From Octopus vulgaris (Eukaryota), in assembly GCA_951406725.2 (NCBI GenBank), contig OX597825.1, positions 63,798,001 through 63,862,000 on the forward strand: a stretch of 64,000 bases of DNA. Reading direction: 5' to 3'. Below are positions 1 to 64,000 of this stretch, piece by piece. The notes under the pieces are model-generated. The model was not told the origin of the DNA and made no database searches. It was given only the letters and a program-made list of their open reading frames with translations. How positions within the stretch are numbered: the first letter of the stretch is position 1; every line of letters starts with the position of its first letter. The position numbers and the translations under genes were made by a program.

Positions 1-44
1 TGTTTGACTTCACATAAAAAATCTTGCACAACAAATATTTAAAC

Positions 45-80
<36 letters not shown>

Positions 81-154
81 GTCTATCTATTTATAAATTT
101 ATATATTAATTTCTCTCTCTCGGTATATATATATATATCTATATATATATACAC

Positions 155-189
<35 letters not shown>

Positions 190-191
<2 letters not shown>

Positions 192-1145
192 GTCCAGCAG
201 ATTGTAAAACGAGGCCTTGACGTCGTCTTCAGAAGTGAGAGTACACTTAAGGCATCTGTCTCGAATAAGCGGGATCCGAACAATCAGCAGGTGTTCGCTG
301 ACAGCAGTTTGGACCAGTCTGTTGATCCACGAGTTTCGTTTCGATGGCAAGGCCAACACCGTGGATGCGTCTTCCGTTAGGATTTTTTCTCTTCCAAAAC
401 ATGGTGTATTTGGAGCCAGCTTCTCTGATGCTGCCTTCTCCAGGAAGCTACTCTCGCTGAAGGCTGCCACGTCGATGCAGAAGTGGGCAAGTTCCGTCCA
501 GACGAGGGCTGTTCGTCGCTCCGAACGATTAATGCCACTATTGTCCTGGAGAGTGCGGATGTTTCTGGCCGTCAGAGGTTTTGAAATAAAGGATTTAGTT
601 TAGATGATGGATGAGTAGAAGTAGAATTTTGGCCGCTGAATGGGAGGTCCACCAGCTGCGGTATGCCGGCCAGATTGAGTTGCCCTGTCCGATGTTTACC
701 CCACGTTCTCTAAGAGCTCCTAAAGAGGCTAGCCCTGTCACGAGTCGTGCTGCCGAAATCCAATGTCACGGCTATTCCTTGTAGAGCGACCATCTAAGAT
801 TCGCAGCCAATGTGGGGCATCAAGCTTTCTAAACCTGCCTCTGGCGCCCGCGATACCATCGGCAATGGGTTCTTTTTTCTTGAGACTCAAACAGTAGAAA
901 GACGAAGCTAGTCGCTGAGTAAATTGTTTGAAGTGATCGTAGCTGCACGACAGCCACGCGCATGCACTTGGCCAGGAACTTCTCCATTGCGGGTCAAGTA
1001 TTGAGACGTGCAGTTTTGTTGAGGTTGGTTGCAGCGAAGTGCTGGAGTCTATCTGCCTTTGTCACGCCTGCCCGCAAGGCGTTGCATTCTTCTGCCGGCA
1101 TTACTCCATGGGGGTTTGAGATTGTCCTCTTCTGCTTGCTTTGCC

Positions 1146-1146
<1 letters not shown>
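190..1146 (-). mobile_element. RTE-clade LINE 5' portion: 5' UTR plus frameshifted APE endonuclease N-terminus
   Basis: Minus-strand translation across frameshifts: ARNIRTLQDNSGINRSERRTALVWTELAHFCIDVAAFSES..GSIREAGSKYTMFWKRKNPNGRRIHGVGLAIETK..VSEHLLIVRIPL..TLTSEDDVKASFYNLLDR, matching the RTE APE pattern WNVRTL..ERRTALVARELARYNIDIAALSE..GYTFFW..GVGFA. Bounded by (TG)n and (TA)n. Confidence 0.85.
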
Positions 1147-1197
<51 letters not shown>

Positions 1198-1213
1198 TTA
1201 AATAAATAACTAT

Positions 1214-1445
1214 ATCACCTGATCACTTGACCGACCAGTCCATCAGGCGTCCATTTGACACCGCTGGTCACAGCACGCTGTCTACTACTCTCTGGATCGC
1301 GCCTTTCTCATCCACGTGATCCCAATCGTCCTCCTGAAATCGTAACTCCACCGTCGTGGAGGTCTTCCGGGTGGTCTTTTCCGCTCATGCGGGTACCACT
1401 CGACAACTGCGTGGTTCCACCGATTATCGGTGAGCCTACGATCGG
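1214..1445 (-). mobile_element. 5'-truncated RTE LINE 3' end
   Basis: Minus strand encodes TDNRWNHAVVEWYPHERK/RPPGRPPRRWSYDF..WMRKARSRE (RTE ORF C-terminus), then a short UTR ending CAAGTGATCAGGTGAT. Confidence 0.8.
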
Positions 1446-1556
1446 TGAATACCTACGATCGTTTTAATGGGTTGATCGATAAATTTTTGAATGACAACGA
1501 TCAGGTGAACAGACAGATCTATTAATCTATTGAATAAAAGTAATCACGTGAATAAG
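1446..1556 (+). repeat. 111-bp local direct duplication of 4171-4281
   Basis: tgaatacctacgatcg...cacgtgaataag at both loci with 2 mismatches; this copy runs into (TA)n. Confidence 0.95.
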
Positions 1557-1558
1557 TT

Positions 1559-1646
<88 letters not shown>

Positions 1647-2476
1647 ATATATATGCACACATACATATATAAAGACATAACATAATAAATTATATATTGG
1701 GAAATTCACTCACCTTGATATTGTACCTTAGTAATAAGTTGTACCAATTACTTCCTCACTAGCTCTGATATATCAAACACTCACGAACATATTATTCTAT
1801 ATTCGTATATCCAAGTTTATAATATTAAATCAAATAATACATTCTGAAAGTTATAGTGATTCCTAAATCAAATAGTTTCATAAGCCAGTCCTTAATATTA
1901 TTTTCTGCTCTATACACGCTTGATAAAACGCAGATATTTATCAAATCAATCTCTTAATATGGTGCGTTTATAGGTCACAGAAAAGAATATGAACAGAATG
2001 AGCTAAGTCTTTGTTACGTGAAGGAAACGCATTTATATTTTACCCAATGAAAAAAGAACAAAATAACTACTATCCATAAATTGTTTCATAAAACATAATT
2101 CGTAACACGGATGAGCTTTCAGAACTTTATATGTAGCATACTTTTATAAACTTTCGGGAAGTAAAGCTATTCCTAAGTTTCAGCATACATGCACAAACTA
2201 CATCCTAAACATTTATTAATTAACTGCTTTTATGATCTTAATTGTAAAAGCGAAGATTAAAGGAATTGTTTTGAAATTAGCAAATAGGCAAGAAATTACT
2301 TGAATGGGGCACGTTGAATTATCATCGAGCCCCGAAGGAAGGAAGGAGAGAAAAATCGATCATTGTGAAAGAAAAGTTTACAGCAAATATAATTTCATCG
2401 TTAAACAATTCGCTTCACAATACATACATACATACGTGCGCACGTGTATGTATGGTGATATATACATATCTATAAG

Positions 2477-2539
<63 letters not shown>

Positions 2540-5500
2540 ATATGTATGTGTGTATGTGTGCATATGTGTGTGTGTGTGTATGTAAGTGTATATGTTTTGT
2601 GTCATGTTTTGCGGAGGGTATACTGGTGAAAGCTTGCAAAATTGTTGCGGTGACGAAAAGGAAATATAACGGGCATATGCTTCCGTCACATTTGTCAAAC
2701 TTGCATATCATTCCAAAATAAGGCCTAAAGGGGAAAAGAAAGACCCAGTCGAGTAAAACTTCTTGGTGTTCTCTAATATACATATAAAACAACATATTCC
2801 AGTTCCTCAAAGCAAATGATATGTCTTAAGCGGACTGCAATCAGACCAGCGATTATTTGTATTCATATAGTGTTATTTCTTTTTCTATTCACAATAAGAT
2901 TTCTTTAAAGAAATTAGCTTTTTATTTCTTGCAGATTAAATTGAAAGAAACAAAAAAAAAAAAACATCATGTTCTTAAATTGTATGTCTGCATTGCAAAT
3001 TAGAGTGTGATTCTGACGGATAGCACTACAATACTAATATAAAAGCAAAGACCAATGTAATTCCTTAAACAAACTGTCATGTACGAGTACTATTCCATTT
3101 CATTGCTTTATCACTAAATTAATTTACTAACTACTCTAATATGAGAAATGAATGACAAAAGCTGTGAATAATTTAGTACAAGTTTAGCAACTGATTGTCA
3201 ATAAATTTCAAATTGAATTTTATAGATTTGTATGGAGCAGTCAACCTTGTACCATTTGATGTACCGCTTTAAAATAATTTTTATCACTTATACTGCAAAT
3301 CTACTCTCATATAAAGTAGAATAATTTCTATTGCGAAATGTTTTCTTAACTAAACGGAGAAAAATATTGTCATAGACTATATATAATCAAATGCGTTAGT
3401 TCGTTTTACATGAAAGAAAATTATTGCCCAAACTGCTATATGTTCATAAGGAAATCTAATCTTAGTATGCAATATATTAATAATTTTGATTCACCTTCAT
3501 AATAGCTGATCACAATTTTTAAACTGCAATATTCCAAATGTGTTCAAGTAGACGCTATGCTATATAATGGTCGCCTTAAAGCTATATTTGCCAATTTAAT
3601 ATAGGAGCGGTAAAGTTTTTTAAAAGAAATACTGTGATTCAAGTGGCAAAATGCAATATATTGCACGTTCCATGCTTCATATTCTCCAAGTACTTTGTCC
3701 ATTGTAATATGTAGAGAAACTGAGCAAAAGGAATAAAAAAAAGTATAATCTAAATTTGATTTTTGTGGCGGAATAGAATGAAATAATAACAACACGTTTT
3801 GTACTTAAGCTGAGTCGCTTTTCAGTATTAAGCAAATTAGCCACTTAACTTCATATTTTTTTATTGATAAAACATAACACTGAAATGATTGCATGGGGTT
3901 GGTGTTAATACCAACATCGATAAACTGTTGCATGATAATCATTTTATTAGATTGAAGTCTAGACTACCGTGTTAAAAACTTAAGACAACTTCTATCAAGC
4001 GAAAATGAAATATATCTCAGAATACTTATCATCAATAACATCAATATAGTTCAGTGTTCTTCGTCCTCTTTTACAATGCGGATGTGTGCAACATATATTT
4101 TGGAGATTTGGATTGAGATACAATTTATTCAATGAACATGATTGTACTAATAAGCTAATTTAGCATCTCCTGAATACCTACGATCGTTTTAATGGGTTGA
4201 TCGATAAATTTTTGAATGACAATGACCAGGTGAACAGACAGATCTATTAATCTATTGAATAAAAGTAATCACGTGAATAAGCTGATATATATCTATTCAT
4301 TGACAACACACATAAAATGTCTGATCGATTATCACTGCAAAGACCATGATATTACCAGATTGATCTATGATAAATTGATTAACCATGATCATGTTAACAT
4401 ACTGATCATGACAAGTGAGATAGTTCTGAGACTTTAATCAGATAAACTAAAGTAATTAAAGCGCACCATTTGATTACAAATGAACAATTTTAGAACTAAT
4501 ATTTTCTTATTGTGGTGAACAGGGGTTGTCACCACTAATCTCTGTCCCCCTATTAGTACTATAAACAAATATGATTCTCCCAAATGTTTTATGTTTGCTA
4601 CATGCATTCAGTGCCTAAACGTTAGACTCTTTTATCCTTTTATCCTTTACTCTCCATATGTTTTACCCATGTTACCCAAACAACCTTGAATTGGTAAACC
4701 TCAAAATTTCAAAAATATCATACTCTCCTTTTCAAATCAGAGCATACTTGAGTTTAAATTGCGGAACCAATTTCAGGATTTACAAGAGAAAATATTGGTT
4801 TTGGAATTCTACTCGGTATTGTATTGTTGATGTAATAGTTTGAAATGCTGCTTAGCGTTTAGTCCACGCTGTAACGTCTCTGCCAGCTAGCGACATTAAT
4901 AGCTGATATAAGGATTTGAAACAATTTAAAGGTCTTCAAATGCCACACATTGATAACCAAGGATTTTCTGACTTTATCCAATTACTGAACATCATTGATA
5001 TATTGTTACTTTATCTAACCGATTTCGGAAAGCGGCTACGAAAGATCACAGCGACTGGATTTAAGCTCACAACGTAAAGACCTTTTACTAAATACAACAA
5101 TGTATATTTTTACGATTCCACCAATCCACAGCTAAAACATAATACAATGGGAATGGAATCACTCGACCTGGACAAAGAAAAGCGTAGCGGAATTAAACAT
5201 ATAGCTCTCTTCTAATTAAATAATTCCATTAATTCACCTTCTATTTTTCTCAACCGAGTTAGACATCTCTTCCATGCATCGGACAGATTTAGTTCACGTT
5301 GAAAATGATATCAGTGAATCAGCTTACTATTTGCTGAAGCAGACATAAATTAGATTTCTCAGATTCTGCTGTTCTAATTTGTCATTAGTATGTAAAAGAA
5401 ATACGATAAACTAATTTCCATTTATATCTTTCGCAATTGTCCACAACGAGGGTCAGCAGATTGGTAGTATAACATATATATGTTATAAAGAGCTCTGATA

Positions 5501-5649
5501 TTTTCATATAACAGAATATATCATAATATAATGAAAATTGATTTTATTACATACGTTGTTGTTTTGTATTGAAAGAACAGTCGATCTTCACTCTAATATT
5601 TTCCCTTCAAACTAGTATATAGACTGGACGTCTATATATTAGATTATAC

Positions 5650-5694
<45 letters not shown>

Positions 5695-5729
5695 CACACA
5701 CATACATACATACATACATACATTCATAC

Positions 5730-5792
<63 letters not shown>

Positions 5793-5939
5793 TATTCATA
5801 TTCCTCACCGAATACATTTGGAAATGTTCCATAACGTTTCATGTGGTTTTACAAATGGATGGCAAGCGGCCATTCACTCAACGTATACTCTGAATGTTAA
5901 TATTTTGTTACATAAAAAGTCCTTAGTTAAATGTGAGAT

Positions 5940-6003
<64 letters not shown>

Positions 6004-6302
6004 GCACTAACTTGCTTATGTGTGTAATATGGATTATACTATATTATATAATATTATATTATATTATGTTACACTATTCCTGTGTATTTTCGCATGTCAA
6101 ATGCAGGTAGCATAATGATTAAAAGTTAAGTATATACATATAATGAAACCAGGAAACTTAGAAGTTTACACATCTAAGTACCTAATTGTGATATTCAGGA
6201 TTATGGGAATATTGTATAAATTGCGGAGAGAGAAATAGATACTTAAGTAGAACTGATTATGCCAATAGATAAAGGAATTAATGTATACGCTGGATAATTA
6301 TG

Positions 6303-6303
6303 C

Positions 6304-6385
<82 letters not shown>
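6303..6385. repeat. (TAG)n microsatellite
   Basis: Direct reading. Confidence 0.95.
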
Positions 6386-7660
6386 TATAGGAAGTATTGA
6401 GTTAGGAGAAAGGGAAGGAAAACGATGATGAACAGGTAGGATCAAATATGAGAAATGGAAGTATACTTTGAAGAAAGTGGAGAAAATATATTGAGCTGCA
6501 TAAAAAATGGCAACACTAACCGCATTGGGAAAGTAATCCATCAATCAAGTTTGTAACGGGAGAAAAGATCTTGACGATAAGAACTAAATATGAAGTTAAC
6601 GAAAAGGGCCCAAGTGTGGAATACGGAGTGGGATCTGGAAATATGTCATCAGTTAACTCAAGATCTTTGGATAACCATGCGAGCAAATACAGATATTTGG
6701 CCTGAGAATGTAGAGAAGATACGCATTTTGTTGCACGCACTATCGGGCCTTTTTACGTCACAGGCGTTTGTAGAATTGAAGCGAGAGAGAATGATTTTTC
6801 ATGGCTAATTTACTAGTAAATTACTAGGGGAGTATTTGAGAGTTGACTGCTGAAAATGTATGAGAAAAATGTACACCACTTGGAATAAAGATAATGGAGA
6901 AACACTTAGATGGAAGGAGCATAGGACAGCCAGCAAAGAGTTTCTGGGAAGAGAAAAAATAAAGCAGATATGTTTGAACGTAGAATTACGTCATAGATTC
7001 TCATTTGGTCTTTTCTGCCGACCAACTATTGAGAGAGTGTAACACTCAAGCATCGAAACACCCAATGACATTTGGGCTACAACTGATGATACTTGTTCTA
7101 CTGGGCTAAGTTTAGTTAGGTAAGGTTACTGAAGAAATAATATTTTATTTTGTTTTTCTGCTTTTTAATTATGCCGAGAGATGTGAAGTGAAATGCAATG
7201 TAGCTTTTGTGAAAATGTCGGTATTGTATATATGTACATGTATACATATATACAATACATACACTCACACATACAAACACACATTCACACACACATACAC
7301 AAACATATACAATGCCTTTAAAATATAAAGTATATGCATACGTGTAAATATATGCACGTCTAATATGTATATATACATATACACATACATGTATATGTAT
7401 AATTGCAAACACATACACTCAAAAATAGATTAAAAATCACATAAACCCATACATATATATGTATATATATATGTAAATTTAAACACGTTTACATTCATAT
7501 AGGTATGTATATATATATATATATATATATACATGCATGTATACATACACGCATGTATCAATATTTATGAAGTAAATCGCATGCAGATATACACGCGCAT
7601 ACACACACACACGTGTGTGGAGATATATGTAGATATATAGATAGATAGATAGATAGAAAT

Positions 7661-7715
<55 letters not shown>

Positions 7716-9271
7716 TCTGTTATTATATGATTATGTATACGTGAAGATCACTAAGCGTGTACCGCAGTTTCGCACGTAAATTTGATGTATATGGTGGTGC
7801 ATACTCACACTTGTGCGTACACACACGCACACACACAAATGTACTCACACAGACACGCACAAACACACCGTTACATGTATATATCTACATAAATGGTTAC
7901 ATCATTTATTATACATATTTGTTGTATTAAGGAGCCCATGTAGTTTAACAATTTTCTATTTTCTTGATACTCTTTCTCCCTATATGTTCGTGCATTTAAT
8001 TATACTTGATACCCGAACAGATTTTACAGTTCAGTTTAACATTTTGATCCCAGATTCCGATTATTTAATATTTTACCCTCTCAACTATTTCTTAAAATGC
8101 TTTACCCTTAGCTCTAAAATCATTGGTATTGGGGTGGGGCATAATCAGTATGTGCACATTTTAATTACTCGCTGGTTTCTTTGATATAAAAATAAATTAG
8201 TTAAATATTAGAGAAGACTATGAAATGTGATTACTAGTCTGTTGGAGATAAATAGACAATCTAAAGGAAGATATAATAAACCGTATGTACACAAAAATGA
8301 TAGATATAAGTGGGCATTTAAAAATTTGAGCGTGTTTGTTTGATGTCGATGGGTGGGTAAGAAACACATAAAGTGAGAAAACCATTGATAGTTATACTAC
8401 AAGGTTGATATATATGATAATTGAAGAAAGGAACCTGTGAGAAGCATTGTGGTAGAGAGAGAGAGAGAGAGAGAGAGAGAGTGTGTGTGTGTATAAAAAG
8501 AGGGAAAAACAGAAAGGATGTATAGATGAATCAATAAGGTGAAGAAATATATTTTCGAGAAAGAAACGTACCAGTAAAGTCAGAATACAAAGACACGTAG
8601 TAAAACGGAAATTAATGGAGAGCAAGATGGTTAACATTAAATCTACGTGATCTAAAGAACAGCAAATTTGAAACGGTGATATAGATGGAATAGTGTGTTA
8701 GATTGAAAGAGAAACATTTATAATGGTTTGGAGAAGAGAGAAAGCTGCTTAATTGGTAAGTAGGTTGGTTGGTGTACAATCATTAATACAAGACACATTT
8801 CTTGAGCTACGACATGTGTGCATTCATATTGTTTTAATAATGACTGTTACGCATTCTCCATTTGACAAGAAGTAACAGTGCGTACCCTAAACAAAGACAG
8901 ATTTCCCAGAGGGTGCAGAATATAATAAGGTAAAATTATATTATCAGAATTTTCTACAGAGATTAGCATTAATTTAATCATATTTACACTACAATATCTC
9001 TCACAGAATTTTATAATTGCTTTGTCATAGATAAATATCCCTGAACGACAAATCGGAAATGTAGCTTTAATGACCATAGTATCTCGTGAATTTACTTAGC
9101 AGTCTTATGGGAAAAAAGAGGACTAGCATACGCACGACTAGATCATTTAAGTTTTCTGGCAAAATTATTGAAACTAATCAACTACCAGCATCATAAGAAA
9201 GTTCCTTAAACAAGTCATACAATGATATAAGAGTGACCACTTGATAAGTACTAATATTTATTCAGTGTTAT

Positions 9272-9504
9272 GAGGCGGCGATATGGCGGAATCGATAACA
9301 CGCCGGGGAATGCTTAGTGGACTGTTTATCCGTCCTCACATTCTGAGTTCAAATTTAGATGAGGTCGACTTTATCATTCATCCAATTCGACCGTGGTCTG
9401 TTTTCAGGCTCAATAAAATGAGTACCAGTTGAACAGTGGGGTCGATATCATTGACTTATCCACTCTCAACCGGATTTGCTGGCTTTGGGCTAAAATTTGA
9501 AACT
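9272..9504 (+). mobile_element. tRNA-derived SINE with Meta/MESC-like central domain (diverged)
   Basis: ggcggcgatatggcggaatcg head, gagttcaaat B-box-like motif, gaggtcgacttt..ttcatcc..ataaaatgagtaccag core; homologous to 34844-35236 and 59072-59294. Confidence 0.75.
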
Positions 9505-10051
9505 AATACTTATTCAGGATTATACATCACTATATATTGTTTCGCCAAAACCTATGCAAAGCTGTAGTTCATACACATTTATAAATTCCTGCTACCCCCA
9601 GCAGCGAAACGACCAGATCTTGTGAATTCTGCCTCCCATGGCTTTGTCAATAATGGACTCCCGGCCGCTAAAAGCAACAGCAATCTATCTCCGCCAGTGA
9701 TATGTAGAACCCCAGTGCGAGAACTAGCGGAGGTGTCACGATTTACCAGGGAGAATATAATGTATAAGTTATTAGATTTATAGATAATGTATAATATGTA
9801 AAATACAGTCCATTATGCTAATACAACTGCCCATTATTCAAAGCCTTTCGCAAAATCAAAAAAGATAACTGATTGAAAAACGAAATATATATTTCGTAAA
9901 AAAGAATGCCAGCACTGACACGGCCAAACCGAAAAAGTAAGCGGTTCAAACACGCGCAAATGTATGTACTGCCTAATTCACTCTAATATCAAACATTGCT
10001 GTTCTAAATAATCTATGCATATAAACATATATCATATATATATATATATAT

Positions 10052-10273
10052 ATATGAAGTTAACAATAAGGGACCAAGTGTGGAATACGGAGAGGGATCT
10101 GGAAATATGTCATCAGTTAACTCAAGATCTTTGGATAAACATGGGAGCAAATACAGATATTTGGCCTGAGAATGTAGAGAAGATACGAATTTTGTTGAAC
10201 GCACTATCGGGCCTTTATACGTCACAGACGTTTGTAGAATTGAAGCGAGAGAGAATGACCTTCATGGCTAATT

Positions 10274-10278
<5 letters not shown>
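10052..10278 (+). repeat. ~227-bp local direct duplication of 6588-6815 embedded in (TA)n
   Basis: atgaagttaac...atggctaatttacta at both loci, about 13 differences; this copy has (TA)n on both sides. Confidence 0.95.
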
Positions 10279-10331
<53 letters not shown>

Positions 10332-10439
10332 ATTATTATTATTATTATTATTATGCCACATTCATATATGTTTGTGTGTGCGCGTGTGTACATGTGTGCA
10401 CGAGTGTGTGCGTATGCACAGCTTACAAAGGGCGTTTTA

Positions 10440-10650
10440 ATCTCTTTCTTGTTTCAGTCATTTGAATGCGGCCATGCTAGAGTACAGCCTTCGAAGGCTG
10501 TAGACGAACAAATGGACACAAGGACTAGTACTTATTCACAAGCCTAGTACTTGTTCTATCGGTCTCTTCTCCCGAACCGCAAGGTTACACACATACAACG
10601 GTCGATGCGAAACAACAGCTATGAATGGGGACAAACCCAGACACAAACTT
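10440..10650 (-). mobile_element. SINE family A, 3' half
   Basis: cttgtttcagtcattt..ggccatgct..agcctagtact..tctatcggtctc..ccgaaccgc matches the 12651-13364 copies. Confidence 0.75.
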
Positions 10651-10716
10651 ATAGATTTATGTATCTATGTATAGATATAATCATATACATAGATGTGTGT
10701 GTATGTGTGTGTGTGC

Positions 10717-10764
<48 letters not shown>

Positions 10765-10936
10765 AATATTAGGGAATAAATCCAAATTTACAGGGAAAAA
10801 ATCAGATTTAGGATTAAATCCAATTTTATAGTAAAATATTATAAAATATTATTAGAGACAAAACCACTATTTTGCAAAACAAACAAGGAAAGACTTAATC
10901 AATACATAAAATTTTAATAAATAGTCAAATAAACCG

Positions 10937-10979
10937 CCACTACAATTGTTTCTTGTCTTGATCGACAATCTTCAGGTGG
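10937..10979 (-). ncRNA. Mirror copy of the hammerhead ribozyme
   Basis: Exact reverse complement of 11027-11069 in the left palindrome arm. Confidence 0.8.
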
Positions 10980-11026
10980 ACTTCCAATAAATCAGTTTCA
11001 AATTATGAAACTGATTTATTGGAAGT

Positions 11027-11069
11027 CCACCTGAAGATTGTCGATCAAGACAAGAAACAATTGTAGTGG
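11027..11069 (+). ncRNA. Minimal type-I hammerhead ribozyme (intact core)
   Basis: ccac-CTGAAGA-ttgtc(gatcaa)gacaa-GAAA-caattg-TA-gtgg: stem I ccac/gtgg, 5-bp stem II, palindromic stem III, predicted cleavage after GUA (11065). Confidence 0.8.
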
Positions 11070-11156
11070 CGGTTTATTTGACTATTTATTAAAATTTTAT
11101 GTATTAATTAAATCTTTCCTTGTTTGTTTTGCAAAATAGTGGTTTTGTCTCTAATA

Positions 11157-11202
<46 letters not shown>

Positions 11203-11264
11203 TATATATATAGTAGTAACAGAAAAGAGGAATTTCGTTTATCCGCACGTGGTAAGTTGTAATG

Positions 11265-11558
11265 TATACAAGAAATTAAAAAAGGAAAATACGCACACTT
11301 ACATAGTTTTAATGCAATTTTTAATATATCGACCGGTTTCGCTATCGCTATTCATGATATTATGTTTTACCTATTTGAATATATATTTTTTCCCAAGAGG
11401 AAATGTTGTCCATGTTGTGTGTGATTGGAATTCACTCGTGAATTTCATCATACACAACATGGAGAAAAGAAAAACATAATATCATGAATAGCGATAACGA
11501 AACCGGTCAATATATTAAAAATTATATTAAAACTATGCGTATTTTCCTTTTTTAATTT

Positions 11559-11566
<8 letters not shown>
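11265..11566. mobile_element. Second inverted-repeat element (arms 11265-11368 / 11471-11566), probable PLE remnant with hammerhead-like motif
   Basis: ~95-bp arms; right arm has taatat-catgaata-gcgataac-GAAA-ccgg-TC-aatatatta; between (TA)n tracts. Confidence 0.55.
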
Positions 11567-11616
<50 letters not shown>

Positions 11617-11638
11617 TATATAAACTGAATGTTTATAA

Positions 11639-11770
11639 TCCACTCACAGGCTTTCCGTCGGCCCGAGACTATACTAGAAAACAATTGACCCAGGTTCCAC
11701 ACAGTGTGACTGAAGCCGGAACAATGTGATTGGTAAGAAAGCTTCTTACCAAGCAGCTACGATTGCACCT
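11639..11770 (-). mobile_element. SINE family A, 5' part (diverged)
   Basis: tccactcacaggct..gtcggcccgagactata..gactgaagccggaac..ggtaagaaagctt matches family A head. Confidence 0.65.
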
Positions 11771-12063
11771 AAATTATTTTCCACTTCAATAATTTTATGT
11801 TGTCATATTGTATCGGGACTCTATTTCAAGTCGTAGATGCATTTCTATTATTTTTAAAGTCTTAGATAAGAGAATCAGTTTCTTGCAACTTAAAAAATGC
11901 TCTTTTTTGGTCTGAGAGTTCTTTTAATACAAATCTGATTTCTATTTATGTGTCAGAGAGGCTGTTCAAAACCCACGCATTCACACAGAGAATGATTTGC
12001 ACATGCGCACACAAATACGTACATATATATACACACAAACACACACAAATACGTACACACAGC

Positions 12064-12145
<82 letters not shown>

Positions 12146-12613
12146 CACACATACACAGACCGTCAGAAACACGGACACACATACATATATACATACATAC
12201 ATGCATACATACAAACATACATACATACATACATACATACATACATACATACTACATCGAGTACAATTTGTGATAGATCAGAATAAATGGAAGTAAATAA
12301 GATAAATATCGCAAAAAGATGGAAAAAAAACTCATAAGAAATCATGTACTATTTCAAGATGTGAATTCATTTTAGACAATAGTAGTTCCTAAATAGAATA
12401 ATAGAGTATATTTTGGGTGTGTATTTCTCATAGGCAGTAGAAGGTGAGTTAGGGGTCAGGTCACAATGACATCTATAATCCTGTGTAACTGAAAACGCAA
12501 ACATAAACACGTATGCATATAACGACACACATAGAAACACACGAGGGTAAACATCAAATAGAAGTTCTGGTAAGTAAAACTGAAGAGAAGAAATGGACGG
12601 ATTTGTATGTGTA

Positions 12614-12650
<37 letters not shown>

Positions 12651-12653
<3 letters not shown>

Positions 12654-12992
12654 ACTTTTTACTTGTTTCAGTCATTTGACTGTGGCCATGCTGGAGCACC
12701 GCCTTTAGTCGAGCAACTCGACCCCGGGACTTAATCTTTGTAAGCCCAGTACTTATTCTATCGGTCTCTTTTGCCGAACCGCTAAGTAACGGGGACGTAA
12801 ACACACCAGAATCGGTTGTCAAGCAATGCTAGGGGGACAAACACATACATATATACGACAGGCTTCTTTCAGTTTCCGTCTACCAAATCCACTCACAAGG
12901 CATTGGTCGGCCCGGGGCTATAACAGAAGACACTTGCCCAAGATGCCACGCAGTGGGACTGAACCCGGAACCATGTGGTTGGTTAGCAAGCT
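12651..12992 (-). mobile_element. tRNA-derived SINE family A (CORE-like motif, internal TA/CA tract)
   Basis: Minus strand: gcttgctaaccaaccacatggttccgggttcagtcccactgcgtggcatcttgggcaagtgtctt...ggcggtgctccagcatggccacagtcaaatgactgaaacaagtaaaa; many homologues in the window. Confidence 0.85.
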
Positions 12993-13002
12993 ATATATTT
13001 TT

Positions 13003-13364
13003 TTTTACTTGTTACTTGTTTCAGTCATTTGACTGTGGCCATGCTGGAGCACCGCCTTTTGTCGAGCAAATCGACCCCAGGACTTATTCTTTGTGAGCCT
13101 AGTACTTATTATATTGGTCTCTTTTTGCGAACCGCTAAGTTACGGGGACGTAAACACACCAGCATCGGTTGTCAAGCGATGTTGGGGGGACAAACACATT
13201 CACACACATACATATACATGTATATATACGACGGGCTTCTTCCTGTTTCCGTCTACCAAATCCACTCACAAGGCTTTGGTCGGCCCGAGGATATAGTAGA
13301 ATACACTTGCCTAAGATGCCACGCAGTGGGACTGAACCCGGAACCATGTGGTTGGTAAGAAAGC
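13003..13364 (-). mobile_element. SINE family A, second tandem copy
   Basis: Collinear with 12651-12992. Confidence 0.85.
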
Positions 13365-14251
13365 AGTATATATATATATGTATGTATATGTGTGTGTATG
13401 GTGGTATATTTGAACGCGTATATGCATTACATATGTGGGAAATTCTGTCTGTGTTTAGCTAATTTCTCCTACATCATTTTCTCAATTTTGATGAGACTTG
13501 ACAGGTGAGTGGAACTCATGTCTGGAAGCCTCCTGTCTTACTCAAATTGTTGAAAAAATAATAAAGCCCCTGGAAGTGATCCTTACATATATATATGTAT
13601 GATATATTTTACATTAAAAGCCAAGGGAAATAACACAGTCTCCCCTGGAAAGCCATTCATTTTCCTAAATTATGTTGTAAAATGATATTGACTATGCTCA
13701 TTTCTTAGTGTTAGAAATTATAGAATTATTTTCGCAATGTATCTCGTACAATCCTTAAACAAGTAAATAGTATTTTCCTAAACAATATATCCACTTATTT
13801 CGGTTAGTGATTTATCCGCGAATATGCCAGCACTATCATCCCTGAATGAATATGTTCTAGAAATGAACAAAAGCCCTTTTCAGAGTTATTCACTTTGAAT
13901 TGTTATTATCTCATATCTGATTAATCTGATATTACGTAACATGCTTACCGATTTTAGTATACGTAACTTATTAGTATTTCCTCCTATGTTCTATATACTC
14001 TGGGAACGCATTAAACCGTTTTCGGGCTACCGGATTTGAATCCTTACTATCGGGTAACTCATTTCATGTTATTATATCTGACTTCACAATTTGCGTATTC
14101 ATAACTTATGGGGAATACCTAAAAATAGGATCTTGTGTAAGACAGTTTGGTATTCTCTGTAAAAGCACAAAAACCGTTTTAAGGGTTAAATACTTTGTAT
14201 TGCTTTTGTTGGATTAGCAAAACAATTATGAGAACGGAACCGCGTGGTATT

Positions 14252-14403
14252 GAGAGCAAAGCAGTGCTGATATGGTCACATTTATTTTGTTGATATTCAC
14301 ACTTACAATTATCCTTTCGTCTATTGTTTTAACTCGAGTGTGACACAGATTTCATGACTAACATTTCCCCATATAGATTAGATATAAGGCGATTACAGGT
14401 AAC

Positions 14404-14410
<7 letters not shown>
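14252..14410 (+). repeat. 159-bp local direct duplication of 17802-17960
   Basis: gagagcaaagcagtgctg...caggtaactataaat at both loci with 2 mismatches; this copy ends in (TA)n. Confidence 0.95.
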
Positions 14411-14475
<65 letters not shown>

Positions 14476-15418
14476 TATGTGTATGTTTGTATGTGTCTTT
14501 CTACGTGTATATATATGTATTTATATGTACTTATCTGCATATAGTTGTGTGTGCTTGTGTTTGTGTTTGTGTGTGTATATGTGTGCCTTCAGGTTTGCGC
14601 TTATTTTTATATACGTATGTTTCCTTGGGTGAGAATATTTATGTAAATGTATCTGTTCATGTGTATGTTATATATGAGGCAATCGTGGAAGAAACTACCT
14701 CAATAAGCATTGTAACTTCCCAATACAGACCGGTGCCTTGAGACGCCCACACACATGAATCATCAGGGATACATCGTCTAGTGTGTGACATGTATAGACA
14801 GATTAATGTCATGGAAAGTTTCGTTAGAATAATCTATTTACTGATCTGATGGCTAAAATGAAACTGCTTACGACCTTCTTCGCCTTCCTATGTAGGTATA
14901 TCACAGTACCTTTTTCTGTATACTGTTTGGCGAATATAGTTCATTGTTGTTTCCTATCAAATAAATATTTGTGTCACGAAAATCACCTATCGTTATAGGC
15001 CCCAAACTATAAAAATACCTCCCATTGAGTCCCTTTAGTTGTTTATCTCACAGGTATTTTTCTAAGATTGTTGTGTATTTACAATTTATTAGTCTACCTT
15101 TCTGATGATCTGGACCATACGATGGAATGGATTGTATAAATCAAATTTATAATTTGTCATAGGCCTCATTCTTGATTATTGTTACCAGAATTATACCCTG
15201 CACGCACGAAATAAAAGATATGCGTTTCTCTCTCTCTCATACAGGGGTGTAATATTACGTAATGGCCCTACAAGCTCACATAGAAGAGATAATTTTCGTT
15301 GGTAATGTCTAGAGGTGTAACTGATACATAAATTTTATTGCGCATATGATGTGTTCTCACCCATTTCCACATGCGTATGTGTTTGTATGTATATATGTAA
15401 ATAAATAAGTACACACAC

Positions 15419-15474
<56 letters not shown>

Positions 15475-15489
15475 TTATATATATGTATA

Positions 15490-15569
<80 letters not shown>

Positions 15570-15696
15570 GTATATTCATATATATATATACACCAGAAAA
15601 CTATATGGTATTAACCATACGTTTCTGGTGCATCTAAGTTAAGTACCGCATTCAACTGAATTCATTAGAACTGGCTTGAATCTTAATTGCTTTTAC

Positions 15697-15730
<34 letters not shown>

Positions 15731-15759
15731 CATATATATATATGTGTGTATGTATGTAT

Positions 15760-16505
15760 AAGATAAAACCTATTTGGAAGAGGATCCCTCTCCTTCAATC
15801 ATATAATTTAAATAATCTATATATATATATAATAAGGTTTTTTTGCAAAAAGTTGCTTAAACCACATACCGAAAATGTTAGAAATAGCAGCCAAAAAACT
15901 ACTATTTCTTTTACTACAAAAATAAGTCTCCACAGACAAAAATATTTGTAACTCACATATGGCAAAACAAAGAAGGAAAACAGCGAAATCACACAGTCCT
16001 CGGATTAATTATAGACGTACGTTTCTGGATTACAATCGTAAGGTTTATTCTGCTATCAAGATAATATTTCTCATAAATCTAGAAATGATAGGAAAACCTG
16101 CCTTTTATATTTTCGACCAAGCGACATCGAAAGATACAAAAGTCAACCAGCATATCCACATTTATATAGACAAGTGAATTCGTATTTCCTTACAGAATTC
16201 CACCACGTAAGTCACAAAAACAGTACTGCCGAAAAAAGATTCGTAGTTTTGTCTTAGGGGAGTAAAACAGTCATTACAGATATAGGGTGAAATATAATTA
16301 ATTTAACAAAATCAGCAAATTTCACCTAGTAGTATTTCGGTATGGAAAAGGACCATATTCGGTAAAAATTTATATAATTATAATAATAAGGGTTTTTTTG
16401 CAAAAGAGTAAAGAGATTGCATACAGTGGGTATCAGAATAATTAAGATAAAACTTACTTGGAAGAGGATGCGTGGCGTTTTAATTGTATAATAATATAAG
16501 TAACA
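15760..16505 (-). mobile_element. Probable PLE-derived non-autonomous remnant with degenerate hammerhead (16008-16065)
   Basis: Internal direct repeats (aagataaaac..ttggaagaggat; taataagg..ttttttgcaaaa), homology to 26552-26610, and minus-strand attat-cttgatag..ttgtaatcca-GAAA-cgtacg-TC-tataat; flanked by TA tracts. Confidence 0.45.
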
Positions 16506-16772
16506 TATATATATATCCATAGATACATACGTATATGTACATACTTACATCTATACGTAATAATATATATGCATACGTTGGCGCAGGACGTCACGAAATG
16601 TTATACCAAGAAATACGAAGCATGTGTACAGAGAATATGAACTACTTCTTCGAACACCGAAAGACACTATACACTTTCGATAAAACAGTTGCTCCAGCAA
16701 AGCAAATTAAATAAATTTGGAATTTGGCGGAGGGTTAAAATTGGTAACACAAACAGGACAGTGAAAACAAAC

Positions 16773-16908
16773 AGGAAGGGCTGCTAAATCTAAACGAGGT
16801 TATGATGGTGAACGCGTAAATCACGCTTGGACAGGAGACACAGAAGAACACATCCTCTTTGTTCCTCCTACAATGGAAACACACAGACACACAGACACAG
16901 ACACACAG

Positions 16909-16942
<34 letters not shown>

Positions 16943-17066
16943 GTGTGTGTGTGTGTGTGTGCCCGTTGTAGGTGGAACAATGAGGACGTGTTCTTGTCCG
17001 TCTCCTGTCCAAGCTTGATTTACGCGTTCGCTATGATAACCTCTTTTAGGCTTAGCATCCCTTCCT
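16773..17066. repeat. Imperfect palindrome, ~105-bp arms around a (CA)n/(TG)n centre
   Basis: aggaagggctgctaa..gaacgcgtaaatcacgcttggacaggagac..gttcctcctacaatgg mirrored by ccgttgtaggtggaac..gtctcctgtccaagcttgatttacgcgttc..ttagcatcccttcct. Confidence 0.85.
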
Positions 17067-17081
17067 ATTTTTGACACCTGA

Positions 17082-17325
17082 AAACATCAAATCACATCAC
17101 CACGTCAGCTTCCTCGATCAATCGCAGCCCACCTTGAGGTAATAACAATATCTCTACCTATATATGGATCAAAACAATTTGATTGAAATTCATTGGTACT
17201 CTTGTTTTTTAAGCGTGATGCTAGTCGTAGGCTATTTTGAATTTGAATGAGAAGTAGATTGCTATTACCGTAAGGTGGGCTGCGATTGATCCAGGAAGGT
17301 CACGTGGTGACGTGATTTGATGTTT
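17082..17325. mobile_element. MITE-like element with ~68-bp terminal inverted repeats
   Basis: aaacatcaaatcacatcaccacgt..atcaatcgcagcccacctt..gtaataacaat vs attgctattac..aaggtgggctgcgattgat..acgtggtgacgtgatttgatgttt. Confidence 0.6.
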
Positions 17326-19289
17326 GTATGTGGTTAATTGTTAGTAGGAAAATACCGCATTGCAAACAAAAAAATGTGGAGGATAGGAAATAGAGCACGT
17401 GGCGATTAGAAATCGGTCACGCTGTTGGGAGGTGGAGGATGTATATAACCTTCCTCGACCAATGACTTCTGTCATTCAAATTCAAAATAGCCAAAGACTG
17501 GCATCATGCTTGAAACTCAAGAGTACCAACGAATTTTCATCGAATTGTCTTGATTCATATATGTAACTCCTAATAACTTGGTTGACTGCCCTTCTTTCGT
17601 TTCTGCACTCACTCATATGTGTGTGCGTGCGCGCGTGTATTTGTGTATGCGGCATAATAATTTCCATAATACATTATTGATATCCTTTTACGGTTTAGTT
17701 AGCCATCTTTCGCCGCAGATCTAATGTCCCCACGATAACATTCATAGCCATGTTACACTTATAATATGCTATGATCATTGCGGAAAGGGACAGCTGCTCT
17801 GGAGAGCAAAGCAGTGCTGCTATGGTCACATTTATTTTGTTGATATTCACACTTACAATTATCCTTTCGTCTATTGTTTTAACTCGAGTGTGACACAGAT
17901 TTCATGACTAACATTTCCCCACATAGATTAGATATAAGGCGATTACAGGTAACTATAAATGAGCACTTATACTACTATGATATATATTGAAAAATAAGTT
18001 TTTAAAAAACAACTTTCTGGGCATTGATTTAAGTATTTAAGGTTATGTTTCGCATGCCTATCATTTATTACCAGAACTAACGCCAGCAACATTTCACAAG
18101 CGCATATAAAGGGAGATTCTTTGACATGGCATTGACATCAGAGATCCTGTAAATGGGTTCTCAGTCCACTAACTACAACAGTGAATCGACTGAAGCTTGA
18201 TATTTATCTCTTAGAGAGAGAATACAATGTAGTAAACACAAACATTTATTCTGTATTTACAAAAGATAGGATTATCAAAGCCATATAATGCTTAATCTTA
18301 GGTCATTTTGATTAAGGTTTGCCTAGGGCTATACGATAACAACGCATTGACGTATATTAATGAGGACTTATTTCAAACACATATACACACTATTAATTAG
18401 TCATTCATTCTAATAATTATCTTGTTATGAATTATAATTCTATGGATGCATTAGCACAAGTAATTATCCAATAATTAGTGGGAGACCATAAATATCTTTA
18501 TGTCCTCATATAATATTGTAATTAAAATCTTTGGATCCACATCAGCTTTAAATTCTTTGTATGCACACCATTCATAGCAATTAGGGAGTGCTACTATAGC
18601 TTATCATGTTGAATTAAATAAGTATGTCAAAGTATCGAAGAATTGATACAAAATTCAGGTAAACATGAGATTCCGTGCTGAATACAAAAGTTCTGACGAA
18701 AAATATCTGCTCAGAATCCATGAATTTAAGCATGGAAAGAAATGAATTGCCTACGTACAGAACACGCTAGTGTATTTTTCGTAATAACAGCTATTAAATA
18801 TATTTATAATGGATATATAATTAAAACGTTTCAGTATATCATTCCTATTTATCATCTCTCAGTTATCATAGACGAAGTAACTGCAAAGCTGACCTCATTG
18901 GAATATAAGTACACAACTAATGGACGTCGAAATGAAATGCTAGAATTACTTTATTTCTCCACTATTTATGCCATGTCCTCAAACTTAAACATTTATCTTT
19001 CGCTGAATAAAATTAGAACTCAAAATAATGGGGTAATCTACAGCCAACGAATCTAGTCAACACACAAGACAGCTATTATGCTCTCCCACACAAAAAATCA
19101 CCGCGTGGACTCCGTTGAGACTAGTAAGAAACAATTATTAACTTTTTTATTACACTTAACTTGTAAAAATATTTTTGATAAAGTTCGTAAAATTTCTAAG
19201 AAAAGTAAAATTTATCTTATATAATAGCGTTTTCAAACTTCTTTTTTATAAATATATACCCACTCGTATACCACCTGCACTTACTATAT

Positions 19290-19410
<121 letters not shown>

Positions 19411-19423
19411 GAGAGAGAGAGAA

Positions 19424-21195
<1,772 letters not shown>

Positions 21196-21214
21196 CTTGA
21201 TTATACCTTACTTG

Positions 21215-21258
<44 letters not shown>

Positions 21259-21439
21259 ACGCTGAGGATGTAAATGTAAATTATTTAGAATTAAGTACGT
21301 ATTTGGGGGGAAAATGCAGGGTGCGGTGATTATATTGTCTTCTAAATATTACGCAAAAATGAAAATAACATGACATCGCCTTTTCTCATTCTAACAGATA
21401 TATTACAAAAATTACATAGAAGTATCTTAAAATATTAAA

Positions 21440-21915
21440 GAGTAAATCTTTTCAATGAAATCTCCACTGGTTTCAGCCATGACCTCCAGACGATTCCAGT
21501 CTCCTGCAACTTTTATGGACGGTCTTCTTGTTTAAGTTTGTGAATGCTGCTATAATCCTAGACTTCAGTTCATCTTTGGTGTTAGATGGAGTTTTCTTGG
21601 TATCTTTCTCAACTCCACTCCACACATAATAATGAAATGGTTGAAATCTGGGGAGTTATATGACCAGATATTAGGGCTGATGGGGTTGCAGAAATTGTCT
21701 GACAGCTATGACTGGGTTCTCCTGCTTGTGTGGCATGGTGCAGAGTCCTGTTGCCAGATATAGGGTCATCAAGCAGACAAGCAATATTGCAGGGAGCAAT
21801 ATCTCATCCAGAAACTTGATGTAGCCTTCCATGTTGAGTCTGAGGCCGTGTGGGAAGATGAATACAGGTATAACGTTGTCATTACTAGTGATCACTCCAA
21901 GCACCATGATGTTGA
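21440..21915 (-). mobile_element. Tc1/mariner-superfamily transposase remnant, DD37D (maT)-like C-terminus
   Basis: IMVLGVITS..FIFPHGLRLNMEGYIKFLDEILLP..PYIWQQDSAPCHTSRRTQS*LSDNFCNPISPNIWSYNSPDFNHF/YYVWSGVEK; spacing from QQD to the mutated third Asp position is about 37. Confidence 0.8.
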
Positions 21916-22027
21916 CTCGGTGCATGTTCTGGGGGCACGGCAAAAAAACTTTTTTTGAATGTGTTTAGCTTCTGTTCGTATTGGGGCTTCCAGTGCGAAT
22001 ACTATGCAGTGGAGTATGCCATTTCCA

Positions 22028-22172
22028 AATTCCTGGCAGAGTGAATTGCGTCACGGTCCTGTTTTTCTCACAGACAGTGCCGAATAGACCCTACTGTGTA
22101 GTCAAGATCAAAAACAAACGATGCGTATACACAAAATTAAAAATAACCTATGACGACAATTTACCCATCGTA
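22028..22172 (+). repeat. Unclassified dispersed repeat, inverted homologue at 48943-49085
   Basis: tggcagagtgaattgcgtca..tcacagac..gaccctact..tgtagtcaa..atcaaaaacaaac..atgcg..gacaatttaccca matches the reverse complement of 48943-49085. Confidence 0.8.
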
Positions 22173-23146
22173 CTCTGTACAAAGCTCGCCTGTTTCTCTT
22201 AAGATCTAATATTTTTGTCGTGGATTTATGCATTTACATACATCTTTCTCTCACAATATACGCTACCCAAAATTGTATATTCTCATATGATACTCGGTGC
22301 TAAGATGAACATAGATTCAAGTTGTGAATTCTGCAGAATGTTTCCGTTACCTGAATTCCACTTCAGAATAAATTTCACAAAACAAATTTTCACGCCGAGG
22401 ACAATTTGACTTTTTCACAAAGAAATAGGAGAACTATGGTTATGTCTAAATATTATAGCAGCATATAAGCTCATTGTCGAATACTAACGTTTCAGTGGAA
22501 TCCTTGGCACGATTTCCTTGGATGTTCAATAATGTTACAATTATAAATTTAACAAAAGGAATTAAAGAAATATATTTAAAGATTAATCACATGAAGTGAG
22601 GCAAATTAGTTAACGAGCGATGTATTTTAAGAAGGCGAATCTGATTAAGCATTGCGATCTCTGTTGAAGAAAAGTAACTAAAATCTACTTATCATTAATA
22701 GTATCAAAGGAAATGAGAGATAAAACATGACTGTTGGCATCATATAACAATGGTAATTTTGACCCCGGTGAATGAGAAGGCAGACGATAGTCGATCACAT
22801 TGACTGCAGTACTGGACTTGTACTGGACTATAACGTCCCCGAAACGTTAAAGAGAATGTTGGCTTAGGACTTATTTGAAAACAGATAATAAAGAGATGAA
22901 TATGATTATCCCACATTTCGTTGCCATCTTCAATGTTTACTTTCTTCGAAGCGAATTTTCGTAGAAATTTGAAAACAAAAAGGTGTGTGCCACCCACAAA
23001 ATGGGGCTTTGGTTAACAAGCGTCAGTCCCCAGCGAATTCAGAGGGGAAGCTGGCTGGTAAAGCGATTTAAATAAAATATAATATAGAACGTTTCAAACA
23101 AGTAAATAAGTCATAAACTTACAGCGCCCCAAGGACACCTCCAGCT

Positions 23147-23540
23147 ATGGTGACAATAAAAATAATGATGATTATGGCCCTCAACTCTAATGGACACTGG
23201 CTCTACAATAAGAGGTGTAAAGACGGACACGGGCTGCTTACCGTACGGGAATGCATCAACCGTGAACGAAGAAACGTGGCAGAATATTTGGTAAACAGCA
23301 AACATGACCTGCTACAATATGCTGCAAATGCAGAAGGATTTACCAAAATGGACTTGAGAGTGTTCATGAATTCCGATCACGAACAGCCAAAGATAGAAAA
23401 GAAGCCCTACTCCTCGTTGAATTGTATGGTCAGTTACACCGAAAAACTAACAAATTGAAAGCCCATGAATCATCGTGGAGGTGGCTCAGTAAGAGCGACC
23501 TAAAAAGAATAGTGAAAGCTTAATCATCGCTGCCCAGTGC
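23147..23540 (+). mobile_element. R4/Dong-type LINE post-RT fragment (old)
   Basis: SNGHWLYNKRCKDGHGLLTVRECINRERRNVAEYL (cf. DVDRLYLPRKEGGRGL.SVE) and SWRWLSKSDLK..LIIAAQ. Confidence 0.65.
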
Positions 23541-24184
23541 TGTAAAGTGTTGTGTGTTTTAGGTACTTATTGTGATTTGACAAACGGTGCAAATTTTCTG
23601 TAGGCACATCTTCAGTCAACAACATCATGGTATTGTATGCTGTGTGACGTCTTAAATTTTAACAATAAATGCCCTGGGGCAGCAACAAGCGCTGACTCAC
23701 AAGGCTTTTCATCTTAACTGGTTGGAAGTGTTATCATGTACATTGGTTTGTCCTGGTATCACGTATGGGATATAGTAAATATTCTGCTCAATACCACAGA
23801 TTTGCTTGTCAGTTGTTTGACTTTAAGCAGTTGGTGGCTGACGATATGTGCATCCCTGATCACGAGCAGAAGTTCTGAAGGTAGATGATAGCCATGCTTT
23901 GAGAGGAATTCTTTGTGGTTTGAATAATTCATTCCTGGAATGATGTATTCAAGGACGTTTTGAACGGGATGGGCTAATCAACCAAAAGAAAGTTCTTGCT
24001 GCACCTCACCTGCAAGGTCATGCAGTGTTTATCTTGGCATGAGAACATCATGTCGGACACATATGGGTGTAATGATTGTGTCTGGTTTACCCTTATTGGA
24101 CGGGTGATCTTGATGGGTATGTCTGGTTACATATATGTTACCCCAGTGTCACTTTCATAGTATGCACAGCTCTCTCACTCGAGG

Positions 24185-24375
<191 letters not shown>

Positions 24376-24747
24376 GTAAATATAAAGACTTGCTAATAGA
24401 AATTGAAAAAATGTGGCATCTCAAGACGACTACAGTACCAGTGATAGTAGGATCTCTAGGAATGATAAAAAAAGGTACTGAAACCTATTTGAAAATGATT
24501 CCAGGCCTACCATCCCTACAGGAAGTTTAAAAAATCGTATTAACTGGAACGGCTCTTGTACTGAGAAGAGCATTATCGCTGTGAAAACAACATCCATTCA
24601 TGAATTTATTTATTTATTAATTTTTAAATACATACTTTATCTGTGAATTTGCGCGTGTAATTTGGGAATGCATATAATGAGCTTCTCCGCCCTAGGTGTA
24701 TGGAAAACACCCGGCGGAAGAAAATTTGAAGAAAGAAGGAAAAAACA
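24376..24747 (+). mobile_element. R4/Dong LINE family A, 5'-truncated 3' end in (AAT)n
   Basis: KYKDLLIEIEKMWHLKTTTVPVIVGSLGMIKKG..LQEV*KIVLTGTALVLRRALSL* plus 3' UTR; (AAT)n on both sides. Confidence 0.85.
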
Positions 24748-24770
24748 TAATAATAATAATAATAATAATG

Positions 24771-24856
<86 letters not shown>

Positions 24857-24857
<1 letters not shown>

Positions 24858-24907
24858 GCTCGGTAGTGAAGTGAAAGCACGCTATAAAAATAAAAATAAA
24901 ACTACTG
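24857..24907 (+). mobile_element. ~50-bp 3' tip of Dong family B
   Basis: gctcggtagtgaagtgaaagcacgctataaaaataaaa..ctactg nearly identical to 25733-25776. Confidence 0.8.
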
Positions 24908-24917
24908 AATAATAATA

Positions 24918-25773
24918 AAAGCCCCTTCATGGTAAATACTGGACTAAACTAAACGCAAAAGAAATAGACAAAGAAAAATCCCAGCAATGGTTGAGAAGCT
25001 CAGGACTCAAAGCAGAACAGAGGGATTTTTAATTGCAGCACAAGACCAAAGCCTCCACACCAGAAATTACCAAAAACATGTAATGAAAAGAAATATTACA
25101 AGTAACTGCAGAATATGTGGAGATGGACAAGAAACAATAAATCATATTATCTCTAGCTGCCCAGTCTTGGCTAAGAAGGAATATATTCACAGACATGACA
25201 GAGTTGGAACCTACATACATTGGAAGCTATGCCAACATTATGGAATAACAACAGAAAAAAGATGGTATATGCACACACTAGAAAAGGTCACAGAAAACGA
25301 GAAAGCAACCATACTCTGGGATGTGCCGATACACACGGATCGAGAAATTAAGGCCAACAGACCAGATATAGTTGTCAGAGATCATGAAGAAAAAAAATGC
25401 TTTCTAATTGATGTATCAATACCGGCTGATGACAACGTGTCTCTAAAAGAAATGGAGAAACTCTCATAATACAAAGACCTGGAAATAGAGGTAACTAGAA
25501 TGTGGAATCTGAAAACAGAAACAATTCCTATCATAGTAGGTGCATTAGGCATGATAAAAAAATATATATACAGACAAATACATAACAAAAACACCAGGAT
25601 TACAAACACATATAACATACAGCAAATTGCACTACTAGGCACTGCACACATCCTACGCAGAACACTTTCCATACAATAACCATCAGAGCATCACAACAAA
25701 TCACAGCACATACCCAAGGCACACAGAGCTGTGCTCGGTAGTGAAGTGGAAGCACGCTATAAAAATAAAACTA

Positions 25774-25776
<3 letters not shown>
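24918..25776 (+). mobile_element. R4/Dong LINE family B: CCHC knuckle and restriction-like endonuclease (RLE), disrupted
   Basis: KPLHGKYW..SQQWLRSSGLK/TEGFLIAAQDQSL..CRICGDGQETINHIISSC..YIHRHDRV..ILWD..ANRPDIVV..CFLIDVSIP..EKLS*YKDL..IPIIVGALG..ALLGTAHILRRTL; frameshifts and a premature stop; ends in (AAT)n. Confidence 0.92.
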
Positions 25777-25808
<32 letters not shown>

Positions 25809-26019
25809 GAAGAAGAAGAAGAAGAAGAAGAAGAAAATCGTGCAGGTTGTTGCAGACAGAAGGATAGCCAGAGAATAAGAATAGTCTCATTTGATATTAT
25901 CTGCTTTACACAAGGTAAAGGAACACACAATGAACAGTCTTAAAGAATGTTTCAAGGTGAAGAAAAGAGATACGAAACATCGTGGTCAGTGAATGTTATA
26001 CATACATATATATATATGC

Positions 26020-26051
<32 letters not shown>

Positions 26052-26521
26052 TCGAGCACATGCGTGCGTAAATAAAATTATTTGTTGTTACATTTTAACA
26101 AAAGGGATTTTTAATCGGCAATAATACGAATATTAAAATTGCAAGCTAACAATTCAACAATGTGGGCGTGGAAGCATTTATGATATGTTTATTCAGCTCA
26201 AGTAATCCATCCTTTTACTCACTCCCTTCTTGTCTCTTATTCTTTCTCTCTCTGTCTCTCCCTCTCTCTGCTCTCCCGCTGTGTCTCCTTCTCTCAGCCT
26301 GCCACTCCTCCACTCTCTTTCTTTCCATCCCTCCCTCCCACTCTCTATCTATCAATCTATCCATCTCCGTTACTGCACGTATTAAAACTATGTATCTTCC
26401 CCGTATATTTGTTTATAATAATTATCTGTATTGTAGTTCGTAATTGTGTGTAAATATTTCACAGGCACAGAACATCAAAACATACAGAAACACACACATG
26501 CCTGCATATACGTAACGATCA

Positions 26522-26556
<35 letters not shown>

Positions 26557-26637
26557 TTGGAAAAGTATGCGTGGCGTTCGATCATATAATAATATAAATA
26601 ATATATAAATATATAAGCACATACACACACATACACA

Positions 26638-26677
<40 letters not shown>

Positions 26678-27288
26678 TTTACTCACGCACGCACACACAT
26701 ATGTACGTCTGTGTGTGGGAGTATAAGCGTGCATACTCTGCTCCTGTTTCAATGATTATTTAAGTATGTTTATTTAAAATATGTTCTGAATGGATGTATG
26801 GAAATTTGCTTAGAACTTCTTTACACCTCATCACCTCTCCCTCTCAATGTCACTCCCTGTCACTATATACATAGATAGATACACACATACGTACATACAT
26901 ACACACACACACACGAGCATTCGCATATTAATCGTGCGTATGTTTTTTATGAACACTCTAATGATATACCTACATGTAGGATTTTATTTGTATACGCACA
27001 TACACAATCACACAGGTCCACACACACAAGCACACATACACACACTCACACACATACACACTCACACACACATATATGTTAATATACAGATTGAGATCTG
27101 AATGATTTATAAATACACCTACACCGTCCATGAAGTATAATTAACAGATATATAATAATATTATATTGACCTTATTTCTCAAACATTTTATTTCGGGTAT
27201 ATAATTGTGTATATTTATGCACACACAAATACACACACATCTATATCCATGTACACATATAATCCCACAATCATACTCAGAAATATAA

Positions 27289-27309
<21 letters not shown>

Positions 27310-27325
<16 letters not shown>

Positions 27326-27500
27326 TACATAACATAATATATATATATATACATATATACATAACATGATATATATATATATATACATATAGATACATAA
27401 CATAATATATATATATATATATGTATATGCATATGTATAAGTGTATGTTTGTATGTATGTATATACACAAATATACATAACATAATATATATATATATAT
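27310..27500. repeat. Compound minisatellite (atacataacata + TA run) x4
   Basis: Recurrent atacataacat(a/g)atatat units separated by variable (TA)n. Confidence 0.7.
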
Positions 27501-27715
27501 ATGTATATGTGTATATATGTATGTATGTATGTATATATAATATTAATAGATATTTATGCAAATCACATTGCGTCGGGGAAAGCTATGGTAAATTTAAAAT
27601 CAAGCGAAGGTTTTAAAAATAGTTTGACTAGTTTGAACTTATCAAATATGTGTATGCGCGCTTGTGCGTATAAATGACTGTAGGTTTGCATATACGTATC
27701 CTTATCTATGCGTGC

Positions 27716-27906
<191 letters not shown>

Positions 27907-29204
27907 CACATATACATAGATGCTTCAATACGTATTTCCATTTTATATGTTGATGTACGTACTGATATATATGTATATGTGTGTGTGTGTATGTTTTTTT
28001 GTTTGTGCGTGTGCGTATGTATATTAGATTTTAAAATCTGCATAAATAGTCACATCAAAGTAACAATTATCTATTCGCTTTTTTTTAATATATCAGATTT
28101 AATGTCTTCTTTTAAGTTACAATTATATATATATGTAATTCATTTTTATAGCAAAAAGTTTTCTCTCATTTAAATGATTGCTATTCGCTTTAGAGTATAC
28201 AACTGAGAACGTTGTCTGTGTTTCATAACACGTTGAGGTCATGGGCTCCTTTTTTTGTAGACATAGCTCATACATGAGAGTTCCAGTTATACTAGGGAAG
28301 CTTAGGCACACATAAGAGAAATGTCGTGCCATTCTATAATCTAATAGATTCACAAAATTTGGAAGATTTTCGTTACGCAACAATCCTGAAATATGTGTGT
28401 GAAGCCTGATTCTAACACTTAGAATGCACGTTTTATAAGTGAAGGAGTATTCTTGTGCACAGTTTCATAAGAATCAAATTTAACAAACATAACACGCTGG
28501 CCTCTTTATAGAACGAAATGTATGGTAGTGAATAGTGTAGTGCCTGTACTAGTTACAATTGAAATACTTAGAATAATAACGCACTAGAATCTAATAGCTG
28601 AACAACAATTGCATTATTCACGAAGCATTCACAAGACCTGCAGGGGGAACAGCTGATCTCATTGCCACATAAAGCATGCCTCTCCGTAGGAAAAGTAAAA
28701 CAATGTTGTAAGGTTAGTGTCTATAGATTTGATCATAGGTCATCTGTAGCAGGATCTCTTTGCTGATAAATAGGAGAAAAATATTGAAACAAATATACTG
28801 AAACCCAAAGTCAATTTGAAAATGAAATGGTAGGAATTAAATTACCCCTGGTAACATGTCCACGGCAGGGGCAGACTTAATGGCAGCAACAAATAGCTCA
28901 ATCAAGTCATACACAAACACACACACAGACAGACACACACGCACATATTGTTGTATTGCACGTTCGACGTACGATATAAAGGGATAATAATGTCGTTGCA
29001 AATCGTTCTACTCAAGATACTCGTAATAATCCTCAACAATACGCAACTCTCGGCTTTATACTGCTCAAGACTCTCTGCGTGTGTCCATTTATATTCTGGC
29101 AAAGTCCATAGAAGTATTCTACTTCCACACCTACAACTTCGTTTTGGAGATTACCTTTACTTTGTTGTCTCCCCTATTTCTTCGCCCTCCTGTGTGACCC
29201 TTCT

Positions 29205-29395
29205 GTCCTGCAGTCGCCATGATAGATCGGTAGCCATTATACAAATTTTTTTCTCCTTGATTCTTTCTGAGGAAGATCGTAGGCTCGAAACGTAAAAATA
29301 CTTTTTCCATTCCTGAGCCTTATACTAATACATCTGTTTATTTTCTACACCACCTGTCTTCATCTTTTGATTTGTTTCGTGAATTCTCCCTATAA
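29205..29395 (+). mobile_element. Short PLE-type element family H with hammerhead motif at 29263-29297
   Basis: cttt-CTGAGGA-a-gatc(gtag)gctc-GAAA-cg-TA-aaa; homologous to 58075-58262, 40874-40934 and 46297-46362. Confidence 0.6.
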
Positions 29396-29413
29396 ACACA
29401 CACACACACACAC

Positions 29414-29493
<80 letters not shown>

Positions 29494-29808
29494 ATAGATA
29501 GACAGATATAGATATATGCTCGAAATAAGGAGTAGATGGAGATATACGTATATATGTGTGCATACACTCCTATCTACATATACATACATGTGTATGAGTG
29601 TATACCTGTACTTTAATGTTCACTTATAATAACTGGTCTTACAGAAAAAGAATGAAAGGCGTTCAATATTTCTAAATACAAAATGTGTATCCTTTACTCT
29701 GGTGCTCTTCGTACGACTTTACATTTCTTTCGCGTCACTTCGAAACTACCAGTCGTAAACGCTTTAAATTAGAAGAAATTATTTTGTGCAATATAATCCG
29801 CATACTAA

Positions 29809-29873
<65 letters not shown>

Positions 29874-30033
29874 TACATTTAAACACATAAGAGATGGCCA
29901 CAATAAGACATCTGACTCGCTAGAAAGAGTAGGAGAAACTACAAACCAATAATAGTTGTAATTCTGAAAGTTCTGAAAGGGAATACACCTCAACTATATC
30001 AATAATATATATGTGTGTGTGTGTGTGTGTACA

Positions 30034-30064
<31 letters not shown>

Positions 30065-30097
30065 GCACGCACACACACACACATACACACACATGTT

Positions 30098-30147
<50 letters not shown>

Positions 30148-31086
30148 AGTGCGTGTGTGTGTTTGAGTGCGTGTGAAGTGATTGTATGTGCGTACGTGTA
30201 TGTATATTTGCACTCTGTGCCAGAGTTTCTTGTTTGGTGCTATCTTTGTAATTTGTTTCAAATATTTTTGATTAATTTCCGCAACTAATATTTCTCTCCT
30301 GTAATGTTTTATTCTATTCAAATGCTTTATTTCTTGAAAGCCATTCAGGCGTATGTGATTGTAATGACATATTTTCCTATGCTTTTAACTGTTTAACATA
30401 CAATTTCTAGCCGGCAGAATTTAATTAATACGAGTGTGTCGTAAGTGCAATTCATATCGGGACGCCAGTATCTAAATAGCTTTGTGAGTTATAGTGAGGA
30501 GAAAATCAATTTGACTCATATAATGACTGCAACCCTTAAAGTTCAACTACGTCAAAATAAATAATATTTATACCCACACCATGAATGGCATCGCCCCAAC
30601 AAATCGTGTCTCAGAAAAACATCCATGTTCATTTGGTTACATGTCCTTTAAATTAGATGTCACATTTATCTGAAAATTAAACGGATACCACATTAGATAG
30701 TTCGCACCTAAAAGAAATTAAGCGTTAAAGGAAACATAATATCATTATCGGAATTCCTTTGGGTACGGGTCTGTTCGATCGAGGGTTTAGTGCTAACTAT
30801 GCATCAACAGCTATTTGAAAACAACAATATCATTATATTTCACGATTTTTAGTATCAATTGTTTATCATACTACTATTCATTTTGTTCCTAGATATAAGA
30901 TGTTTTCTATGCTTCATCTCAATACAATATTTGTTCTACAATTGTTTTACACCTTAAAAACTTCAGTTTTGTGCACCACCTTCAATTTTTGATTCATGTA
31001 ACTCAGCAAAGTGCATATTTTTTAAAGGAATTTTACAGAGACAGGTCTCAAAATAAAACCGGGACCCAGAATTATTTTTTATATGG

Positions 31087-31320
31087 TAGTTAGTTAGTTA
31101 GTTAATTTTTTGGCTCAAAAAGCAAAAAGCAAGGCGATGTAGGGGGAGATGGAGTTATGTACAGGGTGGTGTTCATGTAATGAGTTCAGACCACTTGTGG
31201 TCAAGGGAGACTTTGAAGCGAGCGGTCGTCGGCATCTTCACTATCTCGTCCGGCAGCTTATTCCACGGATCCGCAACCCGGACAGAGAAAGCCCCTCTCC
31301 TTCGATTGAGATGAAATCGT
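31087..31320 (-). mobile_element. CR1-clade LINE 3' end with (TAAC)n tail
   Basis: Minus strand RFHLNRRRGAFSVRVADPWNKLPDEIVKMPTTARFKVSLDHKWSELIT* (cf. FFS.RVV..WN.LP..VV....FK..LD), short UTR, taactaactaac tail. Confidence 0.85.
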
Positions 31321-32667
31321 CGCAGATAGAGCGAAGTATTTTAACTGAATCATTTAAATATAGTGAGACAAAGAGTGCGATGTTTCTTTTTATTATATTT
31401 CAATTATTTCCTTTTAGCTGGATGTATATGATATGAACCTACAGTGACGGCAGAGCATAAAATCAGTGTCTACTGTGAAATATCTAGCTCTTACAACTGA
31501 AGCTTCCTCCCGTAATTGAAAACAATAATAATTAATTCAGTGTCCAATTTTGGTTCTAAATTGCTTCTGATACACAGCATGAAAATTAATCGAATACATG
31601 ATACATTAAAAATAATTAAACTGACAAGATTTTATTTCATTCAAATTTGTATTTATTTCATTTGCATGGATAAAGTTCAAAGGTATTTACTGTTAACGTT
31701 GCATGAACAGATATCAAATCTTTCACGTGTCTTTATTTTACGTTAATCATTATCTCTTTTTTCACGTGTCCTCATTACGAGTGTTTTCATTCAAACTGCT
31801 TCTTGAAAACAGGATTCGATAGTAAAGGACACTGAAAAACCTTTACTCGTTTAGAAATGTATTGCAAAAACTGTGAGTATATCGAGGCAAACCACGAAAA
31901 AAAAAACCTACCTCTTCACTCCAGAACAAACTATATATTTTCAACGAATTAGTATGAGTGGATTCTTCATGAGATTATGAATATTCATTATAAAGAAAGG
32001 AACGGCTAGGTTTTTCCGGATAGACTTTTACAAATTTGTACATAAACTCACATTTACCATATAAGCTAATACAAAAAATACAAGAACACACACACATATA
32101 CAGAACGCATACGGTTTTTGAGTGTTGTCTTTGTCTGGGTGACGAAAAGCTAGCCTATCTTTGTATATAATACACTTCAATATCGTTTAATATACCAATG
32201 TTGTTCTTGTTTCTCCCTCACTCTCTAACATATAACCGCAAGTATTTTTCACTGTCTCAGCCACACATATTTTACCACCATTCTCTTTGATGTTACTTTT
32301 ATTTCTGCATAATCTGATATTCTCAAATTCTCTTTTTCATTTATCTGTTTCTCTTGAGGAAGATAAAAGTGCATGTCCAATATCTAATATTCGGTCAAAA
32401 ATCTCATTTAAGTTGAAATACGATTCACTCTGAACTCTCTTGGTATCGTAGAAATCAAGTAAATGTGTCTCATCAAATTATGAATCATTTCAGTAAAGAA
32501 AAGTAACCACTTTCCAAATCAAGAGAAAAACTGTCAAATTTACCATCGGACATGAATTCATAAATTCGTCATATAAAATATAACACACCTTTTACAACTC
32601 TTGCTTACAATGTTTCTTAAGACATAAATAAATGCCAGATTAATGTATGATGCTTATATATCTATAT

Positions 32668-32795
32668 CAGGCGTAGTTGTGTAGTAAGAAGCTTGCTTCC
32701 CAACCACATGGCTACAGGTTCAGTCTCACTACGTAGTACGTTGGCCGACCAAAGATTTGTCAGTAGATGAAGTAGAAGGGAACAGAAAGAAGCTC

Positions 32796-32851
<56 letters not shown>

Positions 32852-33130
32852 CATGTATAAGTATGTGTATATGTATATGTATATATATGAATGTATGCAT
32901 AAGTTTATGCGTGCGTGTCTTTGTGTCCGTGTTTGCTCACCCACCATCATCATTTGACAACGGACGTTTGTGAGTTCAGGTCCACGTTACTTAGCGGTTC
33001 GGCAAAATGTGACCCATAGAACAAGTACTAGGCTTACAAAGACTAAGTCCAGGATTCGATTTCTTTAACTAAACCCCTTGAACTCGGTGTCTGAGCATGG
33101 CCGCAGCTAAATAACTGAGATCAATATAAG
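32668..33130 (+). mobile_element. SINE family A (diverged, expanded internal TA tract)
   Basis: gtagtaagaagcttgcttcccaaccacatgg..ggttcagtc..ttagcggttcggcaaaa..gcatggccgcag. Confidence 0.8.
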
Positions 33131-33196
33131 AAAAAATAAATAAATAAACATATATATATATATATACATACAAACATACACACACACACACTCACA

Positions 33197-33249
<53 letters not shown>

Positions 33250-33642
33250 GGGCAACACACACACATATACACACACGTACATACATACACCTATTGCATA
33301 CATGTGTTTTGTACGCACATATGTCCGTGTGTGTTTGTGTGTATGTGTGTGTGTATGTGTCTACGTTTGTGTGTGTGTGTATTAACAAAACACTGTTTTC
33401 CTCGATGGAAAAAGCAACAAAAGCCCTAACAAAAACTTACTCGTCGCTAGAAGGGGACCTAACTTGAAAATTGTTAAAAGCTTTGGTTGAAATTTTATTT
33501 TTACTGCTATTCGCTGGTGCCTCCGATAAAAATAATTTGACGAAATTACAGCTAGGGTCATGACGAATGTCCTAAATTAAAGCGCATGCGTACTAATTTG
33601 TGGACGTGCTTAAATTCCATTCACGTACACCCACACATCATG

Positions 33643-33697
<55 letters not shown>

Positions 33698-33734
33698 GAT
33701 AGTTATGAAGATATATATATATATATATATATAC

Positions 33735-34062
33735 AGTTACTTATTTCATCGACCCTGAAAGGAAAGCATGTAAAGTCGACTCCGGCAGCATGTGAACTCA
33801 AAGAGCAGAGTCGGAAGAAGTGCTGCTAAGCTGCCTATACAATGAATGATATATATTTTGAATTTTGGAACATTCCAGCTATTTCTGCTGGAAGGATTAT
33901 TCGATTACGTCTACCAGATGTTTAACCACGTATTTATTTTATCGACGCCAAAATTTTGAAAGATCAATGTCAGCCTCGGTGGAATTTGAACTCAGGACTT
34001 AAAACCAGACGAATTCCTATGAGGTATTTTGCCCGGCGTGCTAATAGTTTTGCTAGCTCGCT
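33735..34062 (-). mobile_element. Two decayed Meta-like SINE fragments
   Basis: atcgaccctgaaagg..aaagtcgac and cctcggtggaatttgaactcag..gcccggcgtgcta..ctagctcgc. Confidence 0.65.
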
Positions 34063-34091
34063 CTCTTCTAACAGTGAAGAACATTAAAAAA

Positions 34092-34441
34092 ATCAAGAGC
34101 ACTCAGAGAGGACAGACTTCCGCCAAAGCAATACCAACGTCCTCTCAACGATTACCCAGAGGTGATTTTTAAAATAAGAATATCTGAAATATACTCGACT
34201 GCTCTCACAAAGGAGAATAGTAAAAATGAACCCAACCGCTCTCAAAAATTAAGTAAAAGAAAACAGGAAAAATTATTCAGAATCCTTGTCAGGTAGTAGT
34301 AGAGTCCCAAACGCTAATCAGTTCGTGCCAGTCACAATGCCAAACATCTCTGAAAGTTTCATCCGAATCCACCCAGCAGTTCTTGCGATATCATGTCCAG
34401 GAAGACACAAACAAACACGACTTAGTGAAGGCGAAGGTAAT
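34092..34441 (+). mobile_element. Helentron-associated non-autonomous element (HINE/DINE-1-like)
   Basis: Starts a(t)caagag, subterminal cttccgcc mirrored by ggcgaagg near the 3' end, gaaagtttcatccgaatccacccagcagttcttgcgatatc block, short acaa repeats, ends ggtaatt. Confidence 0.55.
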
Positions 34442-34843
34442 TGAGTATCAGTCTCTCAACACACACACGCACGCACGCACGCACACAAACACATACATGC
34501 ATTTACATACGTACTCTCACACACAATTTCATAGAATATTTGCACAGATATCGCTGAAAGAAAAGTAACCGTATTTCTATATGATTACTTCCCAAATACA
34601 TTTTTACCATTATAGTTGCTTGGAAACTCCCATTGGGTGTTCCACTTGCGTTTAAAGGACATGTAAACCATTAGAGAACACTTTTTATTGCATTAATTTA
34701 CAGAGAACAACTGACCGAACGTAAATTTGTGTTTATCTTACTTTCTCCTACATATACCCTGTAGTTCATACCTACTAATACGAGAAAGTATAGTGGTTAC
34801 GTTATCCATACTACTGGCACCAGGCAGAAACATGACAATTTTG

Positions 34844-35236
34844 AAGGCGGCAAGCTGGCAGAAACGTTATCACTCCGGGCGAAATACGTTATGAGTTCAA
34901 ATTCCACCGAGGTCGACTTTGCCATTCATCCTTTCGGGGTCGATTAGTTAAGTACTAGTTACGCACTGCGGTCGATATAATCGACTTAATCCGTTTGTCT
35001 GTCCTTGTTTGTCCCCTCTGTGTTTAGCCCCTTGTGGGTAGTAAAGAAATAGGTATTTCGTCTGCTTCTACGTTCTGAGTTCAAATTCCGTCGATGTCGA
35101 CTTTGCCTTTCATCCTTTCAGGGTCGATAATTTAAGTACCAGTTACGCCCCGGGGTCGATGTAATCGACTTAATCCGTGTGTCTGTCCTTGTTTGTCCCC
35201 TCTGTGTGTAGCCCCTTGTGGGTAGTAAGGAAATAA
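34844..35236 (+). mobile_element. Meta-like SINE, full copy plus tandem 5'-truncated copy
   Basis: ggcggcaagctggcagaaacg..gagttcaaattcc..gaggtcgactttgcc..catcctttcggggtcgat..agccccttgtgggtagtaaagaaata; unit repeated from 35052. Confidence 0.85.
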
Positions 35237-37673
35237 GAAACATGATAATTTTCGTAAGCTCTAAGCATAATAGTAGCTGTTGTATATCTCTTTGTACGCC
35301 GAGATATAGCATATGTATATTTACGTATGTACATATATTAATAGCTACATATGCACAGACCAAAAAACTTATGTTAGCATTCATGTTTCATATATGGGAA
35401 CATATTTGTGTATTGCGTGTGTGTCTTGATGTAGCATAATGTAAAATTTTTGAAATGTGTTTCATAATTATTAGAGAATTATGTAGTAGTGCGTAAATAA
35501 ATTATATATAATTATATCTAATCATATGATTCGATATTCAAAACTCCGTACTGAAATTGGTGTCAAAAATAAATGATCCCAGTTACGCAACAGTTCCTTT
35601 TACGAGGCGTGGGAAACATGTTACTGTAATCCTATTTGGTTTTAACACACTCCTTCACAAACAACCATCAATGAAAATAACATGGCGATATTAAGTTATT
35701 TAAGTAGTTTTCCAATTATATCATCAATTGTAATGTTACTATTATCATCGTCTCCACCACCAACACCACCACCACCACCACCACCATCATCATCATTATT
35801 ATCATCATTACCATCAGCAGCAGCAAACGCAACATCATTATTATTGTACTATCATTATTATTACTAACATTCTTTGTTTTTGCTGTTGATGCTGTTGTTA
35901 TGCATTTTATTAGTATCCGTTCTATTAATATGTTTCGCAACAGAATTCCGCAGAGAAATGAAATGGTATTATTACACTAACGTTTTGTTTAAGGTTTTCT
36001 ATACTAAAACATTAACATATATAATTAGCAATTACGTCATGCCGCGAATTGTTAGAATTACATCAATGATCTATTAGCAGAAGAAATGATTTAACTACAA
36101 AACTGTCAACAAACATATAACGAAATACAAGATCAGAAAATGTGTTGGTTTTATTACTGAATTCAATAGATTCTCACAACTTAGAAAACAAGCGCTAGAG
36201 GCAAGATGAATGCATTGTTTTCTCTCAATCAGGTATCCAGCAATATTTCAATGGTCTGCTATTCAACTTAAGAACATCATAATTGCGTTGCATTAGGATT
36301 ATTGAACTTCTCTCTTGGCAGACTTCCCTTGTTTCGTATCTCAACCTGAAGCAGATTATAATGTGTTAAATAATGCACTTGCAGTCTCATTGCACTGAAT
36401 AGCTTCTTTAAATAAATCTCTCAGTAAAACCGTGTCTCTGACTCGAGATAGTGTAATTGAAGATATGCGTTTTTCCTCTCATTCCATTTCACAGTAAAAG
36501 TTAATTTTACTTGTAACATGTGCTAGAATTACATACAATTCGATTTGATTTATCCAAAGAGATTGTTAAGATTATTTTAGACTCTTATCCATGCTATTGT
36601 AAAGGTTAAAAGATGTAGGACCATAGCGAATGTATATTTAAGTCTTCGAATCTGAAGGGGTAATTGATAAACTGTAGCTAGTATAATTATTACAATGAGG
36701 TTTAAATACTATTGTCATAGACAGAAACCACGCATCATATAAGTTATTGACTTCGGATGAAATCAGCTGATACGGGATCAGGGTAAAATAGGTTTCTGAG
36801 GTTTTCAATTAATGTAATTTCAATCAACCGTAGTGATGCCATCATCACCCTACCGATCACTGCCTTGACTAACACTGGCATCACCTGTAAGTACAATTTA
36901 AAGACCTAAACCAAAAATACAACGATACCATTGAATAATGTAATCGATCCTAAGTGGTTATTTAAAATATTTAAAAAACCAGCATAGAATTACATCTCAC
37001 AAAATACACACACACATGCACACATACACGCATACACGAACGCACACATGCACATACACACACATACATGGGCACAAGCACACATACACATGCGCGCACG
37101 CGCAAGAACACATACGCACGCTCACGCGCATACTCACACAGACACACACACAAATACATGCATGCACACAGACACACACACGCACACACATATGCATGCA
37201 CTCACATAACGACGCGAACACCCACGCACACACACTCAAAGCGAAGATCGCGTAATTTACTAAAAGTCCTATGAAATGAGAAAGCTTTTTCGAAAAATAT
37301 ATATCAGCTCAATGAGAACACAGGATCAAGTCCCTTTATATATAGTAACAATAAGAATAGATTTAATTTTAAAAACTGTATCAAGCCTTTTAATATATTA
37401 AAAACATAAAGACTATTATTGTAAACAATGTATCTTCCCATTCACAATTTGATCTAAGAAAGTTTGGAACCTGAATTGTAGTACGATCCTGCCAGCCATA
37501 ATAAGTGTGGCTGTTTTATTCATAATGCATCGACGATATAATAGGTTACATTCTAATAATTCGCATGCAGATTCCTTTATCCCACGGACATATTTTCAGA
37601 TTTAATGAAACATTGTCTCTATATAAATAGAAATGATACAAAGCCCTCTCATCGAATACATACCTACAGTTTA

Positions 37674-37763
<90 letters not shown>

Positions 37764-39647
37764 ATATATATAAAACATATATATATACATGCATATATGG
37801 GTACAGGATGTCACCGACGGTGCAAATAATATGAAATACGTAAACAAAGGAGGGGGAAATGAGTTCAATACGTAAACAACGAAAAGAGTGGAGAACAGGA
37901 CAAGTTAACAGAGAGAAAGGACTCCTCATCAATTGTCGGCTCTCTATCTAATCCTCACTTCGAAAATTCAACAACAATATAAGTCTACAAAGACAGTCGT
38001 TCCCATAAATTCTAAATTAAAATTTAGGATTTATGGTGGGACAAAATTGGGAACTAAAAAATGACAGTGGTTCTTCATTAACCTAAATAATATTGTTAGC
38101 CTGATGTGTCGACGGAGAGCTTTTGATGCCTTTTGCCCTGAATAATAATCGCTCACTATTAGCTTTATATGTGTATATATATATATATTAAATAAATGTG
38201 TAGAGATGGATTTTTGGGATGGTGATAAAATCTATCATATAGCTGCTGCCTCTCGTTATTGCCGGGTCGATAAAATTAGTACCAGTCAAGCACTGGGGTT
38301 CATGTAAATTATTAACTCGAAACACACACAGTCACACTCACATGCATACACACGAACTCACTCAAACACACACATATTTGTGAGTTTGTATATGCGTGCG
38401 TGTGTGTACGTAAATATATATGCGTGTGTCTGTGTTCAGGTGTGTTTATATACACGAATATAAACGTACGTATATGTCTCGCTCTCCCTCAACATATACA
38501 TATGCGTGTGAGCATATATGCATATATACGCAAAAAGTGGGTTATAGAAAAGAGAGATCAATTAGGGATCACTACAAAGAAATGTAGAATGCCATGCATT
38601 TATGGCCTAACCTAACAATATATTATTCGATTTAAGATGTTCAGGATCTTTAGAACAACCTGAAATTTTCAATGGCTGAAGCCGCTCATAATTCTGAGCT
38701 ATTGAACTTTGCAGTTCCCGCAAACCTCACATACAAATCGTATTCCAAGCAAAGTTTTCAGAGAAAATAAAACAAAGCATTGTATTTCAGTTACTCAGTG
38801 ATGTTGTCGATATTGTTGTTGAGGTTGTTGTTGTAGTTTAGGTTGCAGTAGACATTTAAGTGAATAGCCCTATCATCAAAGATGTACAGATATTACCGCT
38901 TTGCCTTCTTTTCATCCATAGTTTTTAGCAGCACTTTGTTTTCCAACCTCTCCCGCATATCCTTCACATTCTTTTTAGATATTAATGTTTAATTTTAATG
39001 AGATTTCTTCGATATTTCCAATCAATTGAGTGACCGTGTAAAATTTTCTTTCTTTGCTGAATAGTCGTTGTTGTTATGGTGATGAATAATTCTGCATTTG
39101 TACTTTAAGGTTTATTTTGTACCTTAAATTCTGATCTGATTTTCTCGACATTAAAATTTCATTGACAGAATGACAAAAACACTTAAACATCAAAGTCTCT
39201 CTCTGAAAGCAGTGAAAACAGATCATTACTAATAGACTACTGTCGTCGTAGAAAATGTATGCCCAGTAGCTAAAAGATTGAAAGTCGACTGATGATGTGA
39301 TCACGACAACAACATATTCGAACACCTTTAATTAGTAAATCAACAGTTTTGATTACGACTATATAACAAAATTTAAAAACGTTGATGGAAAACATTCATA
39401 ATGAAATAACATTTGTTAGTGCTTGTGCAAGCGTGTGTGGGTGTGTATATATTTAATGTATAATGGTATATTCTTGTGAGAAAAACAGATATTAGTCTTT
39501 TGAGATAAATACAACGTACTGCAGTGTACCTCGTTCGAAATCTCATCGTCAGTCAGAGAAATTCTATGTTGAATAGAACATGATTATTCTTCTTAGAAAT
39601 ATCATATGAATATTTAGCTATACATAAACATCCACGTATTTAAATGC

Positions 39648-39701
<54 letters not shown>

Positions 39702-39764
39702 CGACTTAATCACTTTGTCTGTCCTGTTTGTCCCCCTATGTTTAGCCCCTTGTGGGCAATAAAG

Positions 39765-39818
<54 letters not shown>

Positions 39819-39821
39819 CAT

Positions 39822-40265
39822 TCAAAGCGGCTCCGGCAGAAGGTAATGGCGAACTTCTGCTGACTCTTTCGCCACAAATTTCTCTCACTCTTTTATCCTG
39901 CATCTTGCAACTCATCTGCGACGGACCAGCGTCCCGTCCAGATGGTGAACCTATACACCAAGGAAACAAAAAAAAAAACAATCCTTATGAGCCAGACATG
40001 GCTCGAGAAGGAACAAACAATACATACATAAGAGGGTGATTAAGTATCTAGGGTGTTGGACTCATGATCATAAGATTGTGCTCCGAATCCTGGACCGAGC
40101 GATACGCTATAATTTGAGCAAAACACTTCAATTCATATTGTTCCAGTCCGTTCAACTGGCAGACCTGTGTACTCCTGCAACGTAGCAGAGTCCCGTCCAG
40201 GGTTACGGCTGCATTTACGCCGCAGAAACTGGGAAACTGGTCCTTTAAGTTATAGAACACGCGAA
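39822..40265. mobile_element. SINE fragments: 39822-40020 (+, related to 50425-50650) and 40050-40265 (-)
   Basis: gcggctccggcagaaggtaatggcg..gcgtcccgtccag..tatgagccag..gagaaggaacaaacaa; minus-strand catgagtccaacaccct head. Confidence 0.6.
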
Positions 40266-40341
40266 GGAGCTTTATCCATTATACTCTCACATATATGTAT
40301 GTGTATATACATACATATATGTATGAATATATAAATAAATA

Positions 40342-40470
40342 AATGGAGTTAAACGCAGGCTTTATTCAAATTCTTTTACTTCCGGCACATGTTTCGAAGA
40401 TATCACTGGTATCATTCGAAAGGAATAAAATGATATAAAACAATGTAATCTCCACTTCAGTGAAATGAAG
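40342..40470 (-). mobile_element. Short repeat family with hammerhead-like motif and long stem II; second copy 54643-54760
   Basis: Shared atggagtt.aacg.ag..tattcaaattctttta..ca.atgtttcgaaga; minus strand CTGAAG..ggagat...atcttc-GAAA-catgtg and tttc..cttc-GAAA-catatg-TC-gaaa. Confidence 0.45.
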
Positions 40471-40968
40471 AAATGAAACTCATCAACAAGACATTTTAAC
40501 AGAAAAGGATTAATATGTACAGTGATTAACTGAACGTTATTAAGTTTGTTTAAAAAAAAAAACGTTGTAGGATATAACGTCAAAGTTAGCCTATAGAAAG
40601 AGAAGGGATAAAGGAAGGGAAAGCTAAATAAAGGAGAAGTATCTAACTAATGTATCTTAAATAAAACCATGTAAAGTTGGAAAAGGATATATCTAGTGAA
40701 TGCGAAATGTAAGAAGAACATTAATGTTTAAATCATATATAATGATAGATATCACTTACATGAACTAAAAGTGTGTTTCTGCCAGTGTTTACATCGATAT
40801 GCACGCTCTATAACCATGTTTACAAGGTTTACTAGGGGATTCGTTAGAAAATAAATAAATAAATAAATAGATCAAAAGACGAAGACAGGTGGTGTAAACA
40901 TCAATTAGATGTATTAGTATAACGCTCGGGAAGTAATGAATTTTTGCCAACATAATGTAGCAATCTCA

Positions 40969-41420
40969 GGATGGGACGAACGTTACTGCTATTTAGCCCC
41001 AGGAAACATCGTTTCCTGCTGGCTATACGACACAAAAATTATTATGAGAGATTTAGAAATAATCCTATTTCTATATTATAGATCAGTGCTTGTGTTTCAC
41101 TTTGAAATCTATATATTTTCTACAGCAGTTCGGCAACGGCATCTAGTCAACGAAGCTACTCCACGCTGATAAAGAGCAATAACCCAGAAACTGTTATGTG
41201 GATGCGAATTTGTGTTGGGTAGAGGTATTATCTCCTCTATTCGAAAATATAAGGACAGAATTTTTTGTGTCGTATAGCCAGCTGGAAATCATATTTCCTG
41301 GGACTAAATAACAGTAACATTCGTTCCATCCGTGGACTACCATATCATATTGATAAAAAGTCCTTACTTTATGGTGCTGTTACTCTATATCTCTCTTTGA
41401 GAGATTTAGAAATAATATTT
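40969..41420. mobile_element. Inverted-repeat element (40969-41040 / 41258-41330) with degenerate hammerhead at 41160-41202
   Basis: ~70-bp IR, direct repeat tgagagatttagaaataat (41045, 41398), tccacg-CTGATAA-..-GAAA-ctg-TTA-tgtgga with 6-bp stem I. Confidence 0.5.
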
Positions 41421-41479
41421 CTATTACATATATATTCATACAATGTGGGAGAGGTATGAAGTAATATACTTATGGAAGA

Positions 41480-41890
41480 TCATGGAGGGGCTAACATGGA
41501 ACTTTGATATCGAGAGCTAAATTGGGCGTCACTGCGTAGTTCCAAAGGCGCTGACATCTCGTCTAGTGTGAGGACCACGTTCTGCAATAGTTTGTTAGTC
41601 AGGGGTCTACAGCTATTTGACATCTTGATTTGACGTCTTGCCAAAACATCTGAAGGATCTTCATGGTATATTGGTAGATATTTTAAAGACACTACTTGAT
41701 CACCTGCTATCCAAGGTCCCAGATGAATCTATATGAAGGCATGAAACTTCATACCAACAATACCAAACTTCCTCCTTCAACAAAAGGCAGTCGCATAAGT
41801 CTGGCTATTGAAAAGGTGTTTGTAATAGAGGTGCACCAGTATGGCCACAGTCTTAGGGCTGAAACGTATAAAAAATATAAGGATAAAAGA
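41480..41890 (+). mobile_element. CR1-clade LINE 3' end whose tail matches SINE family A
   Basis: IMEGLTWNFDIES*IGRHCVVPK..TTFCNSLLVRGLQLFDIL..LPKHLKDLHGILVDIF..LDHLLSKVPDE; ends ggtgcaccagtatggccacagtcttagggctgaaac. Confidence 0.75.
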
Positions 41891-42408
41891 GTTTATATAT
41901 ATAAATACATACACACATGTGTCTGTGTGTATGTGCGGTGAGTCTAAATTTCTTATAAGTGGAAAGACATTTAATGAAAGCCTATGTTATTAAGGAACAA
42001 GTATGTATAAGTATATTGAGGTGGGTCGTTATTTCTAATTATCTCATTAATAAATAAATTTGTCCTCAACGTAAGCAATTACTTTTTTTACAGTCAGACA
42101 TATAAGCATAGCGGTGAAATACCAGTTTCTCTTTTGGATTGAAACATAATTTAAATTTTAAAAAAATTGCCAACTAATGACCATTTTAATTAATAACACA
42201 AAATGAAGCGAAACAAAAAAAGAGTTTAATATACTTACATATGAGAAAAATAAGCATATATATGTGTGTGAATCTGTGTTTGTGTGTGTATGTGTATGCA
42301 AATATATATATACATATATAGCTAAAGCTACATACATAAATACATGGAAATATATGTATGTGTTATATATATATATATATATATATATAGATAGATAGAT
42401 AGATAGAT

Positions 42409-42453
<45 letters not shown>

Positions 42454-42863
42454 TAGATATAGTATGTGTCTGGGTGGATATATGAGGGAGTATACATGTG
42501 TAAATGCAACAGAAATTAATCTAAACATACTTATTACGGAGAAGTGGAACGAATGATTGCAAATCCTTGTTAATTTTTATAATTGAAATATATGTTCAGT
42601 TAATTACTTATTTTTATTTCTATAAAAATCATTATACGTGCTACCACTATGTAATTAGTTATTGAATAAAATCACCAAAAGAACAAAACATTAGCTGTTC
42701 ATTTTCATTAACTTGAAAGCGTGGTTTCTCAGTAGAAGAACTTCACTATATTGAAGTTTTTGACCTTGAAATGACCGAAAGACACAACATCTAAAAGATG
42801 TAAACACTATTACAGATACAGCCATTATGAATGAGAAGTTTCCGCATATGAATTAACATACAC

Positions 42864-42940
<77 letters not shown>

Positions 42941-43043
42941 TATATTGTATTATATCATATCATATGATATTCCGTGAAATTTGATTTAGTATTTATAAGT
43001 TGAATTTTTTCCTTCTAAGTTTGGATTTTATTCCCTCAAATAA

Positions 43044-43097
<54 letters not shown>

Positions 43098-43129
43098 GGT
43101 ATGTGTGGGGAGCTGTGTTTCTATATATG

Positions 43130-43820
43130 TACGAGGTGATATCAAAAATTCTTGGACTAGTTCTGTAGCGCACCAACAGATGGCAGCACATGGCTGCGGG
43201 CGCAGGGAGAGCTAGCTGTGAACTTGATGCAACTACTGCATTTACTTCAAAAGTTGTGATACGTGTGCTTTTGCGATCACGTGTATTCTGTAGTCTGCGA
43301 TTTTGTCTTGGCCAGGAAGTTGGAATAATGCGCCAACGTTAAATTTTGCGTTAAACCTGGGACGTCTGCTACAGAGACATCGAGCATACTTCGGCAAGAT
43401 TACGACGACGAAGCAATGTGTGGTACGCGATATTTTGAGTGACACGGGCGCTTCAAAAGCGGAAGAACCTCCCCGGAAGTTGATGGGCGATGTGGAAGAC
43501 CTGCCACGTGCTTCACCCCCGGATAAATGGAGAAAATATTGCCATATTGGGCATGAGGATTGTTAGAGTACAATCAATGTGAATGCTGATGTTTGTTGGT
43601 CTGTATTATGGGTTCGTGTTGGCAATCCTAATTCCTGAATTATAAATGCGATGAGTCTCTGCCAAGTTTGTCCCCCGCCTTCTGACCACTGAGCAGAACG
43701 AATATCGCATTGAAATATGTCTGCGTTCCAGTGATGATCTGTCCTTCATGTCGAGGATCATCGCGACCCTAAAACAGAGCAGCAGTCATCAACTTGAACG
43801 AATCCTTCATCTCCACGACC
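43130..43820 (+). mobile_element. mariner-like element, 5' end and decayed transposase
   Basis: TA-cgaggtgatatcaaaaa TIR-like start; ANVKFCVKPGTSATET..FE*HGRFKSGRTSPEVDGRCGRP..VSAKFVPRLLTTEQ..DPKTEQQS. Confidence 0.85.
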
Positions 43821-44601
43821 GATATACACACTTACATTTCACACACACACACACACACATATATATAATATAATATATATATATACACAAGTATACACAC
43901 ACACGCACAAACACATATCATTATACTCGTGCACAAATCCATGGTAAATACCTATATCTCAAAATAAGTATATATTCTGAATTTTTGTTGCTTTTCCAAT
44001 CTGAGAATGGAGTGAACGGCATTAGATTTTAAATGACGGGCAGAATCTATTTTGTAGGTCATATTCTTTAATACTCTGTTTGGCAATCGAATTTAACGAC
44101 AAGGTGTCCTTTTACATTTGCAGCGCATATAAATGAATTTCAGCTAATTAATGTCGTAAAGTCTGTTTAAACAGATGTTACAGCACCTAATATATGTTGC
44201 CTTAACCCTATGTAAGCAATCGATAAAGACAAAAAAAAAAAAATGGTTTATGCTTACTACAATAAAAAACACATTATAATATATTTAATTACCGCCTAGT
44301 GTTTTGGACATAAACGCTCAACACATACAGCAATGATTATATGAATCATAAAACAGCATCTGATGGAATAGAGATACTATCAAAACACCAGTGGGAATTG
44401 TAGGAGAGATATATGTAGAGGATGGCTCTCTCTCTCTCTCTCCCCTCTCTCTTTCTCTCTGTCTCTCTCTATATATATATTTATATACATACATATTTTC
44501 ATTTTCATAAGTACCTCTCTCACACTCCCTGTTTCTCTTTGTCTCTATAAATATAGATATATACATGCATGCATGTATTTATGTGTATGTAAATACATAC
44601 A

Positions 44602-44713
<112 letters not shown>

Positions 44714-46361
44714 TTCACTCACCAAATTTCCCTTAAAAAATTATAGTCACATCAATACTGTAGTGGATGTCACATGCCAGTGCGTCCGCTCAGTACTATG
44801 AAACACAAACCAGTTGGTATCGTATTCAATATCTTAGCCTCACACTAGTATTGCATAAGTATGTGTAGATATATAGGGACGTGTCTGTATTTATGTGCGT
44901 TTGTGTGCATACACACTCCTATATTCCTACATGCATGTATGCATGTATAAACACGCATTTTGCTACTGATATGCATAGTGCACATTTATACAATTCCATC
45001 CATTTCATTAGGAGCAACAGTTAAATAAGTAACGACGCTGAGAAGAAAAAAATACGTACATGAATGACATAAAATCAACTTATTAATAAAATTACGAGAG
45101 TTTTCATGGAGAGACTAAATATATCAGGGAACATCAAAGCTAGAACACTTATACAGTGTGTAGGTAAATGTATTTTATTTGATATGGCTTATTAGATTTC
45201 TTAGGTTAAACTCCAGTAAGTGGTTCGTCGAATGCTTTTATACTTGTGTATTGAAGAATAATATGGAACTTAAGAGCTGCGATATGAGATTAATTTTGCA
45301 TGATCGCATAAGATAACAGAAGATCAATGTTTAAAAAATAATGAAAAAGAAAATTAATTTCTAGTGATTTGTTATCACCCAAGTGAATGAATGCCCCCTT
45401 CAATAAAGTAAATATCTCAAGTAATTATTGCGTAGATACTTTCGCAACTTGATGAAACCTTTAAAACTAATTTAATCACTATATAGGCTGGTACCAATTT
45501 GTTTGAATAATTTAATACGTATATCAAATTACTAAATATTGATATAGTACTTCTTTACCACTGAGTCTTTTTCACTAAAAATTGTAGAAAGACGATAAAT
45601 TTGTTAGAATTATTTTTGTGCTATTTTACACATATTCTTTCCATTCAGGGTAAAAATTGAACTTGTTCTGGATATGCATATCTTATTCATAATAAATTTA
45701 AGGTTTCAAGGTATTAGTTTACTGAACAACAACCCCTACTAAATTACATGAGTAGCATGAGTTTGGCTCTTTTAGATCGATCTTCATCGCTCAGTTATTG
45801 CATTATCAGTGATACACCCATTTTCGTTGATGTTGATAAGGAAAATTTAATAAAATTTAGGTTTGCAAATAATGTTGTTATCCTTTACCCGGTTAAATTG
45901 TTTTCGGTAAATGGAATGTAGCTACTCTATAGAGGAGTATGATGCATGTTTACAAAAATTCCTACATAACTTTAGATTTATATTTCTTTCATCTCATTGT
46001 GGCAGTCCTCCTGGTTTGGTCACTACCGTCCCACTACGTTAGCCTTACAACCACTTCACTTGGTTTCGAAAACAGGTTTAAAAAAGAAAAGATTTCACTT
46101 AAGTCTTAAATATACAAAGCGTATTAACTCATACATGTATAATTCTATTGTTGTGGAAAGAAAAATATGTTCAATGAAATATTTTATTTGGTGAATATAT
46201 ACTATGAAAATAATTGAAATAATTCTCCATGTATATAATTGAAATAACTAACGGACGTTATATTACATTGATTTATCTTATATCGAGTGTGTGTCTGTAC
46301 AATTGTTTGTTTGTATTCCACCTGCCTTCGTCTTTTGTTTATTTTCATAAAGCTTCCGTTA

Positions 46362-46483
<122 letters not shown>

Positions 46484-48126
46484 TATTTTTATAGAGGGAG
46501 AAAAACTTTCCAATAGTTGGAAGGAATATACTAACGGGCAAATATCTTAAATATCTTAAATATAACCCTCTGGATTCCACTCGATATATCGGACGCTGCA
46601 ATGCTAACTACACGTAAATCGAAACACTTATTATAGATCAAGTCAAGTAAAGCTTAGCAGCACTGAAACTTAATCTGTGATAGGCATCTCAAGCCGCCTT
46701 TTTGAAAGTGCAGTACACACGTAGATTTACCAGTGATAATGCATGCGTACAAATATGCCAAAATATCTGTATTTAAGCTGGAAAGTCATAGAATATGCGC
46801 AAGGCAATGGCATACGAAAGAAGTCGAACACGAAGGCAAAATTGAAAATTGCAGCGTATCATGCATAAATTTTTATAAGATTAAATCATTTTAGGAAACT
46901 ATTCTACCTTGAAAATTATTGATCACTGAATTAAGAATAGGTTAATTATTTTTACACCTAATTCTCTTGATTATTTCTTTGGACAGCACACTGCTCCCCG
47001 TGGAATCAAATTTATTGTGTACATACTGTAGTTCCGAGTAGAAACAAACAGCTAAATTAAGCAATAAATATGCTGCATCTCACGAACGTATTGCTGTTAG
47101 AAAAATTAATTATTTTCGATGTGTAACTTCATATTATAAGATACTAATCAGGATACACGATCATTATTACATACACCTGGAAAACAAAAGTGAATTAATA
47201 ATTATTGTACAAGAATTGCATTTTAATTTGAGCTATATATTTGTTCTATTTTTGCATGTATTCAACAATTATTTAAAAAGAATATACTAAATTATACGTG
47301 TTAATTGTTCATATATAGCTTAGAAGGACTAGATTTTTTCTTTATGTTTTACAATTTCATAGCTTCAAATATTCAATAGCTGACTAGTATTCCCATGGCG
47401 TATAAATTTTAGATCACCTCTGCCTCGTTGAAACGCAGAATTCGCTCTTCTGCCTGGCTACAAGCCACGTCAATGTCGCCAGTCTATGGTCTATGCTGGG
47501 AAAGGAAAGCTATATGAACTTTTCTTAACTATTTCTTCTTATCGCAAAATAAAATAACAGAAATAATATAATAATGTAATAAATATGTCAAATTTGGATG
47601 ACTTTTATTACTCTTAATTAATGTGTTATATTTTAAATATTCTTCGTTTAATATCCAACTCTTTCAATCAGGAGAGCAAATTAAACTTTAAAAAGACATT
47701 GAAGAAATAAAGCCAGCAACATCAACCCCTGTAGTTACAGATTTTGATTACTTCAATTAACCTGATTCTTCTATGATAACTTCTAAGTTTTATTTTTTCT
47801 CTCTCCCTTTGTCACTCTCATCATTTTTATTCATCTCTACTCTCCATCAGCTTGATACATCACCAATTTTAAGTCCTGAAAAATAAGAAAAAAAAAAAGA
47901 AGCTGTCTTGAAAATTCTTCAAGTGGAAATGAAAATATTTCCACTGAATAAATTTATTCGTCAATAATTTGCTAGAAAAGATATAAAAGAAATCTTTCTC
48001 ATGTATAATTTAAATAAACCTGAAGGGAAAAATATTACAGTGCATTGGTTTTTCGTTTATTTATTATTTATGAAAGTATTATTACAAATACTATATTTGT
48101 GAGTTTGTGTGTTTTAAATATGTATG

Positions 48127-48204
<78 letters not shown>

Positions 48205-48213
48205 CATTCATGC

Positions 48214-48252
<39 letters not shown>

Positions 48253-48556
48253 AGAGTGTGTGGAGCGATGCGTGTGTGTGTTTTACTATACGTCGTAAGC
48301 AAGAAATTAAGCATATAGAGTTGTTGATGGAGAAATTAGAAATTTAATTAGCAATGACACCAAAGGGAGACTGATGAAACAACTCCGCACAACACTTAAA
48401 TGCATGCTTGTGTGTGTGTATACACCGCTATATATATATGTGTGTGTGAGAGAGAGAGAGAGAGAGACAGAGAGAGAGAGTGTGTGTGTGTCTCTGTGTG
48501 TAGAAATATATATGTACATATATATGTCTGTGTGGATGCATGTATATATGTAATTG

Positions 48557-48910
48557 GCGCTTACCAACCACATGGTTATGGGTTCAGTCCCACCGCGTGG
48601 CAACTTGGACAAGTGTCTTCTACTATAACCTCGAGTCGTACAAAGCCTTGTGATTGGATTTGGTAGACGGAAAGTAGAAGAAGCCTGTCATGTATATGTG
48701 TGTGTGTGAATGTGTGTGCGTGCGTGTGTCTCGGGGCTTGTGTGTGTGCATACTTGTGTGTATATGTTTTGTGTTTCCGTAACTTACGGTTCGGCAAAAG
48801 AGACCGACAGAATAAGTACTACGCTTACAAAGAATAAGTTCTGGAATTGATTTGTTCGACTAAAAGGCGGTGCTCCAGCATGGCTGCAGTTAAATGATAA
48901 ACAAATGGAA
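48557..48910 (+). mobile_element. SINE family A; extra tail copy at 49120-49212
   Basis: cttaccaaccacatggttatgggttcagtccc..aaaggcggtgctccagcatggctgcag. Confidence 0.8.
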
Positions 48911-49665
48911 GCAAAAATAAAATAAAAATATATAAAGAATGCAATGGGTAAATTGTCCTCATTTTGTATCTTCAAATTTGCGTATTCGCATTGTTTGTTT
49001 TTGATTTTGTTGACTACACAATATAGTAGGGTCCACTGGGCACCGTCTGTGATAAAACACCACAATGACGCAATTCACTCTGCCATGTGGTACTGGTGGA
49101 TATTTGCGCTGAAATACCGGGCTTACAAAGAATAAATCCTGGGTCAATTTCTGCGACTAAAAGGCGATGCCACAGCATGGCCGCAATCATATGACTGAAA
49201 CAAGTAAAAGAATATAGATATTCTTGTACATATATATGCGTACGTGTGTCTGTCTGTGCATAAATTTTTGCAGTGATGCACACGGTTTTATTCTGATAAT
49301 TATGAAATAATGAATTGCGCATTATAATAACTACTACACGATTTGTCATTTCTTGCTTCGTGATTTCTGTAAATTATATTTATTGGAGGCAAGACACATT
49401 ATATATCACACGTATTTAAAAGTCTCTTCAACGGAATAAATACTACACAATCGTATACACAAACTGATATTCAATATCATTATTTTTGTCCTGGACAAAT
49501 TAATTATCATTGTACTAATTTAGATGTCTTTAAAATTGTATAGATGGGGGCTTGTCCTATTAAGAGTAACTCAACTTCATTTTAACCCTGTATTATCAAT
49601 CTTAATGTGTTCCCTATACGTTTGAAATATTTATCAAGTGACACTTCGATATGGCTGGTTATGTG

Positions 49666-49982
49666 AAGGCGCATGGCTCAGTGGTTAGATCGTGAGGTAG
49701 TGAGTTCGATTCCCGGACCGGGTTGCGTATTGAGTTCTTGAGCAAGAGACTTTATTTAACGTTGCTCAAGTTCACTCAGCTGAAATGAGTTGCGACGTCA
49801 CAAGTGCCAAGCCGTATCGACTTTTGACTTTCCCTTGGATAACACTGGTGGCGTGAAGAGGGGAGGCTGGTATGCATGGACGACTGCTGGTCTTCCATAA
49901 AAGCAACCCTGCCCAGACTTGTGCCTGGGAGGGTAACTTTCTAGGTGCAATCCCATACTCAATCATGACCGAAGGGGGTCTC
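49666..49982 (+). mobile_element. tRNA-derived CORE-like SINE family C; second copy 54316-54602
   Basis: ggcgcatggctcagtggttaga (A box), gagttcgattccc (B box), gttcttgagcaagagactttattt (CORE-like). Confidence 0.8.
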
Positions 49983-50424
49983 ATTTTCTCATTTTTTATG
50001 AGTGGTTATATTTCTGAATTGTCAACTTTAGGTGGCGGAAACCCTGCTCCAATCGAAATAACTGTTATAAATCTTAAACATACAGATGTTTTCTTTTCCT
50101 CTAATTTTTGAGAATCATTCTGACTAAACAAAATTATCCAGTCGGTTTCTTTATTAACAGATTGGTTCTTCAAAATCATTCCCTACACACTTATAGATTT
50201 GTGAATAATGTCAACGTCAATCTGGTGCTTGTGAACATTGTGCAAATTTACGAATTAACAACTTTTAGTACAAACCAGGCAGTTATTTCGCCGCGAGCAT
50301 TAGTTTTAGCTATACTGCTATTAACCATGTACAAAAGCATTGGGAAAGCTATATTTTGGTGATAATAAACAATATAAATGTTGTCAAAGCTTCTAGTATT
50401 TCATTAATATTAATATTTATGTTG

Positions 50425-50868
50425 TGGAGGCACATGGCCTAGTAGTTAGAGCAGCGGACTTGCGGTCGAGGGATCACGGGTTCGAATCTCAGACCGGGCG
50501 ATGTGTGAGTTTATGAACAAAACATCTAGCGTCACGCGGCTCCGGCAGAAGGAAATGGCGTCCCGTCCATGAGGGGAATCTATACGCCAAGGAAACCGGG
50601 AAGCTGTCCCTATGAGCCAGGCGTGGCTTGAGAAGGAACAAACAATAACAACAATATTAATGTTAATATTTTCTGTTAGATTAAGGCGGCGAGCTGGCAC
50701 AATCGTTAGCACGTCGTTCAAAAAATACTCAGTAACATTCCACCGAGGTTGACTTTGCCTTTCGTCTTCCCGAGATCGATAAAATAAGTACCAGCTGAAC
50801 ACTGATGTCGATGTAATCGACTTATCCCCTCTTTCGAACTTGCTGGCCTTGTACCAAAACTTGAAACA
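50425..50868 (+). mobile_element. tRNA(Arg)-like SINE (50425-50650) followed by Meta-like SINE (50683-50868)
   Basis: tggaggcacatggcctagtagttagagcagcggacttgcggtcgagggatcacgggttcgaatctc; aaggcggcgagctggca..gaggttgactttgcc..tcgataaaataagtaccag. Confidence 0.8.
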
Positions 50869-51378
50869 AATATCTCCCGTTATCTCAACACGAACACAAA
50901 CTAGTGAATGGATCTTAGCAAATTCGATCTAGTTTCAGAAATACTTGGAATAGCTTAGTAAATGAATAATACATTTCCGAGTGAAGAAACCTTCGGCTGC
51001 ACATACAATATAAGTACAATAACAGTAAGAACAACAACAAGGCAAATATATTTACATAGTTAATTCCATGTCTGGCATTGGGTTTCTAAAAATCAAAAGT
51101 GCAATTAGACGTTAGAAGGGACGAATACGGAAAGCATAATAAAAATGTATGCAACTCAGTACTTATTTTTGTAAGCCTAGCACCTATTCTCTCGGTCTCT
51201 TTGGCGAACCGCTAGGGTGTTGCTGAAACTAGATCGAATGTGTTGGGGTTTATTCACTATATCGTGTTTCCGCTGAGATAACGGGAGATATTTGTTTCAT
51301 ATATTGGCAGAAGGCTAGCAAGATCGAGAGAGACGTTAAGACGATTATATCGACACTAGTGCCCAGCTGGTTTTATAG

Positions 51379-51795
51379 ACGCAGGCGTAGCCATGTGGTC
51401 AGAAGCTTGCTTCCCAACCACGTAGTTCCTGGCTCAGTCCTACTGTGTGGTATCTTGGGCAGGAGTTTTCTACTATAGCCTCGGGCCGACTAAAGCCTTG
51501 TGAGTGGATTTTAGAGACGGAAACTGAAAGAAGCTTGTCGTATGTATATGTGTGTGTACGTCTGTGAGTGTGCGTGTGTGTGTATGTGCGTGTATTAGTG
51601 TGTCTGTATTTGTCACCCCACCATCGCTTGATAATCGATGTTGGTAAGTTTACGAAATTTAGCGGTTCGGCAAAACGCGATAGAATATGTACTAGGCTTG
51701 CAAAGATTAAATCCAGCGGTCGATTTGTTCGACTAAAGGCTGTGCTACAACATGGTCTCAGTCAAATAACTTAAAAAAGGGAAAAGAATAAAAGA
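51379..51795 (+). mobile_element. SINE family A, near full length
   Basis: gcaggcgtagccatgtggtcagaagcttgcttcccaaccac..ttagcggttcggcaaaa..cgactaaaggc..cagtcaaat. Confidence 0.8.
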
Positions 51796-53410
51796 ATAAC
51801 TCATAGAAATTAAACCATTTAATAGGAAATAGTGCTTGTGTTTGAGTACTCTTCTGATGAGACACTCTCTGGACGTATGTAATTGATGAGGTCTGCTATT
51901 TTCTTTGTGTACCATCTGAATAAAAGAGGAGAAATTAAGATATCCAGAAATGTCACATTTTTTGCGGTGAATCTATTGATCGCAGTGCTTACAGGGTTAT
52001 CTGGAAGATGGGAAAGAGAGTGGATGGTGAGCAAAAATGGAGATCTCTTGAATAAGTGGGTCTTGAAAGGATAAATATACTCAGAATGGATCAGAGAGCA
52101 AGATTCTTTTATAGTAAGGAAAGCAGTCAGACTCAGAGAGAAAAACAGTACATTGGAACGCATTGCGTACAATGTTGGTGACGAAATACCAATCATTCAG
52201 ATAGTTAATAGGAGACAGCCAAACAGGATTTTGTGTGCACCGATTTCAGAGTTTCCTTCTTACACATTGGTAGCACTCCATAATGGAACCTATTCCAGAT
52301 AGTTGCCGATCTACCGGCGGTTTAAAACTTAATAGATATGTATCAATTTGTTATACTGTTTTACTATTTTTACATACATATCATCAATACTGTAATATTT
52401 TGTACCAATTGCGCACAGGCGTCGTTCTAATCGACTGGCTCCCTCCCGCAAAATTTTGGGCCTTGTGCCTAAAGTAGAAAACAAAATCGTGATGTTATGA
52501 GCGTTGCATTTCTTTTGAAGACTATAATGAGAAAATAAAATCATATAAAAGCAAATCTAATAATTTATTTGTTTATGTGTTGGTGTATGTATATACATAA
52601 GTACGATATATGCTCCTACAACAAACTGACACAGTCACTCACACCCACATACTCATATATATTTTCGAAAACCACAACATTGCTTTCATTTTAATTTTCG
52701 GTAAATGTAATTCAAAAGTTTACTATCTACTAGTATTAGGATAACCTCAATAATAAAATAATATGACATAAAACATAAAAGTAAATAGTTTACTCTTGTG
52801 AACAGAGTTAGTATATTGGTTCTAAACGATAAACGATTTAAAACGTACAGAAGCTTCCTTTCTTTGTTATGCTTGTTATTGACAAAATCAAAAAACAAAA
52901 ATAAAACAGAAACGGAAACTTGGTTTAGGTTATCAAGGAGGTCACGTTTCATAAACTCCATAAATAATAAATGAACGCTTTCACAATGTACAGCTTCTTC
53001 TGGAATATATCTTATTGGGAGGAAATATAAATTAAAGGTTATGAACCGGGACAAAATTTACGGGAAAGAAAGAGTTTTCAGTTATTAGATTATTTTCATA
53101 TATCAAAGTATAAAAAATTTTTCTCGAAATGTTTATAAAGCTTATTTATAAATAGAAAATCTATTTCGAAAAAAATGACTATCTGCCTTTTCATTTCATG
53201 ACACCTGAAAATATAAATATACGGTGATATCATTGTTATCTTTTATTGCTTATTTCAAGGTAGATATTACTATACAGTATTGATTCTATTGCAAAATTGA
53301 GAAAACTAAGTAATGTTCAAGAAATTTATTATAGTTTTATTGCCACGTCATTTTTTCTTTTTGCAATTATTCTTCTCTTTGATATTTGTAGCTCCCACAT
53401 ACATGTACAC

Positions 53411-53460
<50 letters not shown>

Positions 53461-53464
<4 letters not shown>

Positions 53465-53612
53465 TTGTTTGTATATCTATAATTTTTAAAGTTATTATAT
53501 ATATATATATATATATATATAAATTCTTGTTTGTATATCTATAATTTTTAAAGTTATTATATATATATATATATAAATTCTTATTTGTATATCTATAATT
53601 TTTAAAGTTATT
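53461..53612 (+). repeat. Three ~36-bp units separated by variable (TA)n
   Basis: attcttgtttgtatatctataatttttaaagttatt at 53461, 53523 and 53577. Confidence 0.9.
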
Positions 53613-55161
53613 TTAGTTTTCAATCACAGTTTTTGTAGGTAAATTTAATTTGAGATAACATATACAAAGCGTGTGTGAAAACCTCAATCTTCCATCTGCC
53701 ACTGATAACACCCGTAACAAGCAGGGCTGTCAGACACGAAAATAACATCAAGAGACAGGAATATTTATTTCTTAAGACAGTATTGGTCAGCCCTTTTGAA
53801 CTTCACTACTTACTCTCTATCGGTATCTATATGCGAGTATGTCGTATACACATAGACACACACACGCATATATATATATATATATAGATACCGCATTCTG
53901 TGCGTAGGTGTTTATGCTTGTTCAAATGTGTATGTATGTCTGTTATCGCGAATGTATAGCTGTAACACGAGGTGAAAGGAAAAATATATAATAACTGATA
54001 AAATCTATAAACTTTGGAATTACAAGGAGAGTGGGCAGAGGGTGAACAAATAAATTATTATTGCAAAGATTAAAGAGTTTCCTGTCTTTTACATATGTAT
54101 GTAAGCATAAGTATGTCTATGTACGGATAAATAAATATATACACTTATCCGCGTATATAATACACATTACATATATTGTACAAAGATTTGACACAATATT
54201 TATAAATATACAACGCTAATATATATATATATATATACACATACATATTTATATGTGGGTATTATGTATGTATGTAAGTATGTAAGTATATACATATATG
54301 TATATAGAAAACGGGAAGGCGTAGGTCTCAGTGGGTTGAGCATCGGGCTCACAATCGTGAGGTAGTGAGTTCACTTCCCTGACCAAGCTGTGCCTTGTGT
54401 TCTTCAGCAAGACACTTTATTTCACCTAACCGTAGGAATGATTTTTGGCGTTACCGTACCCAAGCTATATCGGTGTTTGCCTTCCTCTTGGATAACTTTG
54501 ATGGCATGCAGGAGGGAGGCTGGTATGCTTGGGCGTTTGCCCGCACTTGGCCGAGACAGGGAACTTTCTATGTGCAATCATTTCCTCATTCAATTCCGAA
54601 GAGAATCTTTATCCTATATATATATATATATATAAGTAAAAAAATGGAGTTGAACGTAGATGCTATTCAAATTCTTTTATTTTCGACATATGTTTCGAAG
54701 ACAATATTTGGTTTTATTACAAAGGAATAAACTGTATAAAATGCAATCTTGAAGAAACGTGGTCCCGATTTTAGATCCATATCGTAATTTATTTTTCTGT
54801 TTCTGTGTATCCCAGATTTTATTTGATACTACACTTTTCGTTAAGACATTCCGGCGCGATATGAAGATTCGGCTGGTATTAAAAGAACAAGCAATCATGC
54901 TGCTAACAGCAGTCTTGTTAACGTTACTCACATTTCGCTATTTCTTTCGTTTTATATTTTGAAAATACGTGAGGTATGTTTTCTTCTGAAAACTCCTGAA
55001 TATATATAGTCCTTCTTCTGGATATAAAATAGCTGCTTTGTCTAAAAGCGTGCGTGATCATGGAGATTTTGCCTTGTAGTCCATGTTTAGAGGCTTTTTT
55101 GCATTGGTATACACACAAAAACCAACGCCTGCACACCTATAAACCTATTAGCTTTTGCTCG

Positions 55162-56017
55162 TAAGAGATCTGATCAATAAATATCCGGACAGTAGCCATA
55201 GTAAGGAAGCTAAAGCGCGCAAAGTGAAGCCGCCTGGCAAATGTTGACCTTGACCTTTGCTGTGCATGCAAACTACGTTTTAACTGTCTAGCTCACTTCT
55301 GCTGTCACAACAGTGCTTGGAAGGAACGTGTTTAGCGTGTGACGTCGCATTGACCATGACAGAAATTTGTCTATGCGATACCTACCCAGAGGATACATCA
55401 AAGTATTTGGAGAGGAGCGTATGAACCACATACAAGTTTACGAGTGGTTCAGACGTTTCTAAGATGGCCGAAAAATGTCGATATTGACGAATATTCTAGG
55501 AGACCTGCAACCAGCAGAACTGAGAAAAACAACGCAGATGCTCATGCAGCTCTGAGCGGAAATCGTCGGATCACCATCCGTGGGTTATCACAGGATGTGC
55601 AGATCAGTTACGATTCGGTTCAGTCCATTATTAATGAAGATTTGTGTATATGACGCATGTCTTCCAAGTTTGTGCCAAAACTGTTTTCAGTTGCAGAATA
55701 TGTTCTTGGCTGTGTCGAGAACGATGAAAATTTTTGAAAACTTTACGTAGGTCTCTGAGCAGGTATTGTCAAATATTTGGCAAAATTTAATGCAGATTCT
55801 CTGCTCAACTTCCTCTCTCATTGACAATGCGACGATTACACGTTACACACCTTCCTACCAAGCACTTCTGTAAACAGCAGAAGTGAGCTAGAACGTTGAA
55901 ACTTAGAGCACATCTGTAGCTTAGTTTCCGGGAAATCTGTGGCAAGCAGTTTTAGTTTGCGGGCGTTGGATTCGTTACTATAGTAACAGTCTGGATACTT
56001 ATTGATCAGACTGCGTA
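55162..56017 (+). mobile_element. Internally deleted mariner element with long (~200 bp) inverted termini and TA ends
   Basis: tctgatcaataaatatccggac..ctagctcacttctgctg..agtgcttggaaggaa..gtcgcattg mirrored at 55813-56017; interior KVFGEERMNHIQVYEWFRRF..DEYSRRPATS..NRRITIRGLS..SKFVPKL. Confidence 0.85.
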
Positions 56018-56068
56018 TACGTATATTTATATTTATAGTTATGTATATACATGAATATATAATATATA

Positions 56069-56108
<40 letters not shown>

Positions 56109-57894
56109 AACCGACGTATACATACTTATTCACACGTATATTGTGTACATACATATGAAAGACATACGTTTCTACAAATTCCAATAGAAAACTGAAGTTA
56201 CTGTGACTTACGTTATACAATATGCTGCTTTATGAACTTAAATAAACAGTGTGCACCTCAATATCTCGCTATACATGTTATTCCTCATCCAATCACACAT
56301 AATTTGCTCAAAGAAGTATATAATCACTGATATTAGTACTTTCGTCATGTATTTGTCTATTTGTCTATTGTGGGACCATACCAACAACAAACCTGGTTTC
56401 ATATATTACAAATTATCTATTACTAGACTAACCTTGGTGTTATGATTATGATCAGTGGCTGCTGGGTAATTGTGAGTTTCTATATTAAGTTGTTGGGTCT
56501 GCAAGAGAGGTTGCACGAAAGCTATGTAATTTTAACCACACATATGCCATTAATGTTTTTTTTAAAGCTATTTTAAACAGTAACCCTCGATAATGTTATG
56601 AGCAGTAAGCTGAAAGACATTGAACCCAGGTTCTGGGAGAGAATAGGTGATTATGTTGACATGTTTGTGACCAAGAGTTTTTTGCACAAATAGCGTAAGA
56701 GAAAGATCAGATTACATGCATTCGTGATGATAAAAACTTGAACCAACTCTGTAGATCAAGGCTAATTGTATTCAGAGTTGAAAGAGCAGGAAGAGATAGG
56801 CCAGAGATAGGATGGTGCCAATGAGCGATTCTATGTCGATTTGCGACTCCTGTCTAGTATTGCTACCCTGGTTATTGCTGGGCAGATAAACATATAATTT
56901 TTTAGTAGCGGTTAGAACTCTGTACTCTAGATGTAGATAAGAGTAATCTGACCTCAAGGATTCAGTGCAGATTTGCCGAGAAATGTCTAGGATGCACTCA
57001 GATATTTTAAATATGTGTTCCTCTCCGCATCACAGCAAACATGAATAAACATCCATTTTATTCTCTTTCAGACATATAACTAAGGTGACTTTGATTTAGA
57101 ATTGTACCTCATAAAAATAAAACATACTGTGAGATTGAAGCCATATATATACACATCTGTAACAATATTGCTACCTTTCATTTCTGCATAGTTGAAAAAC
57201 AAAGCATTCTCGGCCATCATTTCCATCAACATTATTTTCTCCTGTTGACAGAACTAGCTTTATTTTGATAACAACTAAAAGCAAGATGACAGTAAATACA
57301 CACATGCAAACATTAAAGAAATTGAATGTTTGTTCTCACTTTCAGGAAAACAAAACAAAAACGTATTACACTTTATCTTTAATAGCTTTTCAATATTTTG
57401 ATGTGACTGAAAATTATTGATTTTCCTGAGGTTGAAGAACGTACGTATAGCTGCATGGATGCGTGCGCCGCATGTATTTACACCCTCGCGCACGTACACA
57501 CGCACGCACACAAACATATATGTGAAGGCACAAAGGAACAGGTCCATTAGTTCTCATGTTATAGTTTTCATTTGACAGATGTTCCCACAGGTGAATTAGA
57601 ACATGAAACAATATTGTCCTTCAGTTGATCACACAGGCAGTTGCACCTTAATATTACATTTTGAGTGATAATAAAAATGAACGCTTTCGACACTTTGTTT
57701 GAGAATTTTAAGATATTCCTTTTAATAAAAAAAAGAACCGTGTATCTGATTAGAAATATTGATTTTAGGGGATGAGATCGATGGAATCAATTCGTACCTA
57801 CTTTACGGAGATATTTAAATGGAAAAGATATTTGAATTCGATATCACTTAAAGAATGAGCTCTGTTCCTTCGTAACGATATCTCAGGGTGCTCG

Positions 57895-58017
57895 GATTTA
57901 TTCTTTGTAAGCCTAGCACTTATTCTATCCTTCTCTGTTGCTGAACCGCAAATTTACAGGGATGTAAACACACCAACATCGGCTATCAAGGGATGGTGAG
58001 GAAACAAACACAGACAC

Positions 58018-58073
<56 letters not shown>

Positions 58074-58266
58074 CAAATTTGTAGAAAAACCAAAGACGAA
58101 GACAGGTGTATAAACAACAAGCAGGTGTATTAGTTTGACGCTCGGGAAAGTGAGAAAGTCTTTTACGTTTCGACCCTACGATCTTCAACAGAAAGTAATA
58201 CGAGGAAATAAACAGAGAGAGAGAAAAAACTGGTGGAGTTAGCAATCAATCATGGTGACTGATACA

Positions 58267-58315
<49 letters not shown>

Positions 58316-58440
58316 GACGTGCTTTCGTCAGTTTCCGTCTAGCAATTCCACTCACAAGGATTTGGTCGGTCTGAGACTATTTTCGAAGACAGTTTCCCAA
58401 TGTGCAAATGGTGGGATTGAACTCTGAACCATTCAGCCAC
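57895..58440 (-). mobile_element. SINE family A interrupted in its TA tract by a family H element (58075-58262)
   Basis: SINE 3' half 57895-58020 and 5' half 58313-58440 flank TA tracts enclosing the insert. Confidence 0.75.
58160..58195 (-). ncRNA. Hammerhead-like motif of family H (core variant CUGUUGA)
   Basis: cttt-CTGTTGA-a-gatc(gtag)ggtc-GAAA-cg-TA-aaag on the minus strand. Confidence 0.45.
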
Positions 58441-58751
58441 CCCTACTGATATACTGATATATTACAGGTACAAATGTTAACAAATTATAAAAGGTGGGGA
58501 AATAACCAAGACTGTACGACGTGATTGAGTATAATATTTTGTTATGAAAACGATAGTTTTATATCACAAACTGAAATGATATACCAATCAATGAGTTAGC
58601 ATTAGTGGACTACAAATTGGAATGGAAAGGAACACAGGGACACATATTGGCACAAGGAGGCATCTGTTCTCAGCATTTACTACTGCAAGCTTGATAATTA
58701 CTGCCCGACAGCGCGGAGGTATTTGTTTATGCTTTGAAATCTCCGAGGTTC

Positions 58752-58960
58752 TCTTTTATTTCTCTTTTACTTGTTTCAGTCATGTGACTGTGGCCATATT
58801 GTAGCACCGCCTTTAGTCGAGCAAATCGACCCAAGGCTTTATTCTCTTGTAAGACTAGTACTTATTCTATCGGTCTCTTTTGCCGAACCGTTAAGTTACG
58901 GGGACGTAAATATACTAGCATCGGTTGTCAAGCGATGTTGGGGCGACAAACACAGACACA

Positions 58961-59021
<61 letters not shown>

Positions 59022-59052
59022 GTATATATACATATATACGACGGCTTCTTTC
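58752..59052 (-). mobile_element. SINE family A, 3' two-thirds
   Basis: tacttgtttcagtcatgtgactgtggccat..gcaccgcctttagtcgagcaaatcgacc..ccgaaccg. Confidence 0.8.
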
Positions 59053-59071
59053 GGGTTCGTCATATATATTT

Positions 59072-59294
59072 CTTTACTACCCACAAGGGGCTAAACACAG
59101 AGGGGACAAACAAGGACAGACAAAGCGATTATGTCGATTCCATCGACCCAGTGCGTAACTGGTACTTAATTTATCGACCCCGAAAGGATGAAAGGCAAAG
59201 TCGACCTCGGCGGAATTTGAACTCAGAACGCAACGGCAGACGAAATACGGCTACGCATTTCGCCCGGCGTTCTACCGTTTCTGCCAGCTCGCCA
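59072..59294 (-). mobile_element. Full-length Meta-like SINE with 18-bp target-site duplication
   Basis: ggttcgtcatatatattt at 59054 and 59295 flanks ggcgagctggcagaaac..gagttcaaattccgccgaggtcgactttgcctttcatcctttcggggtcgataa..gtagtaaag. Confidence 0.9.
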
Positions 59295-59583
59295 GGTTCG
59301 TCATATATATTTATCTGTGTGTGTGCATGTGTGTGTGCGCACATGCGTGCAGACTAGCCAAGGATGCACGGCATACTCCAAAAACGCAAAATGATAAAAA
59401 GCAACAGACAACCCAGATTAATGAAATATATACTAAAACAGGTCAAACTCCACACGTAGATAACAACAAAAAATTAGGTAAAACCGCAAGTTTCAATCTG
59501 ACAGAGTAATCGTTTCAAACAGACATAACTCAGTCCAGTAAAACAACAAATTCACCTACGCGTCTGGAAACGCAGTCTCTGTA

Positions 59584-59970
59584 ATCGGAAGCACTCCGTC
59601 GGTTACGACGACGAGGGTTCCGGTTGATCCGATCAACGAAACAGCCTACTCGTGAAATTAACGTGTAAGTGGCTGAGCAATCCACAGACACGTGTACCCT
59701 TTACGTAGTTCTCGGGGATATTCAGCGTGACACAGAGAGTGACAAGGCCGGCCCTTTGAAATACAGGTACAACAGAAACAGGAAGTAAGAGTGAGAGAAA
59801 GTCGTGGTGAAAGAGTACAGCAGGGAGCACCACCATCCCCTGCCGGAGCCTCGTGGAGCTTTAGGTGTTTTGGCTCAATAAACACTCACAACGCCCGGTC
59901 TGGGAATCGAAACCGCGATCCTATGACCGCGAGTCCGCTACCCTAACCACTGGGCCATTGCGCCTCCACA
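59584..59970 (-). mobile_element. Full-length tRNA(Arg)-like SINE with 10-bp target-site duplication
   Basis: agtctctgta at 59574 and 59971; head tggaggcgcaatggcccagtggttagggtagcggactcgcggtcataggatcgcggtttcgattccc. Confidence 0.88.
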
Positions 59971-60664
59971 AGTCTCTGTATATAACCTGCTCAGGATGTG
60001 GAGGACATAACATTGGACAAAAAAAAAAAGTTCATTACGTGAACGAATGACAATGCATAGACATCGCAAAGTATCGAAACATGGAGACATATGACTCAAT
60101 GAACATCCTAACTTTATGATCTTTTCCTCTATAGTGAGTAATAATAAATGCCAACGCTAACGCATTTATAATGTAGCGTCATTCATTATAAAATAGCAGA
60201 TAAGTCTTAACTGGGAGAAAAAACAACCACCACCAAAGGTTTTGCAACATTTACTGGGGCCACCACTACTACTATTGCTAGGTTGCAGATGGAAAACAAC
60301 AACGCTACCACTAGCTAGATTATAATGTAAGTTAAACTATAGGGAAGCATTACTGTTACAGCTCCAACTACCACCCAACAATACTGCAGCAAGTACTAGT
60401 ATACCATCTGCTTCCTTGCACGTTTTTTAATCATTCATTTCTGTCAAGTAGCAACACTCGGAAAGACACGAATTTCAGCATCACGTGAATTTCATAAATT
60501 ATTTAAACTTTCAGGATTGATATTATAAAAGTTTGTCCTTTTTTTTTTGGTTTTTTCAGTTGTCCTTTCCGTTTTATTCTAGCTTAAGGAGGTCATCTTC
60601 AGGGACCGAAACGCGCACAAACTGTTTTCATTTTCCCATGATCACTTAATCTAAGCATTTTCAC

Positions 60665-60807
60665 AGGCGCAGGTGGCTGCGTGGTAGTGGCTTACCAACC
60701 ACATGTTTCCAGGTTCAGTCCCAATGCGTGATACCTTGAGCAAGTGTCTTCAACTATAGCCTCGGACCGAGTGGTTTTGGTACACGGAAACTAAAAGCAG
60801 CCCGTCG

Positions 60808-60838
<31 letters not shown>

Positions 60839-61040
60839 AATTTTGTGTCTGTGTTTGTCCCCCCACCATAGTTTGACAACTGATGTTGGTATATTCACGT
60901 CCCCGTAACCTAGCGGTTCGGCAAAATGAGACCAATAGTATAAGTACCAGGTTTAGAAAGAATAAGTCCTGGGGTTCATTTGCTCGGCTAAAGGCGGTGC
61001 TCCAGTATGGCCGCAGTCAAATGACTGAAGGAAATAAAAG
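60665..61040 (+). mobile_element. SINE family A
   Basis: ggcgcaggtggctgcgtggtag..ggttcagtccc..ccttgagcaagtgtctt..ggcggtgctccagtatggccgcagtcaaatgactgaa. Confidence 0.85.
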
Positions 61041-61211
61041 TATATAAGAATCTTCATATTTCTAATATATATATTTGTGTGTGTGCGTGCGCGCGTGTAT
61101 GTATGTGTGTGCGCGTGCGTGTGTACGCGTGTGTGTGTATACGTGTATGTATGTATGTATATACATATACATGTATATACATGCACATGTATGTGTATAT
61201 ATATATATACA

Positions 61212-61245
<34 letters not shown>

Positions 61246-63345
61246 ACATTTATAATAGGTATATATGAACAAACAATTCATTGAATTTTGGTGAACAATA
61301 TAAATCTCTATTTTTGTTGTAGCGATATTACATCTTCAAAATGTTTCACATCAACATTGTATTTTTTCTCACGCCATATTTATTCTCTGGTTGTGTTTGA
61401 AATATTTGAAATCTCTCTTTAGTTTTCTTCAAAACACATTCTGTTAGTAGTTGATTTTTTCCTTTCCTGTTGTGTTTATATATATTTTTTTCTTTGCTTA
61501 CATTGTTCCCAGGTTAAATATGAAACTCTTGTATACTTTGAATTTTTTTTATAATTGTAACACATGTATGTATATATGCGAATATAACTAACTCTACTTT
61601 TTTTTATATTTCCTGTAATATCAAGTTATTTATATAATTTTTTGTCCTCTGCTATTGAACATAGCATTTTTTTTACCTTAACTTGTCATTAACTCATGTT
61701 TATTTTCATGCTTGTTGTTAGTTAAAATGTATCATACAATATTTCAGTTATCAATATTATTTGTGCAGTGGGATTTTTAATGATTTAGTTTTACAGTGCG
61801 CCATTAAGATCTTATATGTCAGTATTTGCCTTATAATGTGGCTGTTTGGTCTCTTCATACAGTGTGTATTTGTTGGTCCTTTATGGAAATAACTCAGCAA
61901 TCTAAGAGGTATAGCCATTGAAATCATAAAGAACGAGAGTCGCATAAAAATAGAGCCAAAAATGTAGTGTAGATGCATATATTAAGCGTTTTTATCAATA
62001 GAGATGGAATTAAACGTGTGGCCAATTCTATGTTGATATGCTTAAGCTATATGTCCGATTAATCTTATTATCTGTATATCATGATAGACATGAAAACATT
62101 TAGCAAGGTAGGGTAACTGTAATATATTAATATTGTTTCTAAACCAAATAATAAATATCAGTACTAGTATCTGCACCTCTCAGTATACAGTAATGACATT
62201 TGCAATTGAAAATAAGTGAATTAACAAGATTAGATACGAATACTAAGAAGTATTGACAACATTTACAGCAAAATACCATTTGCAACTGCTAGTGGCAAAT
62301 GTCATAATTGTAAACGTATTAGTTATAAAGATGCTAGTGTTGATATTTATTACTATACTTTTATCATCTCATTGTTTTGCAAGTATTAATATGACATTTT
62401 AATAAAACGGCTTCATAGCGTTTCCGTCTGCCAATTATACTCGCAGAGTATAGGTTGACTTCAGGCTACTCTATCAGAGATTTGCCGAAGGCATCAATTA
62501 GTGCGATAGAACACAAGACCATGTGCTTATTAAACGAACTCTGCATCCACACGAATATAAACAATATTATGAAAATATTATGAATAATATTTTTATTGAA
62601 TTCTTTGAAAATATGTTGAATGCACGCGTCGAAGTTGACGATGCAAACAATTATGTGTTTGTTATATTCAGCTAATAACTTGAAACCTTTGACATACAGC
62701 AAGTATTTGATTGCGACACATTGTATTATATCTGCATACGATATGTTTAAACATATAGTGAGAGAATATCAACAATTCGTTTCCACGTAACGTGTTTTAC
62801 TTAGCTGCTCATTAATGAGGCGAAATTGACCAGAGATAATTTAGCCAGAATTCATGTCCAAGTAAGGAGCTTTTGCTCAAAATACATTGTATTCTTAACA
62901 TCTTTACTTATGTCATATAACTGATGTTTATACATTTATCAAGGTTTACAGCATCCTGTGGCGTCTTTAGCGTCATTATTTGAAGAGTAAATTTTCTACT
63001 TTGTAATATGATTGTGATATTTCTATATTAGAAAGACAAATTACTGCTGTAGTTCTTAATGATTGATATTTATGTAAAACCAACAGTGTTGCATTTCTTT
63101 ATATTTAACCTAAAAAACCACATTGATTTTAATATGTTTAACGAATAATTTGTATAAATTACTCCTCAGTAAACCTTGTTTGAAAAAAGCCATTATCCTT
63201 GACCAATCTGTCTATCACCTATTGTCATTCATAAGATACTAATTTTGGATAATTTCTTTTTCAAAACATTTGTGCTTGAGACCAATAATTTATATTAGAA
63301 CACTAAAGTACGGTCTGAGGATGAATTGGTTCTCTTTTCTTGCAG

Positions 63346-63442
63346 GTCCTTTTCTTGCGATCACATGCAAATCCTATTACTGATTACCGTACCTTTTTCG
63401 TCCCTAAATATGTCATTAAGATTTTCCCCCCGGTCTTTACCC
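63346..63442 (+). other. Candidate 97-nt internal exon
   Basis: Acceptor ttctcttttcttgcag|G and donor CCC|gtaagt; two frames open (VLFLRSHANPITDYRTFFVPKYVIKIFPPVFT; SFSCDHMQILLLITVPFSSLNMSLRFSPRSLP). No homology recognised. Confidence 0.3.
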
Positions 63443-64000
63443 GTAAGTATCTAAACATCTATGATACAACTTCATAGGAAGCAGTTATTTTACCTGGAAA
63501 TTTGGCATTTTCTTTTTACAAGAGCTTTCCACTTGTTTAGACTTTGCTATATCTGCATTAATTCTTCAATTGTTATTTCCCCCATAAATATTCTACTTTT
63601 GTGTCCGTTACATTTAGCATTAATGACAGGGGGCGATCTATCCATTGTACACACTCCAACATAAAGGCTTGCTACTCTGGGCGATGTTTTGATGGCTATT
63701 TTGTTTTTAAGCTATTCTTGTTGTTCATTGCAAAATCATTTTCGGCTGAATATCAAATATTAAAAAAAATAAATAAATGAAAAAAACAACGTTTTCTATA
63801 GCAACGAATTCTGTGATATAGTGCAGATCGTATATGGTGGATTGTCCTTCATATTGTTTTACGTTTTCTGATGCATTCCTTTCTCTGTTATTTGATATTT
63901 CTTTAATATTTCCCGCTGTTTGTTTTTAACATTGGGTTTCCCTGGCTTTGTTGATGTTATTAAGAAGCGCAAGTCTTTCATTGTGTTTTTACGTTAGTTT

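What the first reader, a model, noticed from the sequence alone, without database searches (positions are those of the whole stretch)
1446..17960. Recurrent capture of nearby DNA into (TA)n tracts: three local templated duplications
Seen: 1446-1556 = 4171-4281 (2725 bp apart, 2 mismatches), 10052-10278 = 6588-6815 (3464 bp, about 13 differences), 14252-14410 = 17802-17960 (3550 bp, 2 mismatches). All are direct, non-tandem and 110-230 bp; in each pair only one copy abuts a long (TA)n, and two junctions show TA/AT microhomology. Different divergence suggests repeated events. Inference: breaks at cruciform-prone or PLE-endonuclease-cut TA tracts are patched with sequence from about 3 kb away, by template-switch/SDSA repair or by reverse transcription of local nascent RNA.
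Basis: partly seen in the sequence, partly recalled or inferred. Interest (0 to 1): 0.7.

Follow-up and report, generated by a model that had tools for sequence, protein, structure and literature searches.

The report
Break-repair copies patched into TA repeats
Three 110-230-base pieces of ordinary DNA have each been copied about 3 kb away to the edge of a TA-repeat tract in a large animal genome; they are likely scars of chromosome-break repair of a kind already described in vertebrates, and a preference for TA tracts is suggested but not established.

Summary
Copy 1 sits at the 5'-truncation point of a LINE that inserts in TA tracts, joined through three microhomology switches. Copy 3 replaces the last ~48 bases of an older Helitron, with a 10-base filler. 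Copy 2 lies inside a TA tract. Public runs imply junction 1 in a related species and its absence in one same-species sample; copy 3 is not seen in three related species. Size, spacing, microhomology, deletion and filler match repair-mediated duplications (Pace 2009, PMC2671141), a known class. In 1.6 Mb of other G000 DNA, TA adjacency was 7 of 18 local pairs (2.1 expected), but several were transposon ends; among pairs verified as two-copy it was 2 of 3 (p about 0.05). No kb-range capture at 19 other LINE 5' ends, so retroelement copying is not favoured. The scan has noted similar single local-copy scars elsewhere in this genome.

The parts
1147..1192 (.). (TA)n tract on the 3' side of the LINE
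1212..1436 (-). 5'-truncated 3' end of a non-LTR retrotransposon (RTE-like by a recalled C-terminal motif); family continues past 1436 in other copies
   Evidence: 1863 candidates; RVT_1 in copy L036
1437..1448 (+). switch zone: 1437-1444 repeats donor 4179-4186; 1441-1448 repeats LINE 1426-1433; overlaps ATCG and TGA are the microhomologies
1446..1556 (+). acceptor copy 1 (to 1567 if the ATATATAT microhomology is included)
   Evidence: junction implied in run X4
1559..1654 (.). (TA)n tract at the end of copy 1
4171..4292 (+). donor 1, ending in a short ATATATAT run
   Evidence: unbroken contig in run X2
6588..6815 (+). donor 2
6806..6823 (.). perfect 18-bp palindrome; copy 2 ends at its centre
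10034..10055 (.). (AT)11 left of copy 2, ATAT microhomology
10052..10278 (+). acceptor copy 2, inside a TA tract
10277..10327 (.). (TA)25 right of copy 2, TA microhomology
13419..14241 (+). non-autonomous Helitron-type element lacking the last ~48 bases (hairpin and CTAG)
   Evidence: (1508 candidates, 87-90%)
14242..14251 (+). 10-base filler, no second copy in the window; part of a ~20-base imperfect match to the donor flank
14252..14410 (+). acceptor copy 3
   Evidence: not seen in runs X4, X19, X20
14409..14471 (.). (TA)n tract at the end of copy 3, likely the Helitron's original target
17802..17960 (+). donor 3
   Evidence: single unbroken contigs in X4, X19, X20

Best explanation
These are three real two-copy local duplications, likely made separately when a chromosome break in or beside a (TA)n tract was repaired by a host polymerase that copied 110-230 bases from DNA about 3 kb away and then rejoined the other end through TA/AT microhomology. 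Shown: the copies, their junctions, the 48-base loss and filler at copy 3, the three switches at copy 1, and different distributions among runs. Inferred: that a double-strand break started each event, that the TA tract was there first, that the template was DNA (same chromatid, sister or homologue) and the pathway SDSA-like or polymerase-theta-like. The break source is not shown; cruciform cleavage and nicks by TA-targeting transposons both fit. Copy 1 may have formed while the truncated LINE's 5' end was being joined, or at a later break there.
For: Two places each in G000. Sizes 111-228 and spacings 2.7-3.6 kb lie within the repair-mediated class of PMC2671141 (under 5 kb, mean 162 bp; microhomology, deletion, filler). 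Copy 3: other Helitron copies continue ~47 bases to CTAG (9 of 14 exact CTAG-T), lost here; this Helitron is 87-90% like its relatives but the capture is 98.7% like its donor; near-identical Helitron contigs lie in X2, X19, X20 while X4, X19, X20 each give one unbroken donor contig and no second copy, so capture likely came after the Helitron. Copy 1: LINE-donor-LINE-donor-TA switches at 2-8 base matches. In X4 the donor contig starts exactly at 1446 and bin depths imply a ~41x contig over the acceptor-only bases 1440-1445; X4's donor has the acceptor's letter at 1501. The window LINE is ~3.7% from its family centre while the capture pair differs by 1.8% (8.2 differences expected if equally old, 2 seen, p 0.012). 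Other verified two-copy local pairs exist on C1, C10, C2, two of them TA-adjacent. TA repeats are break sites repaired by MMEJ in human cancer cells (PMC13645644, passages).
Against: The X4 junction is inferred from bin arithmetic, not from a listed contig, and X19 is ambiguous. The raw TA enrichment (7 of 18, p 0.002) is inflated: of 6 outside pairs checked genome-wide, 3 were dispersed repeats, another flanks a transposase-like frame, and the between-chromosome repeat control was also TA-adjacent in 6 of 31 (Fisher p 0.18). Curated: 2 of 3 (p 0.052), or 2 of 5 to 3 of 6 with untested candidates (p 0.12 to 0.02). One verified pair (C2) has no TA tract. The LINE age test ignores CpG decay and subfamily structure.
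Confidence: 0.65

Rival explanations
1. The copies are ordinary repair-mediated duplications at random breaks; the TA adjacency comes from the density of TA tracts, from neighbouring TA-targeting transposons, or from tracts that grew at the junction afterwards, plus selection of this window.
For: 2160 TA tracts of 10+ bases in 1.664 Mb. 13 of 19 LINE copies have TA at the 3' end and 8 of 19 at the 5' end. Control 6 of 31 not different from 7 of 18. At 2-4 events per Mb, about 12-84 windows of the genome would hold three by chance.
Against: 5 of 6 verified two-copy pairs are TA-adjacent in one copy only (3 were picked for that); null chance per pair about 0.11-0.17; CA tracts, 59% as many, adjoin 1 of 18; donor ends carry TA/AT microhomology in all three.
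Confidence: 0.17
2. A retrotransposon reverse transcriptase made the copies: after nicking the TA tract it jumped from its own RNA to local DNA or nascent RNA (copy 1), or primed directly on local RNA (copies 2, 3).
For: Copy 1 begins exactly at the LINE truncation point and switches back to LINE sequence once. The family targets TA tracts. Template jumping is a proposed route for 5' joining (PMC2912911, passages).
Against: 0 of 19 other copies have a capture of 45+ bases from within 5 kb at the 5' end; they show only short fillers and fold-backs. No retroelement at copy 2 or 3; no poly-A or target-site duplication seen. The capture looks younger than the LINE (p 0.012, weak).
Confidence: 0.12
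3. Copy 3 is Helitron capture during rolling-circle transposition (read-through after loss of the terminator).
For: It replaces the hairpin and CTAG end of a Helitron.
Against: The captured piece is not the adjacent flank; it is far younger than the element; no other copy of the chimera in G000; explains neither copy 1 nor 2.
Confidence: 0.03
4. Assembly or read artefacts at TA tracts, or terminal repeats of unrecognised transposons.
For: TA tracts sequence poorly; copy 3 unseen and copy 2 untested in independent runs; several look-alike pairs in my sample were LTRs or terminal repeats.
Against: Copies differ from donors by 1.3-5.7%; each is two-copy in G000; junction 1 is implied in another species' run.
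Confidence: 0.03

Closest known systems
Repair-mediated duplications (Pace, Sen, Batzer, Feschotte 2009, PMC2671141; read parts 1-5 of 8 and a term search; supplements not seen)
   Same: Single donor within 5 kb, 50-619 bp, non-tandem, microhomology, deletion and filler at junctions, no poly-A, lineage-specific and sometimes polymorphic.
   Different: Described in vertebrates and only inside transposons; the words microsatellite, simple repeat and low complexity do not occur in its main text. Here an invertebrate (likely an octopus-like cephalopod, by recall of its repeats and earlier notes; not tested), acceptors at TA tracts, a 48-base deletion longer than their 1-15 bases, and spacing above their mean of 1.2 kb.
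Doublets (Thomas et al. 2004; seen only as described in PMC2671141)
   Same: Short paired local duplications ascribed to break repair.
   Different: Shorter (under 100 bp) and near-identical.
MMEJ repair of breaks at TA repeats (PMC13645644; passages read)
   Same: TA tracts break (cruciform cleavage) and themselves supply the microhomology for rejoining.
   Different: Somatic extrachromosomal DNA in human cancer cells; the passages seen do not describe inherited kb-range captures.
5' junctions of truncated LINEs (PMC2912911; passages read)
   Same: Microhomology and repair at the truncation point, as at copy 1.
   Different: A 111-base capture from 2.7 kb was seen in 1 of 20 copies examined here and does not apply to copies 2 and 3.
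Class 2 templated sequence insertion polymorphisms (PMC5110952; abstract and outline only)
   Same: DNA patch at a break, without target-site duplication or poly-A; polymorphic.
   Different: Templates are distant regions, not neighbours within 4 kb.

Membership tests
Repair-mediated duplication (Pace 2009) | Insert found at only one other place in the genome | tested here: met
   2 places each, (search skips very common words)
Repair-mediated duplication (Pace 2009) | At least 50 bp, donor more than 50 bp and less than 5 kb away | tested here: met
   111-228 bp, 2.7-3.6 kb
Repair-mediated duplication (Pace 2009) | Microhomology, filler or deletion at junctions; no poly-A tail | tested here: met
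Repair-mediated duplication (Pace 2009) | Empty site in a relative or in the repeat family | tested here: inconclusive
   Copy 3 not seen in X4, X19, X20 and copy 1 not seen in X2 (unbroken donor contigs), family sequence shows what was lost; no contig read through an empty site; copy 2 untested
Repair-mediated duplication (Pace 2009) | Formed by SDSA at a double-strand break | not testable with these tools
   inferred from junctions only
TA-tract-directed capture (the novel claim) | Acceptors adjoin (TA)n more often than chance genome-wide | tested here: inconclusive
   7 of 18 raw, p 0.002; 2 of 3 verified, p 0.052; control 6 of 31
LINE-mediated capture at insertion | Recurrent kb-range capture at 5' ends of the family | tested here: not met
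   0 of 19 other copies within 5 kb (1 of 20 loci mis-picked by the script)
LINE-mediated capture at insertion | Poly-A tail and target-site duplication around the insert | tested here: not met
   none seen at the three acceptors; a duplication made of TA would be invisible
Penelope-like element footprint | Penelope end or terminal repeat at the acceptor | tested here: not met
   neighbours are an RVT_1 LINE, a Helitron-type element and plain TA
Helitron (element at 13419-14241) | 3' hairpin and CTAG before T; Pif1-type helicase in related copies | tested here: met
   9 of 14 other copies end CTAG-T; hairpin 11 bases before it folded in L121 and L130; PF21530 upstream of copy L119. The window copy lacks this end.
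RTE clade (element at 1212-1436) | Placement of the reverse transcriptase in the RTE clade | not tested
   RVT_1 shown; clade name rests on a recalled C-terminal motif, no tree

The most novel reading that the evidence does not exclude
In this TA-saturated genome, (TA)n tracts are the main germ-line break sites, and their repair routinely pulls in 50-250 bases from within about 4 kb, giving some 5,000-10,000 local duplications, many still segregating within and between species: an inherited counterpart of TA-repeat fragility known from cancer cells, and a natural record of which polymerase does kb-range template switching.
Probability: 0.4. Interest if true: 0.55.

Novelty: new member of a known kind. 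Interest (0 to 1): 0.32.

Why it matters
It extends repair-mediated local duplication from vertebrates to an invertebrate genome and points to a sequence that may mark the break site, which the original study did not examine. If the TA bias holds genome-wide, it ties microsatellite fragility to inherited structural variation and gives thousands of datable repair scars (2-4 per Mb by extrapolation from 3-6 events in 1.6 Mb). The three copies themselves lie in non-coding, transposon-rich DNA and no function is suggested. My searches (open-access library only) listed no paper joining such duplications to TA tracts or to cephalopods; I read only four papers in part.

Tried and rejected
1. A preferred spacing of 3-4 kb: tempting from the first sample, but one such pair is the two LTRs of a young retrotransposon (312 candidates, pairs ~4.3 kb apart; 927-aa frame between) and another dropped out as a repeat when the sample grew. 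Not claimed. 2. A fourth and fifth event in the window (19424-19476 = 20866-20917; 20720-20788 inverted at 21121-21189): the region is a dispersed repeat (409 candidates) whose other copies also carry nearby inverted ends; excluded. 3. Raw TA statistics: first null too low (0.42 expected), replaced by a conservative null (2.09), then by curation. My hand-picked 'clean' set (6 of 11, p 0.0006) still held at least four transposon-derived pairs and is not relied on. 4. LINE-driven capture as a rule: 0 of 19. 5. Helitron capture: age mismatch. 6. Coding role: the 75-codon open frame shared by donor and copy 2 has no Pfam match. 7. An error-prone-polymerase signature: 8 of 12 substitutions in copy 2 are A in the acceptor (p 0.04 uncorrected), not repeated in other pairs. 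8. No cover of 14263-14412 in X2 and of 1193-1205 in all four runs: uninformative. 9. An ancestral letter at 14270 in copy 3 could not be read, as each contig has an unlisted difference. 10. Orientation to host transcription was not tested. Supplements of PMC2671141 were not seen and could hold acceptor flanks that bear on the TA question.
Full report
Observation. The three pairs are at the stated coordinates, direct, with 2, 13 (12 substitutions and a gap) and 2 differences. A search of the 2.8-Gb genome G000 gave exactly two places for each. The window holds many TA tracts, so adjacency needed a test. The genome is likely that of an octopus-like cephalopod; this rests on recall of its repeats and on earlier notes, and was not tested.

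Copy 1. The 225 bases left of it are the 3' end of a high-copy non-LTR retrotransposon on the minus strand (1863 candidates; RVT_1 in a longer copy; RTE-like by a recalled motif). Other copies continue past 1436, so the capture sits at the truncation point. On the plus strand the junction reads: LINE to 1436; eight bases of donor (1437-1444 = 4179-4186); four bases of LINE again (1441-1448 = 1426-1433, shared ATCG); then donor from a shared TGA for 111 bases; then the TA tract, entered where the donor has its own ATATATAT. Three switches at short matches are the signature expected of iterative microhomology-primed synthesis (established knowledge of polymerase theta and template switching; recalled).

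Copy 3. Its left flank, 13419-14241, is a non-autonomous element with 1508 candidates at 87-90% identity. Of 14 other copies, 9 continue about 47 bases to CTAG followed by T, about half then run into TA-rich repeats, a hairpin folds 11 bases before the end in two of them, and one has a Pif1-type helicase fragment upstream: a Helitron. The window copy has lost that end; ten filler bases and the 159-base copy stand in its place, then the TA tract. This is the deletion-plus-filler-plus-microhomology pattern. The capture (98.7% to donor) is much younger than the element.

Copy 2 lies inside a TA tract with ATAT and TA microhomology; its donor end falls at the centre of a perfect 18-base palindrome (6806-6823). 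No transposon adjoins it.

Independent runs (two layings, all contigs, four runs each). For copy 1, X2 (organism A, the closest label) has one 1884-base donor contig running unbroken across the shared bases and no depth on the acceptor-only bases 1440-1445. In X4 (organism B) the donor contig starts exactly at 1446, extra contigs end at 1475, and the bin depths imply about 41x over 1440-1445: the junction is likely present there, though its contig is not listed. X19 and X20 show no depth on 1440-1445; X19 carries both letters at 1498 and the acceptor's letters at 1557-1558 and is ambiguous. For copy 3, X4, X19 and X20 each give one unbroken donor contig and no second copy, while contigs with 0-3 differences to this Helitron copy occur in X2, X19 and X20; X2 had no cover of the copied segment. 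So the events differ in distribution, copy 1 has indirect outside support, and copies 2 and 3 rest on the assembly.

Is it general? In 1.664 Mb (15 blocks, 15 contigs) I found 22 apparently two-copy pairs 0.5-8 kb apart against 0.3 expected from the between-block rate. Of the 18 outside the window, 7 had a TA tract within 20 bases of one copy only, against 2.1 expected (p 0.002); CA tracts 1 of 18; but between-block pairs, which are dispersed repeats, scored 6 of 31 (Fisher p 0.18). Genome-wide checks of 6 of the 18 gave 3 true two-copy pairs (C1 and C10, TA-adjacent; C2, not) and 3 dispersed repeats, one an LTR pair; in the other two the local partner was still the best match. Frames between copies marked a further pair as likely transposon inverted repeats and one as a direct repeat around a LINE (motifs recalled). 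Twelve pairs were not checked genome-wide. The curated figure is 2 of 3 (p 0.052), 2 of 5 to 3 of 6 with untested candidates (p 0.12 to 0.02). Local duplication is thus genome-wide at roughly 2-4 per Mb; a TA bias is suggested only. Three in one window is uncommon, but 12-84 such windows are expected by chance.

Is the LINE the agent? Twenty further copies were fetched with 5 kb on each side; 19 were analysed correctly. Thirteen have TA at the 3' end and eight at the 5' end; several have short direct or fold-back fillers; none has a capture of 45 bases or more at the 5' end, and one has a 54-base local copy at its 3' end. The window LINE is about 3.7% from its family centre, the capture pair 1.8% apart (p 0.012, uncorrected for CpG or subfamilies). 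Host repair is favoured over a property of the element.

Mechanism. Most likely a break in or next to a TA tract (inferred; TA repeats break through cruciform cleavage and are rejoined by MMEJ in human cells, PMC13645644, passages; transposon nicks fit as well), resection of one end, priming on nearby DNA at a few matching bases, synthesis of 110-230 bases, release, and annealing to the TA end. SDSA, fork template switching and polymerase-theta joining cannot be told apart from sequence.

Comparison. Pace et al. 2009 (PMC2671141, parts 1-5 of 8 read) describe 824 human duplications with donors within 5 kb, mean 162 bases, microhomology, deletions and filler, and no poly-A. The three copies meet the sequence criteria; the empty-site criterion is only partly met. 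That paper's main text does not mention microsatellites. Earlier notes of this scan report single local-copy scars in this genome at Penelope ends and a telomeric tract (unchecked here).

Verdict. A real, well-defined set of repair scars: new members of a known class, in an invertebrate, with an unproven but testable bias to TA tracts. Interest 0.32.

Noticed in passing
window 99-1146, minus strand: Decayed retroelement-like frames (endonuclease-like by recall) next to the truncated LINE; no Pfam match.
   Followed up: partly
window 10853-11153 and 11271-11560: Two ~300-base palindromic elements flanked by TA tracts (97.7% and 70% self-complementary).
   Followed up: no
window 16769-17562: Three interleaved inverted repeats of 68-108 bases, 85-90%.
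   Followed up: no
window 19424-21216: Dispersed element between two TA tracts with a partial direct terminal repeat, an inverted end and a 15-base tandem at the TA junction; other copies also have inverted ends. Penelope-like layout by recall; no Pfam match.
   Followed up: partly
window 10052-10278: 8 of 12 substitutions have A in the acceptor and only 4 are transitions; not seen in other pairs. Its greater divergence may partly reflect copying errors rather than age.
   Followed up: partly
L104:7201 to L105:609 (G000 C16): Very young LTR retrotransposon: near-identical 238-base LTRs, 312 candidates, 927-aa frame.
   Followed up: partly
L166:8755-9949 (G000 C7): LINE fragment between 185-base direct repeats with TA at one side; possibly a very long target-site duplication.
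   Followed up: partly
L213, L220, L224-L227 (5' ends of LINE copies): Short iterated direct or fold-back fillers at truncation points, suggesting the same microhomology-primed joining.
   Followed up: no
L218, 3' end of the LINE: 54-base exact copy of sequence 443 bases away directly after the element.
   Followed up: no
window 1436-1556, runs X2 and X4: Junction 1 appears present in organism B yet absent in one organism A sample: a possible polymorphism shared across species.
   Followed up: partly
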